From the NCBI GenBank assembly GCA_009923495.1, contig RFTJ01000002.1:65898-129897 (forward strand): a DNA stretch of 64,000 nt. Direction: 5' to 3'. The notes under the pieces are model-generated. The model saw only the letters and a list, made by a program, of their open reading frames with translations, made no database searches and was not told the origin of the DNA. Position 1 is the first letter of the stretch; each line of letters opens with the position of its first letter. This document shows positions 1 through 64,000 of the stretch, in pieces. Both the position numbers and the translations under genes were made by a program. The DNA is from Actinomycetota bacterium (lineage in GTDB: Bacteria > Actinomycetota > Actinomycetes > S36-B12 > UBA5976).

Positions 1-203
1 TGCATAGATTCGCACCTGCATTAATTGCCGCTTCCTGGGAAACATTGATTTTTCAAGCAGCAGACAATGAGTCGCGCATTCGAGTCAGTTTGCCCGATGC
101 AAGCAGACTAGGGAGCGAAGAAGTTTCAGCAGTCCTTAGCGGCAACTCCAATCTTTACAGCCTGTTAAGTCAACTTGGCCAGCTGACCATGGTTGAGTAT
201 TAG
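1..203 (+). CDS. dop: 3' end of an upstream gene, probably Pup deamidase/depupylase Dop (5'-partial, continues off-window)
   Basis: Frame 3 is open from the window edge to TAG at 201-203 (...AASWETLIFQAADNESRIRVSLPDASRLGSEEVSAVLSGNSNLYSLLSQLGQLTMVEY*). It lies directly upstream of pup, as dop does in actinobacteria. The fragment is too short for a firm family call. Confidence 0.45.
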   Translation, partial: HRFAPALIAASWETLIFQAADNESRIRVSLPDASRLGSEEVSAVLSGNSNLYSLLSQLGQLTMVEY

Positions 204-231
204 GCTTGCATCAAAGCACTAGGAGATTATT

Positions 232-414
232 TTGTCTGAGCAGAGTAGAGGTCAGATTTCGGCATCTGACAAGGGCGAGGCGGACGTGGCCAATGAAATC
301 AAGCCAACGGTTGAGCTACTAAATGTTGATTCACTCTTAGCAAAGATAGACGCGGTTTTAGAGCAGAACTCAGAAGAGTTCGTTAATTCTTTCGTGCAAA
401 AGGGCGGTCAATAG
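232..414 (+). CDS. pup: Prokaryotic ubiquitin-like protein Pup
   Basis: 60 aa with TTG start and AGGAG 6 nt upstream. The C-terminus LLAKIDAVLEQNSEEFVNSFVQKGGQ aligns with Mtb Pup ...LLDEIDDVLEENAEDFVRAYVQKGGQ and ends in GGQ. Confidence 0.95.
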   Translation: MSEQSRGQISASDKGEADVANEIKPTVELLNVDSLLAKIDAVLEQNSEEFVNSFVQKGGQ

Positions 415-416
415 TC

Positions 417-1790
417 TTGACGCAATCGTTGCCAAGAAGAATTTTTGGCATTGAAACCGAGTATGGAATCACCTGCTCGCTTGATGGACATCGCCGGCTT
501 ACTCCTGATGAAATCGCAAGATACCTATTCAAAGATCTTGTCAATCGGTACCGAAGTAACAATGTGTTCTTGCCTAACGGCGGACGACTGTACCTTGATG
601 TCGGCAGTCATCCTGAATATGCAACTGCGGAATGCGACCTCTTGGCTGACGTAGTTGCACAAGAATTGGCCGGTGATTTTTTGATTGCTCAGATGGCTAG
701 GGATGCTGAAGTGTTACTTCGCAATGAAGGAGTCACTGGACGGATTTACATTTTCAAGAACAATACTGACTCGGTTGGCAATTCCTATGGGTGCCACGAG
801 AATTACTTAATTCACCGTAAGCCAGATCAACTTTCTGGACTTGATGGTCTTCTGCCGTTTTTGGTAACGCGGCAAATTTTTCTAGGCGCCGGAAAGTTGT
901 TAAAAACATCAACTGGAACCAAGTACGTCTTGTCGCAGCGAGCGGAGCACCTGTGGGATTCTGTTTCAAGTGCCACTACCAGGTCCAGGCCACTAATAAA
1001 TACCCGTGACGAACCTCATGCAGACTCCGATAGGTACCGACGGCTGCATGTTATTTCCGCGGATAGCAACATGTCACAAACGGCAATGTTGCTAAAGGTC
1101 GCCACAATGGACTTGATTTTGGCTGCTATGGAAGTCGGTGCTATTCCAGTTGACCTTCGGATTGAAAATCCCATGCGCAGCATTCGAGAAATCTCTCGTG
1201 ATTTGACTGGCGGTGCTCTAGTTGGACTTTCCGACGGTCGTCAATTTCGTGCTTACGAAATTCAGCGCTGGTATTTAGATGTTGTTCAAAGCTGCATAGC
1301 GAGATTCGACTGGCAACTTTCGCAGTGGCACAAATACGCGATTAAAGTGTGGAGTCAAATCCTTGAAGCTTTTGAAAACGCAGATCTAACAGCTCTGGAC
1401 AGAATTGTCGATTGGCGGATAAAGCAAGGAATTATTGATGCCTACGCAACTGAACAAAATCTGAGCTTAGATTCGCCGAAACTCGCTCAAATCGATTTCA
1501 TGTATCACGAAATTGGTAGCGGCATCGCCCAGGTGCTAACTGAGCAAAATAGGACAGATTCAATTATTGACCAGTCTTTAGTAGCCAGTGCGGTGAAGTT
1601 ACCTCCACAAAGCACCCGGGCAAAACTGCGCGGGGAATTCATCGCACAAGCCGAAAAATCTAATCTCTCAGTGGCAATTGATTGGATGCACTTAAAAATC
1701 AACCAACCGGTCGAGCAATCCTTGACCCTAAGTGACCCGTTCGCCAACATAGACAGTCGAGTTTCAGAGTTGCTTGAGTTGGCCCTTTAA
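417..1790 (+). CDS. pafA: Pup--protein ligase PafA
   Basis: 457 aa. IFGIETEYG, RLYLDVGSHPEYATAEC, FKNNTDSVGNSYGCHENYL and SSATTRSRPLINTRDEPHAD are collinear with Mtb PafA as I recall it. Size fits PafA rather than Dop. Start lies 2 nt after the pup stop. Confidence 0.93.
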   Translation: MTQSLPRRIFGIETEYGITCSLDGHRRLTPDEIARYLFKDLVNRYRSNNVFLPNGGRLYLDVGSHPEYATAECDLLADVVAQELAGDFLIAQMARDAEVLLRNEGVTGRIYIFKNNTDSVGNSYGCHENYLIHRKPDQLSGLDGLLPFLVTRQIFLGAGKLLKTSTGTKYVLSQRAEHLWDSVSSATTRSRPLINTRDEPHADSDRYRRLHVISADSNMSQTAMLLKVATMDLILAAMEVGAIPVDLRIENPMRSIREISRDLTGGALVGLSDGRQFRAYEIQRWYLDVVQSCIARFDWQLSQWHKYAIKVWSQILEAFENADLTALDRIVDWRIKQGIIDAYATEQNLSLDSPKLAQIDFMYHEIGSGIAQVLTEQNRTDSIIDQSLVASAVKLPPQSTRAKLRGEFIAQAEKSNLSVAIDWMHLKINQPVEQSLTLSDPFANIDSRVSELLELAL

Positions 1791-1824
1791 GCGTGGCAGT
1801 CAGGAAGTGCCCGCATCAACCCAA

Positions 1825-1830
1825 TAGGCT
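1825..1830 (+). promoter_or_regulatory. Candidate -10 hexamer TAGGCT (TANNNT), 6 nt upstream of the FKBP ATG with no SD, suggesting a possible leaderless transcript
   Basis: Read directly: aaTAGGCTgagattATG. Confidence 0.3.
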
Positions 1831-1836
1831 GAGATT

Positions 1837-2322
1837 ATGCGATTCAGATTCTCAGTAATATGCGTAATTACCTTGGGCTTACTTTCTGGCTGTGGACCAG
1901 AGCGCACAACTAAGACCGAATCGGTGACGCAATCAGGTGTTACCGTCTCAGGTTCCATGTCAGAAGCACCCCAGATTTCATTCGGCTCGGATGCTAAGGA
2001 TGTCGCGCAACTCATTGTTAAGGATGTCACCAGTGGTTCGGGCACTGCGGTGGGCCCCAATTCCACTGTGACCGCGCACTATGTCGGATATTCAATGAGC
2101 AACCAAGAAAAGTTTGACTCGTCCTGGGAGCGCGGTGAACCGACTACATTTCCATTAAATGGGGTGATCCAGGGCTGGACCCAAGGTCTTCAAGGAATGA
2201 AAGTAGGAGGCCGTCGGCTGCTAATCATTCCACCCGAATTGGCTTATGGTCCGGCTGGCTCGGGACACCAGTTAGCAGGTCAAACCTTAGTCTTTGTGGT
2301 TGATCTAACGGCAGTGAGTTAG
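1837..2322 (+). CDS. FKBP-type peptidyl-prolyl cis-trans isomerase, predicted lipoprotein
   Basis: N-terminal signal peptide with lipobox (VITLGLLSGC). C-terminal FKBP core GVIQGWTQGLQGMKVGGRRLLIIPPELAYG...LVFVVDL. Confidence 0.9.
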   Translation: MRFRFSVICVITLGLLSGCGPERTTKTESVTQSGVTVSGSMSEAPQISFGSDAKDVAQLIVKDVTSGSGTAVGPNSTVTAHYVGYSMSNQEKFDSSWERGEPTTFPLNGVIQGWTQGLQGMKVGGRRLLIIPPELAYGPAGSGHQLAGQTLVFVVDLTAVS

Positions 2323-2330
2323 GAGGATAC

Positions 2331-2693
2331 ATGACAAACCCTCCGGTTATTGATTTTATTGACGGCGAAGCGCCATCTGAGTTAGTGATCCAGGATCTGA
2401 CTGTAGGTTCGGGTCCCGAAGTAGTTGCTGGCCAAACTGTTGAGGTTCACTACCTGGGTGTCGAATTTGATTCTGGCGAACAGTTCGACTCATCATGGGA
2501 CCGTGATGAGTCCATAGAATTTCCGCTGCGCGGATTAATCCAAGGGTGGCAACTGGGTATTCCGGGCATGAAAGTGGGTGGCCGGCGACAGCTCATCATC
2601 CCACCACACTTGGCCTATGGACCAACTGGAGCAGGTCACCGACTTTCTGGGAAAACTCTAGTTTTTGTAATTGATTTACTAGCAGTGAGGTAG
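2331..2693 (+). CDS. FKBP-type peptidyl-prolyl cis-trans isomerase (cytosolic)
   Basis: 120 aa. FKBP core VEVHYLGVEFDSGEQFDSSW, GLIQGWQLGIPGMKVGGRRQLIIPPHLAYG, LVFVIDL. No signal peptide. Confidence 0.92.
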   Translation: MTNPPVIDFIDGEAPSELVIQDLTVGSGPEVVAGQTVEVHYLGVEFDSGEQFDSSWDRDESIEFPLRGLIQGWQLGIPGMKVGGRRQLIIPPHLAYGPTGAGHRLSGKTLVFVIDLLAVR

Positions 2694-2696
2694 TTC

Positions 2697-3635
2697 GTGG
2701 CGGCGGAAAGTACCATGAGGCAACTCAATCTTTTGCTGGTACTTCTCAATGCCCAAAGACCGCTTTCCAGAGTAGACATTTTTGAGCGAGTCAATGGCTA
2801 CGGAGATCCCGAGGATCCGTCAGCACAGCGAAAATTCGAACGAGATAAAGCAGAGCTACGCAGTTTTATCGTCTTTGAGGAATCGCCTGGCGAAGGAGAT
2901 CTTGCTGACACATATCGAATTGATAAATCCCGTTCCTTTATTCGCGACCTAGACTTGACCAGCGACGAGCGGTTGCTGATAGCTCTAGCCGTCCGAGCAT
3001 GGCGTGATGTTGAACTCGGTCAGTCGGCAGCAGCCGGAGCAACCTTAGCTAGTTACCAGTTTTTGCAGACTCCTCAAATCTTGGCCGCTATTGGCCGAGA
3101 TGAACGACATTTAGCCACGTTAGAGCGAGCGATTGCAGCTGCCAAGACCGTTCAATTTGAATACTTCAGTCGCAATAGTGGCGAAACCAAATTGAGAACC
3201 GTTCAGCCATGGAAATTGGTACTACATCAAACCCATTGGTACCTGCACGGATTCGAAGAGTCACGCGCTAAAGGTTTGCTGTTTCGGCTCAGCAGAATAA
3301 GTGGTGACATCCTGATAACTGCCCAAGCGAATACCGAAATTGCTCCACCTGATTTAGACTCACTAGCGCAACTTGTCGAATTTCAGCGAACCGAGGATTC
3401 AGTACAAACAGCGAAATTGCAGGTACCCAAGGGCAACTGCGCAAATTTACGATTACGGTCGAAAGCAGTTATTGAGTCTGATGATTTCGACATTTTGGAA
3501 ATTGATTATGACGATGCCTACTCACTAGCCACTGAAGTAGCGGTTGTTTGTGATCGGGCTGTAGTGCTTTCACCATTGGATTTGCGCAATAGAGTTTCAG
3601 AAATCTTAAAGTCAGTAATCGCGGTGCATAAGTAA
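2697..3635 (+). CDS. pafB: HTH/WYL-domain transcriptional regulator PafB
   Basis: N-terminal wHTH (RQLNLLLVLLNAQRPLSRVDIFERV) followed by a WYL-type region (HWYLHGF). Sits between pafA and pafC as in Mtb. Confidence 0.85.
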   Translation: MAAESTMRQLNLLLVLLNAQRPLSRVDIFERVNGYGDPEDPSAQRKFERDKAELRSFIVFEESPGEGDLADTYRIDKSRSFIRDLDLTSDERLLIALAVRAWRDVELGQSAAAGATLASYQFLQTPQILAAIGRDERHLATLERAIAAAKTVQFEYFSRNSGETKLRTVQPWKLVLHQTHWYLHGFEESRAKGLLFRLSRISGDILITAQANTEIAPPDLDSLAQLVEFQRTEDSVQTAKLQVPKGNCANLRLRSKAVIESDDFDILEIDYDDAYSLATEVAVVCDRAVVLSPLDLRNRVSEILKSVIAVHK

Positions 3636-4558
3636 TGGCAATCAAATTTGAGGTGGCCGTGCGCATGCTCGCTTTTCTGCGGGCAAACAGCCCAGTTGAG
3701 TTAGAGCATGTCGCCAAGATTTTCAATTTGAAAAGCTCCGAGGTTCGTAAATATTGCCTGCTACTGAATGAGGCAAGAATCGGTGAATACTACGGTGAGT
3801 TCGTCGAAGTCGAAATTCAAGACGATGAGGATGGAATTTGGATTGAAACTCGAGAGTCTCAGGGTTTAACGGAACAGATTCGCTTCACCGTCCAAGAGTC
3901 GATTGCAATACTTGGTGGGCTCAAGTATCTCCAAGCTATGCCACATCTAGTTGACCGAGAGATTGTCTCTGCTCTACTCGCTAAATTGCAGACTGCATTT
4001 GATGCACCAGAGGACATTATTCAGATCGGTACAGCTGAGATAGACATGCAAATCGTCGACTCACTCAAGTCAGCGATAGCCGAGGGTCGATGTGTTGAAA
4101 TCACATATGGAGCGGGAATTGATCAGAAGGTTACCGAGCGCACAATTGAGCCAATCCTGCTGTTTGCTGACGAAACTGTACTTTATGTCCGCGCTTACTG
4201 TCGACTAGCACAAGATTGGCGAACTTTCCGCGTAGACCGAATTCTGAGCGCGAGATATTCCACAGAAGCTACCAGTAAAACCGAGGAACAAGGACCACGG
4301 TTCGAAATTTCTGCGCCGACATTAACCGCGCAATTGCGAATGCTCCCCGAGATGCTTGAGAGTTTTGCGCCGGAGACTGTAACGAATGTCAGCCCAGATC
4401 AAGATCGTCTAATCGTGCAAGTGCAGGTTAATTCAAGCGCTTGGCTTGCCAGCTTGGTCTTGGCTAGCGGTGGCGACATTGAAGTTCTGGGTCCCGATGA
4501 GCTACGGATTGACATAATCGGCAAAGCGGAAAAGTGGTTTGCTCACAACGGCGATTAG
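3635..4558 (+). CDS. pafC: HTH/WYL-domain transcriptional regulator PafC
   Basis: Paralogous architecture to the upstream ORF (VLYVRAYC...WRTFRVDRI). Its start overlaps the pafB stop. Position is upstream of tatA/tatC. Confidence 0.85.
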   Translation: MAIKFEVAVRMLAFLRANSPVELEHVAKIFNLKSSEVRKYCLLLNEARIGEYYGEFVEVEIQDDEDGIWIETRESQGLTEQIRFTVQESIAILGGLKYLQAMPHLVDREIVSALLAKLQTAFDAPEDIIQIGTAEIDMQIVDSLKSAIAEGRCVEITYGAGIDQKVTERTIEPILLFADETVLYVRAYCRLAQDWRTFRVDRILSARYSTEATSKTEEQGPRFEISAPTLTAQLRMLPEMLESFAPETVTNVSPDQDRLIVQVQVNSSAWLASLVLASGGDIEVLGPDELRIDIIGKAEKWFAHNGD

Positions 4559-4561
4559 AAT
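4556..4561 (+). promoter_or_regulatory. Candidate -10 hexamer TAGAAT for tatA, overlapping the pafC stop codon
   Basis: gcgatTAGAATagaacc, followed 27 nt later by aGGGGcatcATG. Confidence 0.35.
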
Positions 4562-4588
4562 AGAACCAGACACGAAACTAGGGGCATC

Positions 4589-4762
4589 ATGGCAGATTTA
4601 TTTGGCAAAGGTGGGTTAATTCTCATCCTTATCGCAATCGTGATTTTTGGATCTAAGAAGTTGCCAGATGCGGCGCGAAATCTTGGTAAGTCAATCAGAA
4701 TTTTTAAGAACGAATTGGATTCTGGCGATAAGGATCGTCCTTCAACTTCTGACGAGCAGTAA
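4589..4762 (+). CDS. tatA: Sec-independent translocase subunit TatA (57 aa, below the ORF-track size cutoff)
   Basis: Hand translation gives [57 protein letters not shown]. It has the typical TatA TM helix, the FG-x-KKLP hinge and an amphipathic helix. GGGG SD upstream. Lies directly upstream of tatC. Confidence 0.9.
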
Positions 4763-4770
4763 GTCCCAAA

Positions 4771-5529
4771 GTGGCAAATACTGTTGATTTGGCAAAAATG
4801 ACTCTGAGTGAACACCTAGATGAGTTGCGATCTCGACTGGTAAAAAGCATTTCCGCAATTCTGCTTGGCACGCTGTTTGCTTGGTCAAGATACGAGGATA
4901 TTTTTGCAGTTCTTCGTGAGCCTTTTGATCGGATTCATAAAGATCACCCAGAAACTATTCTTGCCCTAACAGGGGTTACTAGCGGTCTAGTGATGCAGTT
5001 AAATGTCGCCCTTGTCGCCGGAGTGCTGTCATCAAGTCCAATTTGGATTTTTCAAATTTGGCGTTTTGTTGCACCTGGCCTACACAAAAACGAAAAGAAG
5101 TGGTCGTTATTTTTCACCGCAGTAGCTCTACCCATGTTCCTGGCGGGATGTTGGCTAGGTTATTTTGCCTTACCAGGCACATTATCTGCCTTATTTAGTT
5201 TTACTCCAGCGGCAGTGACCAATGTAACAAACGTCGAGAACTACATCTCGTTCTCACTACACCTGACACTATTTTTCGGACTCGGATTCCTACTCCCACT
5301 GCTGATGGTTGTATTAAATTTCTTCCATATTGTTTCAGGAAAAACCTTTTTGTCTGGGTGGCGCTGGATCGTGCTTGGTGCATTCTTTTTTGGGGCGATT
5401 GCAACGCCAAATGGTGACCCACTTGGGATGGCCATCTTGGCACTACCCGTTGGAGTTCTATGTTTCGGGGCCACAGGTATTGCAATTCTGGTAGATCGCC
5501 GCAGGGCAACTAGCGGTAAAGATGACTAG
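4771..5529 (+). CDS. tatC: Sec-independent translocase subunit TatC
   Basis: Six-TM protein with N-terminal MTLSEHLDELRSRL signature. GTG at 4771 or ATG at 4798 are both possible starts. Confidence 0.92.
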   Translation: MANTVDLAKMTLSEHLDELRSRLVKSISAILLGTLFAWSRYEDIFAVLREPFDRIHKDHPETILALTGVTSGLVMQLNVALVAGVLSSSPIWIFQIWRFVAPGLHKNEKKWSLFFTAVALPMFLAGCWLGYFALPGTLSALFSFTPAAVTNVTNVENYISFSLHLTLFFGLGFLLPLLMVVLNFFHIVSGKTFLSGWRWIVLGAFFFGAIATPNGDPLGMAILALPVGVLCFGATGIAILVDRRRATSGKDD

Positions 5530-8209
5530 TTCGCCAGCCGATAGATATGCGGCTGCAAAGGCAAGAACAAGCCTACAAAGGAGTCTGCTAGGCGGCTTTG
5601 TGGACTCGTTAAGTTTTCAGCTCGACGACTTCCAGCAAGCGGGATGTTTAGCCATCCAGGCTGGTAATGGAGTTTTAATCGCTGCTCCAACTAGTGCGGG
5701 CAAAACCGTGGTCGGACAGTTTGCTGCCTATCTGGCCTTGGCAAACCAATCTAGATGTTTCTACACAACACCGATTAAGGCGCTGTCTAATCAGAAATTC
5801 AGCGAGTTTGTGGAAATTTTTGGATCCGAACAGGTGGGTCTGCTAACTGGTGATAATTCGATTAATGGCGATGCCCAGATTGTTGTTATGACCACCGAAG
5901 TTTTGCGCAACATGCTTTATGAGAATCAACGCGATTTGAAGTCCCTATCACATGTCGTGATGGATGAAGTCCATTATCTAGCTGATCGATCAAGGGGAGC
6001 CGTTTGGGAAGAAGTTATCATCCATCTACCAGCGCATGTTCGAGTTGTAGCACTTTCCGCAACCGTTAGTAATGCAGAGGAGTTCGGTGAATGGCTCAAT
6101 ACAGTTCGCGGCAATACCGAAGTGGTGGTTGAGGAAACGCGTCCGACTCCGCTACACCAATCGGTGATGGTTGGTGGGACTCTTTATGAGTTGTTCAGCG
6201 ACTCTCAAGGTACCCGAGTGAATCCGGAGCTGATGAGATATGCCAGAAATGAACGAACGGTACCTCGTAATCGCGGCAACCGATTTTCTAGTCGATACAC
6301 CCCGTCGCGGGTTACCGTAATCGAAAAACTCGCGCAAGAAGATTTACTGCCCGGTATCACTTTCATTTTCTCTCGCGCTGCATGCGACGAAGCGGTTAAT
6401 CAATGCCTGGCTTCTGGCCTGTCGCTGACAACCAGAGAGGAGCAGCTTGAAATCCGAGCGATCGTTGATAAGCGCTTTGAAAAATTTTCTGTTGATGAGC
6501 TGCGAACCTTAAATTACCGAACATGGGTAGAGGGGTTAGAGCGTGGTTTAGCAGCGCACCATGCCGGCCTGCTGCCCATCTCTAAAGAGGTGGTAGAGGA
6601 ACTCTTTCAGCGGGGCCTAATTAAGGCGGTATTTGCTACCGAAACACTGGCACTGGGCATCAATATGCCGGCTAGAAGTGTCGTGCTGGAGAAGTTGATT
6701 AAATGGAATGGCAATAGCCACACACCGATTACTGCTGGCGAGTACACCCAGTTAACTGGTCGAGCGGGTCGGCGAGGAATTGATTTTGAAGGCCATGCGA
6801 TTACTATTTGGCACAGCGAGCTGGACCCTCAGTCATTAGCTGGATTAGCAAGCACCAGAACTTATCCGCTCAAATCTAGTTTCCGGCCGTCCTACAATAT
6901 GGCGGTAAATCTTATTGGCAAATACGGTACCGTGAAGGCCCGAGAACTACTTGAGTCCTCATTTGCTCAATTTCAGGCAGATCGAGCGGTGGTGGGAATC
7001 GCAACAGAGTTACGAAGAACTCAGCAGGCAAGCGCAGAATATTTGGATTCAGCCGAGTGTCATTTAGGTGACATGCGGGATTACATGCAATTGCGCTCAA
7101 AACTCTCTGATCTTGAAAAAGGTACAAAGCGGGATGAGGTAAGGCAGCGCCGCTTTGTAAATACAAACTTTTTAAATGACTTGAAGCGCGGGGATGTGTT
7201 CGTTTTGCGGGTAGGACGCCGAGATGGCGTTCCTCATGTAGTGCTAAATGAGGCCCAGGATGCGCAAGATCCTCGACCAAGAGTTATGTCACTAAATAAG
7301 CAAGTAAAACGCATCGGTATTTTTGACTTCGACGAACTACCGCAATTAATTGGGGTAATCAGGATTCCGCCAAGTTTTGATTCACGTTCCGTTAAAAGCA
7401 GAAATTGGTTGTCGGAACAATTAATTCGGCAAGCTAAACACAGCAAACCAGAGCACCAGTGGAAACAGTCGACTGTCCAGACTAGCGTCGAGATTGATCG
7501 TCTTCGTAAGGCAATTCGAAGTCATCCATGCCATGGGTGCACGGATCGCGAAGAACATGTCCGCTGGTACGAAAGAAATAGAGAAACGCAAAAATCCATT
7601 CGCAAATTGGAAGAGCGGGTAGCCGCTCGGACAAGTTCCATCGCTCGAGAGTTTGACCAGGTTTGCTCTGTTTTGACCGAACTAGGCTACCTATTGGAAA
7701 TAACAGATGGACACGAAATTACTGAACGCGGCCAGGTGTTGCGCGGAATTTACTCAGATCGAGACTTGCTGGTCGCCGAGTGCATCGAACAGCAGGCTTG
7801 GTCTGGACTGACAGTCGAAACATTAGCCAGTGCAGTAAGTGCCTTGGTTTTTGATGCCAGACGAGATGAAGAGAACCCGATTACTATTCCCGAAGGACAA
7901 CTTGGCGACGTTCTCATAGGAATGCAGCAACTTTGGGGCGAGCTGAAAGACGTTGAATCGCAGAATCGGATTGACTATCTCGCTGAGTTAGATTTTGGCT
8001 TTATCTGGCCAACTTTGAAGTGGGCTCGCGGACAAGACATAGCCAGAGTTCTCAGAAATCAGTCATTGGCGCCAGGGGATTTCGTTAGGTGGACCAAGCA
8101 AGTCATCGACCTGTTAAAGCAGATTGCCGTAACGAGTACTGATCGAGAGCTAAGCGAGCTAGCTCGCAATAGCGCAAGAAATTTAGAGCGGGGAATAGTC
8201 ACGTGGTGA
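5522..8209 (+). CDS. helY: Ski2-like DEAD/DEAH-box RNA helicase HelY
   Basis: 895 aa. Walker A APTSAGKT, DEVH box, SAT motif, and HAGLLP/ATETLALGINMPA helicase C motifs. Position after tatC matches Mtb helY. Confidence 0.9.
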   Translation: MTSSPADRYAAAKARTSLQRSLLGGFVDSLSFQLDDFQQAGCLAIQAGNGVLIAAPTSAGKTVVGQFAAYLALANQSRCFYTTPIKALSNQKFSEFVEIFGSEQVGLLTGDNSINGDAQIVVMTTEVLRNMLYENQRDLKSLSHVVMDEVHYLADRSRGAVWEEVIIHLPAHVRVVALSATVSNAEEFGEWLNTVRGNTEVVVEETRPTPLHQSVMVGGTLYELFSDSQGTRVNPELMRYARNERTVPRNRGNRFSSRYTPSRVTVIEKLAQEDLLPGITFIFSRAACDEAVNQCLASGLSLTTREEQLEIRAIVDKRFEKFSVDELRTLNYRTWVEGLERGLAAHHAGLLPISKEVVEELFQRGLIKAVFATETLALGINMPARSVVLEKLIKWNGNSHTPITAGEYTQLTGRAGRRGIDFEGHAITIWHSELDPQSLAGLASTRTYPLKSSFRPSYNMAVNLIGKYGTVKARELLESSFAQFQADRAVVGIATELRRTQQASAEYLDSAECHLGDMRDYMQLRSKLSDLEKGTKRDEVRQRRFVNTNFLNDLKRGDVFVLRVGRRDGVPHVVLNEAQDAQDPRPRVMSLNKQVKRIGIFDFDELPQLIGVIRIPPSFDSRSVKSRNWLSEQLIRQAKHSKPEHQWKQSTVQTSVEIDRLRKAIRSHPCHGCTDREEHVRWYERNRETQKSIRKLEERVAARTSSIAREFDQVCSVLTELGYLLEITDGHEITERGQVLRGIYSDRDLLVAECIEQQAWSGLTVETLASAVSALVFDARRDEENPITIPEGQLGDVLIGMQQLWGELKDVESQNRIDYLAELDFGFIWPTLKWARGQDIARVLRNQSLAPGDFVRWTKQVIDLLKQIAVTSTDRELSELARNSARNLERGIVTW

Positions 8210-9141
8210 AAGGTCTCTATTTCGATAGTGCAACGCTTTACTATCGCGCGTTCTTTGCCGTACCAGACTCTGTGCGAGCACCGGATGGAACACCGTCAGG
8301 TGCTGTCCGTGGCTTTCTAGAAATGACAAGCACTTTGATTTCTCAGTTTCCAGCAGATCATGTGGTCTTTGCCTGGGATTTAGATTGGCGACCACAGTGG
8401 CGAGTTGATTTGATACCCAGTTACAAGACACATCGCCTTGAACCTGACGCTCGGTTAGGTGAGGGCGAAGAAGATGTTCCCGATCAGTTGTCTGCTCAGA
8501 TCGATGCCATCGCCGCAATTCTTGACGCTGTGGGCGTGCCACGACTCGGAGAAGATGGATTTGAGGCTGACGACATACTCGGCTCACTAGTTGCGCAGCA
8601 TAAACATGAGGCCGACATTGTGACAGGAGATCGTGATCTATTTCAATTGGTGAATGATGAATCAAAGCATCGCGTGATTTCCATCACCAAAGGTATTCGA
8701 AACCTGGTCTTTGTGGACGATTCGTATCTTTTGCAAACCTACGGTGTTACAGGAAGTCAATACTCGGCTTTTGCCGCATTGCGAGGGGACTCTTCTGATG
8801 GACTGCCGGGGGTACGAGGGATAGGCGAAAAGGGCGCAGCAGCTCTAATAGCTGCGCACGACTCGATCCCTGGATTGATGGCAGCGGTCAATGAAGTCTC
8901 TAGTGGCATCAGTAAAAGTCATCGGACAAAACTCTTGACGCAGATTGACGAATTGCCCAATATGTTGAAGGTCGTTCAAGTTCGTACTGACGCAAGGGTA
9001 ACGCGCAAACTTGTGCCCGTTAGCAGAATTAAGGACAGCAGCTCCCTTGCCGAGTTGGCTAGGGACTGGGGCGTTTCTCGGCAAGTAAATGCCTTTTTGG
9101 TCGCACTTAATCTGCCGAAATTGGATAGCGTTGACTCATGA
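8203..9141 (+). CDS. 5'-3' exonuclease (FEN / Pol I 5'-nuclease-like)
   Basis: N-terminal LYFDSATLYYRAFFA, DLIPSYKTHR, and H3TH region GDSSDGLPGVRGIGEKGAAAL. Confidence 0.88.
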   Translation: MVKGLYFDSATLYYRAFFAVPDSVRAPDGTPSGAVRGFLEMTSTLISQFPADHVVFAWDLDWRPQWRVDLIPSYKTHRLEPDARLGEGEEDVPDQLSAQIDAIAAILDAVGVPRLGEDGFEADDILGSLVAQHKHEADIVTGDRDLFQLVNDESKHRVISITKGIRNLVFVDDSYLLQTYGVTGSQYSAFAALRGDSSDGLPGVRGIGEKGAAALIAAHDSIPGLMAAVNEVSSGISKSHRTKLLTQIDELPNMLKVVQVRTDARVTRKLVPVSRIKDSSSLAELARDWGVSRQVNAFLVALNLPKLDSVDS

Positions 9142-10238
9142 TTTCTTTGGCTTATGACAAACGGATATCACGCCTGAAGCAGGCCATGGAAAGTGATGAC
9201 CTCGACGCAGTTTTCATAACTCCGAGTTCTGACCTGCGGTACTTAACGGGCTATCAGGCGCTACCGCTAGAGCGACTAACCTGTTTAATAGTTTCATCTG
9301 GCCAAACAACCAAACTCCTTGTACCGCGCTTAGAACTGCCAGCGGCTCAAGTTCACGATTTAGCACAATTCGACATTGAATTAGTCGCATGGGATGAGAC
9401 AGACGATCCGATCGCAATGCTGGCTAAACTCACGGGCTCAGTTTCTCGAGTGGCAGTTGCTGACACGATGTGGGCACAAAAGGCATTAGCTATCCAGAGT
9501 GCTCTTTCGGCTACGACAGTTGCGGCTGGATCATTGCTGAGCCAACTGCGTGAGGTAAAGGAAGATGCCGAGCTGTCGGCCATAGCAAAAGCAGGCTTGG
9601 CCATCGACGCAGTTCACGATCAAATGGGTAACTGGCTACGGGCGGGCAGAAGTGAACGTGACGTTGCGCGGGACATCGCGGACGCCATTGTCAGCTCGGG
9701 CCATGAACGCGTTGATTTTGTTATTGTGGCCAGTGGACCAAACGGAGCAAGCCCACACCATGAATCTTCTGACCGCATTATTGAACCAGGAGACCCAGTA
9801 GTTGTCGACATAGGTGGAACGATGCCCAGTGGCTATTGCAGCGATTCAACGCGTATGTACGCCGTGGGGACACCAAGTGCGCAATATTTTGCTAGTTACA
9901 AGATTCTGCAGGAGGCACAAAGCGCAGCAGTTGATGGGATAAGTGCGGGTATGACCGGCGCTGCAGCGGACGCAATAGCAAGAGATATTCTTACTGAAGG
10001 CGGACTGGGCGAATACTTTGTACACCGAACCGGTCATGGCCTGGGCTTAGACACTCACGAGGAGCCGTACATAGTCGCAAGTAATCAGAAACCACTGGTT
10101 GCCGGAAATGTTTTCTCAATTGAGCCAGGTTTCTATATTCCTGGCAAGTATGGAGCCAGAATCGAAGACATTGTTGCATTGACTGAGACTGGGTTAGTTA
10201 ATTTCAACAACACTTCACACGACTTAGCCATTTTGTAA
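9138..10238 (+). CDS. M24 family Xaa-Pro dipeptidase/aminopeptidase
   Basis: Pita-bread motifs VVVDIGG, HRTGHGLGLDTHEEP, FSIEPGFY, ARIEDIV. Confidence 0.88.
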   Translation: MISLAYDKRISRLKQAMESDDLDAVFITPSSDLRYLTGYQALPLERLTCLIVSSGQTTKLLVPRLELPAAQVHDLAQFDIELVAWDETDDPIAMLAKLTGSVSRVAVADTMWAQKALAIQSALSATTVAAGSLLSQLREVKEDAELSAIAKAGLAIDAVHDQMGNWLRAGRSERDVARDIADAIVSSGHERVDFVIVASGPNGASPHHESSDRIIEPGDPVVVDIGGTMPSGYCSDSTRMYAVGTPSAQYFASYKILQEAQSAAVDGISAGMTGAAADAIARDILTEGGLGEYFVHRTGHGLGLDTHEEPYIVASNQKPLVAGNVFSIEPGFYIPGKYGARIEDIVALTETGLVNFNNTSHDLAIL

Positions 10239-10240
10239 TT

Positions 10241-11800
10241 ATGAGTTCCACATTGATTGTTGGGCGCAGTGTCTATGCGCCTGGAGTCGTAGGCGCTCAA
10301 GCAGTACTTTTTGAAGAGGAACAAATTGTTTGGGTTGGCGACAAGTTCACCGCTCAAACTTTCAAGGTTGAGGTAGACAACTATGTGGAACACCCCGACG
10401 CATTTATCGGTCCGGGTTTTGTCGATGCTCATGTACACCTGAGTGCCACAGGCCTGCGCTTACTTGGCGCTGACCTATCTGCAGCAACAAGTTGGTCAGA
10501 CCTTGCGCTACGCACTGCGAAATATCTGTCGGCTTCAAACAGCAATCGAAATTTTCTATTCGGGTGGGACGAGTCGGGATGGCCTGATGATTTCTCCCAG
10601 TTTCTTGACGCGCTGCCGCAGGCGCTTCGAGTTAAATCCTTCTATCTGGCCCGAATAGACGGGCACTCTGCAGTAGTCAACCAAATGGAAGATAGTTCTG
10701 GTCCGAAAGTGCTCTCCGGGCAAGTGCGGCAAAAATATTGGGAAGAGTATTCGAGCGGTTTCGATTCAGATTTCTACACACAAAGCATCACGGCTGCGTT
10801 AAAAAAGGCTGCTAGTTTCGGGGTTGTGAGCGTTCACGAGAACGCTGGGCCCACTGTTAGTTCAAAAGCAGACTTCCTTTCAGTTCTGTCAGTTGCCAAA
10901 TCGAACGACCTTCCTGGCGTCGTACCGTATTGGGCGTCTGCAGACATCGACGAAGCACTGGCACTAGGTGCTTTCGGGGTGGCTGGCGATTTCAGTGTAG
11001 ATGGGTCACTGGGTTCAAGGACTGCACTGCTAACCGAAAGTTATTCCGATCAACCGGATACTCGTGGCTTTGCACAGTTGTCAGTACCAGAAATTGCAGC
11101 ACAAATTGTTCGGGCAACCCGGCGAGGAGTTCAGGCGGGCTTTCATGCTATCGGCGATTTAGCCTGTGAAAAGGTGCACGAGGGGTTTCTGCAAGCACTC
11201 ACCGAAGTTACACCAGCACAGGTTCGGGCCTGTCGCCATCGGATTGAACATTTATCGATGCCAACCTGCGAAGCGCTAGAGCTATTCGCTGGACTCGGAG
11301 TGGTGGCTAGTGTTCAGCCGTCATTCGACGCCTACTGGGGCACTAAAGCGGGCATGTATGAGAGTCGGCTTGGATCTGCTCGTTTAGCCCAAACGCACCC
11401 ATTCCACAAAATGATAGAAGCGGGGATGGCACTAGCCTTCGGTTCTGATTCGCCGGTGACCCAAAGCAGTCCTTGGGATTGGATTCGGGCAGCAACTACC
11501 CATAATCAGGTCGAATCGCAGATTTCTGATCGCGCAGCGTTTAATGCCGCCACTAGGGGAGGGCATCGAGCCGCGCGAAATGACGCTGCTGGTGTTATCC
11601 AGGTAGGACACCGGGCCGATCTGGCGATTTGGCAGGTAGAAAACTACAACAGTGGGCAAGCGGCTACTGTTACCCAGAGTTGGTCAACTGATCCGCGATC
11701 TGGTTTACCTGCCCTGCCAGATTTAAGTGAAGGTAACCCTGAGTGTTTACTCACGGTTCGTGCAGGTCGGGTGATTTATGACCGAGCTACGCATGTTTAA
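10241..11800 (+). CDS. Amidohydrolase family metal-dependent hydrolase (YtcJ-like)
   Basis: GFVDAHVHL (HxH), HAIGD, IEHLSM, FGSDSPV. Substrate unknown. Confidence 0.75.
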   Translation: MSSTLIVGRSVYAPGVVGAQAVLFEEEQIVWVGDKFTAQTFKVEVDNYVEHPDAFIGPGFVDAHVHLSATGLRLLGADLSAATSWSDLALRTAKYLSASNSNRNFLFGWDESGWPDDFSQFLDALPQALRVKSFYLARIDGHSAVVNQMEDSSGPKVLSGQVRQKYWEEYSSGFDSDFYTQSITAALKKAASFGVVSVHENAGPTVSSKADFLSVLSVAKSNDLPGVVPYWASADIDEALALGAFGVAGDFSVDGSLGSRTALLTESYSDQPDTRGFAQLSVPEIAAQIVRATRRGVQAGFHAIGDLACEKVHEGFLQALTEVTPAQVRACRHRIEHLSMPTCEALELFAGLGVVASVQPSFDAYWGTKAGMYESRLGSARLAQTHPFHKMIEAGMALAFGSDSPVTQSSPWDWIRAATTHNQVESQISDRAAFNAATRGGHRAARNDAAGVIQVGHRADLAIWQVENYNSGQAATVTQSWSTDPRSGLPALPDLSEGNPECLLTVRAGRVIYDRATHV

Positions 11801-13274
11801 TTTTCGCACGGTGTTCAAATCTATTTTTGCTGGTGTAATTCTCTATTCTTCCTTTATCTGGTCAAGCTGGGTCCTAGTTCTATTTTCCCTTGCGTGGCTA
11901 TATCGGTTATTGATAGATCAGCCGCTCAAAGCCAGATTCTGGATAGTGCTCAGTTTTGGACTTGGATTCTTCGTTCCTTTGCTTCGTTGGATAGCAGTTT
12001 TAGGCACCGATGCGCATGCACTCTTGGTTTTGCTTTGTTTAAGCTTCTTCATATTCCTGGCCTTAACGCCAGTTGAAGCAAACAGCACCCGTGGAAAAAT
12101 CGAATTCGCAATTATTTGGGCAGCCATTGAACTGCTGCGGAGCAATTTTCCCTGGGGTGGCTTCAGTTGGGGTCTACTTAGCTATCCCGCTAGTTCGAGC
12201 TGGCTTGCACAGTACGCAAAGATTGGCGGTAGTACGCTGGTCGCGATCGTTTCGGTATTAGTTGCTACAAACTTGGCCGAGCTCTGGAAGCAACAGACAC
12301 TACGCAAATTGGTTCTAATGCTGGTGGCATACCTATTAGCAGTTGTGCTGCCTAGCCCGCCAGTGGGTGATTCGCTAAAGGTAGGGATAGTTCAGAGCGG
12401 CGTAGTTGGTTCTGAAGTCTCCGAATATTTACGCCCGGCCGAAGTGTTACGAAGGCAAATAGCGCAAACTGTCGCACACAAGGAGACCTTACGCGAGGCG
12501 GATTTTGTGCTTTGGCCAGAAAATTCAGTTAATCTCACTTCGTTTCAGGATAGTGCTGCATTCCAGATTCAAAATGCGGTAGATGTGGTCAATAAACCCT
12601 TTATCATCGGAGTGGTGCTGCAGAGAGCAGATGAAGCTCCAAGAAATCTGGCGGTTCTTTGGCAACCTAAGCTTGGACCCACTGCCTCATATGCCAAAAA
12701 GCATCTAGTTCCATTTGGTGAATACTTACCCCTGCGTAATCTTCTGGCCAGTCGAATTTCTCGTTTCGATCAAATTCCCGCAGATTTTGCTGCAGGATCA
12801 GGTGGCTCAATAGTGGAGGTTGGTGGACACAAAATAGGCTTAGCTATTTGTTTTGAAGTCGCCGATCAAGACCATCTTCAGCAATTAGTCCAAGGTGGCG
12901 CTGAGCTTCTCGTGACTCTTTCAAATAATGCAACTTACGTTGCGACCAACCAGCCGGCGCAACAATTTCAAATTTCGCGTTTTAGCTCGTTGGCCCACCA
13001 ACGCAGTATGGTCATTGCCACCACAACGGGAACGTCAGGAGTAATCGCTTCAAACGGTCAAATTGTGAGCCGAATCGGCCACAATGAGGGGGCAGCAATT
13101 GTCTCTGAGGTAGACCTGGTGAACGGTAAAACCTTTGCCGATCGAAACCCGTTGCGTCTGGGACTTATTTTGGTTGTTCTTGCGGGACTTTGCTATTTAG
13201 AGAGAATTTCTCAGTTTGTCCAACGAAGAAGGGGAGCGGCAAGTCGAAAAGATAGCGCAGATAGGGTTGTCTAG
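11778..13274 (+). CDS. lnt: Apolipoprotein N-acyltransferase
   Basis: Multi-TM N-terminal half plus a CN-hydrolase domain (VLWPENS, KKHLVPFGEYLP, GLAICFE catalytic Cys context). Confidence 0.88.
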   Translation: MTELRMFNFRTVFKSIFAGVILYSSFIWSSWVLVLFSLAWLYRLLIDQPLKARFWIVLSFGLGFFVPLLRWIAVLGTDAHALLVLLCLSFFIFLALTPVEANSTRGKIEFAIIWAAIELLRSNFPWGGFSWGLLSYPASSSWLAQYAKIGGSTLVAIVSVLVATNLAELWKQQTLRKLVLMLVAYLLAVVLPSPPVGDSLKVGIVQSGVVGSEVSEYLRPAEVLRRQIAQTVAHKETLREADFVLWPENSVNLTSFQDSAAFQIQNAVDVVNKPFIIGVVLQRADEAPRNLAVLWQPKLGPTASYAKKHLVPFGEYLPLRNLLASRISRFDQIPADFAAGSGGSIVEVGGHKIGLAICFEVADQDHLQQLVQGGAELLVTLSNNATYVATNQPAQQFQISRFSSLAHQRSMVIATTTGTSGVIASNGQIVSRIGHNEGAAIVSEVDLVNGKTFADRNPLRLGLILVVLAGLCYLERISQFVQRRRGAASRKDSADRVV

Positions 13275-14032
13275 TGGAAAATCCTGCGCACCTTGAACTA
13301 GGTAAGATTCTGGTAATCATCCCTACCTTTAATGAGATTGAAAGCCTGCCCCTGATAGTTACCGGATTACGTGAGCAGGTCCCTGCAGTGCACTTACTGA
13401 TCGTTGATGACAATTCGCCCGACGGCACTGGCGAATTAGCCGATCAAATGGCCAATACTGACGCCAACATTCAAGTACTGCATCGAACCCAAAAGAATGG
13501 ACTCGGTGCTGCCTATTTGGCCGGTTTTGCGTGGGCAAAAGCAAACAGTTTTCAAGTGGTAGTCGAAATGGATGCAGACGGCTCGCACCGCACCGCTGAT
13601 TTACCAAAATTGCTTAATGCATTAGTTAACGCAGATGTGGTGCTTGGCTCACGCTGGGTTAGTGGTGGGGAAGTGGTGAATTGGCCGCTAAGTAGAAAGA
13701 TTTTGTCTCGGGGTGGAAACATTTACACCAGACTACTTCTCAACATTCCCCTGCACGATGCAACCGGCGGTTTCCGAGCGTATCGAATGTCCGCACTTGA
13801 TGCGATGAATGTTCAAACAGTTCAGAGTCAGGGATATTGCTTCCAAGTTGATTTAGCTTGGCGTGCGATACAAAACCACCTGCGCGTTGTTGAAGTCCCA
13901 ATCACTTTCGTCGAACGCGAATTCGGCGAAAGCAAGATGGACTCCCGAATTGTCAAAGAGGCACTACGCCGGGTTACGGTATGGGGTTTGACAAAACGCC
14001 TGGACAAAATTTTGCGAATTTTTCGCGATTAG
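13274..14032 (+). CDS. ppm1: Polyprenol monophosphomannose synthase (GT2)
   Basis: VIIPTFNE, VDDNSPDGT, EMDADGSH. GTG start overlaps the lnt TAG by 1 nt. Confidence 0.88.
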   Translation: MENPAHLELGKILVIIPTFNEIESLPLIVTGLREQVPAVHLLIVDDNSPDGTGELADQMANTDANIQVLHRTQKNGLGAAYLAGFAWAKANSFQVVVEMDADGSHRTADLPKLLNALVNADVVLGSRWVSGGEVVNWPLSRKILSRGGNIYTRLLLNIPLHDATGGFRAYRMSALDAMNVQTVQSQGYCFQVDLAWRAIQNHLRVVEVPITFVEREFGESKMDSRIVKEALRRVTVWGLTKRLDKILRIFRD

Positions 14033-14373
14033 GCGCTACGCAACTGGTCAAAGTCGTGCATCTGGTGCAGCTTTAGCAAGAAGATTTGCGCCAAATCATT
14101 CTCGGTGCGGCGCTCTCGTACGATTTCATAATGCGACCTGCGGGCGCGAATCGGCTCAGGCTCTGGAATGCTCGCCCCAGGAAGAACCGCCACGAGACCG
14201 CACGCACAGTCCCAAGTGACTGGAATTTCTTCGGCATCCGCGGCAAACGGCAGGGTAGATTTGTGCCCGTCGATGCAGGTGTAGGTCACGAGCTGTACGG
14301 CTACATGATCGCCACGGTCTACTTCATAACTAACGTGACTCATTGAACTGCCACGCATTGATTCGTCCATCAT
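14029..14373 (-). CDS. rbpA: RNA polymerase-binding protein RbpA
   Basis: Aligns with Mtb RbpA (RGS..VSYE.DR, PFA.DAEIP.TW.C, PEP, R.H). Start moved to ATG at 14373, preceded by GGGAGG-tcatc. The track ORF extends to a TTG at 14439. Confidence 0.88.
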   Translation of the reverse strand: MMDESMRGSSMSHVSYEVDRGDHVAVQLVTYTCIDGHKSTLPFAADAEEIPVTWDCACGLVAVLPGASIPEPEPIRARRSHYEIVRERRTENDLAQIFLLKLHQMHDFDQLRSA

Positions 14374-14469
14374 GATGACCTCCCGTATTTGATTCGAGCA
14401 ATCTGTTATCGCTTGTCTACCCAACGTAAATACACTCAAACAAAAAGTTCAGCCAAGCTTTTTCTAAGT

Positions 14470-14530
14470 AGTGTTACCCCGCCAACATCGTCTGAAAAAC
14501 TCAGTTACCGGGAGAATTCTGAGTGTTACC
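14470..14530 (-). repeat. Two exact 9-bp direct repeats GGTAACACT (gene-strand sense) 52 bp apart, plus a third GGTAAC copy, upstream of rbpA
   Basis: Plus strand AGTGTTACC at 14470-14478 and 14522-14530, and cagTTACC at 14502-14509. Function unknown. Confidence 0.5.
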
Positions 14531-14695
14531 AATAGGCGCAAAGCCAGACTAAACTCCGTGATTGAAGTCTCAGGGGCGCACACTAATTAGCCGATAAGAT
14601 ACATTATGTCAATCTAACAAAATCTTGCCAGTACTGATGGAATTGACGTGCGACGCACTCATTTACACCGATTCCCGGGCGCTACCCCGCGCTAG

Positions 14696-17584
14696 CTAAT
14701 CGACTTGAAAGGCCTCAGGGCTTGGACAAGAGCAAACCAGGTTGCGGTCACCGTAAGCGCCATCAATTCGTCGAACTGGCGGCCAATATTTATTTCCGAT
14801 GTTTCCCGCTGGATACGCACCAACCGTGCGCTGGTAGACATCAGTCCAGTTACCCAGAACAAACTCAGCGGTATGTGGGGCATTTACCAAAGGGTTGTCT
14901 TGGCCCTGCCAGGCTCCACTTTGTACTTCTCGGATCTCCGCTCGAATACTTCGCATGGCGAAAATGAATCGATCTAATTCTGCAAGCGATTCACTTTCTG
15001 TCGGTTCAATCATCAAAGTGCCTGGCACTGGAAATGACATAGTTGGCGCATGGAATCCATAGTCCATTAGGCGCTTAGCAACATCATCAACGGTGATCCC
15101 GCTTTCCTTGGTGATGTCACGCAAATCTAGGATGCACTCATGAGCAACTAGCCCCTGGTTTCCGCGATACAGCACTGGGTAGTCCGCCGAAAGCTCGGCA
15201 GCTAGATAGTTCGCACTAACCACGGCCACCGATGTAGCGTCTTTGAGACCTTGAGCACCCATTAAGCGGATGTAGGCCCAGGCTATGGGCAAGATGCTGG
15301 CGCTGCCCCAAGGAGCAGCACTGACCGGTCCTACCCCGCCGTCTGTGTAACCCTGCCCTAGGGGGCCCGCCTCGGGGCGAATTGGATGCGATGGCAAATA
15401 AGGTGCCAGGTGCTCTTTTACTGCCACTGGGCCAACCCCAGGTCCCCCGCCACCGTGTGGAATCGCGAAAGTTTTGTGCAGATTTAAGTGCGAAACATCA
15501 GCGCCAAATTTACCGGGTTTGGCTAGCCCCACTAACGCATTAAGGTTTGCGCCATCCACATAGACCTGACCGCCTGCATTATGAATGAGCTCGCAAATTT
15601 CTTGGACCGCAGACTCGTAGACGCCATGCGTCGACGGGTAAGTAATCATTAAAGCGGAAAGAGTCTGTGCATTCTGCTCAATTTTGGATTTGAGATCTGC
15701 TATGTCTACATTGCCTTGCTCGTCACAGGCAACAACGACCACCCGCATGCCTGCCATGACCGCAGAGGCTGCGTTCGTACCGTGGGCACTGCTTGGAATC
15801 AGACAGACATCGCGCTGTGCTTGTCCTTGCGCCTTGTGATACGCCCTAATGGCCAGCAGGCCAGCAAACTCCCCCTGAGAGCCAGCGTTTGGTTGGAGAT
15901 TAACGCTGTCGTAGCCCGTAATCTCGGCTAGCCAGGTTTCGAGCTGGCGAATCATGGCTAAATAACCCTGCACAGTATCTAGTGGTGCGAAGGGATGAAT
16001 CCCGCCAAACTCAGGCCAAGTAACAGCGGCCATCTCGGTGGTTGCGTTCAACTTCATAGTGCATGAACCAAGCGGAATCATTGAGCGATCTAGCGCAATG
16101 TCCTTGTCGCTCAGTCTTCTGATGTAGCGCAGCATGTCTGTTTCACTGTGATGGGAATTGAATACTTCATGAGTCAAGAAACTGCTCCCTCGAAGTAAAT
16201 GTGAGGGCAAGGTTTCGAACTCTATCCCAAATTCTGGGGCAACCACTTCCCCACTGACACTCGCTATCGCTTGCCAGAGGGTCATTACCGTTTGTTTAGT
16301 GGAGGTCTCATCAAAACTAATACTGACAACATCTGCAGAAATTTCATGTACTGCAATTCCAGCGTTGCGGGCCGCTGCGACAATTGCGTTGGCCTTGCCA
16401 GCCAGTGTTACTTGTACCGTGTCAAAAAAGTCACTTGAAGTTGCTACTCCACAGTCACGAAGACCACCAGCAAATGAACTTGCCAGCTGATTTGTTCTGC
16501 GGGCTATTCGAGTTAATCCATTCGGGCCGTGATAGACCGCATACATGGAGGCAAGAACCGCTAAGAGTACCTGGGCTGTGCAGATATTGCTTGTTGCCTT
16601 ATCACGTCGGATGTGCTGTTCCCGAGTTTGTAAAGCAAGACGGTAGGCCAAGTTACCTGCTGCATCTTTAGTAACTCCGACCAAGCGTCCAGGCAGTGAG
16701 CGCTCTAGGCCACTTCGCACAGCCATAAAGCCAGCGTGTGGACCACCGAAGCCGATTGGGACACCAAAGCGCTGTGTGGAACCAACAGCGATGTCCGCTC
16801 CCCACTCTCCCGGTGGCGTTAGCAGTGTAAGAGCGAGCAGATCGGTTACTGCAACTACAAGAGCGCCAGCAGCATGGGCGGTGGTAACTAAAACTCGAAG
16901 GTCGCGAACGCTACCACTGCTTGCTGGGAAACTTACCAATAATCCGAAGCACTCCTCAATTTCATCGCTACAGGTGCTCACATCAATTAGATGAATGTCT
17001 ATCCCTAGTGGCTCGGCTCTAGTTTGCAACACTGCAAGAGTTTGTGGATGCGTGTCCGCATCAACAAGGAAAATGTTTGACTGTGATTTGCTCATTCGGC
17101 GAATCAAAGTCATCGCTTCTGCGGCTGCCGTTGATTCGTCTAAAAGTGACGCACTTGCGATGTCCAAGCCCGTTAAATCGGTAACCATTGTCTGAAAATT
17201 GAGTAAGGCCTCAAGGCGTCCCTGGGAAATTTCTGGTTGATAAGGTGTGTAAGCGGTGTACCAGGCTGGATTTTCGAATATGTTTCGCGCGATAACACCT
17301 GGAGTATGTGTTCCGTAGTAGCCAAGCCCGATCATTGGCGTTAACACGATATTTTTGCCAGCGAGATCGCGCAATTCGGCTAACACTTCTGGTTCCGATC
17401 GCCCAGCTGGAATTTCTAGTTCCTCAGTTAGTGCAATACCTTGGGGTACAGCAACTGCAATTAGTTCCTCTAAATTTGCATAACCAAGCTTGTCTAGCAT
17501 GTGTGTCAGCTGATGTCCATCGGGACCGATATGTCGATCAGCGAAAATTTCATCTGATTTTTGTACTGAAATAAGGTCAGCCAC
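14696..17584 (-). CDS. gcvP: Glycine dehydrogenase (decarboxylating), glycine cleavage P protein
   Basis: About 960 aa single-chain P protein (FADRHIGP..., PLP region [19 protein letters not shown]). Start moved to GTG at 17584 (tgtGGAGtaaaaGTG) because the track ATG at 17620 lies inside a leader hairpin. Confidence 0.93.
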
Positions 17585-17593
17585 TTTTACTCC

Positions 17594-17739
17594 ACAACAA
17601 AGACGGATGCGTTTGCGCATCTCCCCCTCTGTTGCCGTGCTGCTTCAGAGTTGCTGATCCCGCAAGGTCCCTTTGCCTGAGAGGTTATGAGGACATTTGC
17701 CCCGTCGGCGTTGCGCTAAGCGCAAACTCTCCCTTGCAG
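17594..17739 (-). promoter_or_regulatory. Glycine riboswitch: one complete aptamer, a downstream hairpin, and a weak terminator-like stem
   Basis: Gene-strand sequence: CTGCAAGG-GAGAG-tttgcgcttagcgcaa-CGCCGACGGGGCAA-atgtcctcataac-CTCTCAGGCAAAGGGAC-CTTGCGG. P1 is 8 bp (17739-17732 with 17667-17660). Next comes hairpin CTCTG..CAGAG (17650-17627), then GATGCG-caaa-CGCATC followed by cgTCTTTGTTGT (17621-17594). Confidence 0.85.
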
Positions 17740-17755
17740 GTTCGTAAGCAACTCT

Positions 17756-17761
17756 ATTCTA
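17756..17761 (-). promoter_or_regulatory. Candidate -10 hexamer TAGAAT for the riboswitch-gcvP transcript
   Basis: Gene strand reads cctgcggTAGAATagagttgc, about 17 nt upstream of the aptamer P1. Confidence 0.4.
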
Positions 17762-17785
17762 CCGCAGGACGCATGGTGCAGCGTG

Positions 17786-18397
17786 TTAGGCTCCTTCGCG
17801 TGCCTTACGACGCAGAGATAGCTCGTCGGTTGCGTTAGACATTGGTGCTTCCAGGACAGTTCGCTCGCTCGGTAGATGACTTAAGCTTCCGGCGACTTCA
17901 CGCCAGACACCGCCTATCGCAATCCCAAAAACCGCCTGCCCATGTGCCAAGAGGTCAATAATTTCGTCTGCGGACATACAGGCATAGACGCTGACTCCAT
18001 CACTCATAAGAGTAATTTGGGTGAGATCTCCTATTCCGCGAGTTCTCAAGTATTCAATGGCGGTCCGGATCTGCTGCAGTGATACGCCGGCGTCAAGCAG
18101 GCGCTTGACCACTTTGAGTTCCAAGATGTCGCGAAAACCGTAGAGTCTTGAAGTACCTGAACCCGTGGCTGGCCTAACTGTAGGTTCAACCAGACCCGTG
18201 CGAGCCCAGTAGTCAAGCTGCCGATACGTAATCCCGACTACCCCGGCGGCTACCGGACCACGGAAACCCAATTGCGAAAGCTCTGAAATTGGAGTTTGGT
18301 CAGCGAATAAACCCTGCTCTTCGGCAACAATTTGCGCCTGGGCTCTTGCTACTTCATCAGCGATCGATTCGGGTGCAGTACCCTCAAATTCGGTCAT
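17786..18397 (-). CDS. MerR-family transcriptional regulator (Mtb Rv1830-like)
   Basis: HTH ITYRQLDYWARTGLVEP...SGTSRLYGFRDILELKVVKRLLDAGVSLQQI. Position between gcvP and the DUF151 gene matches the Rv1830 locus. Confidence 0.85.
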   Translation of the reverse strand: MTEFEGTAPESIADEVARAQAQIVAEEQGLFADQTPISELSQLGFRGPVAAGVVGITYRQLDYWARTGLVEPTVRPATGSGTSRLYGFRDILELKVVKRLLDAGVSLQQIRTAIEYLRTRGIGDLTQITLMSDGVSVYACMSADEIIDLLAHGQAVFGIAIGGVWREVAGSLSHLPSERTVLEAPMSNATDELSLRRKAREGA

Positions 18398-18475
18398 TGA
18401 CTATCTCCTCGGTGAAGGTGGACCTAGTCCACGGGGAAACCTTCGGATACTCACGATATGTGCATCTCAGGTTGA

Positions 18476-18512
18476 GGTCAATTAACTTGACCACGACACG
18501 CCGACCGTCAAG
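18476..18512. promoter_or_regulatory. Overlapping inverted repeats built from TTGAC(C): candidate MerR-type operator/promoter upstream of the 17786-18397 regulator
   Basis: Plus strand has GGTCAA(18476-81)-ttaac-TTGACC(18487-92) and CTTGAC(18486-91)-N15-GTCAAG(18507-12). On the gene strand, TTGACC-N17-TATCGT is a sigma70-like promoter and TTGACG-N19-GTTAAT is a long-spacer alternative. Confidence 0.4.
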
Positions 18513-18562
18513 CCTAAATCTCTACTTCAGGGTTTGTTAGACCTAAAAAAACCGTATTTTGG

Positions 18563-19039
18563 CTAAGAAAAGTCTTCTGGCTTGATCTGGTCCAGAAACT
18601 CGCGAAATTGCTCCAACTCTGTGTCGGTGTCGGATTCCTGCTCCTGCTCAGAAACGAATTGTCCAGCCGTGGCCATTACGTCATCACTGACATAAATCGG
18701 CACATCGGCTCTAATTGCCAAAGCCACTGCATCAGATGGTCGAGCACTTACTGCGTCATGGGTGCTGAACTGCAGGACGGCATAAAACACACCGTCTTGA
18801 AGTTCGGTCACCTCAACGCTTACCAGTTTTTCAGAAAAATCGGTGATTACATTGAGTAATAAATCGTGCGTCATCGGCCTGCTTACCGCAACTCCATCAA
18901 GGGCCATTGAGATTGCACTAGCTTCGGGCATCCCGATCCACAGTGGCAGAAATCTAGGGCTATCAATCTCGCGCAAAATCAATACTGGCTGGTTAGATGG
19001 GAACTCGATCCGAACGCCGACAACTTCTACCTGAACCAT
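18563..19039 (-). CDS. Bifunctional nuclease family protein (DUF151, Mtb Rv1829-like)
   Basis: 158 aa with VLILREIDSPRFLPLWIGMPEASAI and an acidic C-terminal tail. Conserved position between the two MerR genes. Confidence 0.8.
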   Translation of the reverse strand: MVQVEVVGVRIEFPSNQPVLILREIDSPRFLPLWIGMPEASAISMALDGVAVSRPMTHDLLLNVITDFSEKLVSVEVTELQDGVFYAVLQFSTHDAVSARPSDAVALAIRADVPIYVSDDVMATAGQFVSEQEQESDTDTELEQFREFLDQIKPEDFS

Positions 19040-19060
19040 ATGGCTAGTTTATGCCAGAAG

Positions 19061-19792
19061 TTAAAGTTGTTCGTCCAAAATTTGTCGGAGCACTAGTTCG
19101 TGCAGGCGCAAAAGTGCGTTTGAAATTTGTAGTGCCAGTTCAGCAACCTCTGCATTTGAGGCACCATTTCTACCGGAACGCGCAGCAGTTATCAGCGGAG
19201 CGAACAAATCAATTTCTCTACCGGCTGAAGACTTCACAGTTTTCAGGTGTCTTGGCTCTAAACCAAATCCTGCTAGCAAGCCAGCCGTTTCGACAATCGT
19301 CAAATCTCTGCCACTAAATAGTCCTTGCTCATCTGGTCTGATAAGACTGAAAGTTAGCAGATCCTTAACCAGGTCCTCAGCTTGCCCAGAATTTTCCAAT
19401 AACTCTTCACGAGTAAGTCGAACCGCCTTAACATTGGCAGACTCAACCAAGCTGTCGGTACTAACCAGCGCACGAGGAGGTTTGGGCGTGACATCTCCAA
19501 CGGCTGGTGGTTCAAGCCCTCGATCCATGGCTTCGATGTGGTTCTTAATGACCTTCAAGGGAAGGAAATGATCCCGTTGCATGCGCAGAATGTAGCGAAG
19601 TCTCTCAACATCAATAAGACTGAACTTGCGGTACCCACTTGCAGTGCGAGTTGGCGTTATCAGCTCATGGGTTTCCAGGAACCTGATTTTCGAAATAGTT
19701 ATTTCGGGAAACTCTTCGGAAATTCGGTTAATTACCTCACCGATTGTAAATAGTGCATGACCAGATGCAGTGCGCGGAAACTCTTGTGCCAT
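19061..19792 (-). CDS. MerR-family transcriptional regulator, FtsR/Rv1828-like
   Basis: FTIGEVINRISEEFPEITISKIRFLETHELITPTRTASGYRKFSLIDVERLRYILRMQRDHFLPLKVIK. Lies immediately downstream of the garA-like gene, as in Corynebacterium and Mycobacterium. Confidence 0.85.
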   Translation of the reverse strand: MAQEFPRTASGHALFTIGEVINRISEEFPEITISKIRFLETHELITPTRTASGYRKFSLIDVERLRYILRMQRDHFLPLKVIKNHIEAMDRGLEPPAVGDVTPKPPRALVSTDSLVESANVKAVRLTREELLENSGQAEDLVKDLLTFSLIRPDEQGLFSGRDLTIVETAGLLAGFGLEPRHLKTVKSSAGREIDLFAPLITAARSGRNGASNAEVAELALQISNALLRLHELVLRQILDEQL

Positions 19793-19797
19793 GTGAA

Positions 19798-20286
19798 TTA
19801 GGCCTGACTCTGGTTTGCAATGAAAACTAGGCGATACTTACCTATTTGCACATCGTCATTATTTGCTAGCACCACTGAGTTGACCAGCCGTCGATTGACG
19901 TAAGTTCCGTTGAGGCTGCCAGAGTCAGTTAGAACCCAGCCCTGAGTCGTGAAAGTTAAAGTAGCATGCTGGCGGGAAACGGTTACGTCGTCCAAAAAGA
20001 TGGAACTCTCTGGTGAGCGGCCGATTGTTACTGACTCAGGATTAGTTGCCGTCAAGGTGAAGCGAACACCTTCTAAACTTCCCCGAGTCACCACCAGCAC
20101 TGCGTTGCTACCGGCCAACTCAGCGAAGTGCACTGGATTGACGATCGGTACTTCGGTGGTTTCAACTACATTAGCGATGTCGTAAATGCCTGTTGTTTGC
20201 GTGGTTGTTGGCATGGCGGCGCCGCAAGATGAACAAAAACGGGCACCCGGCTCGTTCTCATGCTCACACATCGAACAACTGGTCAT
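19798..20286 (-). CDS. garA: FHA-domain regulator of the GarA/OdhI type with an N-terminal zinc-ribbon
   Basis: The FHA core GRSPESSIFLDDVTVSRQHATL...GSLNGTYVNRRLV...DDVQIGKYRLVF aligns with Mtb GarA. The VETTEV motif resembles the GarA VETTSV phospho-site. The N-terminus CSMCEHENEPGARFCSSCG is CxxC-x10-CxxC. Confidence 0.85.
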   Translation of the reverse strand: MTSCSMCEHENEPGARFCSSCGAAMPTTTQTTGIYDIANVVETTEVPIVNPVHFAELAGSNAVLVVTRGSLEGVRFTLTATNPESVTIGRSPESSIFLDDVTVSRQHATLTFTTQGWVLTDSGSLNGTYVNRRLVNSVVLANNDDVQIGKYRLVFIANQSQA

Positions 20287-20301
20287 TTTGGCCTTCCAAT
20301 A

Positions 20302-20688
20302 TCAACCTGTGATTTGTTGATACGCTACCGCGTCTAACAGCTCTGCGACAGCAACTTCAGCATTTTCGACAATTATGTCGGCTAGCCACCCAGACGCATA
20401 AGGATCCGAGTTAATCACTTCGGGCGCGGTCTCCACTGCGTCATTTCGGGCCGCTACCTTGCCAGAAACTGGAGCAAATATATCGCTCACGCTTTTAGTG
20501 GATTCTACTTCCCCACAATGTGCTCCAGCTGTAACGTTCTGTCCGACCGACGGCAAACTCACAAAAACTATGTCACCAAGTGCATCTTGCGCATAATCGG
20601 TGATACCAAATCGAACCGTAGTTGCATCTAGTACCTGAACCCATTCGTGTTCCGCGGTGTACTTCAAATCGCTAGGTATATTCGCCAT
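20302..20688 (-). CDS. gcvH: Glycine cleavage system H protein
   Basis: 128 aa. YTAEHEWV and the lipoyl-lysine motif GEVESTKSVSD. Confidence 0.95.
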   Translation of the reverse strand: MANIPSDLKYTAEHEWVQVLDATTVRFGITDYAQDALGDIVFVSLPSVGQNVTAGAHCGEVESTKSVSDIFAPVSGKVAARNDAVETAPEVINSDPYASGWLADIIVENAEVAVAELLDAVAYQQITG

Positions 20689-20712
20689 GGCTTAAGCGTA
20701 CGGCATGTGGGA

Positions 20713-21441
20713 TTAAGGGGTCTGCAGCGGTACCGTAGCCGTGATTTCCACATCTGGTTGCTCGGCGATAACGACTCGACCGGCACCGTCCTCAACTCTA
20801 GCCACGAGCCCGCCGGGAATTCTAAGCGCCGGGCTAAGTACTGAGCTATCGCCAATCACACTAATTACCAGCGGTAATCTCAATTCGGTGCCGGACACAG
20901 AGACACCTGTTTCCGTGTCAGCAAACCAGGTGTTTGCCACCACCCGTACCGATTCTTGCGCATCTGCTATTTGAATTGCAGTTGCACCTGCATCTCGTAA
21001 CTCTTGAATAGCGTCTAACAGCGTTGTGGCAGTCAGATTACGCGAAATCGTCACTGTGATGCCAGCGGCAACAATTTTCTGCGTGCCGGCCAATTGGGCT
21101 AATGCTGCTGCTCGGCGCTTCGCCTCAGTAATCGCTTGATATTCGCTACCGCCAAGCAGAGTTTGCCTGGCACTTTCGAGTCGAGACACTTCAGCCTGAA
21201 GTCGAGCTTCACGGCCGGAAAGGTCGTCTAGTACAGCTACGAGATCAGTCTGTCGAGCGTTGGCTAGAACTGAGCTTGCAGTTGAGCCGCTGATCGCCGC
21301 AGTAGTGGCAAAGCCAAGTAATACAAAAATAGTAGTAATCAAAATTTGCGTCTGATTTAGTTGTGGCGCAAGTGAGCGGCGTAACCGTAGTCGGGCTATG
21401 CGACCGGTTCGAGCGGGTCGATGTTTTGGATGCGCTGCCAT
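20713..21441 (-). CDS. DUF881 domain membrane protein (Rv1825-like)
   Basis: Basic N-terminus, one TM helix, a coiled segment and a C-terminal DUF881-like region. Part of the conserved DUF881-SBP-DUF881 triad. Confidence 0.75.
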   Translation of the reverse strand: MAAHPKHRPARTGRIARLRLRRSLAPQLNQTQILITTIFVLLGFATTAAISGSTASSVLANARQTDLVAVLDDLSGREARLQAEVSRLESARQTLLGGSEYQAITEAKRRAAALAQLAGTQKIVAAGITVTISRNLTATTLLDAIQELRDAGATAIQIADAQESVRVVANTWFADTETGVSVSGTELRLPLVISVIGDSSVLSPALRIPGGLVARVEDGAGRVVIAEQPDVEITATVPLQTP

Positions 21442-21442
21442 G

Positions 21443-21775
21443 CTAAGCCTTTAGCAGATGTCGACGAATAGCGGCGACGTTAGCAAAGATGCGCATAGAC
21501 AAAACCACTACGACACCCGTTGACATCTGCGAACCTACTCCAAGCTGGTCACCGAGAAATACGATGACTGCTGCCACTACCACATTGGAGAGAAATGAGA
21601 TAACAAAAATTCGGTCGTTGAAAATGCCATCAAGAACCGACCGAAGTGCGCCGAAGACTGCATCAAGTGCCGCTACTACCGCAATCGGCAAATAAGGTTG
21701 GAACCAAAGTGGAACTGTCGGCCGTAGAACTAGACCCAAAATTATGCCCACAATCAGACCGAGAGCCGGGATCAT
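21443..21775 (-). CDS. Small basic membrane protein (DUF1290, Rv1824-like)
   Basis: 110 aa with 3-4 TM helices, sandwiched between the two DUF881 genes. Confidence 0.75.
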   Translation of the reverse strand: MIPALGLIVGIILGLVLRPTVPLWFQPYLPIAVVAALDAVFGALRSVLDGIFNDRIFVISFLSNVVVAAVIVFLGDQLGVGSQMSTGVVVVLSMRIFANVAAIRRHLLKA

Positions 21776-22566
21776 TAGTTGCCTCCTAGGTAGACAGTGC
21801 TGGTAGCGGCCGGAATGGTCGCCTCGCCAATGGTTGCTATGTTCCAGAGTACGCCGTACTTGCTGGCTAACTCTTCAAGCAAGAGTCCAGCGACACCATC
21901 TCGGAAATTGCCTGCTGTGGCGTCCGCTGAATCACTTATCGCAACGATGCGATAAGGCGGTGATAGTGGGCGATAGTCCACCAATATTGCCTCCCCCGCA
22001 TTTCGGATTGCCGACGATGCTGTCAGTCGCTGGCCGTTTACCGCAATCCCCTTAGCTCCAGCTGCCCACAAACCGTTTACTACAGCCTGCACATCACCGT
22101 CTAAAACTCTGCCAGGTTCTGCTACTCCTGCTGGAACTGAGAGGTCTGTTGGCGCATCGCTCAAAGTCACTTGTAGTCCAGGACCAGTTAACGGTGTGAA
22201 GCCGGTTGCTCGACGAAGTATCTCTAAACGTTTTTGTGCTTGTTCCCCCAGAGATGTTCCCGCTAGGTGCGCGCTTTCGGCGGCTGCTAGATCCGCGTTG
22301 GACTGAATTACTTGACGCTGGGCCGTCGCGACTCGTTTGTCAGCTGCCTGAATACGCTCTATCAGCGCCTCACGAGTGGCAGTTACTACATCACTATGGG
22401 TTCGCTTCTCAATGACCGCAGCGACGAAGGTTAGTGCCAGTCCAGTAGCACAAAGAGCGGCCAGTGCTTTTATGGTTCTGGAAGTATGTCTATCAGCGTT
22501 GAGCGCTTGATAATCTGAAGCGACTGCGTCGGCTAACAGAGCATCGAGTGACGGGTTACTACTCAA
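21775..22566 (-). CDS. DUF881 domain membrane protein (Rv1823-like)
   Basis: Paralogous architecture to 20713-21441. Synteny supports the call. Confidence 0.75.
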   Translation of the reverse strand: MSSNPSLDALLADAVASDYQALNADRHTSRTIKALAALCATGLALTFVAAVIEKRTHSDVVTATREALIERIQAADKRVATAQRQVIQSNADLAAAESAHLAGTSLGEQAQKRLEILRRATGFTPLTGPGLQVTLSDAPTDLSVPAGVAEPGRVLDGDVQAVVNGLWAAGAKGIAVNGQRLTASSAIRNAGEAILVDYRPLSPPYRIVAISDSADATAGNFRDGVAGLLLEELASKYGVLWNIATIGEATIPAATSTVYLGGN

Positions 22567-23134
22567 GATGATCCTTAACTGTAACTAAACCTCGGTATTG
22601 AACGGCATAAAGGAAGGCGCCGTACCAATACAAGGCTAACCCCCAAATTAGAAAAGCCGTGGCAACATAATGCGAGATTTCACCCAGTTTGCTGTCGAAT
22701 GTTCCAAGTAAGACCAATGGAAAAGCCCACAGTAAATTCATCGTTGCCGCTTTTCCGACAAAATGTACGGGAAATCCTGAGTAACCCCTCCTCTTGAGCA
22801 GTGCAAGCAGGATTGTCATAAAAAAATCGCGACCTAAGAACGCCAGAAGCAAGAAGATCGACAGCTCCTTGTTAACCACAAGCGCAACGATGGCTGCAGT
22901 TACATAAAGTCGATCAACAAGCGGGTCGAGTAATTCGCCGATTCTAGTGCGCTGATTTAATCTCCTAGCCGCATAGCCATCTAGCCAGTCAGTCGCACCG
23001 CTGGCGAACAACACAACGATTGCAAGTCCGTAGTTTTGGCGAAAAACTATCAGCCAATAGAAATAAGGTACTCCAATTAGCCGCAACACACTCAGGCTAT
23101 TGGGAACATTAAAGTTTCCACTTTTCATTCTCAA
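22559..23134 (-). CDS. CDP-alcohol phosphatidyltransferase (PgsA2 / actinobacterial cardiolipin synthase-like)
   Basis: Signature DGYAARRLNQRTRIGELLDPLVDR (D-G-x2-A-R-x8-G-x3-D-x3-D). Multi-TM protein. Confidence 0.85.
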   Translation of the reverse strand: MRMKSGNFNVPNSLSVLRLIGVPYFYWLIVFRQNYGLAIVVLFASGATDWLDGYAARRLNQRTRIGELLDPLVDRLYVTAAIVALVVNKELSIFLLLAFLGRDFFMTILLALLKRRGYSGFPVHFVGKAATMNLLWAFPLVLLGTFDSKLGEISHYVATAFLIWGLALYWYGAFLYAVQYRGLVTVKDHLE

Positions 23135-23704
23135 CTATTGACCCAATTCAGCAATTACCGATTCGGCAACTGCCCTAACCGAGAGTCGTTTGTCCATAGC
23201 AGCCTTCTGTAGCCAGCGGAAAGCTTGCTGCTCATCTAATGAGAGCTTTGATTGCAGAAGGCCCTTTGCCCGATCTAGTATCTTTCTCGTCTCGAGAGAC
23301 TCAGCAAGACTATCGCGCTGAGCGCCAAGTGATTTTAGATCCGCAAATCGACTAATGGCAATCTCGATTGCTGCGACTACATCTGCTTCGGTGAATGGCT
23401 TCATGACATAGCCCATAACACCTGCACTACCTGCCTGTGCGATGACATCGGCCTGACCAAAGGCAGTGACAAGAACGACTGGAATGTGCTCACGAATGTT
23501 ATGAGCAACTTCAATGCCGTCAAGAAGCGGCATTTTGACATCTAGGACGGCGACATCAGGTGCTAACTCTTTTATCGCCTGTAGGGCGGCCTTTCCGTCA
23601 CTGGCCTGACCTACAACTTCGTAGCCAGCGTGTTCGAGCAACTCCACGAGGTCCATGCGAATTATTGCTTCGTCATCTGCAACGACTACCCGAGTTCTAG
23701 TCAT
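23135..23704 (-). CDS. pdtaR: ANTAR-domain response regulator PdtaR
   Basis: REC domain (VVVADDEAIIR, VAVLDVKMP) plus C-terminal ANTAR (ILDRAKGLLQSKLSLDEQQAFRWLQKAAMDKRLSVRAVAESVI). Confidence 0.9.
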   Translation of the reverse strand: MTRTRVVVADDEAIIRMDLVELLEHAGYEVVGQASDGKAALQAIKELAPDVAVLDVKMPLLDGIEVAHNIREHIPVVLVTAFGQADVIAQAGSAGVMGYVMKPFTEADVVAAIEIAISRFADLKSLGAQRDSLAESLETRKILDRAKGLLQSKLSLDEQQAFRWLQKAAMDKRLSVRAVAESVIAELGQ

Positions 23705-23756
23705 AGACCTAGCCTATGTGCACAACACCCCTTCAGCACGATAACCTAGAAGTCAC

Positions 23757-23830
23757 GCCCTGGTACTCCAACTGGTAGAGAGCGCGGTCTCAAACACCGT
23801 TCAGTGTGGGTTCGAATCCCACCCAGGGCA
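23757..23830 (+). tRNA. tRNA of 74 nt; the hand fold gives anticodon CAA (Leu codon UUG) on a class I (5-nt variable loop) body, so isotype is uncertain
   Basis: Acceptor GCCCTGG/CCAGGGC, discriminator A, no encoded CCA. D arm CTCC-AACTGGTAG-AGAG. Anticodon stem GCGGT/ACCGT with loop CTCAAAC. Variable loop TCAGT. T arm GTGGG-TTCGAAT-CCCAC. Confidence 0.85.
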
Positions 23831-24229
23831 CTACAAGCTCGAAATATTTGATCTGGTTAGGGCAATTTGACCCAACAATCCATTCAGAAATTTCGCTGAC
23901 TGTTCGGTGCTTAAACTTTCAGCAATCTCCATAGCCTCTGCGACAATCACACCCGTGTCCAAATCTTGTTTCCAGGACAATTCAGCAACCGCAACACGAG
24001 CTATAGCCCGGTCAAGTGCAGGCATCCGGTTTATCGTACGTTCCGTTAGGTGTGTTGAGATTAATTCATCTATTCGGCCCAAATTTGCCGTGACCAGGTC
24101 TACAAGCTCAGTGGCGTACTCGTTTACTTCAGGATTGCGCTCAAGGACAGATTGCGCGGATACCGAGCGTTGCTCGCTTTCAAATAGCGCTTCAATCGCT
24201 CTTGAGCGCGCCTTACTTCTGGTTCGCAC
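23831..24229 (-). CDS. nusB: Transcription antitermination factor NusB
   Basis: 132 aa. RSKARSRAIEALFESE, ANLGRIDELI, and a typical NusB helical fold. Upstream of it lies efp, as in Mtb. Confidence 0.9.
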   Translation of the reverse strand: MRTRSKARSRAIEALFESEQRSVSAQSVLERNPEVNEYATELVDLVTANLGRIDELISTHLTERTINRMPALDRAIARVAVAELSWKQDLDTGVIVAEAMEIAESLSTEQSAKFLNGLLGQIALTRSNISSL

Positions 24230-24790
24230 TTAATTGACACGTCCAAGGTAGGAACCGTCTCGGGTATCCACTTTTACCTTGGTGTCTGATTCCAGAAATA
24301 GGGGAACTTTAATTTCTGCACCTGTCTCAAGTGTTGCCGGTTTTGTCCCGGCACTGGATCGATCACCCTGCAAACCTGGTTCGGTGTACACCACCATCAA
24401 TTCCACACTGGCAGGAAGTTCGACATACAGCGGCACACCCTCATGTATAGCCACTACGGCTTCTTGGTTCTCGAGCAGGTATTTTGCTGCGTCTGCGACT
24501 GTGACATCAGAAACTGGATATTGGTCGTATGATTCCAAATCCATAAACACCCAATCGGTGCCATCTCGGTACAAGTACTGCATGTTTCGCTTGTCCACAT
24601 TTGCGGTCTCAACAGAAACGCCAGCGTTGAAGGTCTTGTCCACCACTTTGCCCGACAGAACATTCTTCAATTTGGTGCGAACAAATGCCGGACCTTTGCC
24701 AGGCTTAACGTGCTGAAATTCGACCACCGTCCAAAGCTGACCGTCGATGTTGAGCACAAGGCCGTTCTTCAAATCATTAGTACTTGCCAC
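24230..24790 (-). CDS. efp: Elongation factor P
   Basis: [20 protein letters not shown]...[18 protein letters not shown]. Confidence 0.96.
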
Positions 24791-24804
24791 GCTGGTCTCC
24801 TTGG

Positions 24805-25860
24805 TTACTTCCCTATTTCTATTAAGTCGTATGAGTAATCAGTTAAAGTTCGGTAACCATAACTAGTTACAACCACAGTATCCTCGATTCGAACGCCACC
24901 TTGGTCCGGGAAGTAAAGACCGGGTTCGACGGTTAATACAGTGCCTGGGTCAAGTGTATCGTCAAGTTTGTTCGATAAGAATGGGTCCTCGTGTATCTCC
25001 AGCCCTACCCCATGTCCAAGTCCATGACCGAAGTTAGTTAAGAGCCCAGCTTTCTCGAATTCCACCATCGTAGGCTTCACCACCTCGCTGGCTGTGACAC
25101 CACCTGTTAGAACTGATCTCGAATTTGTTTGAGCCGATAGCACCAAGGAATAAAGATCCTGTTGCCATTGATTAGGCTTGCCAGCCACGAATGTTCTGGT
25201 GCAGTCGCTGTGATAGCCCGACACTCTTGCACCGAAATCAATTTTTAGTAAGTCACCTTGACTGAGCGCTCGACCTGTTGGCTGGTGGTGCGCAATAGCA
25301 CTATTTGGACCAGAGGCTACGATTGTTTCAAAACCGATTGCTTCAGCGCCTAAATTTAACATCTCAAATTCAAGTAAGCGAGCAATCTCTCTCTCGGTGC
25401 GTCCAATCAAATTAATTGAAGTTACCTGGTTCAGGGCGGACGTTGCGATCTGGCAAGCCTGTTCGATCAAAGCAATCTCGTTTTCATCTTTTACTACTCG
25501 AAAAGACTCAATGCCTACAGCTGAAACTTTTATCCGATTTGGTGCAAGCAAATCACTTAGTCGATTAAAGGCACCAACTGTTAGGTGGCGCGCTTCTATT
25601 TGCAGGTCACTTCCCTTGGCAAGTTCAGCTGCCCCCTTGAATAGGTCAGACGAAATCACGATATTGACGTCAAAACATTCTGAACTTGCTTGAATCGCAT
25701 AACGACTGTCAGTGAACAATGTGGCATCTGATTGAGTCAACAAAACTATGCCATTTGAGCCACTGTAACCACTTAGATATCGAACATTCGCAGGCTTAGT
25801 AACCAGCAGTGCTTCGTCAGCGGGCAATACATCTTGAACACGGGTAATTCTTGAGGTCAT
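24805..25860 (-). CDS. pepQ: M24 family Xaa-Pro aminopeptidase
   Basis: [32 protein letters not shown]. Position between efp and aroQ as in Mtb. Confidence 0.88.
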
Positions 25861-26288
25861 AGCAAAGTAGACAAAGCCTGAAGTCCAAGGAGATATGATT
25901 GAGCGCCAAATCCCGCTATTGTGCCCGTGGCAACTCCAGACACCAGTGAAGTGTGTCGAAATTCCTCTCTTGCCAGCGGATTACTCAAGTGAACTTCAAT
26001 TAGTGGGCTGGTCAACATGGCAGCTGCATCTCGGATGGCAACCGAAGTATGTGTGTAGGCGGCTGGATTTATGATTACTGGCAAATTATCTGCGGCAGCT
26101 TCTTGAAGCCAATTGATTAGATCTACTTCGTCATTTGACTGGCGAAAATCAACTTCCAGTCCAAGTTGCTGGCCATATGTCATGCATGCCGATTCAATAT
26201 CAGCCAAAGATTGACTGCCATAGACCTCTGGCTCACGTTGTCCAAGACGATTCAGGTTAGGACCATTAAGAACAAGTACTCTAGGCAT
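25857..26288 (-). CDS. aroQ: Type II 3-dehydroquinate dehydratase
   Basis: VLVLNGPNLNRLGQREPEVYG, NPAAYTHTSVAIRDA, EVHLSN. Confidence 0.95.
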   Translation of the reverse strand: MPRVLVLNGPNLNRLGQREPEVYGSQSLADIESACMTYGQQLGLEVDFRQSNDEVDLINWLQEAAADNLPVIINPAAYTHTSVAIRDAAAMLTSPLIEVHLSNPLAREEFRHTSLVSGVATGTIAGFGAQSYLLGLQALSTLL

Positions 26289-27369
26289 ATCGCTCCCCTT
26301 TTGCCGTTAGTTCGTAGGCTGCATAAAGTGCGGACAGGTCAGGCCCTTCTAGCAGGCGTGGCCTCGCCACATCCTCAAGGACGACAAATCTCAATAAGTC
26401 GCCCCGAGATTTCTTATCGATGCGCATGGCCGCGTACAGGTCGTCCCAGTTGTCCGACCGGTACGAAGTTGGCAGACCGACTTCACGTAGAATTCTGATG
26501 TGTCGGTCCCGGATTTCAGCTGAAAGAACTCCGCAAAGATGAGCTAAGTGGGCCACGTAAACCATCCCGACTGATACTGCCGCTCCGTGTCGCCATCGGT
26601 AGCCCTCGGCTCGCTCTATCGCGTGTCCAAAAGTATGACCGTAATTTAGAATCTCTCGACCAACAGATGTACCTAAAGTTTCCTTAAGGTCTGTGCTCAC
26701 CACATCAGCCTTCACCTGGATTGCCCGCTCAATTATCTGTGCCGTATGTTCCCACTCGGAACTTGATGCACCCGCTGGACTACCTTCGATGAGTTCTAGA
26801 ATTTTTGGGTCGCGGATGAAACCTGTCTTGATAATCTCTGCTAGTCCACTTATGTAGTCATCCCGCGGAAGCGACTTCAGAGCATCCAAATCACATAGCA
26901 CTGCAACAGGAGAATGAAAAGAGCCAACAAGATTTTTACCTGATTCGGTATTGATACCAGTCTTTCCACCAACAGCAGCATCGACCATGCCAAGCAAAGT
27001 TGTAGGGATGTGTAGCACTTTAATGCCGCGTAACCAAGTTGCAGCGACAAAGCCTGCAAGATCTGTAGTAGCGCCGCCACCTAGCGAGATAATTAAGTCG
27101 TTTCGGGTAAAGCCTGCTTGACCCAATTTGGTCCAACAGAATTCGACGACAGAAGAATTCTTTGCTGCCTCACCATCGGGAATCTCAAGCGCACTCACTG
27201 TTACCCCGGCTAAAGAACTCCGCAGGAATTCCACAGTCAGCCTTAAAGCCGCCGGATAAATGATCGCAACGCGATCAACTCCTGTTAAGAAATTCGCAAC
27301 CTGTCCAAATAGTCCTCGGCCAACTATCACGGGGTATGAGACATCCGCATGCACTTCTATCGTCTTCAT
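26281..27369 (-). CDS. aroB: 3-dehydroquinate synthase
   Basis: GGGATTDLAGFVAATWLRGI, VDAAVGGKTGIN, NYGHTFGHAIE. Confidence 0.95.
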   Translation of the reverse strand: MKTIEVHADVSYPVIVGRGLFGQVANFLTGVDRVAIIYPAALRLTVEFLRSSLAGVTVSALEIPDGEAAKNSSVVEFCWTKLGQAGFTRNDLIISLGGGATTDLAGFVAATWLRGIKVLHIPTTLLGMVDAAVGGKTGINTESGKNLVGSFHSPVAVLCDLDALKSLPRDDYISGLAEIIKTGFIRDPKILELIEGSPAGASSSEWEHTAQIIERAIQVKADVVSTDLKETLGTSVGREILNYGHTFGHAIERAEGYRWRHGAAVSVGMVYVAHLAHLCGVLSAEIRDRHIRILREVGLPTSYRSDNWDDLYAAMRIDKKSRGDLLRFVVLEDVARPRLLEGPDLSALYAAYELTAKGERYA

Positions 27370-27881
27370 AATCCTGCCTGACTAGAATTCATGCTCTTCA
27401 TTATTTCAGCCACAACTTCATCTGGAGTTAACTCAGATGTTTCTACTTGGTGTTTTGCAACCTCGCGATACAAAGGTTCCCTAGCTTGCATAAGATCGGC
27501 CAGTTGCCCCCGAACATTACCTAGTAGCAAAGGGCGGTTGCGATTTAAGCCAACGCGACTGACGGCCTTAGCTAGGTTGGCGACTAGCCAAATGGTCTGG
27601 CTATTTGCAACCAGTTTTCGGGTGTCCTGATTAAGCAGAGCTCCACCGCCTAATGAGAGCACTTTGCCATCGCCTTTAAGCAAATCGGCGATAACCGTAG
27701 CCTCTAAGTCTCGGAATGTTTGTTCGCCGTCCTGAGTAAAGATTTCGGAAACTGTCTTGCCTGCGAGTCGTTCTATTTCAAAATCGCTATCAAAGAATGG
27801 TCGCTCGAGAGCCTGACCAAGTAAGCGACCCACTGTTGTCTTGCCTGCCCCTGGTACTCCTACGAGCACAATGTTAGTCAC
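27366..27881 (-). CDS. aroK: Shikimate kinase
   Basis: P-loop [12 protein letters not shown]. Start moved to the GTG at 27881, which overlaps the aroC stop (cGTGACTAA). The track ORF extends to 27950. Confidence 0.9.
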
Positions 27882-29061
27882 GTCTGAAACTCGCAATGTT
27901 GGCCAAGTAGCCAGAGACATTACGCGCAGTTTCGCTGACATGATCGCCACCGAATTTCTCGAGTACCGCCTGCGCCAAAACTAGGGCCACCATTGCTTCT
28001 GCTACCACGCCAGCGGCCGGGACAGCGCAAGCGTCAGATCGTTGATTGATTGCTGTTGTTGCCTCGCCAGTAGCAACATCAACAGTTGCTAATGCCTTGG
28101 GTACCGTCGAGATGGGTTTCATTGCAGCCCGAACACGCAGCATCTCCCCAGTGCTCATGCCACCTTCAGTACCGCCACTACGAGACGTGTGCCGACGCAA
28201 GACCCCATCATCGTTAAAGATTTCATCGTGTGCCGCAGACCCTCGCCGGGTTGCTACCGCAAAGCCATCACCAATTTCAACACCTTTTATGGCCTGAATT
28301 CCCATCAACGCAGCAGCTAATTGAGAATCCAACCTGCGGTCCCAATGCACATGTGAACCCAAACCAACCGGTACACCGTGTGCGACAACCTCAACAACAC
28401 CGCCTAAGGTATCCCCATCATCATGTGCAGCCTTAATCTCAGCCTGCATAGCCTGGCTATCTGATGGGGCGAAGCATCGAACGGGATCGTCGTCAATTTG
28501 CGCTAGGTTGGAAATACTTGGCGTCGTTGTGTTTGTCGAAAATACCGAACCAATGGCAACTACGTGACTTAGAATTTCTATGCCAGCAACTTGCCGCAAG
28601 AATCTTTTGGCGACTTCGCCCAAAGCTACTCGGGCCGCTGTTTCTCTGGCACTGGCCCGTTCCAAAATTGGTCGAACGTCATCCAAGGCGTACTTCTGCA
28701 TACCTGCCAGATCAGCATGCCCGGGTCGAGGGCGAGTTAGCGGAGCATTGCGAGCTAAGGAAGCGAGCTCTTCCTGCGGCACGGGGTCAGCAGCCATCAC
28801 TTTGTCCCATTTGGGCCATTCAGAGTTCGCAATCGAGATGGCAATCGGCCCACCCATAGAAAGTCCATGCCGGATGCCGCCGGTTAGCGTGACCTCATCC
28901 TGCTCGAATTTCATCCGCGCACCCCGGCCGTAACCAAGTCGACGTCTAGCCAGGGCGGCTTGAATATCTGATGTAGTCACTTCTATGCCAGCGGGTAAAC
29001 CCTCGATTACGGCAGTCAGGCTCGGGCCATGTGACTCTCCAGCGGTTAACCAACGCAACAT
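27874..29061 (-). CDS. aroC: Chorismate synthase
   Basis: [45 protein letters not shown]. Confidence 0.96.
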
Positions 29062-29098
29062 GCCTCTATTGTTTCATGTTCGGCGCTACTAAGGCTAA

Positions 29099-29575
29099 TC
29101 AGACACTGAATAAGGAGTAGCCGACTCCGATGACGACTGCAAGGTACATGAAGGGTCCAAAGGCAATTGCAGTTTTACGATTTAACCTGCCTAGAACGAG
29201 CAAGCCAGCCGAAAATAGTCCCGCTAGAGAAAACATAAGCCAAACTATAACTAGCCAGTTTTGTGAACAGTACCAGCCAATAATCAAAGCGCAAGCAATC
29301 GCAAATTTGACATCACCCATCCCTAATTGGCCTCTACTTAGCAGGTACAGAGTGCAGAAAATGCAGATGATGTAGGCAAGAACTTGAAAGGTACTTAGAA
29401 CTCGCACCCACTGATTAGAAATCACGGCCCAACCCATTTCAATGAGTAGCACCAGGGTGGCCAAGATAAAATTTGCTTGATTGGGCAATCGATGTGTTTT
29501 AACATCTACCCAACTCAGTAAAGCGCCAAGCACCACAAAGATGTAAAACGGTGCGAACTCAATGATGGAGATCAT
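29099..29575 (-). CDS. A24-family prepilin (type IV leader) peptidase, short form without a methyltransferase domain
   Basis: 158 aa, polytopic membrane protein. The two catalytic Asp contexts are WVDVKTHRLPN and GMGDVKF. Confidence 0.75.
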   Translation of the reverse strand: MISIIEFAPFYIFVVLGALLSWVDVKTHRLPNQANFILATLVLLIEMGWAVISNQWVRVLSTFQVLAYIICIFCTLYLLSRGQLGMGDVKFAIACALIIGWYCSQNWLVIVWLMFSLAGLFSAGLLVLGRLNRKTAIAFGPFMYLAVVIGVGYSLFSV

Positions 29576-29603
29576 TTGAACGACCCTGCAAAAAGGGGAA
29601 GTT

Positions 29604-30395
29604 TTAGAGCGACGCCTCTAGTGCAGCGCGCATTGCTTTCAGTGGCGCGCTTTGACCGGTAAAGAGTTCGTATTGTGCGACTGCTTGATGGAGCAACATG
29701 AGATGGCCTGGACACGAACGCCCCCCTGCATCTTCCCATTGACTACTGATGACTGTTGGCCAAGGTCGATAGACCACGTCAAGCAAGAGTCCTGAAACCG
29801 TAAGTTCGGGTTTCAGGTAAGTATCTGCAACTCCTGCTGGCGTAGTGTTAATGACCAAGTCACTTTCCCAACATTGTGCATTGTCAGCGCTCGTTGCCTG
29901 AAAAGTTATCCCCAGTTCTGTGGCAATCTCATCGCAGACCAAGATTGCCTCAGGATTCCGAGCAACAAGGTGAATTTGTTGCACCCCTAGTTCATGTGCT
30001 GCCACTATGGCAGACCTTGCAGTCGCACCGGAACCTAAAATGGAACAAGTTTTTGCCGCTCCTATTTCACTTTCCTGACAGGCACGCACTATTCCGTACA
30101 CATCAGTGTTGTAAGCGACAATTTGATCAGCAAATACAAGAGTGTTTATCGATCCGGTTAATTGAACCAGTGGTGTCAACTCTTCAGCGACTGAGAATGC
30201 AGCTACTTTCAGTGGCATTGTCAGGGACAGTCCTAGCCACTGTTCGTCGCAATTAGAAACAAACGCAGCCAACTCGTTCTCTGCAATCTCTATCGCTGAG
30301 TACGTATGCGGCAGATTCTGAGCTTGGTAGCCGGCAGTATGAATTGCAGGTGAAAGTGAGTGCAAAATTGGCTTGCCCAGCACGGCAGCTTTCAT
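29604..30395 (-). CDS. aroE: Shikimate dehydrogenase
   Basis: GKPILHSLSPAIH, SLTMPLK, NTD, ILGSGATARS. ATG at 30395 sits just after the mltG TGA. The track alternative is 30419. Confidence 0.9.
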   Translation of the reverse strand: MKAAVLGKPILHSLSPAIHTAGYQAQNLPHTYSAIEIAENELAAFVSNCDEQWLGLSLTMPLKVAAFSVAEELTPLVQLTGSINTLVFADQIVAYNTDVYGIVRACQESEIGAAKTCSILGSGATARSAIVAAHELGVQQIHLVARNPEAILVCDEIATELGITFQATSADNAQCWESDLVINTTPAGVADTYLKPELTVSGLLLDVVYRPWPTVISSQWEDAGGRSCPGHLMLLHQAVAQYELFTGQSAPLKAMRAALEASL

Positions 30396-30396
30396 C

Positions 30397-31461
30397 TCAA
30401 CAAGCCCCCTGATTCGCACTGCAGAAATTTAGGAACTCATCTTTAAATCGTAGGAATTCGAGATACGAGGAGGTGAACTTTGTTTCCTGAGTATCTAGGT
30501 TTGTTGTTATGAAATACAGCCAATCTCCGTTAGCCGGCTTTGCTGCTGATTCAATAGCCTGAACGCCTGGATTATTGATCGGACCAGGCGGAAGTCCATC
30601 ATTGAGGTACGTGTTGTACGGCGTAGCAGTAGTCAATTCGCGATCCGACAAAATCACTTTCTTTTTATTCAAGCCATAAGCAACGGTCGAATCCATTTGC
30701 AATCTCATAGGCGCTGCCAACCGATTTAAGATAACCCGAGCCACTTTCGAATAATCTCGCGGGTGAGACTCTGCCTGCAAAATCGAGGCAACTGTGAGTA
30801 ATTGATGTGGCGTAAGTCCGAGCTTCTTTGCATGTATCGGCAAGCCCACGGAGTCGTACTCGACACAAGCTTTTTGAATCATGATTCGTAGAATCTGCGA
30901 TGCGGTGGCAGCCGCTGGGAAGTCGTAGGTGGCCGGAAACAAAAACCCCTCAGCATTTCCATGAGCCCAAGTTGGTAGACCTACTTTTTGTGGTGATTTT
31001 AATGCCACCACAAATTCACTCTCGGGGATTTTAGTTTCTTGTGAGAGCAGACTAATAATTTCCGAATTTCTTAATCCTTCACGAATTAACAACCCCGAGT
31101 AAATACGATTAGTTGGATCAAATAACGCCGACAATGCTGCTGCAACTGGCAACTTAGTCCGAATCCGGTAAATACCAGGCTGCAATTGACTACAAGTGTC
31201 AGTATCTGCACATAATCCGACAAAGCGGTCAACTGAGGAAATCACGCCCTGTGCCTTTAGAATGTTTGCGATTTGGCTGACCGTTTGGCCCTTCGCAATC
31301 TTGATTTTTGTTATTTGCTCGCCTGAGCCGCGATAGTCAGCTGGAGGTAACACGCCTTTAATGACCCAGAGTCCTAGAACTAGAAAAATTCCAGCAATTG
31401 TGAAAACGCCAAGCAAAGTAGACTTCTTGGCTTTCGATGGAACGCTTTCCTTTGAGTTCAT
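30397..31461 (-). CDS. mltG: Endolytic murein transglycosylase MltG (YceG-like)
   Basis: N-terminal TM helix. ASILQAESHPRDYSKVARVILNRL, LQMDSTVAYG, PYNTYLNDGLPPGPINNPG. Confidence 0.9.
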   Translation of the reverse strand: MNSKESVPSKAKKSTLLGVFTIAGIFLVLGLWVIKGVLPPADYRGSGEQITKIKIAKGQTVSQIANILKAQGVISSVDRFVGLCADTDTCSQLQPGIYRIRTKLPVAAALSALFDPTNRIYSGLLIREGLRNSEIISLLSQETKIPESEFVVALKSPQKVGLPTWAHGNAEGFLFPATYDFPAAATASQILRIMIQKACVEYDSVGLPIHAKKLGLTPHQLLTVASILQAESHPRDYSKVARVILNRLAAPMRLQMDSTVAYGLNKKKVILSDRELTTATPYNTYLNDGLPPGPINNPGVQAIESAAKPANGDWLYFITTNLDTQETKFTSSYLEFLRFKDEFLNFCSANQGAC

Positions 31462-31480
31462 TTTTCTAGGTTACTTGGTG

Positions 31481-31954
31481 CTAGTGGACTTGAGTGCCAG
31501 CAAGGGATCCTGTACGCCGCTCTATGGCTAGAGCTAGTTCCAAGATTTCCACCGCTGCCGCTTGGTCAATAAAGCCTCTGCTTTCCTTGATGGTTTTCCC
31601 GCCGTTTCTCGCAAGAGCCTGAGCACTGGCAGTTGATAGGCGCTCATCGACTAGTTGAATTGGTATTGAAACACTTTGTTGTGCAAGATGCACTTTTAAG
31701 TCAGCACCGAATTTACGCACTGATTGAGTCGCCATCGTGTCTGCACCCAAGAGGTTAACTGGCAGGCCAAGGTATATGGCAGAGGGGTCAAAATCAATCA
31801 GTAGCTGCTCAATCTGTGCAAAAACGTCTTCAGAATTTTGCAGCGTAGTGACCGGAACCGCTAGTAATTGGTGCGAATCGCAGCGCGCTACCCCAATTCT
31901 TACTTGCCCGAAATCTAATGAGATTCGGACCCCAGACTCGGGCAACTTAGTCAA
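31481..31954 (-). CDS. ruvX: Putative pre-16S rRNA nuclease / Holliday junction resolvase-like RuvX (YqgF)
   Basis: ISLDFGQVRIGVARCD, IYLGLP, VDERLST. Confidence 0.88.
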   Translation of the reverse strand: MTKLPESGVRISLDFGQVRIGVARCDSHQLLAVPVTTLQNSEDVFAQIEQLLIDFDPSAIYLGLPVNLLGADTMATQSVRKFGADLKVHLAQQSVSIPIQLVDERLSTASAQALARNGGKTIKESRGFIDQAAAVEILELALAIERRTGSLAGTQVH

Positions 31955-34607
31955 GCAGACCTGCTGAAAGGCTCTCGAACGCTAACTCTAGATTTTCAAG
32001 GCTGGGTCCTGCTCCCTGAGCCATCTCAGCATTCCCCCCGCCTCTGCCCGAGACGAACGGCAGAACCTTATTTGCAATAGATTTCGCCGACAGTCCACTT
32101 GTTCGAGCAGCGTTGTCTGTTGCTACTACGAATGAAACTTTATCCGCGCTGATGCAAGCTGCTACCAGGATGTTGTTATTTGTCTTGAGCTCACCCTTTG
32201 CTGAGGTAACAAGGTCACGCAATTCAGTAGGCTCCGTTCCAACTGGGGCAGTAAACCGATACAGATTAGTGTCGCCAATTCTGGTTGGCGGGCCGACAAG
32301 TCCAGCGAGGTCGCCTAGCAATGCCTGCTTTCGTGCCTTAGCGATTTCCCGTTCAGCAGTTCGCAATCTTTCCAGAGTTTGACCGACGCGATCTACTAAC
32401 TCCTCTGGGCGAGATTTCATGATCTCTGTGAGTTGGTTAACGAGATGGTGTTCGCGAGCCAGAAAACGATAAGCGTCTGAGCCAACCAGTGCCTCGACTC
32501 GCCTAACACCAGCGCCAATCGAACTTTCGGACAAGAAAGTAACTAAGCCAAGCTGACCCGTAGCGGTGGTGTGTGTTCCGCCGCAAAGTTCTCGCGCCCA
32601 ATCGCCAACGCTTACTACCCGCACTTGGTCGCCGTACTTCTCGCCGAATAAGGCCATGGCTCCAGAGTCACGTGCCTGCGCTTGCGTCATGTATTCGGCG
32701 CTGATCTTCAGATCTTGAATCAGTATTTCATTCACTCGCGCTTCGACATCCGCCAAAACCGAGGCGGGAACTGGTCCACTGCTCGGGAAATCAAAGCGGA
32801 ACCGGCCGGGAGCATTCTCTGAACCCATTTGAGTTGCAGTTTCTCCAAGAGCTTCACGGAAAGCTTTGTGTACCATGTGAGTCGCAGTGTGAGCACGCGA
32901 AATCGCCAACCTGCGCGGTACATCGACTTCAGACATTGCCGCTGCACCAACCGAGACTGTACCGCTCAATACTCTGCCTCTATGTACAAATAAACCAGGC
33001 ACAGGAGTCTGGACATCGTTGATTTCGACTGTAGTACCGTCGGCCAAAATGATTTTTCCATGATCACCAAGTTGACCGCCGCCTTCAGCGTAGAAAGAGG
33101 TGCGTGACAACACCACTTCAACTTCCTGACCAGCACTGGCGCCCTTTACATCCGTGCCGTCTACGATGATCCCGGCGATTTTCGTTTCGGTTTCAGTTTC
33201 GCTGTATCCGGTAAATTCCGTGGTGCCCGCTGAGTTCATGATCTCTCGATACAAAGTAACGGGGGCAACACCGCTCTTGCGTGCTTGCGCATCGGCCTTG
33301 GCTCGAGATCTTTGCTCTTGCATCAGGCGGCGGAAGCCATCTTCGTCAACACTGATGCCCTGTTCACTGGCCATCTCAAGCGTCAAATCGATTGGGAAGC
33401 CGAAAGTATCATGCAGGGCAAAAGCAGAGTCGCCGGATAGTTTCGCATTCCCGGTTGCTTTTAATTCTTTAACCGCTACATCAAACATTGATGTTCCACG
33501 CTCAAGCGTCTGCAGGAAGGATTCTTCCTCAGCGACGGCAACGGCAACCAGTCGAGTGCGATCGGCCGCTAGTTCTGGGTACTGAGTTGACATGGAAAGA
33601 ATGGTTGCATCCATTAAATCGCCCATAGCAGGATCACCACAACCTAGTAGACGCATGTTGCGCACAACTCGACGAAGAATCCGGCGCAGAACATAACCTC
33701 TTCCTTCATTGCCCGGTAAAACACCGTCAGCAATCATGAATGCACAAGTGCGCGTGTGGTCAGCAACCACTCGCAATGCGATATCTGACTTAACATCTCT
33801 GCCATACGGCTGACCGCTTAGTGCACTTGCCCGATCGAGAGTGATCTTTGTGGTGTCTATTTCGTAGATGTTATCCACGTTTTGCAATAGCGCTGCCATG
33901 CGCTCAAGACCCATGCCTGTGTCAATGTTCTTGGCCGGAAGTTCCCCGAGAATTGGGTACCCTTCTTTGCCTGGTCCATCTCCGCGCTCAAACTGCATGA
34001 AGACAAGATTCCAAATCTCTAGATATCTTGACTCGTCGGCAATCGGTCCACCATCACGACCATGCTCGGGACCACGATCGTAGTAAATTTCAGAACACGG
34101 ACCGCATGGTCCAGGTACACCCATGGACCAGAAGTTGTCTGCCATGTCGCGGCGCTGAATCCGCTCGAGGGGAATCCCTATCTGTTTGTGCCAAATCTCG
34201 GCACTTTCGTCGTCGTCAAGATAAACCGTTACCCAGAGTTTGTCCTCAGGAAATCCATAACCACCATCGGTCTGCGATTTCGTCAATAATTCCCAGGCGA
34301 ATCTGATTGCATCTGCTTTGAAGTAGTCACCAAAGGAAAAGTTTCCGCACATTTGGAAGAATGAAGCGTGCCGTGTGGTTTTTCCAACCTCATCAATATC
34401 TAAGGTGCGGACGCACTTCTGGACACTTGCGGCCCTTGCATAAGGTGGCGTTGCCTCGCCAAGGAAATATGGCTTGAATGGAACCATGCCAGCATTAATA
34501 AACAGAAGTGTCGGATCATCTAGAATCAAACTCGCACTTGGGACAACAGTGTGGCCGTTATTTGCAAAATAATCTAAAAACCGTTGACGGATGTTAGCGG
34601 ATTCCAC
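31947..34607 (-). CDS. alaS: Alanine--tRNA ligase
   Basis: 886 aa. IRQRFLDYFANNGHTVVPSASL, FINAGMVPFK, and the editing-domain HTATH motif (RAHTATHMVH). Confidence 0.97.
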   Translation of the reverse strand: MESANIRQRFLDYFANNGHTVVPSASLILDDPTLLFINAGMVPFKPYFLGEATPPYARAASVQKCVRTLDIDEVGKTTRHASFFQMCGNFSFGDYFKADAIRFAWELLTKSQTDGGYGFPEDKLWVTVYLDDDESAEIWHKQIGIPLERIQRRDMADNFWSMGVPGPCGPCSEIYYDRGPEHGRDGGPIADESRYLEIWNLVFMQFERGDGPGKEGYPILGELPAKNIDTGMGLERMAALLQNVDNIYEIDTTKITLDRASALSGQPYGRDVKSDIALRVVADHTRTCAFMIADGVLPGNEGRGYVLRRILRRVVRNMRLLGCGDPAMGDLMDATILSMSTQYPELAADRTRLVAVAVAEEESFLQTLERGTSMFDVAVKELKATGNAKLSGDSAFALHDTFGFPIDLTLEMASEQGISVDEDGFRRLMQEQRSRAKADAQARKSGVAPVTLYREIMNSAGTTEFTGYSETETETKIAGIIVDGTDVKGASAGQEVEVVLSRTSFYAEGGGQLGDHGKIILADGTTVEINDVQTPVPGLFVHRGRVLSGTVSVGAAAMSEVDVPRRLAISRAHTATHMVHKAFREALGETATQMGSENAPGRFRFDFPSSGPVPASVLADVEARVNEILIQDLKISAEYMTQAQARDSGAMALFGEKYGDQVRVVSVGDWARELCGGTHTTATGQLGLVTFLSESSIGAGVRRVEALVGSDAYRFLAREHHLVNQLTEIMKSRPEELVDRVGQTLERLRTAEREIAKARKQALLGDLAGLVGPPTRIGDTNLYRFTAPVGTEPTELRDLVTSAKGELKTNNNILVAACISADKVSFVVATDNAARTSGLSAKSIANKVLPFVSGRGGGNAEMAQGAGPSLENLELAFESLSAGLLD

Positions 34608-34666
34608 AACTTCCCCTTCGAGTGATTTGGCTTTACCTAAACCCTAGCCAATTAGCCTGGCCATGC

Positions 34667-35980
34667 CTACTTGCGCCCGAGGATTGTGCGAATCTTCTGC
34701 CAGACTGTCGACAGCCGAGTCTCGTCACCGCGCTTGGTTGGGTGGTAGTAGCGTCGCTGAGAAATCGCTTCGGGCAAATATTGAGCGGTAGCTATTCCCG
34801 AATCCAGGTCGTGCGGGTAGAGGTAAGGCTCTATCTGCCCCGATTCAGCTAATTTGGAGTAATGGCTGCCGCGAAGTGCTGAAGGAACTTCCCCTATGTT
34901 GCCAGATTGGACGTCTGCCAAGGCCGCATTGATGGCTAAATATGCGCTATTGGATTTCGGTGCTAGGGCTATTGCGATTGTCACATGTGCCAAAGTTATG
35001 CGAGCTTCGGGCATACCGATCAGGGCTACAGTTTGCGCTGCGGCACTAGCGAGCGGAAGCAATGAATTATCTGCCAAACCAACGTCCTCGCTTGCCAAGA
35101 TCATCAACCTGCGAGCAATGAATCTTGGATCTTCTCCAGCCTCTAGCATTCTGGCTAAGTAATGTAGCGCAGCATCAACATCTGAACCTCTGACACTTTT
35201 GATGAAAGCGCTAATTACGTCGTAATGCTGGGTACCGTCTTTGTCGTACCGAACTATGTTTTGTGCAGACGCACTGGCAACATCCTCTGGCAGAATTTCA
35301 ACACGCTGTTCGCCAAGGGCTTTGGCAGCACAAGCTTCCAATATAGTTAAGGCTCGGCGGGCATCTCCCCCAGCAAGGCGAACAATGTTGTCCCGAGCTA
35401 ATTCTGATAAGGTCAAGGCTCCTGAGAACCCTTTGTCACTCGCTAGAGCTCGGTCTAGCAGTTGAAGGACATCTGAATCTGCTAGCCCAGTAACCGCAAA
35501 AACTAAGGATCTAGAAAGCAGTGGTGCAACCACACTAAAAGATGGGTTCTCGGTAGTTGCTGCAATCAGCGTGATCCATCCATTTTCCACAGCAGGGAGC
35601 AAGGCATCCTGCTGAGTTTTGCTGAAGCGATGAACTTCATCTATGAAAAGCACAGTTGTACTTCCGGTGAAATTCCGATCGGTTTTGGCTTTATCGATAG
35701 CCTCACGAATTTCTTTAATGCCGGCAGTTATTGCGGATAATTCGATGAACGAAGCGCCGCCAGCCTTAGCTACCAAACCGGCTAAAGTTGTTTTACCGGT
35801 TCCAGGTGGACCCCACAAAATTACTGAGGTACCAGTAGATTCGGGATGTTCCAGCAACCGACGCAATGGGCTATGCGATCCCAGTAAATGCTGCTGTCCG
35901 ACAACTTCATCAAGGGAGTCTGGCCGCATTCGAGCGGCTAATGGTGCAGTCGGCTCACCGGCGCTGAACAACGATGTCAA
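34667..35980 (-). CDS. rarA: Replication-associated recombination protein A (MgsA/RarA AAA+ ATPase)
   Basis: MRPDSLDEVVGQQHLLG, LWGPPGTGKTTLA, LFIDEVHRFSKTQQD, and an MgsA C-terminal domain. Confidence 0.92.
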   Translation of the reverse strand: MTSLFSAGEPTAPLAARMRPDSLDEVVGQQHLLGSHSPLRRLLEHPESTGTSVILWGPPGTGKTTLAGLVAKAGGASFIELSAITAGIKEIREAIDKAKTDRNFTGSTTVLFIDEVHRFSKTQQDALLPAVENGWITLIAATTENPSFSVVAPLLSRSLVFAVTGLADSDVLQLLDRALASDKGFSGALTLSELARDNIVRLAGGDARRALTILEACAAKALGEQRVEILPEDVASASAQNIVRYDKDGTQHYDVISAFIKSVRGSDVDAALHYLARMLEAGEDPRFIARRLMILASEDVGLADNSLLPLASAAAQTVALIGMPEARITLAHVTIAIALAPKSNSAYLAINAALADVQSGNIGEVPSALRGSHYSKLAESGQIEPYLYPHDLDSGIATAQYLPEAISQRRYYHPTKRGDETRLSTVWQKIRTILGRK

Positions 35981-35986
35981 ACTTGG

Positions 35987-37726
35987 TTACTTTACTTCTT
36001 CGGCGAATGGATCAACATCAATGCCCGCTTCAGTTCGTTGCTGTGAAGTAATTGGAGTCGGTGCACTTGTCAATGGATCAAACCCTGCTCCAGTTTTTGG
36101 AAATGCAATGACATCGCGAAGACTTGTTGAACCAGTCAAAAGCATGCAAATACGATCCCAGCCAAATGCAATACCTCCGTGTGGTGGTGGACCAAATGCA
36201 AAGGCATCGAGCAGGAAGCCAAACTTCTCCTGGGCCTGCTCTGGACTTAGTCCGAGTAACTGGAAAACTCTTTGCTGCACGTCATGCTGGTGGATGCGGA
36301 TTGAGCCACCGCCAATTTCATTTCCATTGCAGACAATGTCGTATGCCCAGGCAAGCGCTTGATCTGGAGCCGTTTCAAAATTGTCCAGCCACTCGTCATT
36401 CGGTGAAGTAAACGGATGATGAACTGCTGTCCAGCCACCGTCGTCGGTGCGTTCAAACATTGGCGCATCGACTACCCATAAAAAGGACCATTCGTCCTCA
36501 TTTATCAAGCCGCAACGGTTGCCGACCTCAAGTCGTACCGCCCCCAATAGGGCCAAAGCTTCTGATTTTGGTCCAGCAGCAAAAAATACGCAGTCTCCGG
36601 ATTTTGCGCCTGTGTGTGCGGCAAGTCCTTCGCGCTCTGCTTCGGAGAGATTTTTAGCAACCGGGCCGCCTAAAGAACCATCGGCTTCAAAAGTAACGTA
36701 AGCCAAGCCTTTGGCTCCACGCTGTTTTGCCCATTCTTGCCACGCGTCAAAGGTCCGCCTTGGCTGGTCGGCACCGCCTGGCATCAGAACTGCACCAATG
36801 TGCTGTGCTTGGAATACACGGAATGCCGTATTGGCAAAGTATTCAGTGCAATCTATAAGTTCGAGATTAAATCTCAGGTCGGGCTTATCTGAGCCAAAAC
36901 GTCGCATGGCCTCGAAGTATGTCATTCTGGGTATCTCACCGATTTGGTGTCCTAGAATCCCCTGCCAGAGAGCGCGGACGATAGCTTCGCCAACCTGTAG
37001 TACATCGTCTTGTTCGACGAAACTCATTTCAATATCTAATTGAGTGAATTCCGGTTGGCGATCCGCACGAAAATCCTCATCGCGGTAACACCTCGCTATT
37101 TGGTAATAGCGTTCAAGGCCACCAACCATCAGAAGTTGTTTGAAAAGCTGCGGACTCTGCGGCAGTGCATACCAGTGGCCTGGTTGCAATCTCACTGGAA
37201 CAAGGAAATCGCGAGCTCCTTCAGGGGTGGAGCGAGTTAGAGTCGGTGTTTCGATCTCCAGAAATCTCTGTTCATCAAGGATTGCCCTTGCTAGGCGACC
37301 CATCTCGCTGCGAACGCGTAAGGCGTTAGCTGCCGATGGACGTCGCAAATCTAAATAGCGATACTTGAACCTTGTCTCATCGCCAACGTTGACTGAGTCA
37401 TCGATTGGAAAAGGTAAGGGAGCACTCTTGCTAAGTACAATTACCTCGTCAGCGACTACCTCTATCGCGCCTGTTGGGATGTCTAAATTTTCGTTCCCTG
37501 CAGGTCGAACTCTGACTGAGCCAGAAATCTTTAAACAAAACTCCGCTCGTAATTCGCTGGCCACAGCTTCGTCATTAACGACTACCTGAACTGTTCCCGA
37601 TGAATCTCGCAAATCTAGAAAAGCGATTCCACCATGATCTCGACGCTTAGCAACCCAGCCTGTTAGCGTTACCTGAATTCCAGAGTCTTGTTCTTGGAGT
37701 GTTCCACATTCGTGGGTGCGAAGCAT
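35987..37726 (-). CDS. aspS: Aspartate--tRNA ligase
   Basis: 579 aa. [45 protein letters not shown]. Confidence 0.97.
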
Positions 37727-37737
37727 GATAATCCTTC

Positions 37738-39000
37738 TTAGCGAATTGAGCTCAGATGTTGAGGTACCAAGTCTAAAGCAATGCTGGATTGCTCCCCGCT
37801 GTCCAGGTCTTTGATCGTTACTACACCAGCAATTAGTTCATCCTGCCCGATGATTAAGGCATATCGTGCGCCGGAACGATCAGCGCCCTTCATGGCAGCT
37901 TTGATACTTCTTCCGTCCAAGGCAATTTCTGCGGCTATTCCCTGCTTTTGCAGGTGCACGCATAGCTTCACAACTGCATCGGTTGCAGAGGGATCTAACG
38001 CAATCAAATAACAGCCACGCTTATTATTGCTAGACCAATTTTCGTTTTCAGACTGTACTGCCAAACAGGTGCGATCGACACCAAGTCCGTAGCCGATTCC
38101 TGGTTGCGCGCTACCGCCCAGAGTCTCAATGAGCCGGTCGTATCGTCCGCCACCACCGATAGCGGACTGTGCACCTAATCCGTCGTGTACTAATTCAAAG
38201 GTTGTGCGCTCGTAGTAGTCCAGTCCTCTGACCAACTTCGGCGCTGATTCGTAACTAACCCCAAGTACATCAAGGTAGTGCAAGACACTTTGATGATGTG
38301 TGGAGCAATCGTCACACAAATGGTCGCCAGGCAACGGCGCTTGCCCTAACTGTGCCTGCACTTCTTCACGCTTATCATCAAGTACGCGAAGCGGGTTTAA
38401 TGCAGCCCGGCTCTTGGTGCTTTCATCCAAATTCACTTTGGCCAGGAAAATTTGCAGTAATTTTCGATACTCAGGCCTGCACTTGCTGCATCCAAGTGTA
38501 TTAACTAGGACGCGTAGCTTCTTCAGTCCAAGTAATGACCGTGGTCCGTACTGGGCCATCCAAATTATCTGCGCGTCTAACAATGGATCAGCACTTCCAA
38601 TTGCCTCAACGCCAACTTGAGTATGCTGCCGGTAGCGACCAGATTGCGGTTGTTCGTAGCGGAAATTTGGACCCGAATACCAAACTTTTACTGGCAGTGG
38701 GCCTTTGTCTAGTCGATTTTCCAAAATGGCTCGAAGTACACCCGCCGTTCCCTCTGGCCGAAGTGACAAGCTGCGCCCTGAGCGATCATCAAATGTGTAC
38801 ATTTCTTTGTTTACCACATCGGTGCTTTGGCCAACGCCGCGGACAAAAAGCGCGGTGTCTTCGAAAATCGGAGTCTCAATGTAATCAAATCCGGAAAGGA
38901 TCGCTGATTCACTCAACGCCCGCTTCACTTCAAGCCACAGTTTGGAAAACGGCGCAACGACGTCGTACGTTCCTTTCGGAGCTTTGAATAAGTCACTCAT
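37738..39000 (-). CDS. hisS: Histidine--tRNA ligase
   Basis: [41 protein letters not shown]. Confidence 0.96.
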
Positions 39001-39686
39001 ACTGCATCCAATCCTTGTGCAATTCTTAGCAAAAAAGGGTTAGTGACTCGCTCAATGGCCATTGTTGTCTCAGGGCCATGTCCTGGCAATACCCGTGCAT
39101 CATCGGGCAGGGGTAGCACTACATCTCTAAGCGTTTCGCTCATGGCTACCTGCGAACCACCAGGCAAATCAGTTCGACCAATCGCTCCGGCAAATAGGAC
39201 ATCGCCAGAGAATACTGTTGTTACCTCATCACAAATCTTGAAGATTGTTGATCCTTGCGTGTGACCAGGGGCTGGAAGAAGTTCGAATTCGATTCCAGCC
39301 AGCGAAACGGTCGTTTCTTTATCGAAGACGACAACTTTGCTGGGTTCAACAAACTCTAAGTCAATCGAAAGTGAAGCTTTCAGCATCATTACAGTCTCTG
39401 GAGAAATGCCCGAATATGGATCTGACAGCAGGTGTCGGTCCGATTCATGTATGTAAGCCGCGATATCGTAACCAGTGCTTAGGGGATAGACGGACCACAT
39501 GTGATCTATGTGACCATGAGTTAATAAGGTGGCTACGGGTTTCAGTTTGTGTTTGGCGATGACATCAGCAACCTGCCCAACACATTCATAGCCGGGGTCA
39601 ATGATGATGCATTCGGCGTTTGCTGATGGTGCGACGATATAGCAGTTTGTCTGCCAGTCACCCGCGGGAAAGGTGCTTATCAGCAT
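38997..39686 (-). CDS. MBL-fold metallo-hydrolase (glyoxalase II-like, Rv2581c-like)
   Basis: THGHIDH motif, PGHTQGS, HGP. Start moved to ATG at 39686, preceded by GAGGGG. The track TTG is at 39710. Confidence 0.85.
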   Translation of the reverse strand: MLISTFPAGDWQTNCYIVAPSANAECIIIDPGYECVGQVADVIAKHKLKPVATLLTHGHIDHMWSVYPLSTGYDIAAYIHESDRHLLSDPYSGISPETVMMLKASLSIDLEFVEPSKVVVFDKETTVSLAGIEFELLPAPGHTQGSTIFKICDEVTTVFSGDVLFAGAIGRTDLPGGSQVAMSETLRDVVLPLPDDARVLPGHGPETTMAIERVTNPFLLRIAQGLDAV

Positions 39687-39752
39687 TGAAGTCCCCTCTA
39701 AATACAACAATTAGATAAGGGTATCGCGAGTTTTTTCTTTGCCAAATGGGCA

Positions 39753-39758
39753 TAGAAT
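39753..39758 (+). promoter_or_regulatory. Candidate -10 hexamer TAGAAT, 8 nt upstream of the cyclophilin ATG with no SD, suggesting a possible leaderless mRNA
   Basis: gggcaTAGAATaatgaaccATG. Confidence 0.35.
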
Positions 39759-39766
39759 AATGAACC

Positions 39767-40552
39767 ATGTCGAATAAACGAGAAAAAGAACTGGCTAGAG
39801 CCAAGTGGGAACGCCAGCAGGCGCGTCGCCAAGAAAGAGCCCAGCGTGAAAGTGTTATCAAGCGCGCAGTGCTAGCAGGCGTTTTGGTCCTAGCGACAGT
39901 TGGCTATTTCATCGTGGCTCGGCCAGACGCAAAGCCTGTTGCCAAGCCGGTCGTATCTGCAACGCCGGCTGCGTCTAATAGCGCAGTTGCTGCCGCTAGA
40001 TGTAAACCAGTTTCTGATCTGCAGACTAAACCTCGACAATTTCCGTCGGCACCTACGAGCGGAAATTTGCGTAAAAATTTGAGGCTGACCACAAACTGCG
40101 GAGTAATCGACATTGAATTAGATCAAAATGCACCGACCACAAACAAGGTGATGAGCAATTTAGCTACGGCTGCTTACTTCACTAAAACAGCCTGTCATCG
40201 ACTCACGACTAGTGGCATCTATGTTTTGCAGTGCGGCGATCCGTCTGGCACGGGATCGGGTACCCCAGGATTCAGCTTTGCTGATGAGAATCTGCCAAAG
40301 GCAGACAGCAGTGGCACTTACATTTACCCACGGGGAACGCTGGCTATGGCCAATAGTGGGCCTAATACCAACGGAAGCCAATTCTTTATTGTTTACCAAA
40401 ACAGTCCACTACCTGCGAACTACACAGTTTGGGGTCGAGTCACATCGGGGCTATCTGTAGTTGATCGTGTGGCTGCTGCCGGAGTAGCCGACGGTAAAAA
40501 AGATGGTAAACCAAATGCAAACATCGTTATTGAACAAGCTTTTGCTCGATAA
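39767..40552 (+). CDS. Cyclophilin-type peptidyl-prolyl isomerase with basic N-terminus and TM anchor (PpiB-like)
   Basis: N-terminal KREKELARAKWERQQARRQERAQRE followed by a TM helix. Cyclophilin core GTLAMANSGPNTNGSQFFIVY. Confidence 0.88.
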   Translation: MSNKREKELARAKWERQQARRQERAQRESVIKRAVLAGVLVLATVGYFIVARPDAKPVAKPVVSATPAASNSAVAAARCKPVSDLQTKPRQFPSAPTSGNLRKNLRLTTNCGVIDIELDQNAPTTNKVMSNLATAAYFTKTACHRLTTSGIYVLQCGDPSGTGSGTPGFSFADENLPKADSSGTYIYPRGTLAMANSGPNTNGSQFFIVYQNSPLPANYTVWGRVTSGLSVVDRVAAAGVADGKKDGKPNANIVIEQAFAR

Positions 40553-40579
40553 TCTAGTCAGCGCTAGCGCGCATACAGG

Positions 40580-40585
40580 TAAGGT
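40580..40585 (+). promoter_or_regulatory. Candidate -10 hexamer TAAGGT, 6 nt upstream of the DUF349 ATG with no SD
   Basis: caggTAAGGTattggcATG. Confidence 0.3.
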
Positions 40586-40591
40586 ATTGGC

Positions 40592-41821
40592 ATGACAACA
40601 TCTAATGATTTTGGATACGTTGATAGCGAGAAGAACGCGTTCATTAACTCCGAATCTGGCCCTATCAAGGTCGGCTCATTTCCAGATGGGACTGCTGAAG
40701 AAGCCTTCGCCTTTTTCACCAAGCGTTACACCGACTTACTAACCGATGTTGAATTGACCATCGCGCGCCTGCAGGAGGGAAAAGGCTCAACTGACGGTAT
40801 CAGTGCGGTAACTGATCGAATCCAAGCGGCTGTTGACTCACCTAACTTGATCGGTGATCTCAATCATCTTCGAACTGCAAAAACACAGATAGATTCGCTA
40901 CTAGAAAAGCGCCGTATCGCGAATGCCGAGCGAAAGGCGCAACTGCGGGCTGAAGGCATGGAAAAGCGCACGGCTGTTGTTGAACTGGCTGAGAAGCTAA
41001 CGGACTCAAAGTCCTGGAAGGCTACAACGGAAAAATTTCAAGAATTGCTCGATGAATGGAAGGCGTTGCCGCACGCAGAGAAAGCTGTAGAACAGGAACT
41101 TTGGGCTCGTTTCCGCAAGGCCAGATCCACTTTTGATAAAGCCCGAAAGGCACATTTTGAGCAATTAACCGCCGTGCGGGCTGAGGCGGTCGCCGCAAAA
41201 CAGGAGATCATCAAGAAAGCTGCTGCGGTTGTGGATAGCACAGAATGGGTGTCGACAGCTAATACTTTGAAACGACTCATGAGCGAGTGGAAAGCCCTAC
41301 CTCGTGCCGCCAAGGCCAAGGAAGACAAACTTTGGCAAGAGTTCAAAGAATTACAAGATCGGTTCTTTGCCGCTAAATCTGCGCACGACGCAACTAAAGA
41401 TGAGGAATACGTAGCGAATTTGGCAGCAAAGGAAGCTTTACTTGAAAAAGCTGAAGCGTTGTTACCAATACATGATTTAGAAGCCGCTAAGAAGTCCCTT
41501 CGCGCAATCCAGGAACAGTGGGAAAAGGCTGGACACGTACCGCGCGACGCAAAAGAAAAGATTGAACGCCGGCTCAAAGCCGTTGAAAATGCAGTTCGAA
41601 AGCTACAAGAGGAACATTGGCACAAAACCAATCCTGAAGTAGTTCAGAGGGCAAATGGCATCGTTTCCTCATTCGAAAGTTCACTTGAAAAGCTCGATAA
41701 ACAGATTGCAGCTGCCCAAGCCGCTGGCAAAGATGCCGAAGTTGCAAAACTAAGTGTGACCAGGGAGCAGACCGCCTCCTTACTTGAAGCGGCTCGAGCC
41801 GGTGCTGCGCAATTTGGGTAA
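40592..41821 (+). CDS. DUF349 repeat protein (coiled-coil, nucleic-acid-binding family of unknown function)
   Basis: Three internal repeats of the DUF349 type, for example EWKALPHAEKAVEQELWARFRKARSTFDKARKAHF, EWKALPRAAKAKEDKLWQEFKELQDRFFAAKSAH and QWEKAGHVPRDAKEKIERRLKAVENAVRKL. Confidence 0.8.
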   Translation: MTTSNDFGYVDSEKNAFINSESGPIKVGSFPDGTAEEAFAFFTKRYTDLLTDVELTIARLQEGKGSTDGISAVTDRIQAAVDSPNLIGDLNHLRTAKTQIDSLLEKRRIANAERKAQLRAEGMEKRTAVVELAEKLTDSKSWKATTEKFQELLDEWKALPHAEKAVEQELWARFRKARSTFDKARKAHFEQLTAVRAEAVAAKQEIIKKAAAVVDSTEWVSTANTLKRLMSEWKALPRAAKAKEDKLWQEFKELQDRFFAAKSAHDATKDEEYVANLAAKEALLEKAEALLPIHDLEAAKKSLRAIQEQWEKAGHVPRDAKEKIERRLKAVENAVRKLQEEHWHKTNPEVVQRANGIVSSFESSLEKLDKQIAAAQAAGKDAEVAKLSVTREQTASLLEAARAGAAQFG

Positions 41822-41822
41822 C

Positions 41823-44054
41823 TCACACCCGATAAACATCGAAAACGCCATCAATACCACGCACTGCGCGTAACACCTGGTTCAAATGCGATGGATCAGC
41901 CATTTCAAAGGTAAAACGACTAATTGCAACTCGATCCCGAGTTGTAGTAACAGAAGCGTTCAGAATGTTTACATGTTGGTCTGAGAGGGCCTTAGTGACA
42001 TCTGACAATAAACGAGACCTGTCGAGTGCCTCTACTTGGATGTTGACTAAATAAACACTGCCCTTACCTGGAGTCCACTTCACTTCAACTATGCGTTCAG
42101 CTTGCAATTGAAGTGATCCTGCGTTCACACAATCTGTCCGATGGACGCTCACGCCTGATCCCCTGGTGACAAAACCGAAAACTTCGTCACCAGGTACTGG
42201 TGTGCAGCAACGTGCAAGCTTCACCCAGGTATCGGCAGCCCCAATGACAGTTACGCCTGGCTCCGATTTGGATGCTCTTCTGGTCGGCGATTCACCTGGA
42301 GTGATCAGTTCAGAAGTTTCTTCAATCAACCCCTCTTCGCCACCATGAGCTTGCAACAAACGAGTGACGACAGTTTGCGCACCTAAGTGGCCTTCACCCA
42401 CTGCGGCATAAAGCGAGCTCACATCGGAATAATGTCCGTCGGCCGCAAGTGAAGCGAGCATACTATTGGTCAGTAGGCGCAGCGGGACACCTTGCTTTTT
42501 CATCGCGCGGGCTATTTGGTCTTTGCCCGACTCTATAGCCTCCTCGCGGCGCTCTTTACTGAACCAAGACTTAATCTTCGACTTTGCCCTGGCACTGACC
42601 GCGATATTGAGCCAGTCTCGGCTCGGTCCGGCGCTGTCACTTTTGTTAGTAATTACTTCAACAGTGTCGCCATTGGATAGAGCGGTATCCAATGGTGCAA
42701 GTTTGCCGTTAATGCGAGCGCCAACGCACCGATTGCCAACCTCAGTGTGGACTGAATATGCAAAGTCAATGGGTGTACTCCCCTTTGGAAGTGCCAAAAC
42801 TTCGCCTTTAGGCGTGAAAACATAAACCTCTGAAACGCCAAGGTCCTCGCGCAGTGAATCTAGAAATTCTCCTGGATCTTCAGTTTCGCGCTGCCAATCA
42901 AGCAGTTGGCGAACCCAGCCAAGATCATCTGGTCCAGATTTCCCCGCTACTTGATTCTGCTTGTATCGCCAGTGCGAGGCCACGCCGTATTCAGCAGCGC
43001 GATGCATTTCATGGGTGCGAATTTGAAATTCGACTGGCTTACCACCTGGGCCGATAACTGTGGTGTGTAACGACTGATACATCGTGAATTTGGGCATCGC
43101 AATGTAATCTTTGAAGCGGCCTGGAACTGGATTCCAGTGATTGTGAACCACACCTAGTGTGGCATAACAATCCTGTATAGAATCAACCAGAATTCGTACA
43201 CCCGTGAGATCATAAATGTCCTGAAAGTCACGGCCACGAACAATCATTTTTTGATAGACGCTGTAGTAGTGTTTCGGGCGCCCGGAAACTTCAGTCTCTA
43301 ATCCTGCTTCCTTGAGATCGACTTGAACTTCGGCAATCAACTTATTGAGAAATTCGTCTCGGGCCGGCGCCTGTTGGTCTACTAAACGCACAATCTCATC
43401 AAACATCTTTGGATAGAGAGTTGCGAACGAAAGATCCTCTAATTCCCATTTGATGGCATTCATGCCGAGCCTGTGCGCTAGTGGAGCGTAAATTTCAAGC
43501 GTCTCTCTCGCTTTTTGCTCTTGCTTCTCCGCTGGTAAGTAGCTAAGTGTGCGCATGTTGTGTAGGCGGTCTGTAAGTTTGATAACCAGCACGCGAATGT
43601 CTCGGGCCATTGCCACAACCATTTTTCGGACTGTTTCTGCGGCCGATGCGTTGCCAAACTTTACTTTGTCTAATTTGGTTACACCGTCAACTAGCCCAGC
43701 AACTTCTGAACCGAAATCCTGTTCAAGCTGCACCAGTGAATAGGCGGTATCTTCGACAGTGTCGTGAAGGAGAGCGGCGATAATCGTCGGCTCGGTCATG
43801 CCTAAATCAGCAAGGATGCCTGCAACAGCCACAGGATGAGTTATGTATGAATCCCCAGATCGTCGACTCTGCTCCCGATGAAAGTAGGCAGCGTATTGGT
43901 AGCCCTTGTAAATTCGCTCGGTTGAGGACGCCGGATGAAAGGCTAACAGGCTGTCAATTACCGACAATAAATTGGCAGGGGGCGCCCAGTTCTCGCCTGA
44001 ATAGGCGGCAACGGCTAACTCGAGTGATTCACTTACTGCCCCACTGTTTGGCAT
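41823..44054 (-). CDS. relA: Bifunctional (p)ppGpp synthetase/hydrolase RelA/SpoT homolog
   Basis: 743 aa. HD domain ([15 protein letters not shown]...LLHDTVEDT), synthetase region (YQSLHTTV), TGS ([22 protein letters not shown]) and a C-terminal ACT domain. Confidence 0.96.
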
Positions 44055-44071
44055 CGGCTCCTCCTGGGTTC

Positions 44072-44077
44072 ATTCTA
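44072..44077 (-). promoter_or_regulatory. Candidate -10 hexamer TAGAAT for relA
   Basis: Gene strand reads ttcagc-N17-TAGAATgaaccCAGGAGGagccgATG. Confidence 0.35.
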
Positions 44078-44107
44078 CGCTTTGGAATAGCGATGCTGAA
44101 CGAATCC

Positions 44108-44638
44108 TTAATCGAGCACCGAGATTAACCGCACCTCAGGATGGTCGGCGCAAATGCGACTTGCTCCACCTAAAAAGTCCAAATTCAGTAATACCGCAAA
44201 ACCGACGACTGTAGCACCTGTTTGTTCGATGACATTGATTGTCGCGTTTACAGTTCCGCCCGTTGCTAAGACATCGTCAACAATCAGCACTCGATCTGCG
44301 CTGGACAGGGAGTCAGTGTGGATTTCAATAGCGTCGCTGCCGTACTCAAGTACATAATCTGCGCGATATGTCTGACGAGGTAGTTTGCCCAGCTTCCTAA
44401 CAGGCACGAAGCCGACCTGCATGAGATGGGCTAAGGCGCCACCGAGTATGAAACCCCTGGCCTCTATTCCGACAACAGCGGTAATGTCTGCTGATTTGAA
44501 TTCGGTTGCCATGGCATTTACGACAAAAGCGAAAGCCTGTGCATCAGCAAAAACCGGAGTGACATCTTTGAAAATGATTCCAGGCTCAGGATAATCGGCG
44601 ATTTCAACAATCGTCGAACGAGCGCGTTGGCTATCCAT
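44108..44638 (-). CDS. apt: Adenine phosphoribosyltransferase
   Basis: PRPP motif VLIVDDVLATGGT. DYPEPGIIFKDVTP. Confidence 0.94.
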   Translation of the reverse strand: MDSQRARSTIVEIADYPEPGIIFKDVTPVFADAQAFAFVVNAMATEFKSADITAVVGIEARGFILGGALAHLMQVGFVPVRKLGKLPRQTYRADYVLEYGSDAIEIHTDSLSSADRVLIVDDVLATGGTVNATINVIEQTGATVVGFAVLLNLDFLGGASRICADHPEVRLISVLD

Positions 44639-44640
44639 AG

Positions 44641-45723
44641 CTACTTGCCAGAGCGGGAAGACCGAGTTCGCTTAACTCTCTGTTGGCGCGGGCCACTGAC
44701 AACTCCCCTAGTGCTCTCGACAAGCACTGCTGGTCCAGACTCGCCTCCGGTGTTCTTGCGGCGAGATTCGACACGGTTGGCTTGGGCTTGAACCGCAGGA
44801 TTGCGCTCCTTGATTTGAACTAGGAATGGAGTCGCTATGAAGATCGATGAGTAGGTACCGACTAGCATGCCGACAAATAATGACAAAGCAAGGTCGTTGA
44901 GTGTTCCAGGTCCTAGTTGGGTAATTCCAATGAACAGGATTGAAAACACCGGAAGCAAAGCAACGATCGAAGTATTAATACTTCGCACCAGAGTTTGGTT
45001 AAGAGCCAGATTGGCTGCTTCTCGATAAGTCATACGACTGCCGGACAAAATACCACTGGTGTTTTCTCGAACTTTGTCAAAAACTACGACAGTGTCATAA
45101 AGCGAATAGCCCAGAATCGTTAGAAAGCCAATTACAGTGGCAGGAGTCACTTCAAAACCGACTAAGGCATAAACGCCAACCGTGATTAGAACGTCGTGGA
45201 CTAGTGCAGTCAGAGCAGCAATCGCCATCGGCCACTCAAAATAGAATGACAAAAACAGTGCTACCAAAATTAGAAAAACTACTAGAGCACGGGCTGCATT
45301 CTTGGAGACCTCAGCCCCCCAAGTTGGCCCCACCATCTGCGAGGTAACTTTACTTTGCTCAGTCTTAAAGGCTGCAGCCAAGCTATTTGTTACCTTTGTT
45401 GATTCTTCCGATGTTAAGGATGGTGTCTGGACTCGCAATTTGTCCTGACCAACAATTGTCACTGAAGCCGCTACTGATCCGGCGTCTTCTACCGCCTTGC
45501 GCGCCGTGGTGACATCTGAAGTTGCAGCATTTGGCACCTGAACTGTGTACTGTGCACCACCTTTGAACTCGATGCCTAAATTAAGTCCAGCAACGGATAA
45601 AGTTCCGATGGAAAGTGTAAGGAAAACTGCGGAAACGATGTACCAAACCCGCCTTCTGCCGACGAAATCGTAAGAGACTTCCCCTCGGTAGAGCCGATTA
45701 CCTAAATCGCCAAGTTTTGACAT
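44641..45723 (-). CDS. secF: Protein translocase subunit SecF
   Basis: 360 aa. GLNLGIEFKGG and the six-TM SecF core (LYDTVVVFDKVREN). Confidence 0.94.
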   Translation of the reverse strand: MSKLGDLGNRLYRGEVSYDFVGRRRVWYIVSAVFLTLSIGTLSVAGLNLGIEFKGGAQYTVQVPNAATSDVTTARKAVEDAGSVAASVTIVGQDKLRVQTPSLTSEESTKVTNSLAAAFKTEQSKVTSQMVGPTWGAEVSKNAARALVVFLILVALFLSFYFEWPMAIAALTALVHDVLITVGVYALVGFEVTPATVIGFLTILGYSLYDTVVVFDKVRENTSGILSGSRMTYREAANLALNQTLVRSINTSIVALLPVFSILFIGITQLGPGTLNDLALSLFVGMLVGTYSSIFIATPFLVQIKERNPAVQAQANRVESRRKNTGGESGPAVLVESTRGVVSGPRQQRVKRTRSSRSGK

Positions 45724-47300
45724 TATGCGCTCACCTCTGTCTGCTCTGGAGCCCCAAGTCGCTTAGGCGAAACACCAGTCATAGCTGAACCCCTATTCAT
45801 CCAATTACTGTTGGCGATAACACTTACCAATGGTCGTGTGAAGAGAATCGCAATGAAGACATCAATTACGGTAGTCAAACCCAAGGTGAAGGCAAAACCA
45901 CGGACGCTACCAACTGACAAGTAGTAGAGAATCACAGCAGCCAACAACGAAACAAAGTCAGCCGCCAAAATTGTGCGTCTGGCGCGCAACCAACCCTGAT
46001 CAACTGCAGAGCGCAACCGTTTCCCCTCGCGCAATTCATCCCGAATTCGTTCAAAGTAGACCACGAAAGAGTCAGCTGTAATACCAATTGCGACAATCGC
46101 ACCAGCCGTTCCGGCCAAGGTCAAAGTGAAACCGATCTGATCGCCCAAGAGAATAAAGCTCAAGTACAACCAAGCCGCAGCTCCAAGCAAACTTGCTATT
46201 GCTACTAAGCCAAGTACTCGGTAATAAACGAATAGATAGATGATGACCAAAAGCAAACCAAATCCACCTGCAAGTAAAGCTGCGTGCAATTGGTCGTTAC
46301 CCAGTGTTGGTGAAATTTGTGACTTCTCGTCAATGTTTAGGGAGACGGGCAATGCACCGTATTTAAGTTGCTGGGCAAGAAGCTTTGAGGTTTGGGCGGT
46401 AAAGTTTCCCGTGATTACGGCGTTGCCGCCAAGGATTGCCTCATTGACTCGCGGTGCACTAATTACTTTGCCATCAAGGACAATGCCGAATTGATTCATC
46501 GGCTCTTTCTCGCCGGATAAGCGCTTGGTGATGTCCGCAAATTTCGACGCTCCCGCTGTAGTCATGTTCAGCGAGATTTCGTATCCGCCGGCACCCTGGG
46601 CAGGTAAACCAGCAGTTGCATTCTTGATGTCCGTTCCAGAGAGTTCAGCTGGCGCTAACAAGTACTTTCCGGCCTGATCATCAGAGCAAGTGATGAGATA
46701 CTGAGATTCATTATCAGCGGTGTTTGAGGAGTTTGCTGCAAAACTTGCACAATCCAATGCTTGGAAGATTTTTACTGAACGCGCATCGTTAGGGTCACTA
46801 AATTGGATCGGCTGTTTTAGCCAACTTGCCGGAACACTAGGAGTCGGTTTGGGCTTCTTAGTTGGCTTTGCGGAAGCGCCTGGCGAAAGACTTGGTTCAG
46901 GCGCTGTTTGGTTTGTGCCTGGCGCAACTGCCAAGACTTGTCGGAAATTAAGTTTGGCGGTGTTTTTGAGCTGATCGACTACTTCACTGCTGGTTACTCC
47001 GGGAATGCTTACGACGATTTTTGCATTAGCGCCAGAGCCTTGAGTGGTCACTTGTGACTCAGCTACACCGAATCCGTCAACTCGCTGCCTAATAATTCGG
47101 ACAGTTTGATCTAGCTGGTCAGCGGTTACCGGCTTTCCACCATCTCCGATTGGAGCCATGATTACCTGCGTACCGCCGCGCAAATCTAGACCTAATTTTG
47201 GAACATGGGAATCACCAGCAACATAAGCACCGAGTCCAAGCAGGACCGTGATGAGCGTTAATGCCAGCAGAGACTTTCTTGGTTGATAATGCTTTGCCAC
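45723..47300 (-). CDS. secD: Protein translocase subunit SecD
   Basis: 525 aa. LGLDLRGG, a periplasmic domain with a Pro/Ser/Lys-rich linker, and a C-terminal six-TM core (ADSFVVYFERIRDE). Confidence 0.94.
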   Translation of the reverse strand: MAKHYQPRKSLLALTLITVLLGLGAYVAGDSHVPKLGLDLRGGTQVIMAPIGDGGKPVTADQLDQTVRIIRQRVDGFGVAESQVTTQGSGANAKIVVSIPGVTSSEVVDQLKNTAKLNFRQVLAVAPGTNQTAPEPSLSPGASAKPTKKPKPTPSVPASWLKQPIQFSDPNDARSVKIFQALDCASFAANSSNTADNESQYLITCSDDQAGKYLLAPAELSGTDIKNATAGLPAQGAGGYEISLNMTTAGASKFADITKRLSGEKEPMNQFGIVLDGKVISAPRVNEAILGGNAVITGNFTAQTSKLLAQQLKYGALPVSLNIDEKSQISPTLGNDQLHAALLAGGFGLLLVIIYLFVYYRVLGLVAIASLLGAAAWLYLSFILLGDQIGFTLTLAGTAGAIVAIGITADSFVVYFERIRDELREGKRLRSAVDQGWLRARRTILAADFVSLLAAVILYYLSVGSVRGFAFTLGLTTVIDVFIAILFTRPLVSVIANSNWMNRGSAMTGVSPKRLGAPEQTEVSA

Positions 47301-47405
47301 AAGTGTGCTTTCTTCTCGGAAGTCACCTAATCGCAGATGCGGTAGGCATACTGTCCTAGATTAGTGGATAAGTCAGTTACTGCCTAGTGCGACTAGGGAT
47401 AGCGC

Positions 47406-48422
47406 CTATTCGAATAGGCCTTGATTTGGTGGAAAAGAACGGCCGAATAATGCATAAGCTGCAGGTGTCGCTACCCGACCCCGCGTGGTGCGAGTTAACA
47501 GCCCCTGGCGCACGAGAAACGGTTCACACACAGTCTCGATGGTCTCCGCTTCCTCCCCGACGGTGATGGCCAGAGTGCTTAATCCAGCCGGTCCTCCGCC
47601 GAACTTATCGATAAGACACAGTAAGACAGATCTATCCAACCGATCGAGACCGGAGTCGTCGACTTCGTACAGATTTAACGCAGCAATAGAGGTGGCTAAA
47701 TCAACTTCACCTGTTGAGTGCACCTGGTTGAAATCCCGGGCTCGCCGCAGTAGCCGATTTGCAATTCGTGGTGTCCCCCTAGAACGACGGGCAAGTTCGG
47801 CGCTGGCCGCTGGTGAAATAGCGATGTCTAACTTGGCTGCGGAGCGGGCGATTATCTGCTCAAGATCTGCAGAGTCATAAAAGTCCAGTTGCGCAGTGAA
47901 ACCAAATCGGTCGCGAAGTGGTGCCGGCAAGAGTCCGGCCCTTGTCGTGGCACCGGCTAAAGTAAATGGGGGTAAATCAATCGGGATTGATGTGGCCCCC
48001 GGCCCTTTGCCGACCATTACATCCACTCGAAAATCTTCCATCGCCAGATACAGCAACTCCTGCGCGGAACGAGCCACTCGATGTATCTCATCAATAAAGA
48101 GAACCTCTCCGGATTGCAAACTAGAAAGAATGCTGGCCAAATCTCCTGCATGTTGAATCGATGGACCGCTCGTAATACGCAGTGGAGCTTGCATTTCACT
48201 GGCCATAATCATCGCCAAGGTTGTTTTTCCCAATCCAGGGGGTCCAGCAAACAAAACATGATCTGCACTTGCGCCTCTGCCTTTAGCCGCGTGCAGCACA
48301 AGTCCTAGTTGGTCTTTCACTCGCTGCTGGCCGACAAACTCCGACAGCGAATTGGGTCGAAGAGCCGAGTCGTTTGTGGCATCATCGGCAGAAGTCTGTG
48401 CGGCACTCAATTGTTCGTTCAC
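47406..48422 (-). CDS. ruvB: Holliday junction branch migration helicase RuvB
   Basis: [46 protein letters not shown]. Confidence 0.97.
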
Positions 48423-49006
48423 TTGCTTCGTCCAAGAATTTGCAGAGCGTTTTTGAGCAATTCGGCGATGGGAAGTCCAGCGGACGAACTATCACCGCGC
48501 AAAGTCGTGATAACGGACTGCACATCTCGACTCGGCCAACCTAAGCCACCTAGCGCTTGCTCGATTTGAGCTTCCCAAGGTGCGATCTCACTCGATGACA
48601 GCCCCGTACTAGCTACTCGATCCCTCAATTCAAGTACTAACCGAGAAGCTCCCTTTGCGCCTACACCCGGGGTTTTAGTTAAAGTTGCGGTATCGCCCGA
48701 GGAGATAGCCGTGCGCAATTGTTCGGCAGTTAGGAAGCTCAAAATTGTAAAGGCTAGCCGCGGGCCAAAACCCGACACGCCTTGTATGAGTTCAAACAGC
48801 TCTCTACTTTCATTTGAACTAAAACCGAACAGAGTTAATGACTCTTCTCGCACCACCAATGAGGTATGTAGCGAAATTGGCTCGCCAACTCTAGCGCTAG
48901 AAACGACATCAGGAGCAGCCATAACCTGCATCCCAACGCCACCAATGTTGACTATGACTGAATCTAATCTTCGGTCTAAAACTGTCCCAGATACACTTGC
49001 GATCAT
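48419..49006 (-). CDS. ruvA: Holliday junction DNA-binding protein RuvA
   Basis: [10 protein letters not shown]...[10 protein letters not shown]. HhH motifs ([28 protein letters not shown]). ATG at 49006 overlaps the ruvC TGA (ATGA). The track ORF extends to 49078. Confidence 0.92.
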
Positions 49007-49524
49007 GACAGGGCACTCCTTTGAGCAGCGATAGCTTTTGCGACACGCATCTGTCCGATTCCGCGCCAGGCGTGGCAAATAGCAAGTGCTAGCGCATCCG
49101 CTGCGTCAGCGGGTTTTGGTGGCTCGTCCAGTTTTAAAATTCGGGTGACCATTGATGTCACTTGAGCCTTATCTGCACGACCATTACCCGAAACTGCTGC
49201 CTTTACCTCAGTTGGCGTATAGACGGCTACGGGAATGCCTCGTTTTGCCGCTGCCAGCATCACGACAGCACTAGCTGATGCTGTGTCCATTGCAGAGCGG
49301 ACATTATGCTGACTGAAAACGCGCTCCACTGCTATAACTTCCGGTTGATATTTGTCTAGCAGCGCGGTGAACGCGTAGTCGAGCTGTTGAAGCCGCCCCG
49401 GCAATTGGTCGAGATTTGAAGTACGAACTACCTCAACCCCAACAAAATTAGGGACGCGACTAGCCAGTTCAACCACACCCAGTCCACAGCGTGTTAAGCC
49501 AGGGTCTACACCCATAATTCGCAT
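49003..49524 (-). CDS. ruvC: Crossover junction endodeoxyribonuclease RuvC
   Basis: [49 protein letters not shown]. Confidence 0.96.
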
Positions 49525-49536
49525 CGTTACCTCAAT

Positions 49537-49552
49537 CCGAACATTTGTTCGA
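49537..49552. promoter_or_regulatory. LexA (SOS) box upstream of ruvC-ruvA-ruvB
   Basis: cCGAACatttGTTCGA matches the actinobacterial SOS box TCGAAC-N4-GTTCGA at 11 of 12 positions. It lies 13-28 nt upstream of the ruvC ATG, directly downstream of a TAGAAT -10. Confidence 0.75.
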
Positions 49553-49553
49553 A

Positions 49554-49559
49554 ATTCTA
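49554..49559 (-). promoter_or_regulatory. Candidate -10 hexamer TAGAAT for ruvCAB
   Basis: Gene strand reads ctcctcTAGAATtTCGAACaaatGTTCGgattGAGGtaacgATG. Confidence 0.45.
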
Positions 49560-49594
49560 GAGGAGATTTGGCAAAAAACCAGACATTGACGCGA

Positions 49595-50347
49595 TCATTC
49601 GTCGAGTTGCGCCATTATTTCGTCTGAAATGTCGAAATTCGCCCATACATTCTGCACTTCGTCACTATCTTCAAGTGCTTCAATAAGCTTGAAAACCTTC
49701 TTTGCGCCCTCTAAATCCAGTGGAACGCTGACACTGGGTAAAAAAGTAGCTTCAGCGGATTCATAATCAATTCCGGCCTCTTGCAAAGCGGTACGCACTT
49801 TTACCACATCAGTTGCTTCACTTATGACCTCAAATGGACCGCCTAGGTCATTTACTTCTTGGGCACCAGCGTCCAATACTGCGGTCAGAATGTCATCTTC
49901 GGTTCCCGAACCGTCACCAACAATCACAACCCCTTTTCGGTTGAACAGATAGGAAACTGATCCCGGGTCGGCCATGCTACCCCCGTTTCGAGTCATAGCG
50001 ACCCGAACCTCAGAAGCAGCCCGATTACGGTTATCGGTGAGGCATTCAACAAGCAAGGCAACGCCACTAGGTCCATAACCTTCGTAAATAATCGTCTGAT
50101 AATCAGCGCCCCCAGCTTCCTGACCTGATCCGCGCTTAACTGCCCGATCTATGTTGTCATTGGGGACGGAACTTTTTTTCGCTTTTTGAATCGCATCATA
50201 AAGCGTTGGATTAGCGGCGGCATCTCCGCCGCCAGTTCGCGCAGCAACCTCGATGTTCTTGATCAACTTTGCGAACAGCTTGCCCCTGCGGGCATCGATA
50301 ACTGCTTTTTTATGCTTCGTGGTCGCCCACTTGGAATGGCCACTCAT
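49595..50347 (-). CDS. yebC: YebC/PmpR family DNA-binding transcriptional regulator
   Basis: [37 protein letters not shown]. Confidence 0.95.
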
Positions 50348-50952
50348 GATCTCACCATTTCTAGGAAGTACTTGTGGACTCTTAAGTCCGGGACTATTTC
50401 TGGGTGAAATGAAGTCGCTAATAGATTACCTTGTCGAACAGCAACAATCCGATCCTGGCTGTCACCGAAAGTTTCTTTGGGGATTTTCGCAAGAATCTCA
50501 ACCCCTGGCCCAGCTGTGACTACTAGGGGTGCACGGATAAAAACTGCACGAAAGGGTGCAGCGCCTATTTCTGGGATTTGCAAATCAATTTCGAATGAAT
50601 CTACCTGCCGGCCAAAAGCGTTTCGAGCTGCTGTAATGTCCAATCCGCCTATCGTCTCTTGATCAGGTCGACCGTCTGTTATCGAATTAGCTAGCATGAT
50701 TAGACCAGCACACGAACCATACATCGGAATTTGCGTGGACAACTCGCGTAGTTTTGGAAATAGGTTATTTTTTTTGGCCAAAATACTCATGGTGGTTGAC
50801 TCACCGCCAGGAATGACCAGACCATCAAGACTTTCTAAATCCGCCGGTGACCGCACTGTTACACAAATAGCGCCGGCTGCAGTTAGGTGACCGATGTGTT
50901 CTCGCACATCTCCCTGAATTGCAAGAACCCCAACTCTTGGGATCGGCGACAT
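50344..50952 (-). CDS. pdxT: Pyridoxal 5'-phosphate synthase glutaminase subunit PdxT
   Basis: [30 protein letters not shown]. Confidence 0.95.
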
Positions 50953-51848
50953 TACCAGCCGCGCTCGGCTAACCGATGTGGAACTGGGATGTCAGCAACA
51001 TTGATTCCAACCATGGCTTCACCAAGGCCACGACTCGCTTGGGCAACAATCTTTGGGTCGTCAAAATGCATAGTGGCCTGCACAATCGCCTGTGCGCGCT
51101 TTGCTGGATCGCCTGACTTGAATATGCCTGAGCCAACAAACACTCCATCAGCACCCAACTGCATCATCATGGCTGCATCGGCTGGAGTTGCAATTCCTCC
51201 CGCAGTAAACAGCACTACGGGTAGCGCACCCTTCTTAGCCACCTCAACTACTAAGTCATACGGGGCCTGCAATTCTTTAGCAGCCACATATAGTTCATCG
51301 TGGCTCATTGAAGACAGGCGTTTAATTTCGCCGCGGATTGATCGCATGTGTGTAGTTGCGTTAGAGACATCGCCAGTGCCTGCTTCACCTTTAGACCGAA
51401 TCATGGCTGCCCCCTCAGTTATTCGGCGCAGTGCCTCACCCAAATTTGTAGCACCACAAACAAAGGGAACGGTGAAGTTCCATTTATCAATGTGATGTGT
51501 GTAATCGGCGGGCGTCAAGACCTCTGATTCATCGATGTAGTCCACGCCTAAGCTCTCTAGAACTTGGGCCTCAACAAAGTGACCGATTCGAGATTTTGCC
51601 ATCACTGGAATAGAAACCGCATCAATAATCCCCTGGATCATATCCGGATCGCTCATTCTGGCTACGCCGCCTTGGGCCCGAATATCGGCGGGCACTCGCT
51701 CTAGTGCCATGACAGCTACCGCACCAGAATCCTCAGCAATTTTAGCCTGCTCGGCATCCACGACGTCCATGATGACGCCGCCTTTGAGCATGTCAGCCAT
51801 ACCGCGCTTTACTTTCGATGTTCCAGTTATCACTGAGTCGTTTGTCAT
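50952..51848 (-). CDS. pdxS: Pyridoxal 5'-phosphate synthase lyase subunit PdxS
   Basis: [47 protein letters not shown]-type motif ([18 protein letters not shown]). Confidence 0.97.
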
Positions 51849-51877
51849 GATTCCTTCTTGGAATTGGGATTGGTCTA

Positions 51878-51883
51878 ATTCTA
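51878..51883 (-). promoter_or_regulatory. Candidate -10 hexamer TAGAAT for pdxS-pdxT-yebC
   Basis: Gene strand reads tttcagTAGAATtagacc...ccAAGAAGGAatcATG. Confidence 0.35.
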
Positions 51884-51902
51884 CTGAAATGGTAATTAAG
51901 CG

Positions 51903-52445
51903 CTAATCGGACAGCGCGGACGGCATCCGAGTGTCTAGAGCCAGAACGGTAGGAAGTTGCGCATATCCGGCGAGTCGGAAAATCCGAACTAGCCACTGAT
52001 TTCGAATTTTCAGACAATCGGAGACAGCCTCCGAATGAAAAGTTCTGCTCATTTGAATTCGAGCACAAACATTCGATAATTCAGAAATCAACAGTGCCGT
52101 CGGCTTGTCGGTTAGCCACTCGGTAACTTCATCTTCGTCACTCAAACTTGCTAGCAAGACCTCTGTTAACTCATTCTCGATATCGAGCCGCTGGGTAATC
52201 TCATGCGGTTCAACGGCTAATGCATCATGCGCAGCCTGAGCAAGCACTGCACTTGTTACCGGATCAATCATGTTTGAGGCAGAGAGTTCGGCGACTATGC
52301 CGGCACGACGGCCTAAATGTCCATCCAGTGCCGCTTCGGTGACTTCGATGCGATGGTGCAGTCGATCTAATCGACCCGCCTGGTGTGACAGATACCAAAT
52401 GATTAGTAGCAGGATAAGGTAACTTTCCCAGGAGTTCCAACTCAT
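51903..52445 (-). CDS. Hypothetical membrane-anchored protein (one N-terminal TM helix, helical cytoplasmic part)
   Basis: 180 aa. N-terminal SYLILLLIIWYL helix, followed by a weak LemA-like pattern (RLDRLHHRIEVTEAALDGHLGRRAGIV). Start overlaps the pimA stop by 4 nt. No family confidently recognised. Confidence 0.5.
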   Translation of the reverse strand: MSWNSWESYLILLLIIWYLSHQAGRLDRLHHRIEVTEAALDGHLGRRAGIVAELSASNMIDPVTSAVLAQAAHDALAVEPHEITQRLDIENELTEVLLASLSDEDEVTEWLTDKPTALLISELSNVCARIQMSRTFHSEAVSDCLKIRNQWLVRIFRLAGYAQLPTVLALDTRMPSALSD

Positions 52446-53632
52446 AAATCAGACTCCTTCTCGGGGGTGATTCTAAATCTACCCAGGCGGCCCAGCATCT
52501 GCCCTGCCATGTCAGGCTCGACCGTCAGGCCAGGGACTGTGACAGATTTGTAAACTTCTAAAACTTCCTCGGCGACAGTATCCCAATCAAAATCAATTAC
52601 ATTCTTGTAGCCAGCTGTCCGTAATCTATCCTGTTCGACTTTATCGCCCAGCAATGCAATTACTATCCTGGATAGATCTGCGCTGTCCTCGTTTTCAAAC
52701 AACTTGCCACATTCGCCATCTTTTAATACCCGAGCGAAGGCCGATAGATTACTGGCGACAACTGGAGTGCCGGATGCCATAGCCTCAAGAAGCACAATTC
52801 CAAATGATTCCCCACCTGTATTTGGGGCAACATAAATATCGCCAGAGGCGTAGACATCGGGTTTTGTTTCATCATCAACTAAACCAATTTTTGTTATGGC
52901 CTGCCGATCAACAGGATCAAGTTCATCAAAGAGGTCATCACAATCACCTGGTCCGGCAATTAACAGTCGCAGATTCGCATATTCACGGCGGATGATGGGA
53001 AAGGCGCGTATCAGCACTTCTAGACCTTTTCGAGGCTCATCCACCCGCCCAAAGAATACGAGAGCTGGACTATCGTCCTGCCAATCCGGAAGGGGCTTGG
53101 CTCCTGCAAATGCCGCAACATCAACGCCATTTGGAATGATCACAGCATCTCCACCGAGATGCTCCAACATGGTCTGTTTCGCTGCCGGACTTACTGCAAT
53201 TCGGGCTGAAACCTTTTCCATCACAGTCTGTGCAATCTTTGCCAGGCTAAGTATCACCCGCGACCGGTCCATGCTGGAATGCCATGTGGCAACTATGGGG
53301 CCCTTAGCGGCCCAGCAAGCTAAGACTGAAACGCTTGGCGCTAACGGTTCATGTACATGCAACACATCAAACTGGCCTTGTTCAATCCATTTGCTCACCC
53401 GTCGCGCCACAATCGGGCCGAAACTGAGTCGAGCAACAGAACCGTTGTACCTGACTGCTCGGGGCTTGCCGGTAGAGACAACAAAGAAGGGTAAATTCTC
53501 GTCATTCTCCGCGGGTGCTATCACGCTCACGAAATGGCCTTTTCGGATTAATGCGTTCGCTAAGTCATGCACATGAGCTGAAACCCCACCTGGAATATCC
53601 CAAGCATATGGGCAGACGATTCCTACTCGCAT
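52442..53632 (-). CDS. pimA: Phosphatidyl-myo-inositol alpha-mannosyltransferase PimA (GT4)
   Basis: MRVGIVCPYAWDIPGGVSAHVHDLANAL parallels Mtb PimA MRIGMVCPYSFDVPGGVQSHV. The C-terminus has the GT4 E-x7-E region (GESFGIVLLEAMASGTPVV). Confidence 0.9.
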   Translation of the reverse strand: MRVGIVCPYAWDIPGGVSAHVHDLANALIRKGHFVSVIAPAENDENLPFFVVSTGKPRAVRYNGSVARLSFGPIVARRVSKWIEQGQFDVLHVHEPLAPSVSVLACWAAKGPIVATWHSSMDRSRVILSLAKIAQTVMEKVSARIAVSPAAKQTMLEHLGGDAVIIPNGVDVAAFAGAKPLPDWQDDSPALVFFGRVDEPRKGLEVLIRAFPIIRREYANLRLLIAGPGDCDDLFDELDPVDRQAITKIGLVDDETKPDVYASGDIYVAPNTGGESFGIVLLEAMASGTPVVASNLSAFARVLKDGECGKLFENEDSADLSRIVIALLGDKVEQDRLRTAGYKNVIDFDWDTVAEEVLEVYKSVTVPGLTVEPDMAGQMLGRLGRFRITPEKESDL

Positions 53633-53634
53633 AA

Positions 53635-54537
53635 TTAATCAACCACCAAATCTGCCCAGACCGGCTGCAACATGTGCCAGTCTTCGGGATGAGCAGAAAT
53701 GTGTTGCTCAAATCTGCTGGCAACCTCTGCTGAAACTTGCTGTGCCAGTTTCAAGCGGTCACGGCCAGTAACCTGGGCGTTGGAAACCGACACTTGTTCG
53801 TCAAAAGTTATCACTAGCATCTGCCCGTCATACCAGGTAGAACAGGTAAAGAGTGGTCGCCCAGTGTCAATCGCTAGCACCGCCGCACCGATAGGCAAGG
53901 TTGCGCGTGCGCCAAAAAACTGATTCCCCATTCCATTCTTTGCAACATCACGATCGCCTAATAGTGGAACAACATGTCCAGCAACTACTTCTGATCGTAA
54001 AAATTCGTAGATGCCCGCTTCGCCGGTAAGTGGCAATATGTTCATTCCTAATGCCGTTCGCATCTCTAGAAATTTTCTAAAGACCAACTCAGGTTTTAGA
54101 CGTTCGGCCACAGTTGCGACTTTGCTGTAGTTCAGCGCCGCCCATGCTCCAGCCAGGTCCCAGTTGCCTGAGTGTGGCAAGGTGAGAATAACACCACCAG
54201 ATTTCAGAGCTTCAATAACCGCATCATCATTTTCTACTCGAACGCGAGACCTTATCTCATCTCGTGACCAGCGGGTAAGTAGGAAAATTTCATAGTAGTA
54301 ACGAAGATATCTGCGCATACCGTTTCTTGAAAGTGCACGAATCTGCGTACTAGATGCTGGAAGATTTAGCACGCGAGATAAATTGAGTTCTAATTGGCGT
54401 ACCCCGCGAAATTTTAGTCGCCAGCAAAGGTCGGCAGAAACCTTGAAGGCCCAAGCAACAATTGGTTCGGGAATGAGCCATAAAAATGCCCAGCCGGCCC
54501 AGAAACCTAGCGCTGTGATCTTGGAGCCAAGTTTCAT
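53635..54537 (-). CDS. patA: Phosphatidylinositol mannoside acyltransferase (PatA, LPLAT/HtrB-like)
   Basis: Lipid A biosynthesis acyltransferase-like fold (LPHSGNWDLAG). Sits between pgsA1 and pimA as Rv2611c does. ATG at 54537 overlaps the pgsA1 TGA (ATGA). The track ORF extends to 54663. Confidence 0.85.
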   Translation of the reverse strand: MKLGSKITALGFWAGWAFLWLIPEPIVAWAFKVSADLCWRLKFRGVRQLELNLSRVLNLPASSTQIRALSRNGMRRYLRYYYEIFLLTRWSRDEIRSRVRVENDDAVIEALKSGGVILTLPHSGNWDLAGAWAALNYSKVATVAERLKPELVFRKFLEMRTALGMNILPLTGEAGIYEFLRSEVVAGHVVPLLGDRDVAKNGMGNQFFGARATLPIGAAVLAIDTGRPLFTCSTWYDGQMLVITFDEQVSVSNAQVTGRDRLKLAQQVSAEVASRFEQHISAHPEDWHMLQPVWADLVVD

Positions 54538-55148
54538 GACTGAATTTGCTTTCGGACATGTACTACTCGCTGAATTACCGTATACGAGGTGATAGCTGCC
54601 AAGAAATACATAGCATAGTCCAAACAGAAAAGGCCTAATCCGCTGATTAACAGGCCAAACCAAACAACAAGCGTGCGTTCTGCACGCTCAGCCAAGCCAA
54701 CTTTGCATGTCTTGCCCAGGGCCTCTGCCCGAGCGCGAATGTAAGAAGTCATTTGCCCCATCAAAAGCGAGATTGATGCGGCAATGAAAGCTGATTTGTT
54801 TTGTCCTGTACTTGTCAGGAAGTAGGTACAAATCGAAATCAAAACTGCCGCATCCACGATTCGATCTAATGTGGAGTCCAGAAATGCTCCCCACTTGCCT
54901 GCCGAATTCGTCAATCTGGCAATAGTGCCATCAAGCAGGTCGCCTAGCGATAGCGCACCAATCAAGATGCTGGCTATCAGGAACTTTCCTTGCGGAACCA
55001 GCAGTGTCGCTACCCCAATTGTGGCCAACGCTGCGCAGCAGGTAACAGCATCTGCAGTTACTCTCAGTGCAATCAATGATTTCGCTACCGGAGTTACTAT
55101 TCGGCTAAGCGCTTGGCGCGCTGATGCGTTATCAAGCAATGGGTTCAT
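54534..55148 (-). CDS. pgsA1: CDP-diacylglycerol--inositol(-phosphate) phosphatidyltransferase (PI/PIP synthase)
   Basis: DLLDGTIARLTNSAGKWGAFLDSTLDRIVD signature. Operon with patA and pimA. Confidence 0.88.
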   Translation of the reverse strand: MNPLLDNASARQALSRIVTPVAKSLIALRVTADAVTCCAALATIGVATLLVPQGKFLIASILIGALSLGDLLDGTIARLTNSAGKWGAFLDSTLDRIVDAAVLISICTYFLTSTGQNKSAFIAASISLLMGQMTSYIRARAEALGKTCKVGLAERAERTLVVWFGLLISGLGLFCLDYAMYFLAAITSYTVIQRVVHVRKQIQS

Positions 55149-55183
55149 CCTTGGAATGACTAGACGACTACCATATAGTCATA

Positions 55184-56194
55184 ATGACGACTTTACCGAT
55201 AAGTGTTTCTTACTTTGAACCAACATCACGGTTTGTCAGCATTTACAGCGTTGGATGCACCGAGATTAGTCCGCTGATCGCCCGAAAATTTACCTCCGGA
55301 CAGAGTCTGGCAGTGCCGTGGGTTATCGCTGATCTTGATAGCAAAACATCAGTTTGTCTCCTAACCGAGAACGACCTTGACCAGCGCATCTTAGATGTTT
55401 CAGACGCAGTCATTCTGATTCTGGATGCAGCCGTCGGAATAAGTGCTCAAGCGATTTCGACCTGGCAAACTCTGCAAGATCTAGAGGTACCGACTCTCTT
55501 AGTGGCGACAAATCTCTTTGCCACTCACACGGACTTTGATGAGTTAGTAGCCATAGCGCAACGAGTTTTTAACAACAACATTTTGGTTCGTTATTTACCA
55601 ATGTCAAACGAGAGTGAAACAGAGATAGTAGCCCTATTCGATTTATTGACCAACCAAATACTCGACTATTCCGATTGTGAAAGAGATGTCAAAAGCCCGG
55701 ATTCCGAACATCTGGAACTTACTGCAGATCAGCGCGAGAAACTCCTGGAGCAACTTGCATTTCTTGGTCTCTCTGATGAAAAGCTGGCAATGTTCCGAAG
55801 TGGCATAATCCCGGCGATAGGTGAGTTTGACAAAGTTTGGGAAACTAATGCAAACCCTTCCATTACTGCGCTGGACGAATTGGCCGGTCTCGATTTGATT
55901 CTGGACTGGATATCCCGCTGTCCTAATCGCTGGGAGCCGATGGTTGAACCTGACGATCATCAAACTCACATTAGCTCGCCATCGTTTTTTGGTTATGGAA
56001 TAGTCCCAGGCTTGGCGCGGACCTGGGGTGTTCCCGGTTTCGAAATCGAGGTAACTCGGGATTCAGGAGAGCATGTATCAGTCAAGGCAGTACAGCCATA
56101 TGCAAGCTGTGTCCTTTCAAGTGCGATTTTGCCAAACGATACGATTCACGAATCTGGGCGATCAGTAAATTTAGTCTTGCCAGCGTTCGATTAA
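55184..56194 (+). CDS. EF-G2-like protein remnant: G and G' domains only, with all GTP-binding motifs degenerate
   Basis: 336 aa. DAVILILDAAVGISAQAISTWQTLQDLEVPTLLVATNL, LFDLLTNQILDYS and REKLLEQLA are collinear with the G/G' domain of actinobacterial EF-G-like proteins. No GxxxxGK[ST], DxxG or NKxD motif is present. Confidence 0.6.
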   Translation: MTTLPISVSYFEPTSRFVSIYSVGCTEISPLIARKFTSGQSLAVPWVIADLDSKTSVCLLTENDLDQRILDVSDAVILILDAAVGISAQAISTWQTLQDLEVPTLLVATNLFATHTDFDELVAIAQRVFNNNILVRYLPMSNESETEIVALFDLLTNQILDYSDCERDVKSPDSEHLELTADQREKLLEQLAFLGLSDEKLAMFRSGIIPAIGEFDKVWETNANPSITALDELAGLDLILDWISRCPNRWEPMVEPDDHQTHISSPSFFGYGIVPGLARTWGVPGFEIEVTRDSGEHVSVKAVQPYASCVLSSAILPNDTIHESGRSVNLVLPAFD

Positions 56195-56683
56195 AAGGTC
56201 ACGAGTTTGCTCAAGTAATTCCGAAATAACTTTTGTGCCAGCAACAATCGGCATAAAATTGCTGTCGTTTGCCCAGCGAGGAACCACGTGCTGGTGAAAA
56301 TGATCTTGAACTCCGGCGCCGGCCACCTTGCCCTGATTCATTCCGATGTTAAAACCGGTGCAACCAGAAACCGACTGCAATGTCCGCATTGCCTGCTGCG
56401 TTAGACCCGTTACATCAGCAGACTCTGCCTCAGTCAATAAGTCATAAGTAGCAACATGACGATTAGTGCAAACTAATAGGTGTCCGCTGTTGTACGGATA
56501 CTTATTTAGAACGACATAAGAGGTTTGAGAACGAATTACGACTAGTTCAGTATCACTGGTAAGTGCCCGACAAAAAGGACAACTCTCGTCGTCGAACTGC
56601 CCGGCTAGTTGCTTGAGATATTCCCTGCGGTGCGGAGTCCATATTCGGTCCCACTGTTCTATCCCATTCGCACCTATCTCCAT
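56171..56683 (-). CDS. HIT family protein (Ap4A phosphorylase-like, Rv2613c-like)
   Basis: Histidine triad HFHQHVVPR. LNKYPYNSGHLLV. Confidence 0.88.
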   Translation of the reverse strand: MEIGANGIEQWDRIWTPHRREYLKQLAGQFDDESCPFCRALTSDTELVVIRSQTSYVVLNKYPYNSGHLLVCTNRHVATYDLLTEAESADVTGLTQQAMRTLQSVSGCTGFNIGMNQGKVAGAGVQDHFHQHVVPRWANDSNFMPIVAGTKVISELLEQTRDLLIERWQD

Positions 56684-58683
56684 CAGGCGGACCGATTTCC
56701 AATCTCTTTCAGGATCTTTTCGACCGCTTGAGCCACTGGAATTCCGTTTTCTTGCGTGCCGTCTCGGTACCGGAATGAAACCGCACCTGCGGCGATGTCG
56801 TCATCGCCCGCTATGAGCATGAATGGCACTTTCTGCTGTTGTGCGTTTCGAATCTTTTTCTGCATCCGCTCATCTGAGTCGTCCACCTCAATTCGAACGC
56901 CACTGTCGCGTAACTTCTGTGCTACCTCATGCAGATAGTCGTTGTGCGCCGAGGCTATCGGGATTCCAATTACTTGAACTGGAGCCAGCCAAGCAGGGAA
57001 TGCTCCGGCATAATGTTCCAGCAAAACTCCGAAGAACCGTTCGATTGAGCCGAATAGTGCCCGATGAATCATAATTGGTCGCGCGCGCCCACCATCAGCT
57101 GCTTGATACTCCAAATCAAAGCGAGCTGGCAATTGAAAATCAACCTGAATTGTTGACATCTGCCAAGTACGACCTATCGCATCGCGAGCCTGAACCGAAA
57201 TCTTAGGTCCGTAAAACGCGGCGCCACCTGGATCTGGGACAAGGTCAAGGCCAGATTTTTCGGCAGCTTCAGCTAGCGCAGCCGTAGCGGCTTCCCATTC
57301 TTCATCCGAACCGATTGATTTCTCTGGGTTACGTGTAGACAGCTCCAGATAGAAGTCATCAAGTCCGTAGTCGCGCAACAGGTCCAGAACAAAGCTCAAG
57401 AGATTCTGCAACTCGCCGGGCATCTGCTCTTTCGTGCAGTAGATGTGTGCATCGTCCTGTGTCATTCCGCGCACTCGGGTCAATCCGTGTACTACTCCGG
57501 ACTTCTCGTATCGGTAAACAGAGCCAAATTCAAAAAGCCGCAGTGGAAGTTCCCGATATGAACGACCGCGAGACTTGAAAATCAAATTATGGAACGGGCA
57601 GTTCATCGGCTTGAGGTAGTAGTCCTGACCTTTGCGCTTTACAGAGCCGTCTTCGTGGTACTCCTCGTCTAGATGCATAGCAGGAAACATGCCATCCTTG
57701 TACCAATCTAGGTGACCAGACTGTTCAAATAGGGCACCTTTAGTTATGTGCGGAGTGTAAACAAACTCGTATCCTGCGGCTTCGTGACGCAGACGTGAGT
57801 AGTCCTCCATACTTCGGCGAATGATTCCGCCCTTTGGATGAAATACGGCAAGACCCGAACCCAGTTCGTCAGGAAAGCTGAAGAGATCTAGATCTACGCC
57901 GAGTCGGCGATGATCGCGCTTTGCGGCCTCGTCGAGCATAGTTAGATAGTTCTTGAGCTCTTCTTTGGTCGGCCAAGCAGTTCCGTAAATTCTCTGCATA
58001 GATGCATTCTTTTGATTTCCTAACCAGTAGGCCGCTGACGAACGCATAATTTTCACGGCCTTGGCATCGATGTAACGAGTGTCGGGTACATGCGGACCTC
58101 GACATAAGTCACACCATTTCTTGTCACCGCTACGCAAGTCGATGTTGTCATAGATTGTGAGTTCGCCTGCACCTACTTCCATCACATCTTCGGCTAGAAC
58201 ATCGGCCACACTTGCCTCGAGTAGCGCAACTTTAAAAGGCTCACTTGCAAGCTCAGAAATAGCAGCGGTTCGCTCAGTTACCCTGCGACTGAACTTCTGT
58301 CCTGAATTTATGATTTCGATTGATCTCTTCTCAATCGCTGAAAGATCCTCAGGCGAAAAAGGCGTCTCAATACCAAAGTCGTAAAAAAAGCCATCTTTAA
58401 TCGGTGGTCCTATTCCCAGTTTGGCCTGCGGGAATATTTCCTGAGTCGCCTGGGCAACTATATGTGCAACACTGTGGCGCAGAACTGATAGACCGTCTGG
58501 ATCAGAAACTAGAACCGGCTCTACTACATCGCCTTCAACCAGGACATAACTTAGATCGACCAGGTTTCCATTAACACGCGCAACAACTACTTTTCGGGCT
58601 TTGTCGCCTACAACGTCAAAAGCCGTAGCACCCGCTTCAATGTCCAGCGACTGCTTGTCTTGCCCTACTAATACGGCTACCAC
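56683..58683 (-). CDS. thrS: Threonine--tRNA ligase
   Basis: 666 aa. TGS-like N-terminus, editing-domain HSVAH motif, class II core ([28 protein letters not shown]), and an anticodon-binding domain. Confidence 0.97.
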
Positions 58684-58773
58684 GTTATTCCTTAACTGCT
58701 CTAGTGATTACTCCGGACGGTACTTAAATCTTGGTATTTCACTTTATCTTAAGAAACTTAGCTACCGAATCTT

Positions 58774-59649
58774 CTAGGGGTTGTAGTTGAAATTACTTTG
58801 CTCTTTAAATAACTTGGCTAACTCAGTGACAACTTCAGGTATCGGGACTTCCCTTGCGTTGCTCAGACTATCCGCGCGCGAGAGTTCGGCCAAAGCACTG
58901 ATTGGCTGAACATCACGAGTTGATGAGGTCAAAAATGCGCCGTCGCAGTTCCATAAATCTTCAGCCCGCAAATCATCTCGTTCGATAATTTTTATCCCCG
59001 CGGCTAGTCCCCACTCAATAACTAACTGCCTGGTGATGCCAAGAAGTAATCCAGTATTGACACTCGGAGTGAGCACTGTGTCTCCACTAACCAGGAAGAC
59101 ATTACTCCCAGTGCCCTCCGAGAGATTGCCTTTTGAGTCGAGGAACAGCGCCTCGGAGAAGCCATGTTTATGGGCTGCTTCTAAGGCGTAGACATTCTCT
59201 GCATAGGAAATAGTCTTTAGGCCAACGATGGCCGAGAGTTCGTTGCGCATCCAAGGAACTAACACTGCGCCGGTACTCGATGGCCAAGCTGGCTGGGGAG
59301 CAACACTTAACACCAAGGTGGGCTCGCCGCCAATTCGATCTGACCCCAGCGGACCTATGCCACTAGTGACAGTTACCCGTAATCTGCCTAGCTCGAAGGC
59401 CGGGTTGGCCGCCAGGATCTCGGCGATTGCAGAATTAATGACCTCATCGGATGGACACTTAATACCAAGACCTGAGGCGCTGCGACGCAGTCTCAAATTG
59501 TGACGATCAACAGCGAATGCCCGACCATCAGAAATCTTCAGAGTTTCGAAGACGCCGTCGGCAACCATGAACCCATGGTCCAATACGCTGATGTGCGCGT
59601 CGGCAACAGGAACTAGATGACCATTTACCCAAAAATGCGAAGCCTGCAT
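58774..59649 (-). CDS. pabC: Class IV aminotransferase family protein, probably aminodeoxychorismate lyase
   Basis: Fold-type IV PLP pattern (DHGFMVADGVFETL, NVFLV, ITR). Assignment rests on adjacency to pabB. A branched-chain/D-amino-acid aminotransferase is not excluded. Confidence 0.65.
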   Translation of the reverse strand: MQASHFWVNGHLVPVADAHISVLDHGFMVADGVFETLKISDGRAFAVDRHNLRLRRSASGLGIKCPSDEVINSAIAEILAANPAFELGRLRVTVTSGIGPLGSDRIGGEPTLVLSVAPQPAWPSSTGAVLVPWMRNELSAIVGLKTISYAENVYALEAAHKHGFSEALFLDSKGNLSEGTGSNVFLVSGDTVLTPSVNTGLLLGITRQLVIEWGLAAGIKIIERDDLRAEDLWNCDGAFLTSSTRDVQPISALAELSRADSLSNAREVPIPEVVTELAKLFKEQSNFNYNP

Positions 59650-59666
59650 GTAACTACCCTATTACC

Positions 59667-60713
59667 TTAGGAACTTGCGATACCAAGAAGGTGGTTTGCC
59701 TTCAGTTCAGTTTCAAACCATTCGCCAGCCGGGTCGCTATCATAAGTAATGCCAGCGCCGGTGCCAAAACAAATTGTTGGTTCGGCTGCTGATAGTGATT
59801 GCCAGAAGGTGCGAATAGCCACGGCCAATTCAGCGGTATTTTCGTCAACATCTATCCAACCCAAAACGCCGCAATACACCTCTCGTTTCTCTGGCTCGAC
59901 CTGTGAAATTAGTTGTAACGAACTACTCTTTGGCGCTCCACTAACTGAGCCAGCTGGACACATCGCTTGCAAAATCTGTTGCCAGTCAAAGCCGTCGTGC
60001 AATTCACCGGTCACGTCTGAAACTAGGTGCACTAGACCGGGATGTTCCTCTAGCCGCAGCATGTCCGGCACTAAAACTGTCCCGGGCTTACACACATGGG
60101 ACAAATCATTGCGGATTAAATCAACAATCATTACGTTCTCTGCCGAGTCTTTGTCCAGCATATCTTTAGCACTGGTAGCCGTTCCCTTAATTGGACTAGA
60201 TTTCAATAGTCGACCCTGGCGAGATAAGAAAAGCTCTGGCGAAGCGCTAGCAATTTTAATGTCCCGAGATAAACTGGTGACGTTTCTTGGCAGATGGAAG
60301 AGTGTCGCGTGTGGTGCTGGGTTGCCGCTGAGCAGCTTCCTGTAGAGTTCGACGAAATCGAAATTTGGCTCAATGGCCTGTTTCAGGATTCGACAGTAAT
60401 TTGTTTGATAAACCCAGCCGCGCTCTATTGCTCGTCTCACTTCCTCGACACCATTTTCATAGGCCCGCTGGGAAATGTTCGAAGTCCAAAGTTCGCGACG
60501 AGCGCTTGCCGCCGTAACATAAGGGGTAGGTAGCAAATCTGCCAAACTCGATGTTGGTCGGGCGAATTCGAAGCCATAGAACTCGCCTTCAAAGGTTTGC
60601 ATTACTGCCCACCAACCGGATGTTAGCTCTGCGGGATCTTGGCAGACCCGGATCAATTCCGTTGCGATGTGTTCACCAAAGCCGACTACTGCTTGTTCGG
60701 AATTCACACTCAT
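59667..60713 (-). CDS. pabB: Chorismate-binding enzyme, probably aminodeoxychorismate synthase component I (short form)
   Basis: SPELFLSRQGRLLKSSPIKGT (PIKGT Lys as in PabB), IVDLIRND, MCPAGSVSGAPK, GAGITYDSDP. At only 348 aa it lacks the usual N-terminal domain. Confidence 0.7.
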   Translation of the reverse strand: MSVNSEQAVVGFGEHIATELIRVCQDPAELTSGWWAVMQTFEGEFYGFEFARPTSSLADLLPTPYVTAASARRELWTSNISQRAYENGVEEVRRAIERGWVYQTNYCRILKQAIEPNFDFVELYRKLLSGNPAPHATLFHLPRNVTSLSRDIKIASASPELFLSRQGRLLKSSPIKGTATSAKDMLDKDSAENVMIVDLIRNDLSHVCKPGTVLVPDMLRLEEHPGLVHLVSDVTGELHDGFDWQQILQAMCPAGSVSGAPKSSSLQLISQVEPEKREVYCGVLGWIDVDENTAELAVAIRTFWQSLSAAEPTICFGTGAGITYDSDPAGEWFETELKANHLLGIASS

Positions 60714-60804
60714 AGCCTAAGGACTAATTGCAGAGTGGACAGTTTGTCGTTGAAGTTCTTGAAAAATCTATCCCAATAGCAAGAGTGGCACCACACCCCC
60801 GACT

Positions 60805-60833
60805 TTGAAGGTTTGTCGATTTTCAGATAGTCT
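60805..60833 (+). promoter_or_regulatory. Candidate promoter of the tRNA cluster (TTGAAG-N17-TAGTCT)
   Basis: Read directly, 30 nt upstream of the tRNA-Gly 5' end. Confidence 0.3.
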
Positions 60834-60862
60834 TACGCAGGTTGAAGATTAGTTCTTCGCAT

Positions 60863-60935
60863 GCGGACGTGGCTCAGCTGGTAGAGCATCACCTTGCCAA
60901 GGTGAGGGTCGCGGGTTCGAATCCCGTCGTCCGCT
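60863..60935 (+). tRNA. tRNA-Gly (anticodon GCC)
   Basis: GCGGACG acceptor, anticodon arm TCACC-TTGCCAA-GGTGA, T loop GGTTCGAATCC, discriminator T, no encoded CCA. Confidence 0.95.
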
Positions 60936-60955
60936 CGCTTTATTTGTGGAGCATT

Positions 60956-61026
60956 GGTGGAGTGGCCGAGAGGCGAGGCAACGGCCTGCAAAGCCGTGTA
61001 CACGGGTTCAAATCCCGTCTCCACCT
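60956..61026 (+). tRNA. tRNA-Cys (anticodon GCA)
   Basis: GGTGGAG acceptor, anticodon arm ACGGC-CTGCAAA-GCCGT, T loop GGTTCAAATCC, discriminator T. Confidence 0.95.
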
Positions 61027-61030
61027 CGAT

Positions 61031-61107
61031 GGTCGATTGGCGCAGTTGGTTAGCGCGCTTCCTTGACATGGAAGAGGTCACAGGTTCGAGTCCTGTATCG
61101 ACCACCA
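61031..61107 (+). tRNA. tRNA-Val (anticodon GAC), 3' CCA encoded
   Basis: GGTCGAT acceptor, anticodon arm CTTCC-TTGACAT-GGAAG, T loop GGTTCGAGTCC, discriminator A followed by CCA. Confidence 0.95.
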
Positions 61108-61110
61108 GAG

Positions 61111-62109
61111 TCAACTCAAACCAAATTCCCGACTCAGCGCGCTTGAGCGCGATAAAGCTCTCAAATATTTTTTGCGATAGCCCCCCGAAAGCATTTCTGG
61201 ACTGAAGAGTCCACTAAATTCGACTCCGCTATAGGCAATCGGGATTTCTCTGTCATAAAGTCGATCAATTAGAACTACCCAACGCAGTGCAGCCGCTTGA
61301 TTTGTTAATTGTGATACACCTTCTATGCAGATTCCAGCTAGATCTTGTACAAGCATTCCAAAGGCACTGGGATGAACTTTTTGCAAGTGAGCGTTTATGT
61401 CAGAAAATGAATCGAAAGAACAGTTTTCAGTAGCATTTGCGACCTTAATCAAGGAAGATTTGTCTAAAGGCGCTGCTCCCGTCAAGGCATTTCGATGTCG
61501 GTAATCAGGACCATCAATTCGCACAACCTCAAAGTGTGCAGACAACCCCTGAATTTCACGAATGAAGTCATCTGCCGCAAATCGACCTTCGCCTAACCGG
61601 TCTGGCAAAGTGTTGCTCGTCGCCGCTACTCGAACTCCCCTTGCAACCAACTGACCTAGCAGCGTGCTCATGAGAACTGTGTCGCCTGGGTCATCAAGTT
61701 CAAACTCATCAATACAAATCAATTCGAATTGGGCAAGCGTTTCGACGCTCTGCGTGAATCCCAACGCGCCAACTAAATTGGTGTATTCAACGAAACTTCC
61801 ATAACTAGCTCGAGATCCGAACTCCTGCCAAAGAGCCGTCAGGAGGTGAGTCTTACCAACACCGAATCCGCCATCTAAGTAGATGCCGGGTTTTGGCACC
61901 TGAGCCTTAGCGAACCAACTTCGCTTGTGTTCCGCGGTTGTGGCAAACTGCAGCAATCGAGATTTAGCACGGGCTTGAGAGGGAATATCCGGGTCTGCCT
62001 CGTAATTTTCAAAAGTGGTAGTGGCAAACCTCTTTGGTACAACAAAGTCCTTGATTATCTCGGTGGCCTGCACCTGCGGAACTCGATCACACAGACTTTG
62101 CATACCCAT
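61111..62109 (-). CDS. zapE: Cell division protein ZapE (AFG1-like ATPase)
   Basis: Walker A GGFGVGKTHLL, Walker B LICIDEFELDD, and a TSN sensor motif. Confidence 0.88.
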   Translation of the reverse strand: MGMQSLCDRVPQVQATEIIKDFVVPKRFATTTFENYEADPDIPSQARAKSRLLQFATTAEHKRSWFAKAQVPKPGIYLDGGFGVGKTHLLTALWQEFGSRASYGSFVEYTNLVGALGFTQSVETLAQFELICIDEFELDDPGDTVLMSTLLGQLVARGVRVAATSNTLPDRLGEGRFAADDFIREIQGLSAHFEVVRIDGPDYRHRNALTGAAPLDKSSLIKVANATENCSFDSFSDINAHLQKVHPSAFGMLVQDLAGICIEGVSQLTNQAAALRWVVLIDRLYDREIPIAYSGVEFSGLFSPEMLSGGYRKKYLRALSRSSALSREFGLS

Positions 62110-62136
62110 AGCCTAAGGGCATGGGAGAATTTAAGT

Positions 62137-62844
62137 GTGAGCGCAAATCCGAACTTTGAGTCTGTTGATTCCATCGTCGAGTTTTATCGAAACCAAAGCT
62201 CAGATTACCTTCGCGTTAACATGATACTTTCTCTTGACGGAAACTTTGTAGGACCATCAAACTCATCTAAAGACCTAGCAGATGAAACTGATCTGCGAGT
62301 CTTGCTCACATTACGGGCCATGAGCGATGTTGTTCTAGTAGGCGCTAGAACTGCTATCGGCGAAAGGTATCGATACACACAAATTAAGCCAGAACTGACT
62401 GGGTTAGCAGTGCGAAATCCACCATTTTGTTTGGTTAGTCAATCTTTAAACCTTCCAGAAAGCGCACCCATTTTTGCAGATTCAGCACATAAGCCGTTTC
62501 TACTAACCAAGCAGAGCCCTGATCCGCACTGGCAAGACAATCTTGCTCGGCTGTCTGATTTGGCCCACATATCGATCATCTCCAAGTCAGAACTAGACGG
62601 CACTGCAATTCGTCTGACGCTGAATCGTCTTGGCTTTTCAAACATACTTTGTGAAGGAGGGCCAAACCTGTTGGCCACAATGTTCAGAGCACGTGTGGTT
62701 GATGAACTTGACCTCACAATCAGTCCAGCCATTACTGGCAAGCAGGCGCAGCAACCGCCGCTTGGTGACATGCCGATGAACATGCGACTAGCCGCAACGA
62801 ATCAGGTGAACAACTACTTGTTTAATCGATTCCTTCCTGCGTGA
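62137..62844 (+). CDS. RibD C-terminal domain / dihydrofolate reductase-family pyrimidine reductase
   Basis: LRVNMILSLDGNFVG, RAMSDVVLVGARTA, ILCEGGPNLLATM, DELDLTISPAITG. Start set at the in-frame GTG at 62137 (GGGAG 9 nt upstream). The track ORF start at 61927 would overlap zapE by 183 nt. Confidence 0.75.
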   Translation: MSANPNFESVDSIVEFYRNQSSDYLRVNMILSLDGNFVGPSNSSKDLADETDLRVLLTLRAMSDVVLVGARTAIGERYRYTQIKPELTGLAVRNPPFCLVSQSLNLPESAPIFADSAHKPFLLTKQSPDPHWQDNLARLSDLAHISIISKSELDGTAIRLTLNRLGFSNILCEGGPNLLATMFRARVVDELDLTISPAITGKQAQQPPLGDMPMNMRLAATNQVNNYLFNRFLPA

Positions 62845-62859
62845 ATCCAGATTTGGTCT

Positions 62860-62865
62860 TACCCT
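62860..62865 (+). promoter_or_regulatory. Candidate -10 hexamer TACCCT, 6 nt upstream of the msrB ATG with no SD
   Basis: ggtctTACCCTgttcccATG. Confidence 0.3.
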
Positions 62866-62871
62866 GTTCCC

Positions 62872-63273
62872 ATGGATGAAATCACAGAAGACCAATGGCG
62901 AGATAGGCTCACTGCTTTGGAGTTTCACGTATTGCGCCAAGCAGGCACAGAACCAGCATTCACGGGAGAATACACCGACACCGAGACAGTCGGTGTTTAT
63001 CGTTGCCGCGCTTGCAATTCCGAGCTTTTCCGATCGTCCGAGAAATTTCATTCCGGTTGTGGCTGGCCCTCTTTTTTTAAGCCGGGCACTTCGGATGCGG
63101 TAATCGAAATTGACGACTTTTCACATGGGATGATTCGTAGGGAAGTTCGTTGCGCAAATTGCAATTCTCATTTGGGTCACGTTTTTGCCGGTGAGGGATA
63201 CGCAACTCCTACCGATTTGAGGTATTGCATAAATTCGATTTCGCTTAGCTTAGAACCAACTAGCCAGCAGTGA
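62872..63273 (+). CDS. msrB: Peptide-methionine (R)-S-oxide reductase
   Basis: YRCRACNSELF, GCGWPSF, RCANCNSHLGHVF, RYCINS. Confidence 0.95.
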   Translation: MDEITEDQWRDRLTALEFHVLRQAGTEPAFTGEYTDTETVGVYRCRACNSELFRSSEKFHSGCGWPSFFKPGTSDAVIEIDDFSHGMIRREVRCANCNSHLGHVFAGEGYATPTDLRYCINSISLSLEPTSQQ

Positions 63274-64000
63274 TTGCCCCTACCCCAGCGATTGTACAGA
63301 TGACGCCTATGTATTGAACTGGCATGAGTCGCTCTTTCAGAACTGTCCAGGCAAGCACTACCGTCATTACCGGAAAGAGTGAACCAAGTACCGAAACAAT
63401 GGACAGCAGGCCATCTGCTGCTGCAAAAGCAAACAGGATGTTAGCGCTAGCGTCCGTTACCCCGATAACTAGAAGCATTGGAATGTTTCTTACACCAAGT
63501 CCACCAATGCTGCGCATAACCAGCGCAAAGATAACCAATAATGAGACTTGCAAAATCCTCATCGTCGCTATTGTCATAGCCGGATTTCCCGCCTTACCAC
63601 CTTGTGCCATGCAAAAGACACAGGACCCAAAAGTTACGGCCGCAATCAAGGCCAAAATTACCGGACGGCTGCTCGCCTTCGAGTTGAGTTCCGGACCGCT
63701 CGCCAAAATTACACCGGAAACCGCGATGACGATTCCGAGATACTGAACACCAGTGGGCTTATCTCCTGTGACAAGTCCTATGGCTAACGGGATGATTACA
63801 CCCACTGACGAGATCGGGGAAACGATTCCCATCAACCCCGTTGCCAGCGCTGAATAAAAAGCGATGAGTCCAAAAAGGCCTAGTAAGCCGGCACAGAGAC
63901 CCCAGCGTATTGCAGTTTGATCAGAACTGTCCCAGTGCCCTTGAGTAACTGCAAAACCTACTGCCAGGATTAAGCCAAAGATTTGAGAGCCACCAAGTAC
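63260..64000 (-). CDS. EamA/DMT family transporter (5'-partial, continues off-window)
   Basis: Polytopic Gly/Ala/Ile-rich helices. The frame stays open upstream of the track start (63835) all the way to the window end (...GGSQIFGLILAVGFAV...LIAFYSALATG-MGIVSP...). Confidence 0.8.
   Translation of the reverse strand, partial: VLGGSQIFGLILAVGFAVTQGHWDSSDQTAIRWGLCAGLLGLFGLIAFYSALATGLMGIVSPISSVGVIIPLAIGLVTGDKPTGVQYLGIVIAVSGVILASGPELNSKASSRPVILALIAAVTFGSCVFCMAQGGKAGNPAMTIATMRILQVSLLVIFALVMRSIGGLGVRNIPMLLVIGVTDASANILFAFAAADGLLSIVSVLGSLFPVMTVVLAWTVLKERLMPVQYIGVICTIAGVGAITAG

Follow-up and report, generated by a model that had tools for sequence, protein, structure and literature searches.

Between nusB and a pdtaR-like gene, the 64,000-nt stretch of actinobacterial DNA analysed here (the window) carries what we consider, with a probability of about 90%, a working tRNALeu(CAA) of the type I form, which has a variable loop of 5 nt where bacterial leucine tRNAs normally carry a long arm. 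Though unusual, this kind of tRNA is known, and the gene is an ordinary example of it. Type I tRNALeu(CAA) was described in Streptomyces coelicolor (Fan, Huang, Ji and Wang 2019, Nucleic Acids Res 47:6369; PMC6614811), and was treated there as a rare trait found in some Streptomyces. Our results show that it is the usual form of tRNALeu(CAA) in many actinobacteria.

A type I tRNALeu(CAA) gene between pdtaR and nusB

The tRNA-Leu(CAA) gene at positions 23757–23830 is real, and two independent tools agree on it. ARAGORN called tRNA-Leu(caa) at 23757–23831 on the plus strand and placed the anticodon at gene position 35. The Rfam model RF00005 matched 23757–23830 (plus strand) over its full length (model positions 1–71) with 52.6 bits and an E-value of 1.9e-8 (gathering score 29); the other three tRNAs of the window scored higher (65–72 bits). 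The features of the locus are as follows.

23135–23704, minus strand: pdtaR-like response regulator gene with receiver and ANTAR domains (Pfam Response_reg, ANTAR), divergent neighbour of the tRNA gene
23711–23716, minus strand: TAGGCT, -10-like hexamer with its end 6 nt ahead of the pdtaR ATG, candidate promoter of a leaderless pdtaR mRNA
23742–23747, plus strand: TAACCT, -10-like hexamer, candidate tRNA promoter, 9 nt upstream of the tRNA 5′ end
23757–23830, plus strand: type I tRNA-Leu(CAA) gene with short variable loop, 74 nt through discriminator A73 (ARAGORN, Rfam RF00005, covariation)
23766–23782, plus strand: D arm CUCC-AACUGGUAG-AGAG, three Watson-Crick pairs plus C13 facing A22 (alternatively C13-G with a bulged A)
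23789–23795, plus strand: anticodon loop C32-U33-C34-A35-A36-A37-C38, 7 nt, anticodon CAA at 23791–23793 (sequence, ARAGORN, covariation of the flanking stem)
23801–23805, plus strand: variable loop UCAGU, 5 nt, U48 pairing with A15 in the 15-48 tertiary pair (sequence)
23831–24229, minus strand: nusB (ORF list, Pfam NusB), convergent with the tRNA gene, stop codon at 23831–23833

The RNA has an acceptor stem of 7 bp (GCCCUGG/CCAGGGC), an anticodon stem GCGGU/ACCGU, a T loop UUCGAAU, and U8, A14, A15 and G18G19. The discriminator A73 is present and the CCA end is not encoded (GGGCA is followed by CTA). A long variable arm of more than 10 nt with a stem is absent, the loop having 5 nt. The mismatch at 13:22 in the D stem (C13/A22) is marked in the Rfam alignment and is conserved in the type I homologues. 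The first-pass annotation had drawn by hand a 74-nt gene of class I shape with these features and the anticodon CAA, all of which were recovered by ARAGORN, the Rfam covariance model, covariation and our own reading of the sequence. The range given there (23705–23833) contains the gene, but it starts 52 nt too early, since 23705–23756 is the spacer to pdtaR.

Covariation supports the fold throughout Actinomycetota

An energy-only MFE fold reproduced the acceptor and T arms and paired the D/anticodon region differently; the fold was judged by covariation, not by thermodynamic MFE. Homologues were collected by a pattern scan of 185,579 species genomes. The scan yielded at least 120 loci, about 108 of them stand-alone tRNA-Leu(caa) genes of 74–77 nt in Actinomycetota, and type I genes were found in three classes (Actinomycetes, Acidimicrobiia and Nitriliruptoria) as single genes in about 100 named actinobacterial genomes. 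Across 68 distinct homologues, 99.4% of the stem cells were paired, and 17 of the 21 pairs displayed compensatory changes on both sides. None of 500 shuffles reached the observed covariation value, and slid controls were only 37–52% paired. All five pairs of the anticodon stem covaried, and sliding the partners by one to three columns destroyed the pairing. Covariation was also seen in the D-stem pairs 10:25 and 11:24. The A15-U48 pair, which had been put forward as a possibility, was confirmed: positions 15 and 48 form A-U in 55 and G-C in 13 of the 68 homologues without exception. Furthermore, the variable loop had 5 nt in every homologue, and U8, A14, C13, G18G19 and A73 were invariant, whereas invariance in this set is not evidence for the bases fixed by the scan pattern itself (CTCAAAC and GGTTCGAATCC). 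The anticodon-stem sequence varied freely among the type I homologues (GCAGU, AUGGU, CGGUG, UUCGG and others). Conservation analysis identifies the gene as a standard isoacceptor of its clade, an outcome that the first-pass annotation had named as refuting its reading.

Genomic context of the tRNA gene

A 52-nt spacer separates the pdtaR start from the 5′ end of the tRNA gene, and the two genes are divergently oriented. The best match of the pdtaR product among solved structures was 1S8N/1SD5, a 'putative antiterminator' (E 1e-53, full length). As in the window, pdtaR was adjacent in 102 of the 103 named type I loci with enough flank, and tRNA-Leu(CAA) was linked to pdtaR in 71 of 73 pdtaR-anchored metagenome loci.

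On the other side, the CTA of the nusB stop codon follows A73 directly, in agreement with the 0-bp contact noted earlier. The spacer alignment revealed a 7-nt deletion at this junction relative to close relatives, some of which encode CCA; the deletion accounts for both the contact and the loss of the encoded CCA. The gene had further been called the only plus-strand gene in a minus-strand run of roughly 25 kb. Between 14696 and 39710, every ORF of 180 aa or more is indeed on the minus strand, with the exception of one plus-strand ORF (35643–36362) that overlaps larger minus-strand ORFs.

A consensus scan for sigma-70 promoters and terminators found no site near the tRNA, and the candidate promoters are proposed from conserved -10-like boxes. 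For the plus-strand hexamer, TAACCT or TAGCCT occurs at the same distance in the closest relatives (L121–L129; PdtaR 82–87% identical), in which nearby spacer bases vary. For the minus-strand hexamer, the spacer block CCTAGCCTATGTG is kept in these relatives. Read-through from nusB would be antisense to the tRNA, as had been pointed out, and the geometry is right. It is probably of little consequence, because the conserved boxes suggest that pdtaR has a promoter of its own.

Leucine identity and use of UUG

In the window, which comes from a lineage of about 50% G+C, UUG is the commonest leucine codon and makes up 20.4% of the leucine codons of 32 ORFs. An alignment of PdtaR only covered two UUG codons and was uninformative; it was replaced by 13 ORFs with 264 alignments. 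At window UUG codons the orthologues had L (52%), M, T, V or I. W was absent from the residues listed as aligned to UUG, while UGG aligned with W in 95%. No leuS gene was found in the window; the large ORFs examined encode a helicase, AlaRS and RelA.

The biochemistry of this tRNA form comes from S. coelicolor, whose single leucyl-tRNA synthetase (ScoLeuRS) leucylates type I tRNALeu(CAA) with a kcat/Km of 6.25 s-1 uM-1 (PMC6614811). Recognition there depends on U8:A14, on the length of the variable loop, on the 3′ end and on the leucine-specific domain of LeuRS, but not on a long arm or the anticodon (PMC6614811). The length of the loop (A44-C48, 5 nt) counts and not its sequence, C74 of the 3′ end A73-C74-C75-A76 is critical for ScoLeuRS, and the G18G19/U55C56 elbow is among the features of the tRNA (PMC6614811). 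On the enzyme side, charging was tied to the leucine-specific domain and to the L732/G733 linker to KMSKS (PMC6614811). Deletion of the type I gene was attempted in S. coelicolor and failed, UUG is widely used in this organism, and in earlier work cited there an anticodon-swapped type I tRNA replaced bldA (PMC6614811). Six Streptomyces genomes contain exactly one CAA gene each (PMC4932002), and the CAA gene that our scan found in S. venezuelae ATCC 10712 (L085) is of type I. By analogy with Streptomyces, the window gene may be the sole CAA isoacceptor of its host, although the genome outside the window may hold another, long-armed tRNALeu(CAA) or a tRNALeu(UAA) that reads UUG.

Alternative explanations

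The first-pass annotation had offered four explanations for the odd shape, namely an atypical or mis-identity tRNA, a non-translational role, a decaying gene and a wrong hand fold. The gene is atypical in the sense of the known type I tRNALeu(CAA); the other readings were contradicted or gained no support. That a covariance model would give a different fold and anticodon is a negligible possibility. The energy-only pairing of the D/anticodon region points that way, but ARAGORN and Rfam both arrived at the loop CUCAAAC with anticodon CAA, and the five covarying pairs around this loop leave no room for a shift. Equally negligible is a decaying or duplicated pseudogene between nusB and pdtaR. The Rfam score below those of the neighbouring tRNAs, the C13-A22 mismatch, the missing CCA and the tight fit against nusB might suggest decay. 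However, the mismatch is invariant in the homologues including the characterised Streptomyces type, and the stems are paired with compensatory changes throughout the phylum. Moreover, the gene is retained in streamlined 1.3-Mb Nanopelagicaceae genomes, and the tRNA differs by only 1–3 bases in relatives in which PdtaR is 67–87% identical.

A tRNA-Trp-derived body with a CAA anticodon, which would insert Trp or another amino acid at UUG, appears very improbable. In its favour, the first-pass annotation noted a resemblance to tRNA-Trp arms, which lies in the stem GCGGU/ACCGU and the loop start CUC. Since all five pairs of this stem vary among the homologues, its sequence carries no identity signal, and judged from the aligned sequences the Trp-like stem is a coincidence. 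In bacteria, G73 and the CCA anticodon serve as identity elements for TrpRS; in contrast, A73 is present in 68 of 68 homologues. The D arm is colinear with that of the long-armed tRNALeu(CAA) of the same slot, the UUG alignments give no hint of Trp, and the Streptomyces orthologue is leucylated (PMC6614811). A mainly non-translational role, either as aminoacyl donor for a tRNA-dependent transferase or as an RNA coupled to the ANTAR regulator PdtaR, is unlikely, and we found no support for it. The strikingly conserved linkage to pdtaR would fit such a coupling, but it holds equally for the long-armed tRNALeu(CAA) and is thus not tied to the short arm. The single CAA gene of the six Streptomyces genomes (PMC4932002), the failed deletion together with the wide use of UUG in S. 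coelicolor (PMC6614811) and the rank of UUG among the leucine codons of the window all speak against it.

Proposed pathway

As a working type I tRNALeu(CAA), the gene would be transcribed divergently from pdtaR. The transcript would be trimmed and receive its CCA from the CCA-adding enzyme, which is required because CCA is not encoded. The RNA is predicted to fold into the normal L shape, in line with the covariation including the 15-48 tertiary pair. By extrapolation from S. coelicolor, the single LeuRS of the host would charge it with leucine, and the charged tRNA would then read UUG, the use of which is evident from the window ORFs.

Comparison with known tRNALeu forms

For the window alone, little is at stake: the gene is already labelled tRNA-Leu(CAA), and correctly so, by standard annotation tools, and a biochemical explanation of its odd shape is in print. 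The broader pattern deserves the attention of tRNA specialists. Type I is not limited to Streptomyces: it occurs in about 100 named genomes of three actinobacterial classes, among them freshwater lineages with streamlined genomes. It is conceivable, at somewhat less than even odds, that the short-armed and the long-armed gene are two interchangeable forms of one pdtaR-linked gene across Actinomycetota, so that the short form would be no mere peculiarity of Streptomyces and no relic of primordial times, and that it may share a design family with the short-armed tRNALeu of phage arrays. If so, arm loss or phage-host exchange would have taken place at the scale of a phylum with co-adaptation of LeuRS, and many bacterial LeuRS would accept an armless tRNALeu in vivo. 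The spread of type I, the shared pdtaR slot and the phage design together make a natural comparative system in which to study how an armless tRNALeu is recognised by LeuRS, and why some genes retain the long arm and others do not. In the literature outside subscription journals, we found no paper on the phylum-wide distribution of type I or on phage short-armed tRNA-Leu, save one remark (PMC6582537).

The closest counterpart is the S. coelicolor type I tRNA. Both have the anticodon CAA, a 5-nt variable loop, U8:A14, G18G19, UUCGAAU and A73; Streptomyces type I genes also adjoin pdtaR, and the sequences align colinearly. The variable loop of the Streptomyces copies from our scan, ACAGC, is identical to the one reported for S. 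coelicolor. The window tRNA differs by A15-U48 in place of G15-C48, by the CCA that is not encoded, by its contact with nusB and by its host, an uncultured lineage. Whereas the S. coelicolor tRNA has been shown biochemically, the window copy is known from its sequence.

Other actinobacteria have a normal long-armed tRNALeu(CAA) of 84–87 nt in the same pdtaR slot (L139, L157, L135). The window tRNA shares with these class II genes the anticodon, the slot, A14, A15-U48 and A73, and also the layout of the D arm with three pairs, the 13:22 mismatch and the loop AAYGGCAG. In contrast to their variable region of about 15 nt with a stem and tetraloop, G9, G13 and the loop CUCAAAA, it has the 5-nt loop, A9, C13 and CUCAAAC. 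The alignment of the two forms displayed a clean 10-column gap. In a neighbour-joining tree of PdtaR, 43 of the 47 long-arm metagenome loci of this slot grouped together beside loci of Cellulomonas, Actinomyces and Bifidobacteriaceae. PdtaR of the long-arm loci shared only about 64% identity with Rv1626 of M. tuberculosis.

Short-armed tRNALeu genes are also common in phage tRNA arrays, and a short-armed tRNALeu(TAG) in a Mycobacterium tRNA cluster was mentioned by Behra et al. 2019 (PMC6582537). Like the window tRNA, the tRNAs of phage and chromosomal arrays have a 5-nt loop ending in U48, N13 facing A22, A73 and the D arm NNNN-AAYNGGNAG-ANNN; the variable loop of Lactobacillus phage ATCC 8014-B2 (CCAGU) is that of many actinobacterial copies. 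These genes stand in arrays with as many as 42 tRNA genes, have the anticodons caa, taa, tag, cag and gag, usually encode CCA and have no link to pdtaR, whereas the window gene is solitary and chromosomal.

With tRNA-Trp(CCA) the window tRNA has the class I shape in common, and the anticodon stems resemble each other by chance in this one genome; the anticodon CAA, A73 and a stem sequence that is not conserved in the homologues set it apart. Animal mitochondrial tRNALeu(UUR) is likewise a type I tRNALeu without the long arm, but it belongs to a separate evolutionary context with its own dedicated LeuRS. This mitochondrial tRNA is not a substrate of ScoLeuRS, while the Streptomyces type I tRNA is leucylated in vitro by the LeuRS of human mitochondria (PMC6614811).

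A tRNA-Leu gene with a short variable loop next to nusB

Four tRNA genes were predicted by ARAGORN across the window, one of them a plus-strand tRNA-Leu gene (anticodon caa) at 23757-23831. A full-length match to the Rfam tRNA covariance model covers 23757-23830 with 52.6 bits (gathering score 29), while the three other tRNAs, for Gly, Cys and Val at about 61 kb, scored 65-72 bits. The gene is already named correctly by standard annotation tools. The first-pass annotation had placed its start at 23705, which is 52 nt too early, as 23705-23756 form the spacer to a divergent gene. In contrast, all structural features listed there were found in the sequence: a 7-bp acceptor stem, G18G19, U33, A15 with U48, the T loop UUCGAAU, discriminator A, the anticodon stem GCGGU/ACCGU and a 5-nt variable loop. 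The sole irregularity is C13 opposite A22 in the D stem.

Features of the tRNA-Leu(CAA) locus
23757-23830, plus strand: tRNA-Leu(CAA), read directly as GCCCUGG-UA-CUCC-AACUGGUAG-AGAG-C-GCGGU-CUCAAAC-ACCGU-UCAGU-GUGGG-UUCGAAU-CCCAC-CCAGGGC-A
23135-23704, minus strand: pdtaR-like gene, receiver and ANTAR domains (Pfam hits on record)
23831-24229, minus strand: nusB ORF, stop codon starting right after A73
23742-23747, plus strand: TAACCT, 9 nt before the tRNA, kept in the closest relatives
23716-23711, minus strand: TAGGCT, 6 nt before the pdtaR ATG, kept in the closest relatives

Covariation fixes the fold and the anticodon

GTDB (one genome per species) was scanned for the anticodon loop and T arm at class-I spacing (CTCAAAC, 12-14 free bases and GGTTCGAATCC). 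The scan returned at least 120 loci, and ARAGORN found a stand-alone 74-77-nt tRNA-Leu(caa) in 108 among the 120 matches listed. According to record titles, hosts among these matches included Streptomyces, Kitasatospora, Micromonospora, Salinispora, Actinoplanes, Nocardioides, Kribbella, Cellulomonas, Demequinaceae, Isoptericola, Actinomyces, Bifidobacteriaceae, Pseudonocardia, Amycolatopsis, Frankiaceae, Kineococcus, Streptosporangiaceae, Nocardiopsis, 'Ca. Planktophila' and other Nanopelagicaceae, Ilumatobacteraceae (Acidimicrobiia) and Nitriliruptorales.

We aligned 68 distinct sequences, including that of the window, cut at A73. The cloverleaf was 99.4% paired with two-sided changes at 17 of 21 pairs, and none of 500 shuffles matched the observed percentage of pairing, compensatory pairs or covariation score. 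Shifting the 3' partners by 1-3 columns reduced pairing to 37-52%. All five anticodon-stem pairs covaried (27:43, for example, occurs as C-G, G-U, A-U, G-C and U-A), which fixes the 7-nt loop and hence the anticodon CAA. At the tertiary pair 15:48, A-U occurred in 55 and G-C in 13 sequences without exception, and U8, A14, C13 and A73 were invariant in all 68. Constancy of the loop and the T-arm core is not evidence here, since the scan pattern preset them, but that pattern left the stems and the 15:48 pair unconstrained. Folding the single sequence by energy alone recovered the acceptor and T arms and missed the other two, a result that carries less weight than covariation. The hand-drawn fold with anticodon CAA, which the first-pass annotation had itself called into question, is therefore upheld by ARAGORN, the Rfam match and the covariation of the whole anticodon stem.

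Leucine identity and alternative readings

Mis-identity had been considered on first reading, and the anticodon arm had been likened to that of tRNA-Trp. The resemblance to tRNA-Trp is based on the anticodon-stem sequence, which varies freely across the family of tRNALeu with a 5-nt variable loop (type I). The type I D arm, NNCC-AAYNGGNAG-AGNN with three pairs and a 13:22 mismatch, has the same layout as that of class II, long-armed tRNALeu(CAA) genes next to pdtaR (NNNG-AAUGGCAG-ACNN). UUG was the commonest Leu codon in 32 window ORFs (267 of 1307, 20.4%). In 264 alignments of 13 window proteins with orthologues below 90% identity, UUG stood opposite L (52%), M, T, V or I, the T share coming mostly from one variable PdtaR position. 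W was absent among the residues listed for UUG, whereas UGG stood opposite W in 95%. A Trp-like identity is thus not supported. Decay of the gene, likewise proposed on first reading, is excluded by the covariation in homologues and by a tRNA that differs at only 1-3 bases in relatives with no more than 67-87% PdtaR identity. Nothing pointed to an additional, non-translational role of the tRNA.

Linkage to pdtaR and long-armed counterparts

A pdtaR homologue adjoined tRNA-Leu(CAA) in 102 of the 103 named loci with enough flanking sequence, in divergent orientation in 81 (median gap 147 nt) and co-directionally downstream in 20. We know of no functional link between the two genes. Two MAG contigs with actinobacterial type I tRNAs are probably mis-binned or mislabelled: L045 (labelled Brevundimonas sp.) has a tRNA identical to the Cellulomonas type with pdtaR adjacent, and the tRNA of L119 (labelled Bifidobacterium breve) is identical to the Planktophila type.

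A metagenome search anchored on PdtaR and blind to the tRNA yielded 80 loci, 73 of them with at least 150 nt upstream. In 71 of these 73, tRNA-Leu(caa) was located upstream of pdtaR. Only 24 of the 71 were type I, including 13 close relatives of the window; the remaining 47 were ordinary long-armed tRNALeu(CAA) genes of 84-87 nt.

Retrieved loci with a long-armed tRNALeu(CAA) at pdtaR
L135, L139, L141, L142, L145, L146, L149, L151-L159, L161-L169, L171
L173, L174, L176-L183, L185-L187, L190, L193-L197, L199, L200

When the two forms were aligned, the variable arm was the site of a clean gap of 10 columns. In a neighbour-joining tree of PdtaR, 43 long-armed loci formed one group beside Cellulomonas, Actinomyces and Bifidobacteriaceae loci, while the other four sat among type I loci. 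Short- and long-armed tRNALeu(CAA) thus appear to be positional counterparts. They mostly differ at position 38 (window 23795): in this unbiased set, 21 of 24 type I genes have C38 (loop CUCAAAC) and three have A38 (L138, L148 and L160), whereas all long-armed genes have A38 (CUCAAAA). As MiaA requires A36-A37-A38, the short-armed tRNA may lack i6A37.

Organization of the nusB-pdtaR region

The best solved relative of the product of the divergent gene is the 'putative antiterminator' 1S8N/1SD5, which we take to be M. tuberculosis Rv1626, PdtaR. A PdtaR protein identical to that of the window is encoded on 21 public contigs, including GCA_009927365.1 and several metagenome assemblies, and the order aroB-aroQ-pepQ-efp-nusB-[tRNA]-pdtaR-pgsA was found in all PdtaR-identical places shown with enough upstream DNA. 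These occurrences suggest that the window comes from an uncultured lineage.

Contact between the nusB stop codon and the tRNA 3' end at 0 bp was confirmed by sequence and ORF list. In the close relatives L121-L129, the acceptor stem is followed by GGGCA-CCATCTG-CTA or a near variant, with CCA encoded in three of them (L121-L123), and the nusB stop is 6-7 nt further off. The window and conspecific contigs are without these 7 nt (CCATCTG). Judged by this comparison, the contact results from a small lineage-specific deletion, which removed the encoded CCA and brought the stop codon flush with A73.

TAACCT and TAGGCT are two conserved blocks within the 52-nt spacer of the closest relatives, suggesting putative back-to-back -10 boxes of divergent promoters; the pdtaR mRNA would then probably be leaderless. 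A sigma-70 consensus scan of the spacer returned no promoter, and likewise no terminator was found. If the -10 reading is right, pdtaR would be independent of nusB read-through across the antisense tRNA.

The tRNA had also been described as the lone plus-strand gene in a minus-strand run. Large ORFs between 14.7 and 39.7 kb are indeed on the minus strand, except for one plus-strand ORF (35643-36362) that overlaps larger minus-strand ORFs. The GC skew changes sign at about 14000-14700, where genes turn from plus (5.5-14.0 kb) to minus (14.7-39.7 kb). Within the run, Rfam RF00504 identifies a glycine riboswitch aptamer at 17655-17744 on the minus strand (65 bits), upstream of a 974-aa ORF (14696-17620), and a gene for GCV_H (glycine cleavage H protein) is at 20302-20688.

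Short-armed tRNA-Leu in arrays and phages

About nine tandem chromosomal tRNA arrays from other phyla were among the genome matches listed (L011, L015, L030, L038, L067, L072, L094, L102 and L109). Their hosts are Lachnospiraceae, Acidobacteriota/Pyrinomonadaceae, Planctomycetota and Myxococcota, and the retrieved DNA of six arrays contains 19-34 tRNA genes. They contain short-armed genes of the same design for several Leu anticodons, and Ser and Tyr tRNAs retain their arms. In a Kofleriaceae locus (L114), a short tRNA-Leu stands alone and is not accompanied by pdtaR.

The scan pattern also matched at least 120 IMG/VR viral contigs (L207-L326), mostly within arrays with as many as 42 tRNA genes. 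Among the IMG/VR matches listed, the other Leu isoacceptors were predominantly short too (taa, 55 short versus 9 long; tag, 38 versus 6), while all 157 Ser and 48 of 50 Tyr genes were long. Short-armed anticodons in phage arrays were caa, taa, tag, cag and gag; the short-armed tRNA-Leu genes include that of locus L327 (300-374). Annotated tRNA-Leu genes of cultured Mycobacterium, Streptomyces, Lactobacillus, Pseudomonas, Bacillus and Erwinia phages (records H1-H25) align with the window gene, in some records along its full length. Lactobacillus phage ATCC 8014-B2 encodes a 73-nt tRNA-Leu(uag) with the D arm of the window gene and the variable loop CCAGU. Within the literature searched, a single remark on such genes was found, concerning a Mycobacterium tRNA cluster (PMC6582537).

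Comparison with type I tRNALeu(CAA) of Streptomyces

Of the five tRNALeu isoacceptors in S. coelicolor, four are long-armed, while tRNALeu(CAA) has the 5-nt variable loop A44-C45-A46-G47-C48 (Fan et al. 2019, PMC6614811). Exactly this loop, ACAGC, is present in several retrieved Streptomyces loci. The single S. coelicolor LeuRS charges tRNALeu(CAA) with a kcat/Km of 6.25 s-1 uM-1, compared with 14.2 for the long-armed UAA species, but it is not charged by the E. coli enzyme (PMC6614811). Charging depends on U8:A14, variable-loop length, C74 and the leucine-specific domain of LeuRS, with a minor contribution of A73; attempts to delete the gene were unsuccessful (PMC6614811). Earlier work cited there showed that this tRNA, with its anticodon changed to UAA, substituted for bldA in vivo, and Streptomyces strains without a type I gene exist (PMC6614811). 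S. venezuelae presumably has no CAA gene other than the type I gene, since one CAA gene per genome was tabulated for six Streptomyces including strain ATCC 10712 (PMC4932002) and the S. venezuelae locus L085 is type I.

The window gene is colinear with Streptomyces type I tRNALeu(CAA) in alignment and has the same neighbour, pdtaR. On these sequence grounds we conclude that it is an orthologue of the characterized tRNA and presumably works in the same way. All criteria that the sequence allowed us to apply assign it to the type I tRNALeu(CAA) family, whose definition comes from S. coelicolor. The gene itself would not surprise a specialist familiar with the 2019 paper; mildly surprising may be how widely the family extends across the phylum, how short and long forms alternate at a single conserved slot and how abundant this design is in phages.
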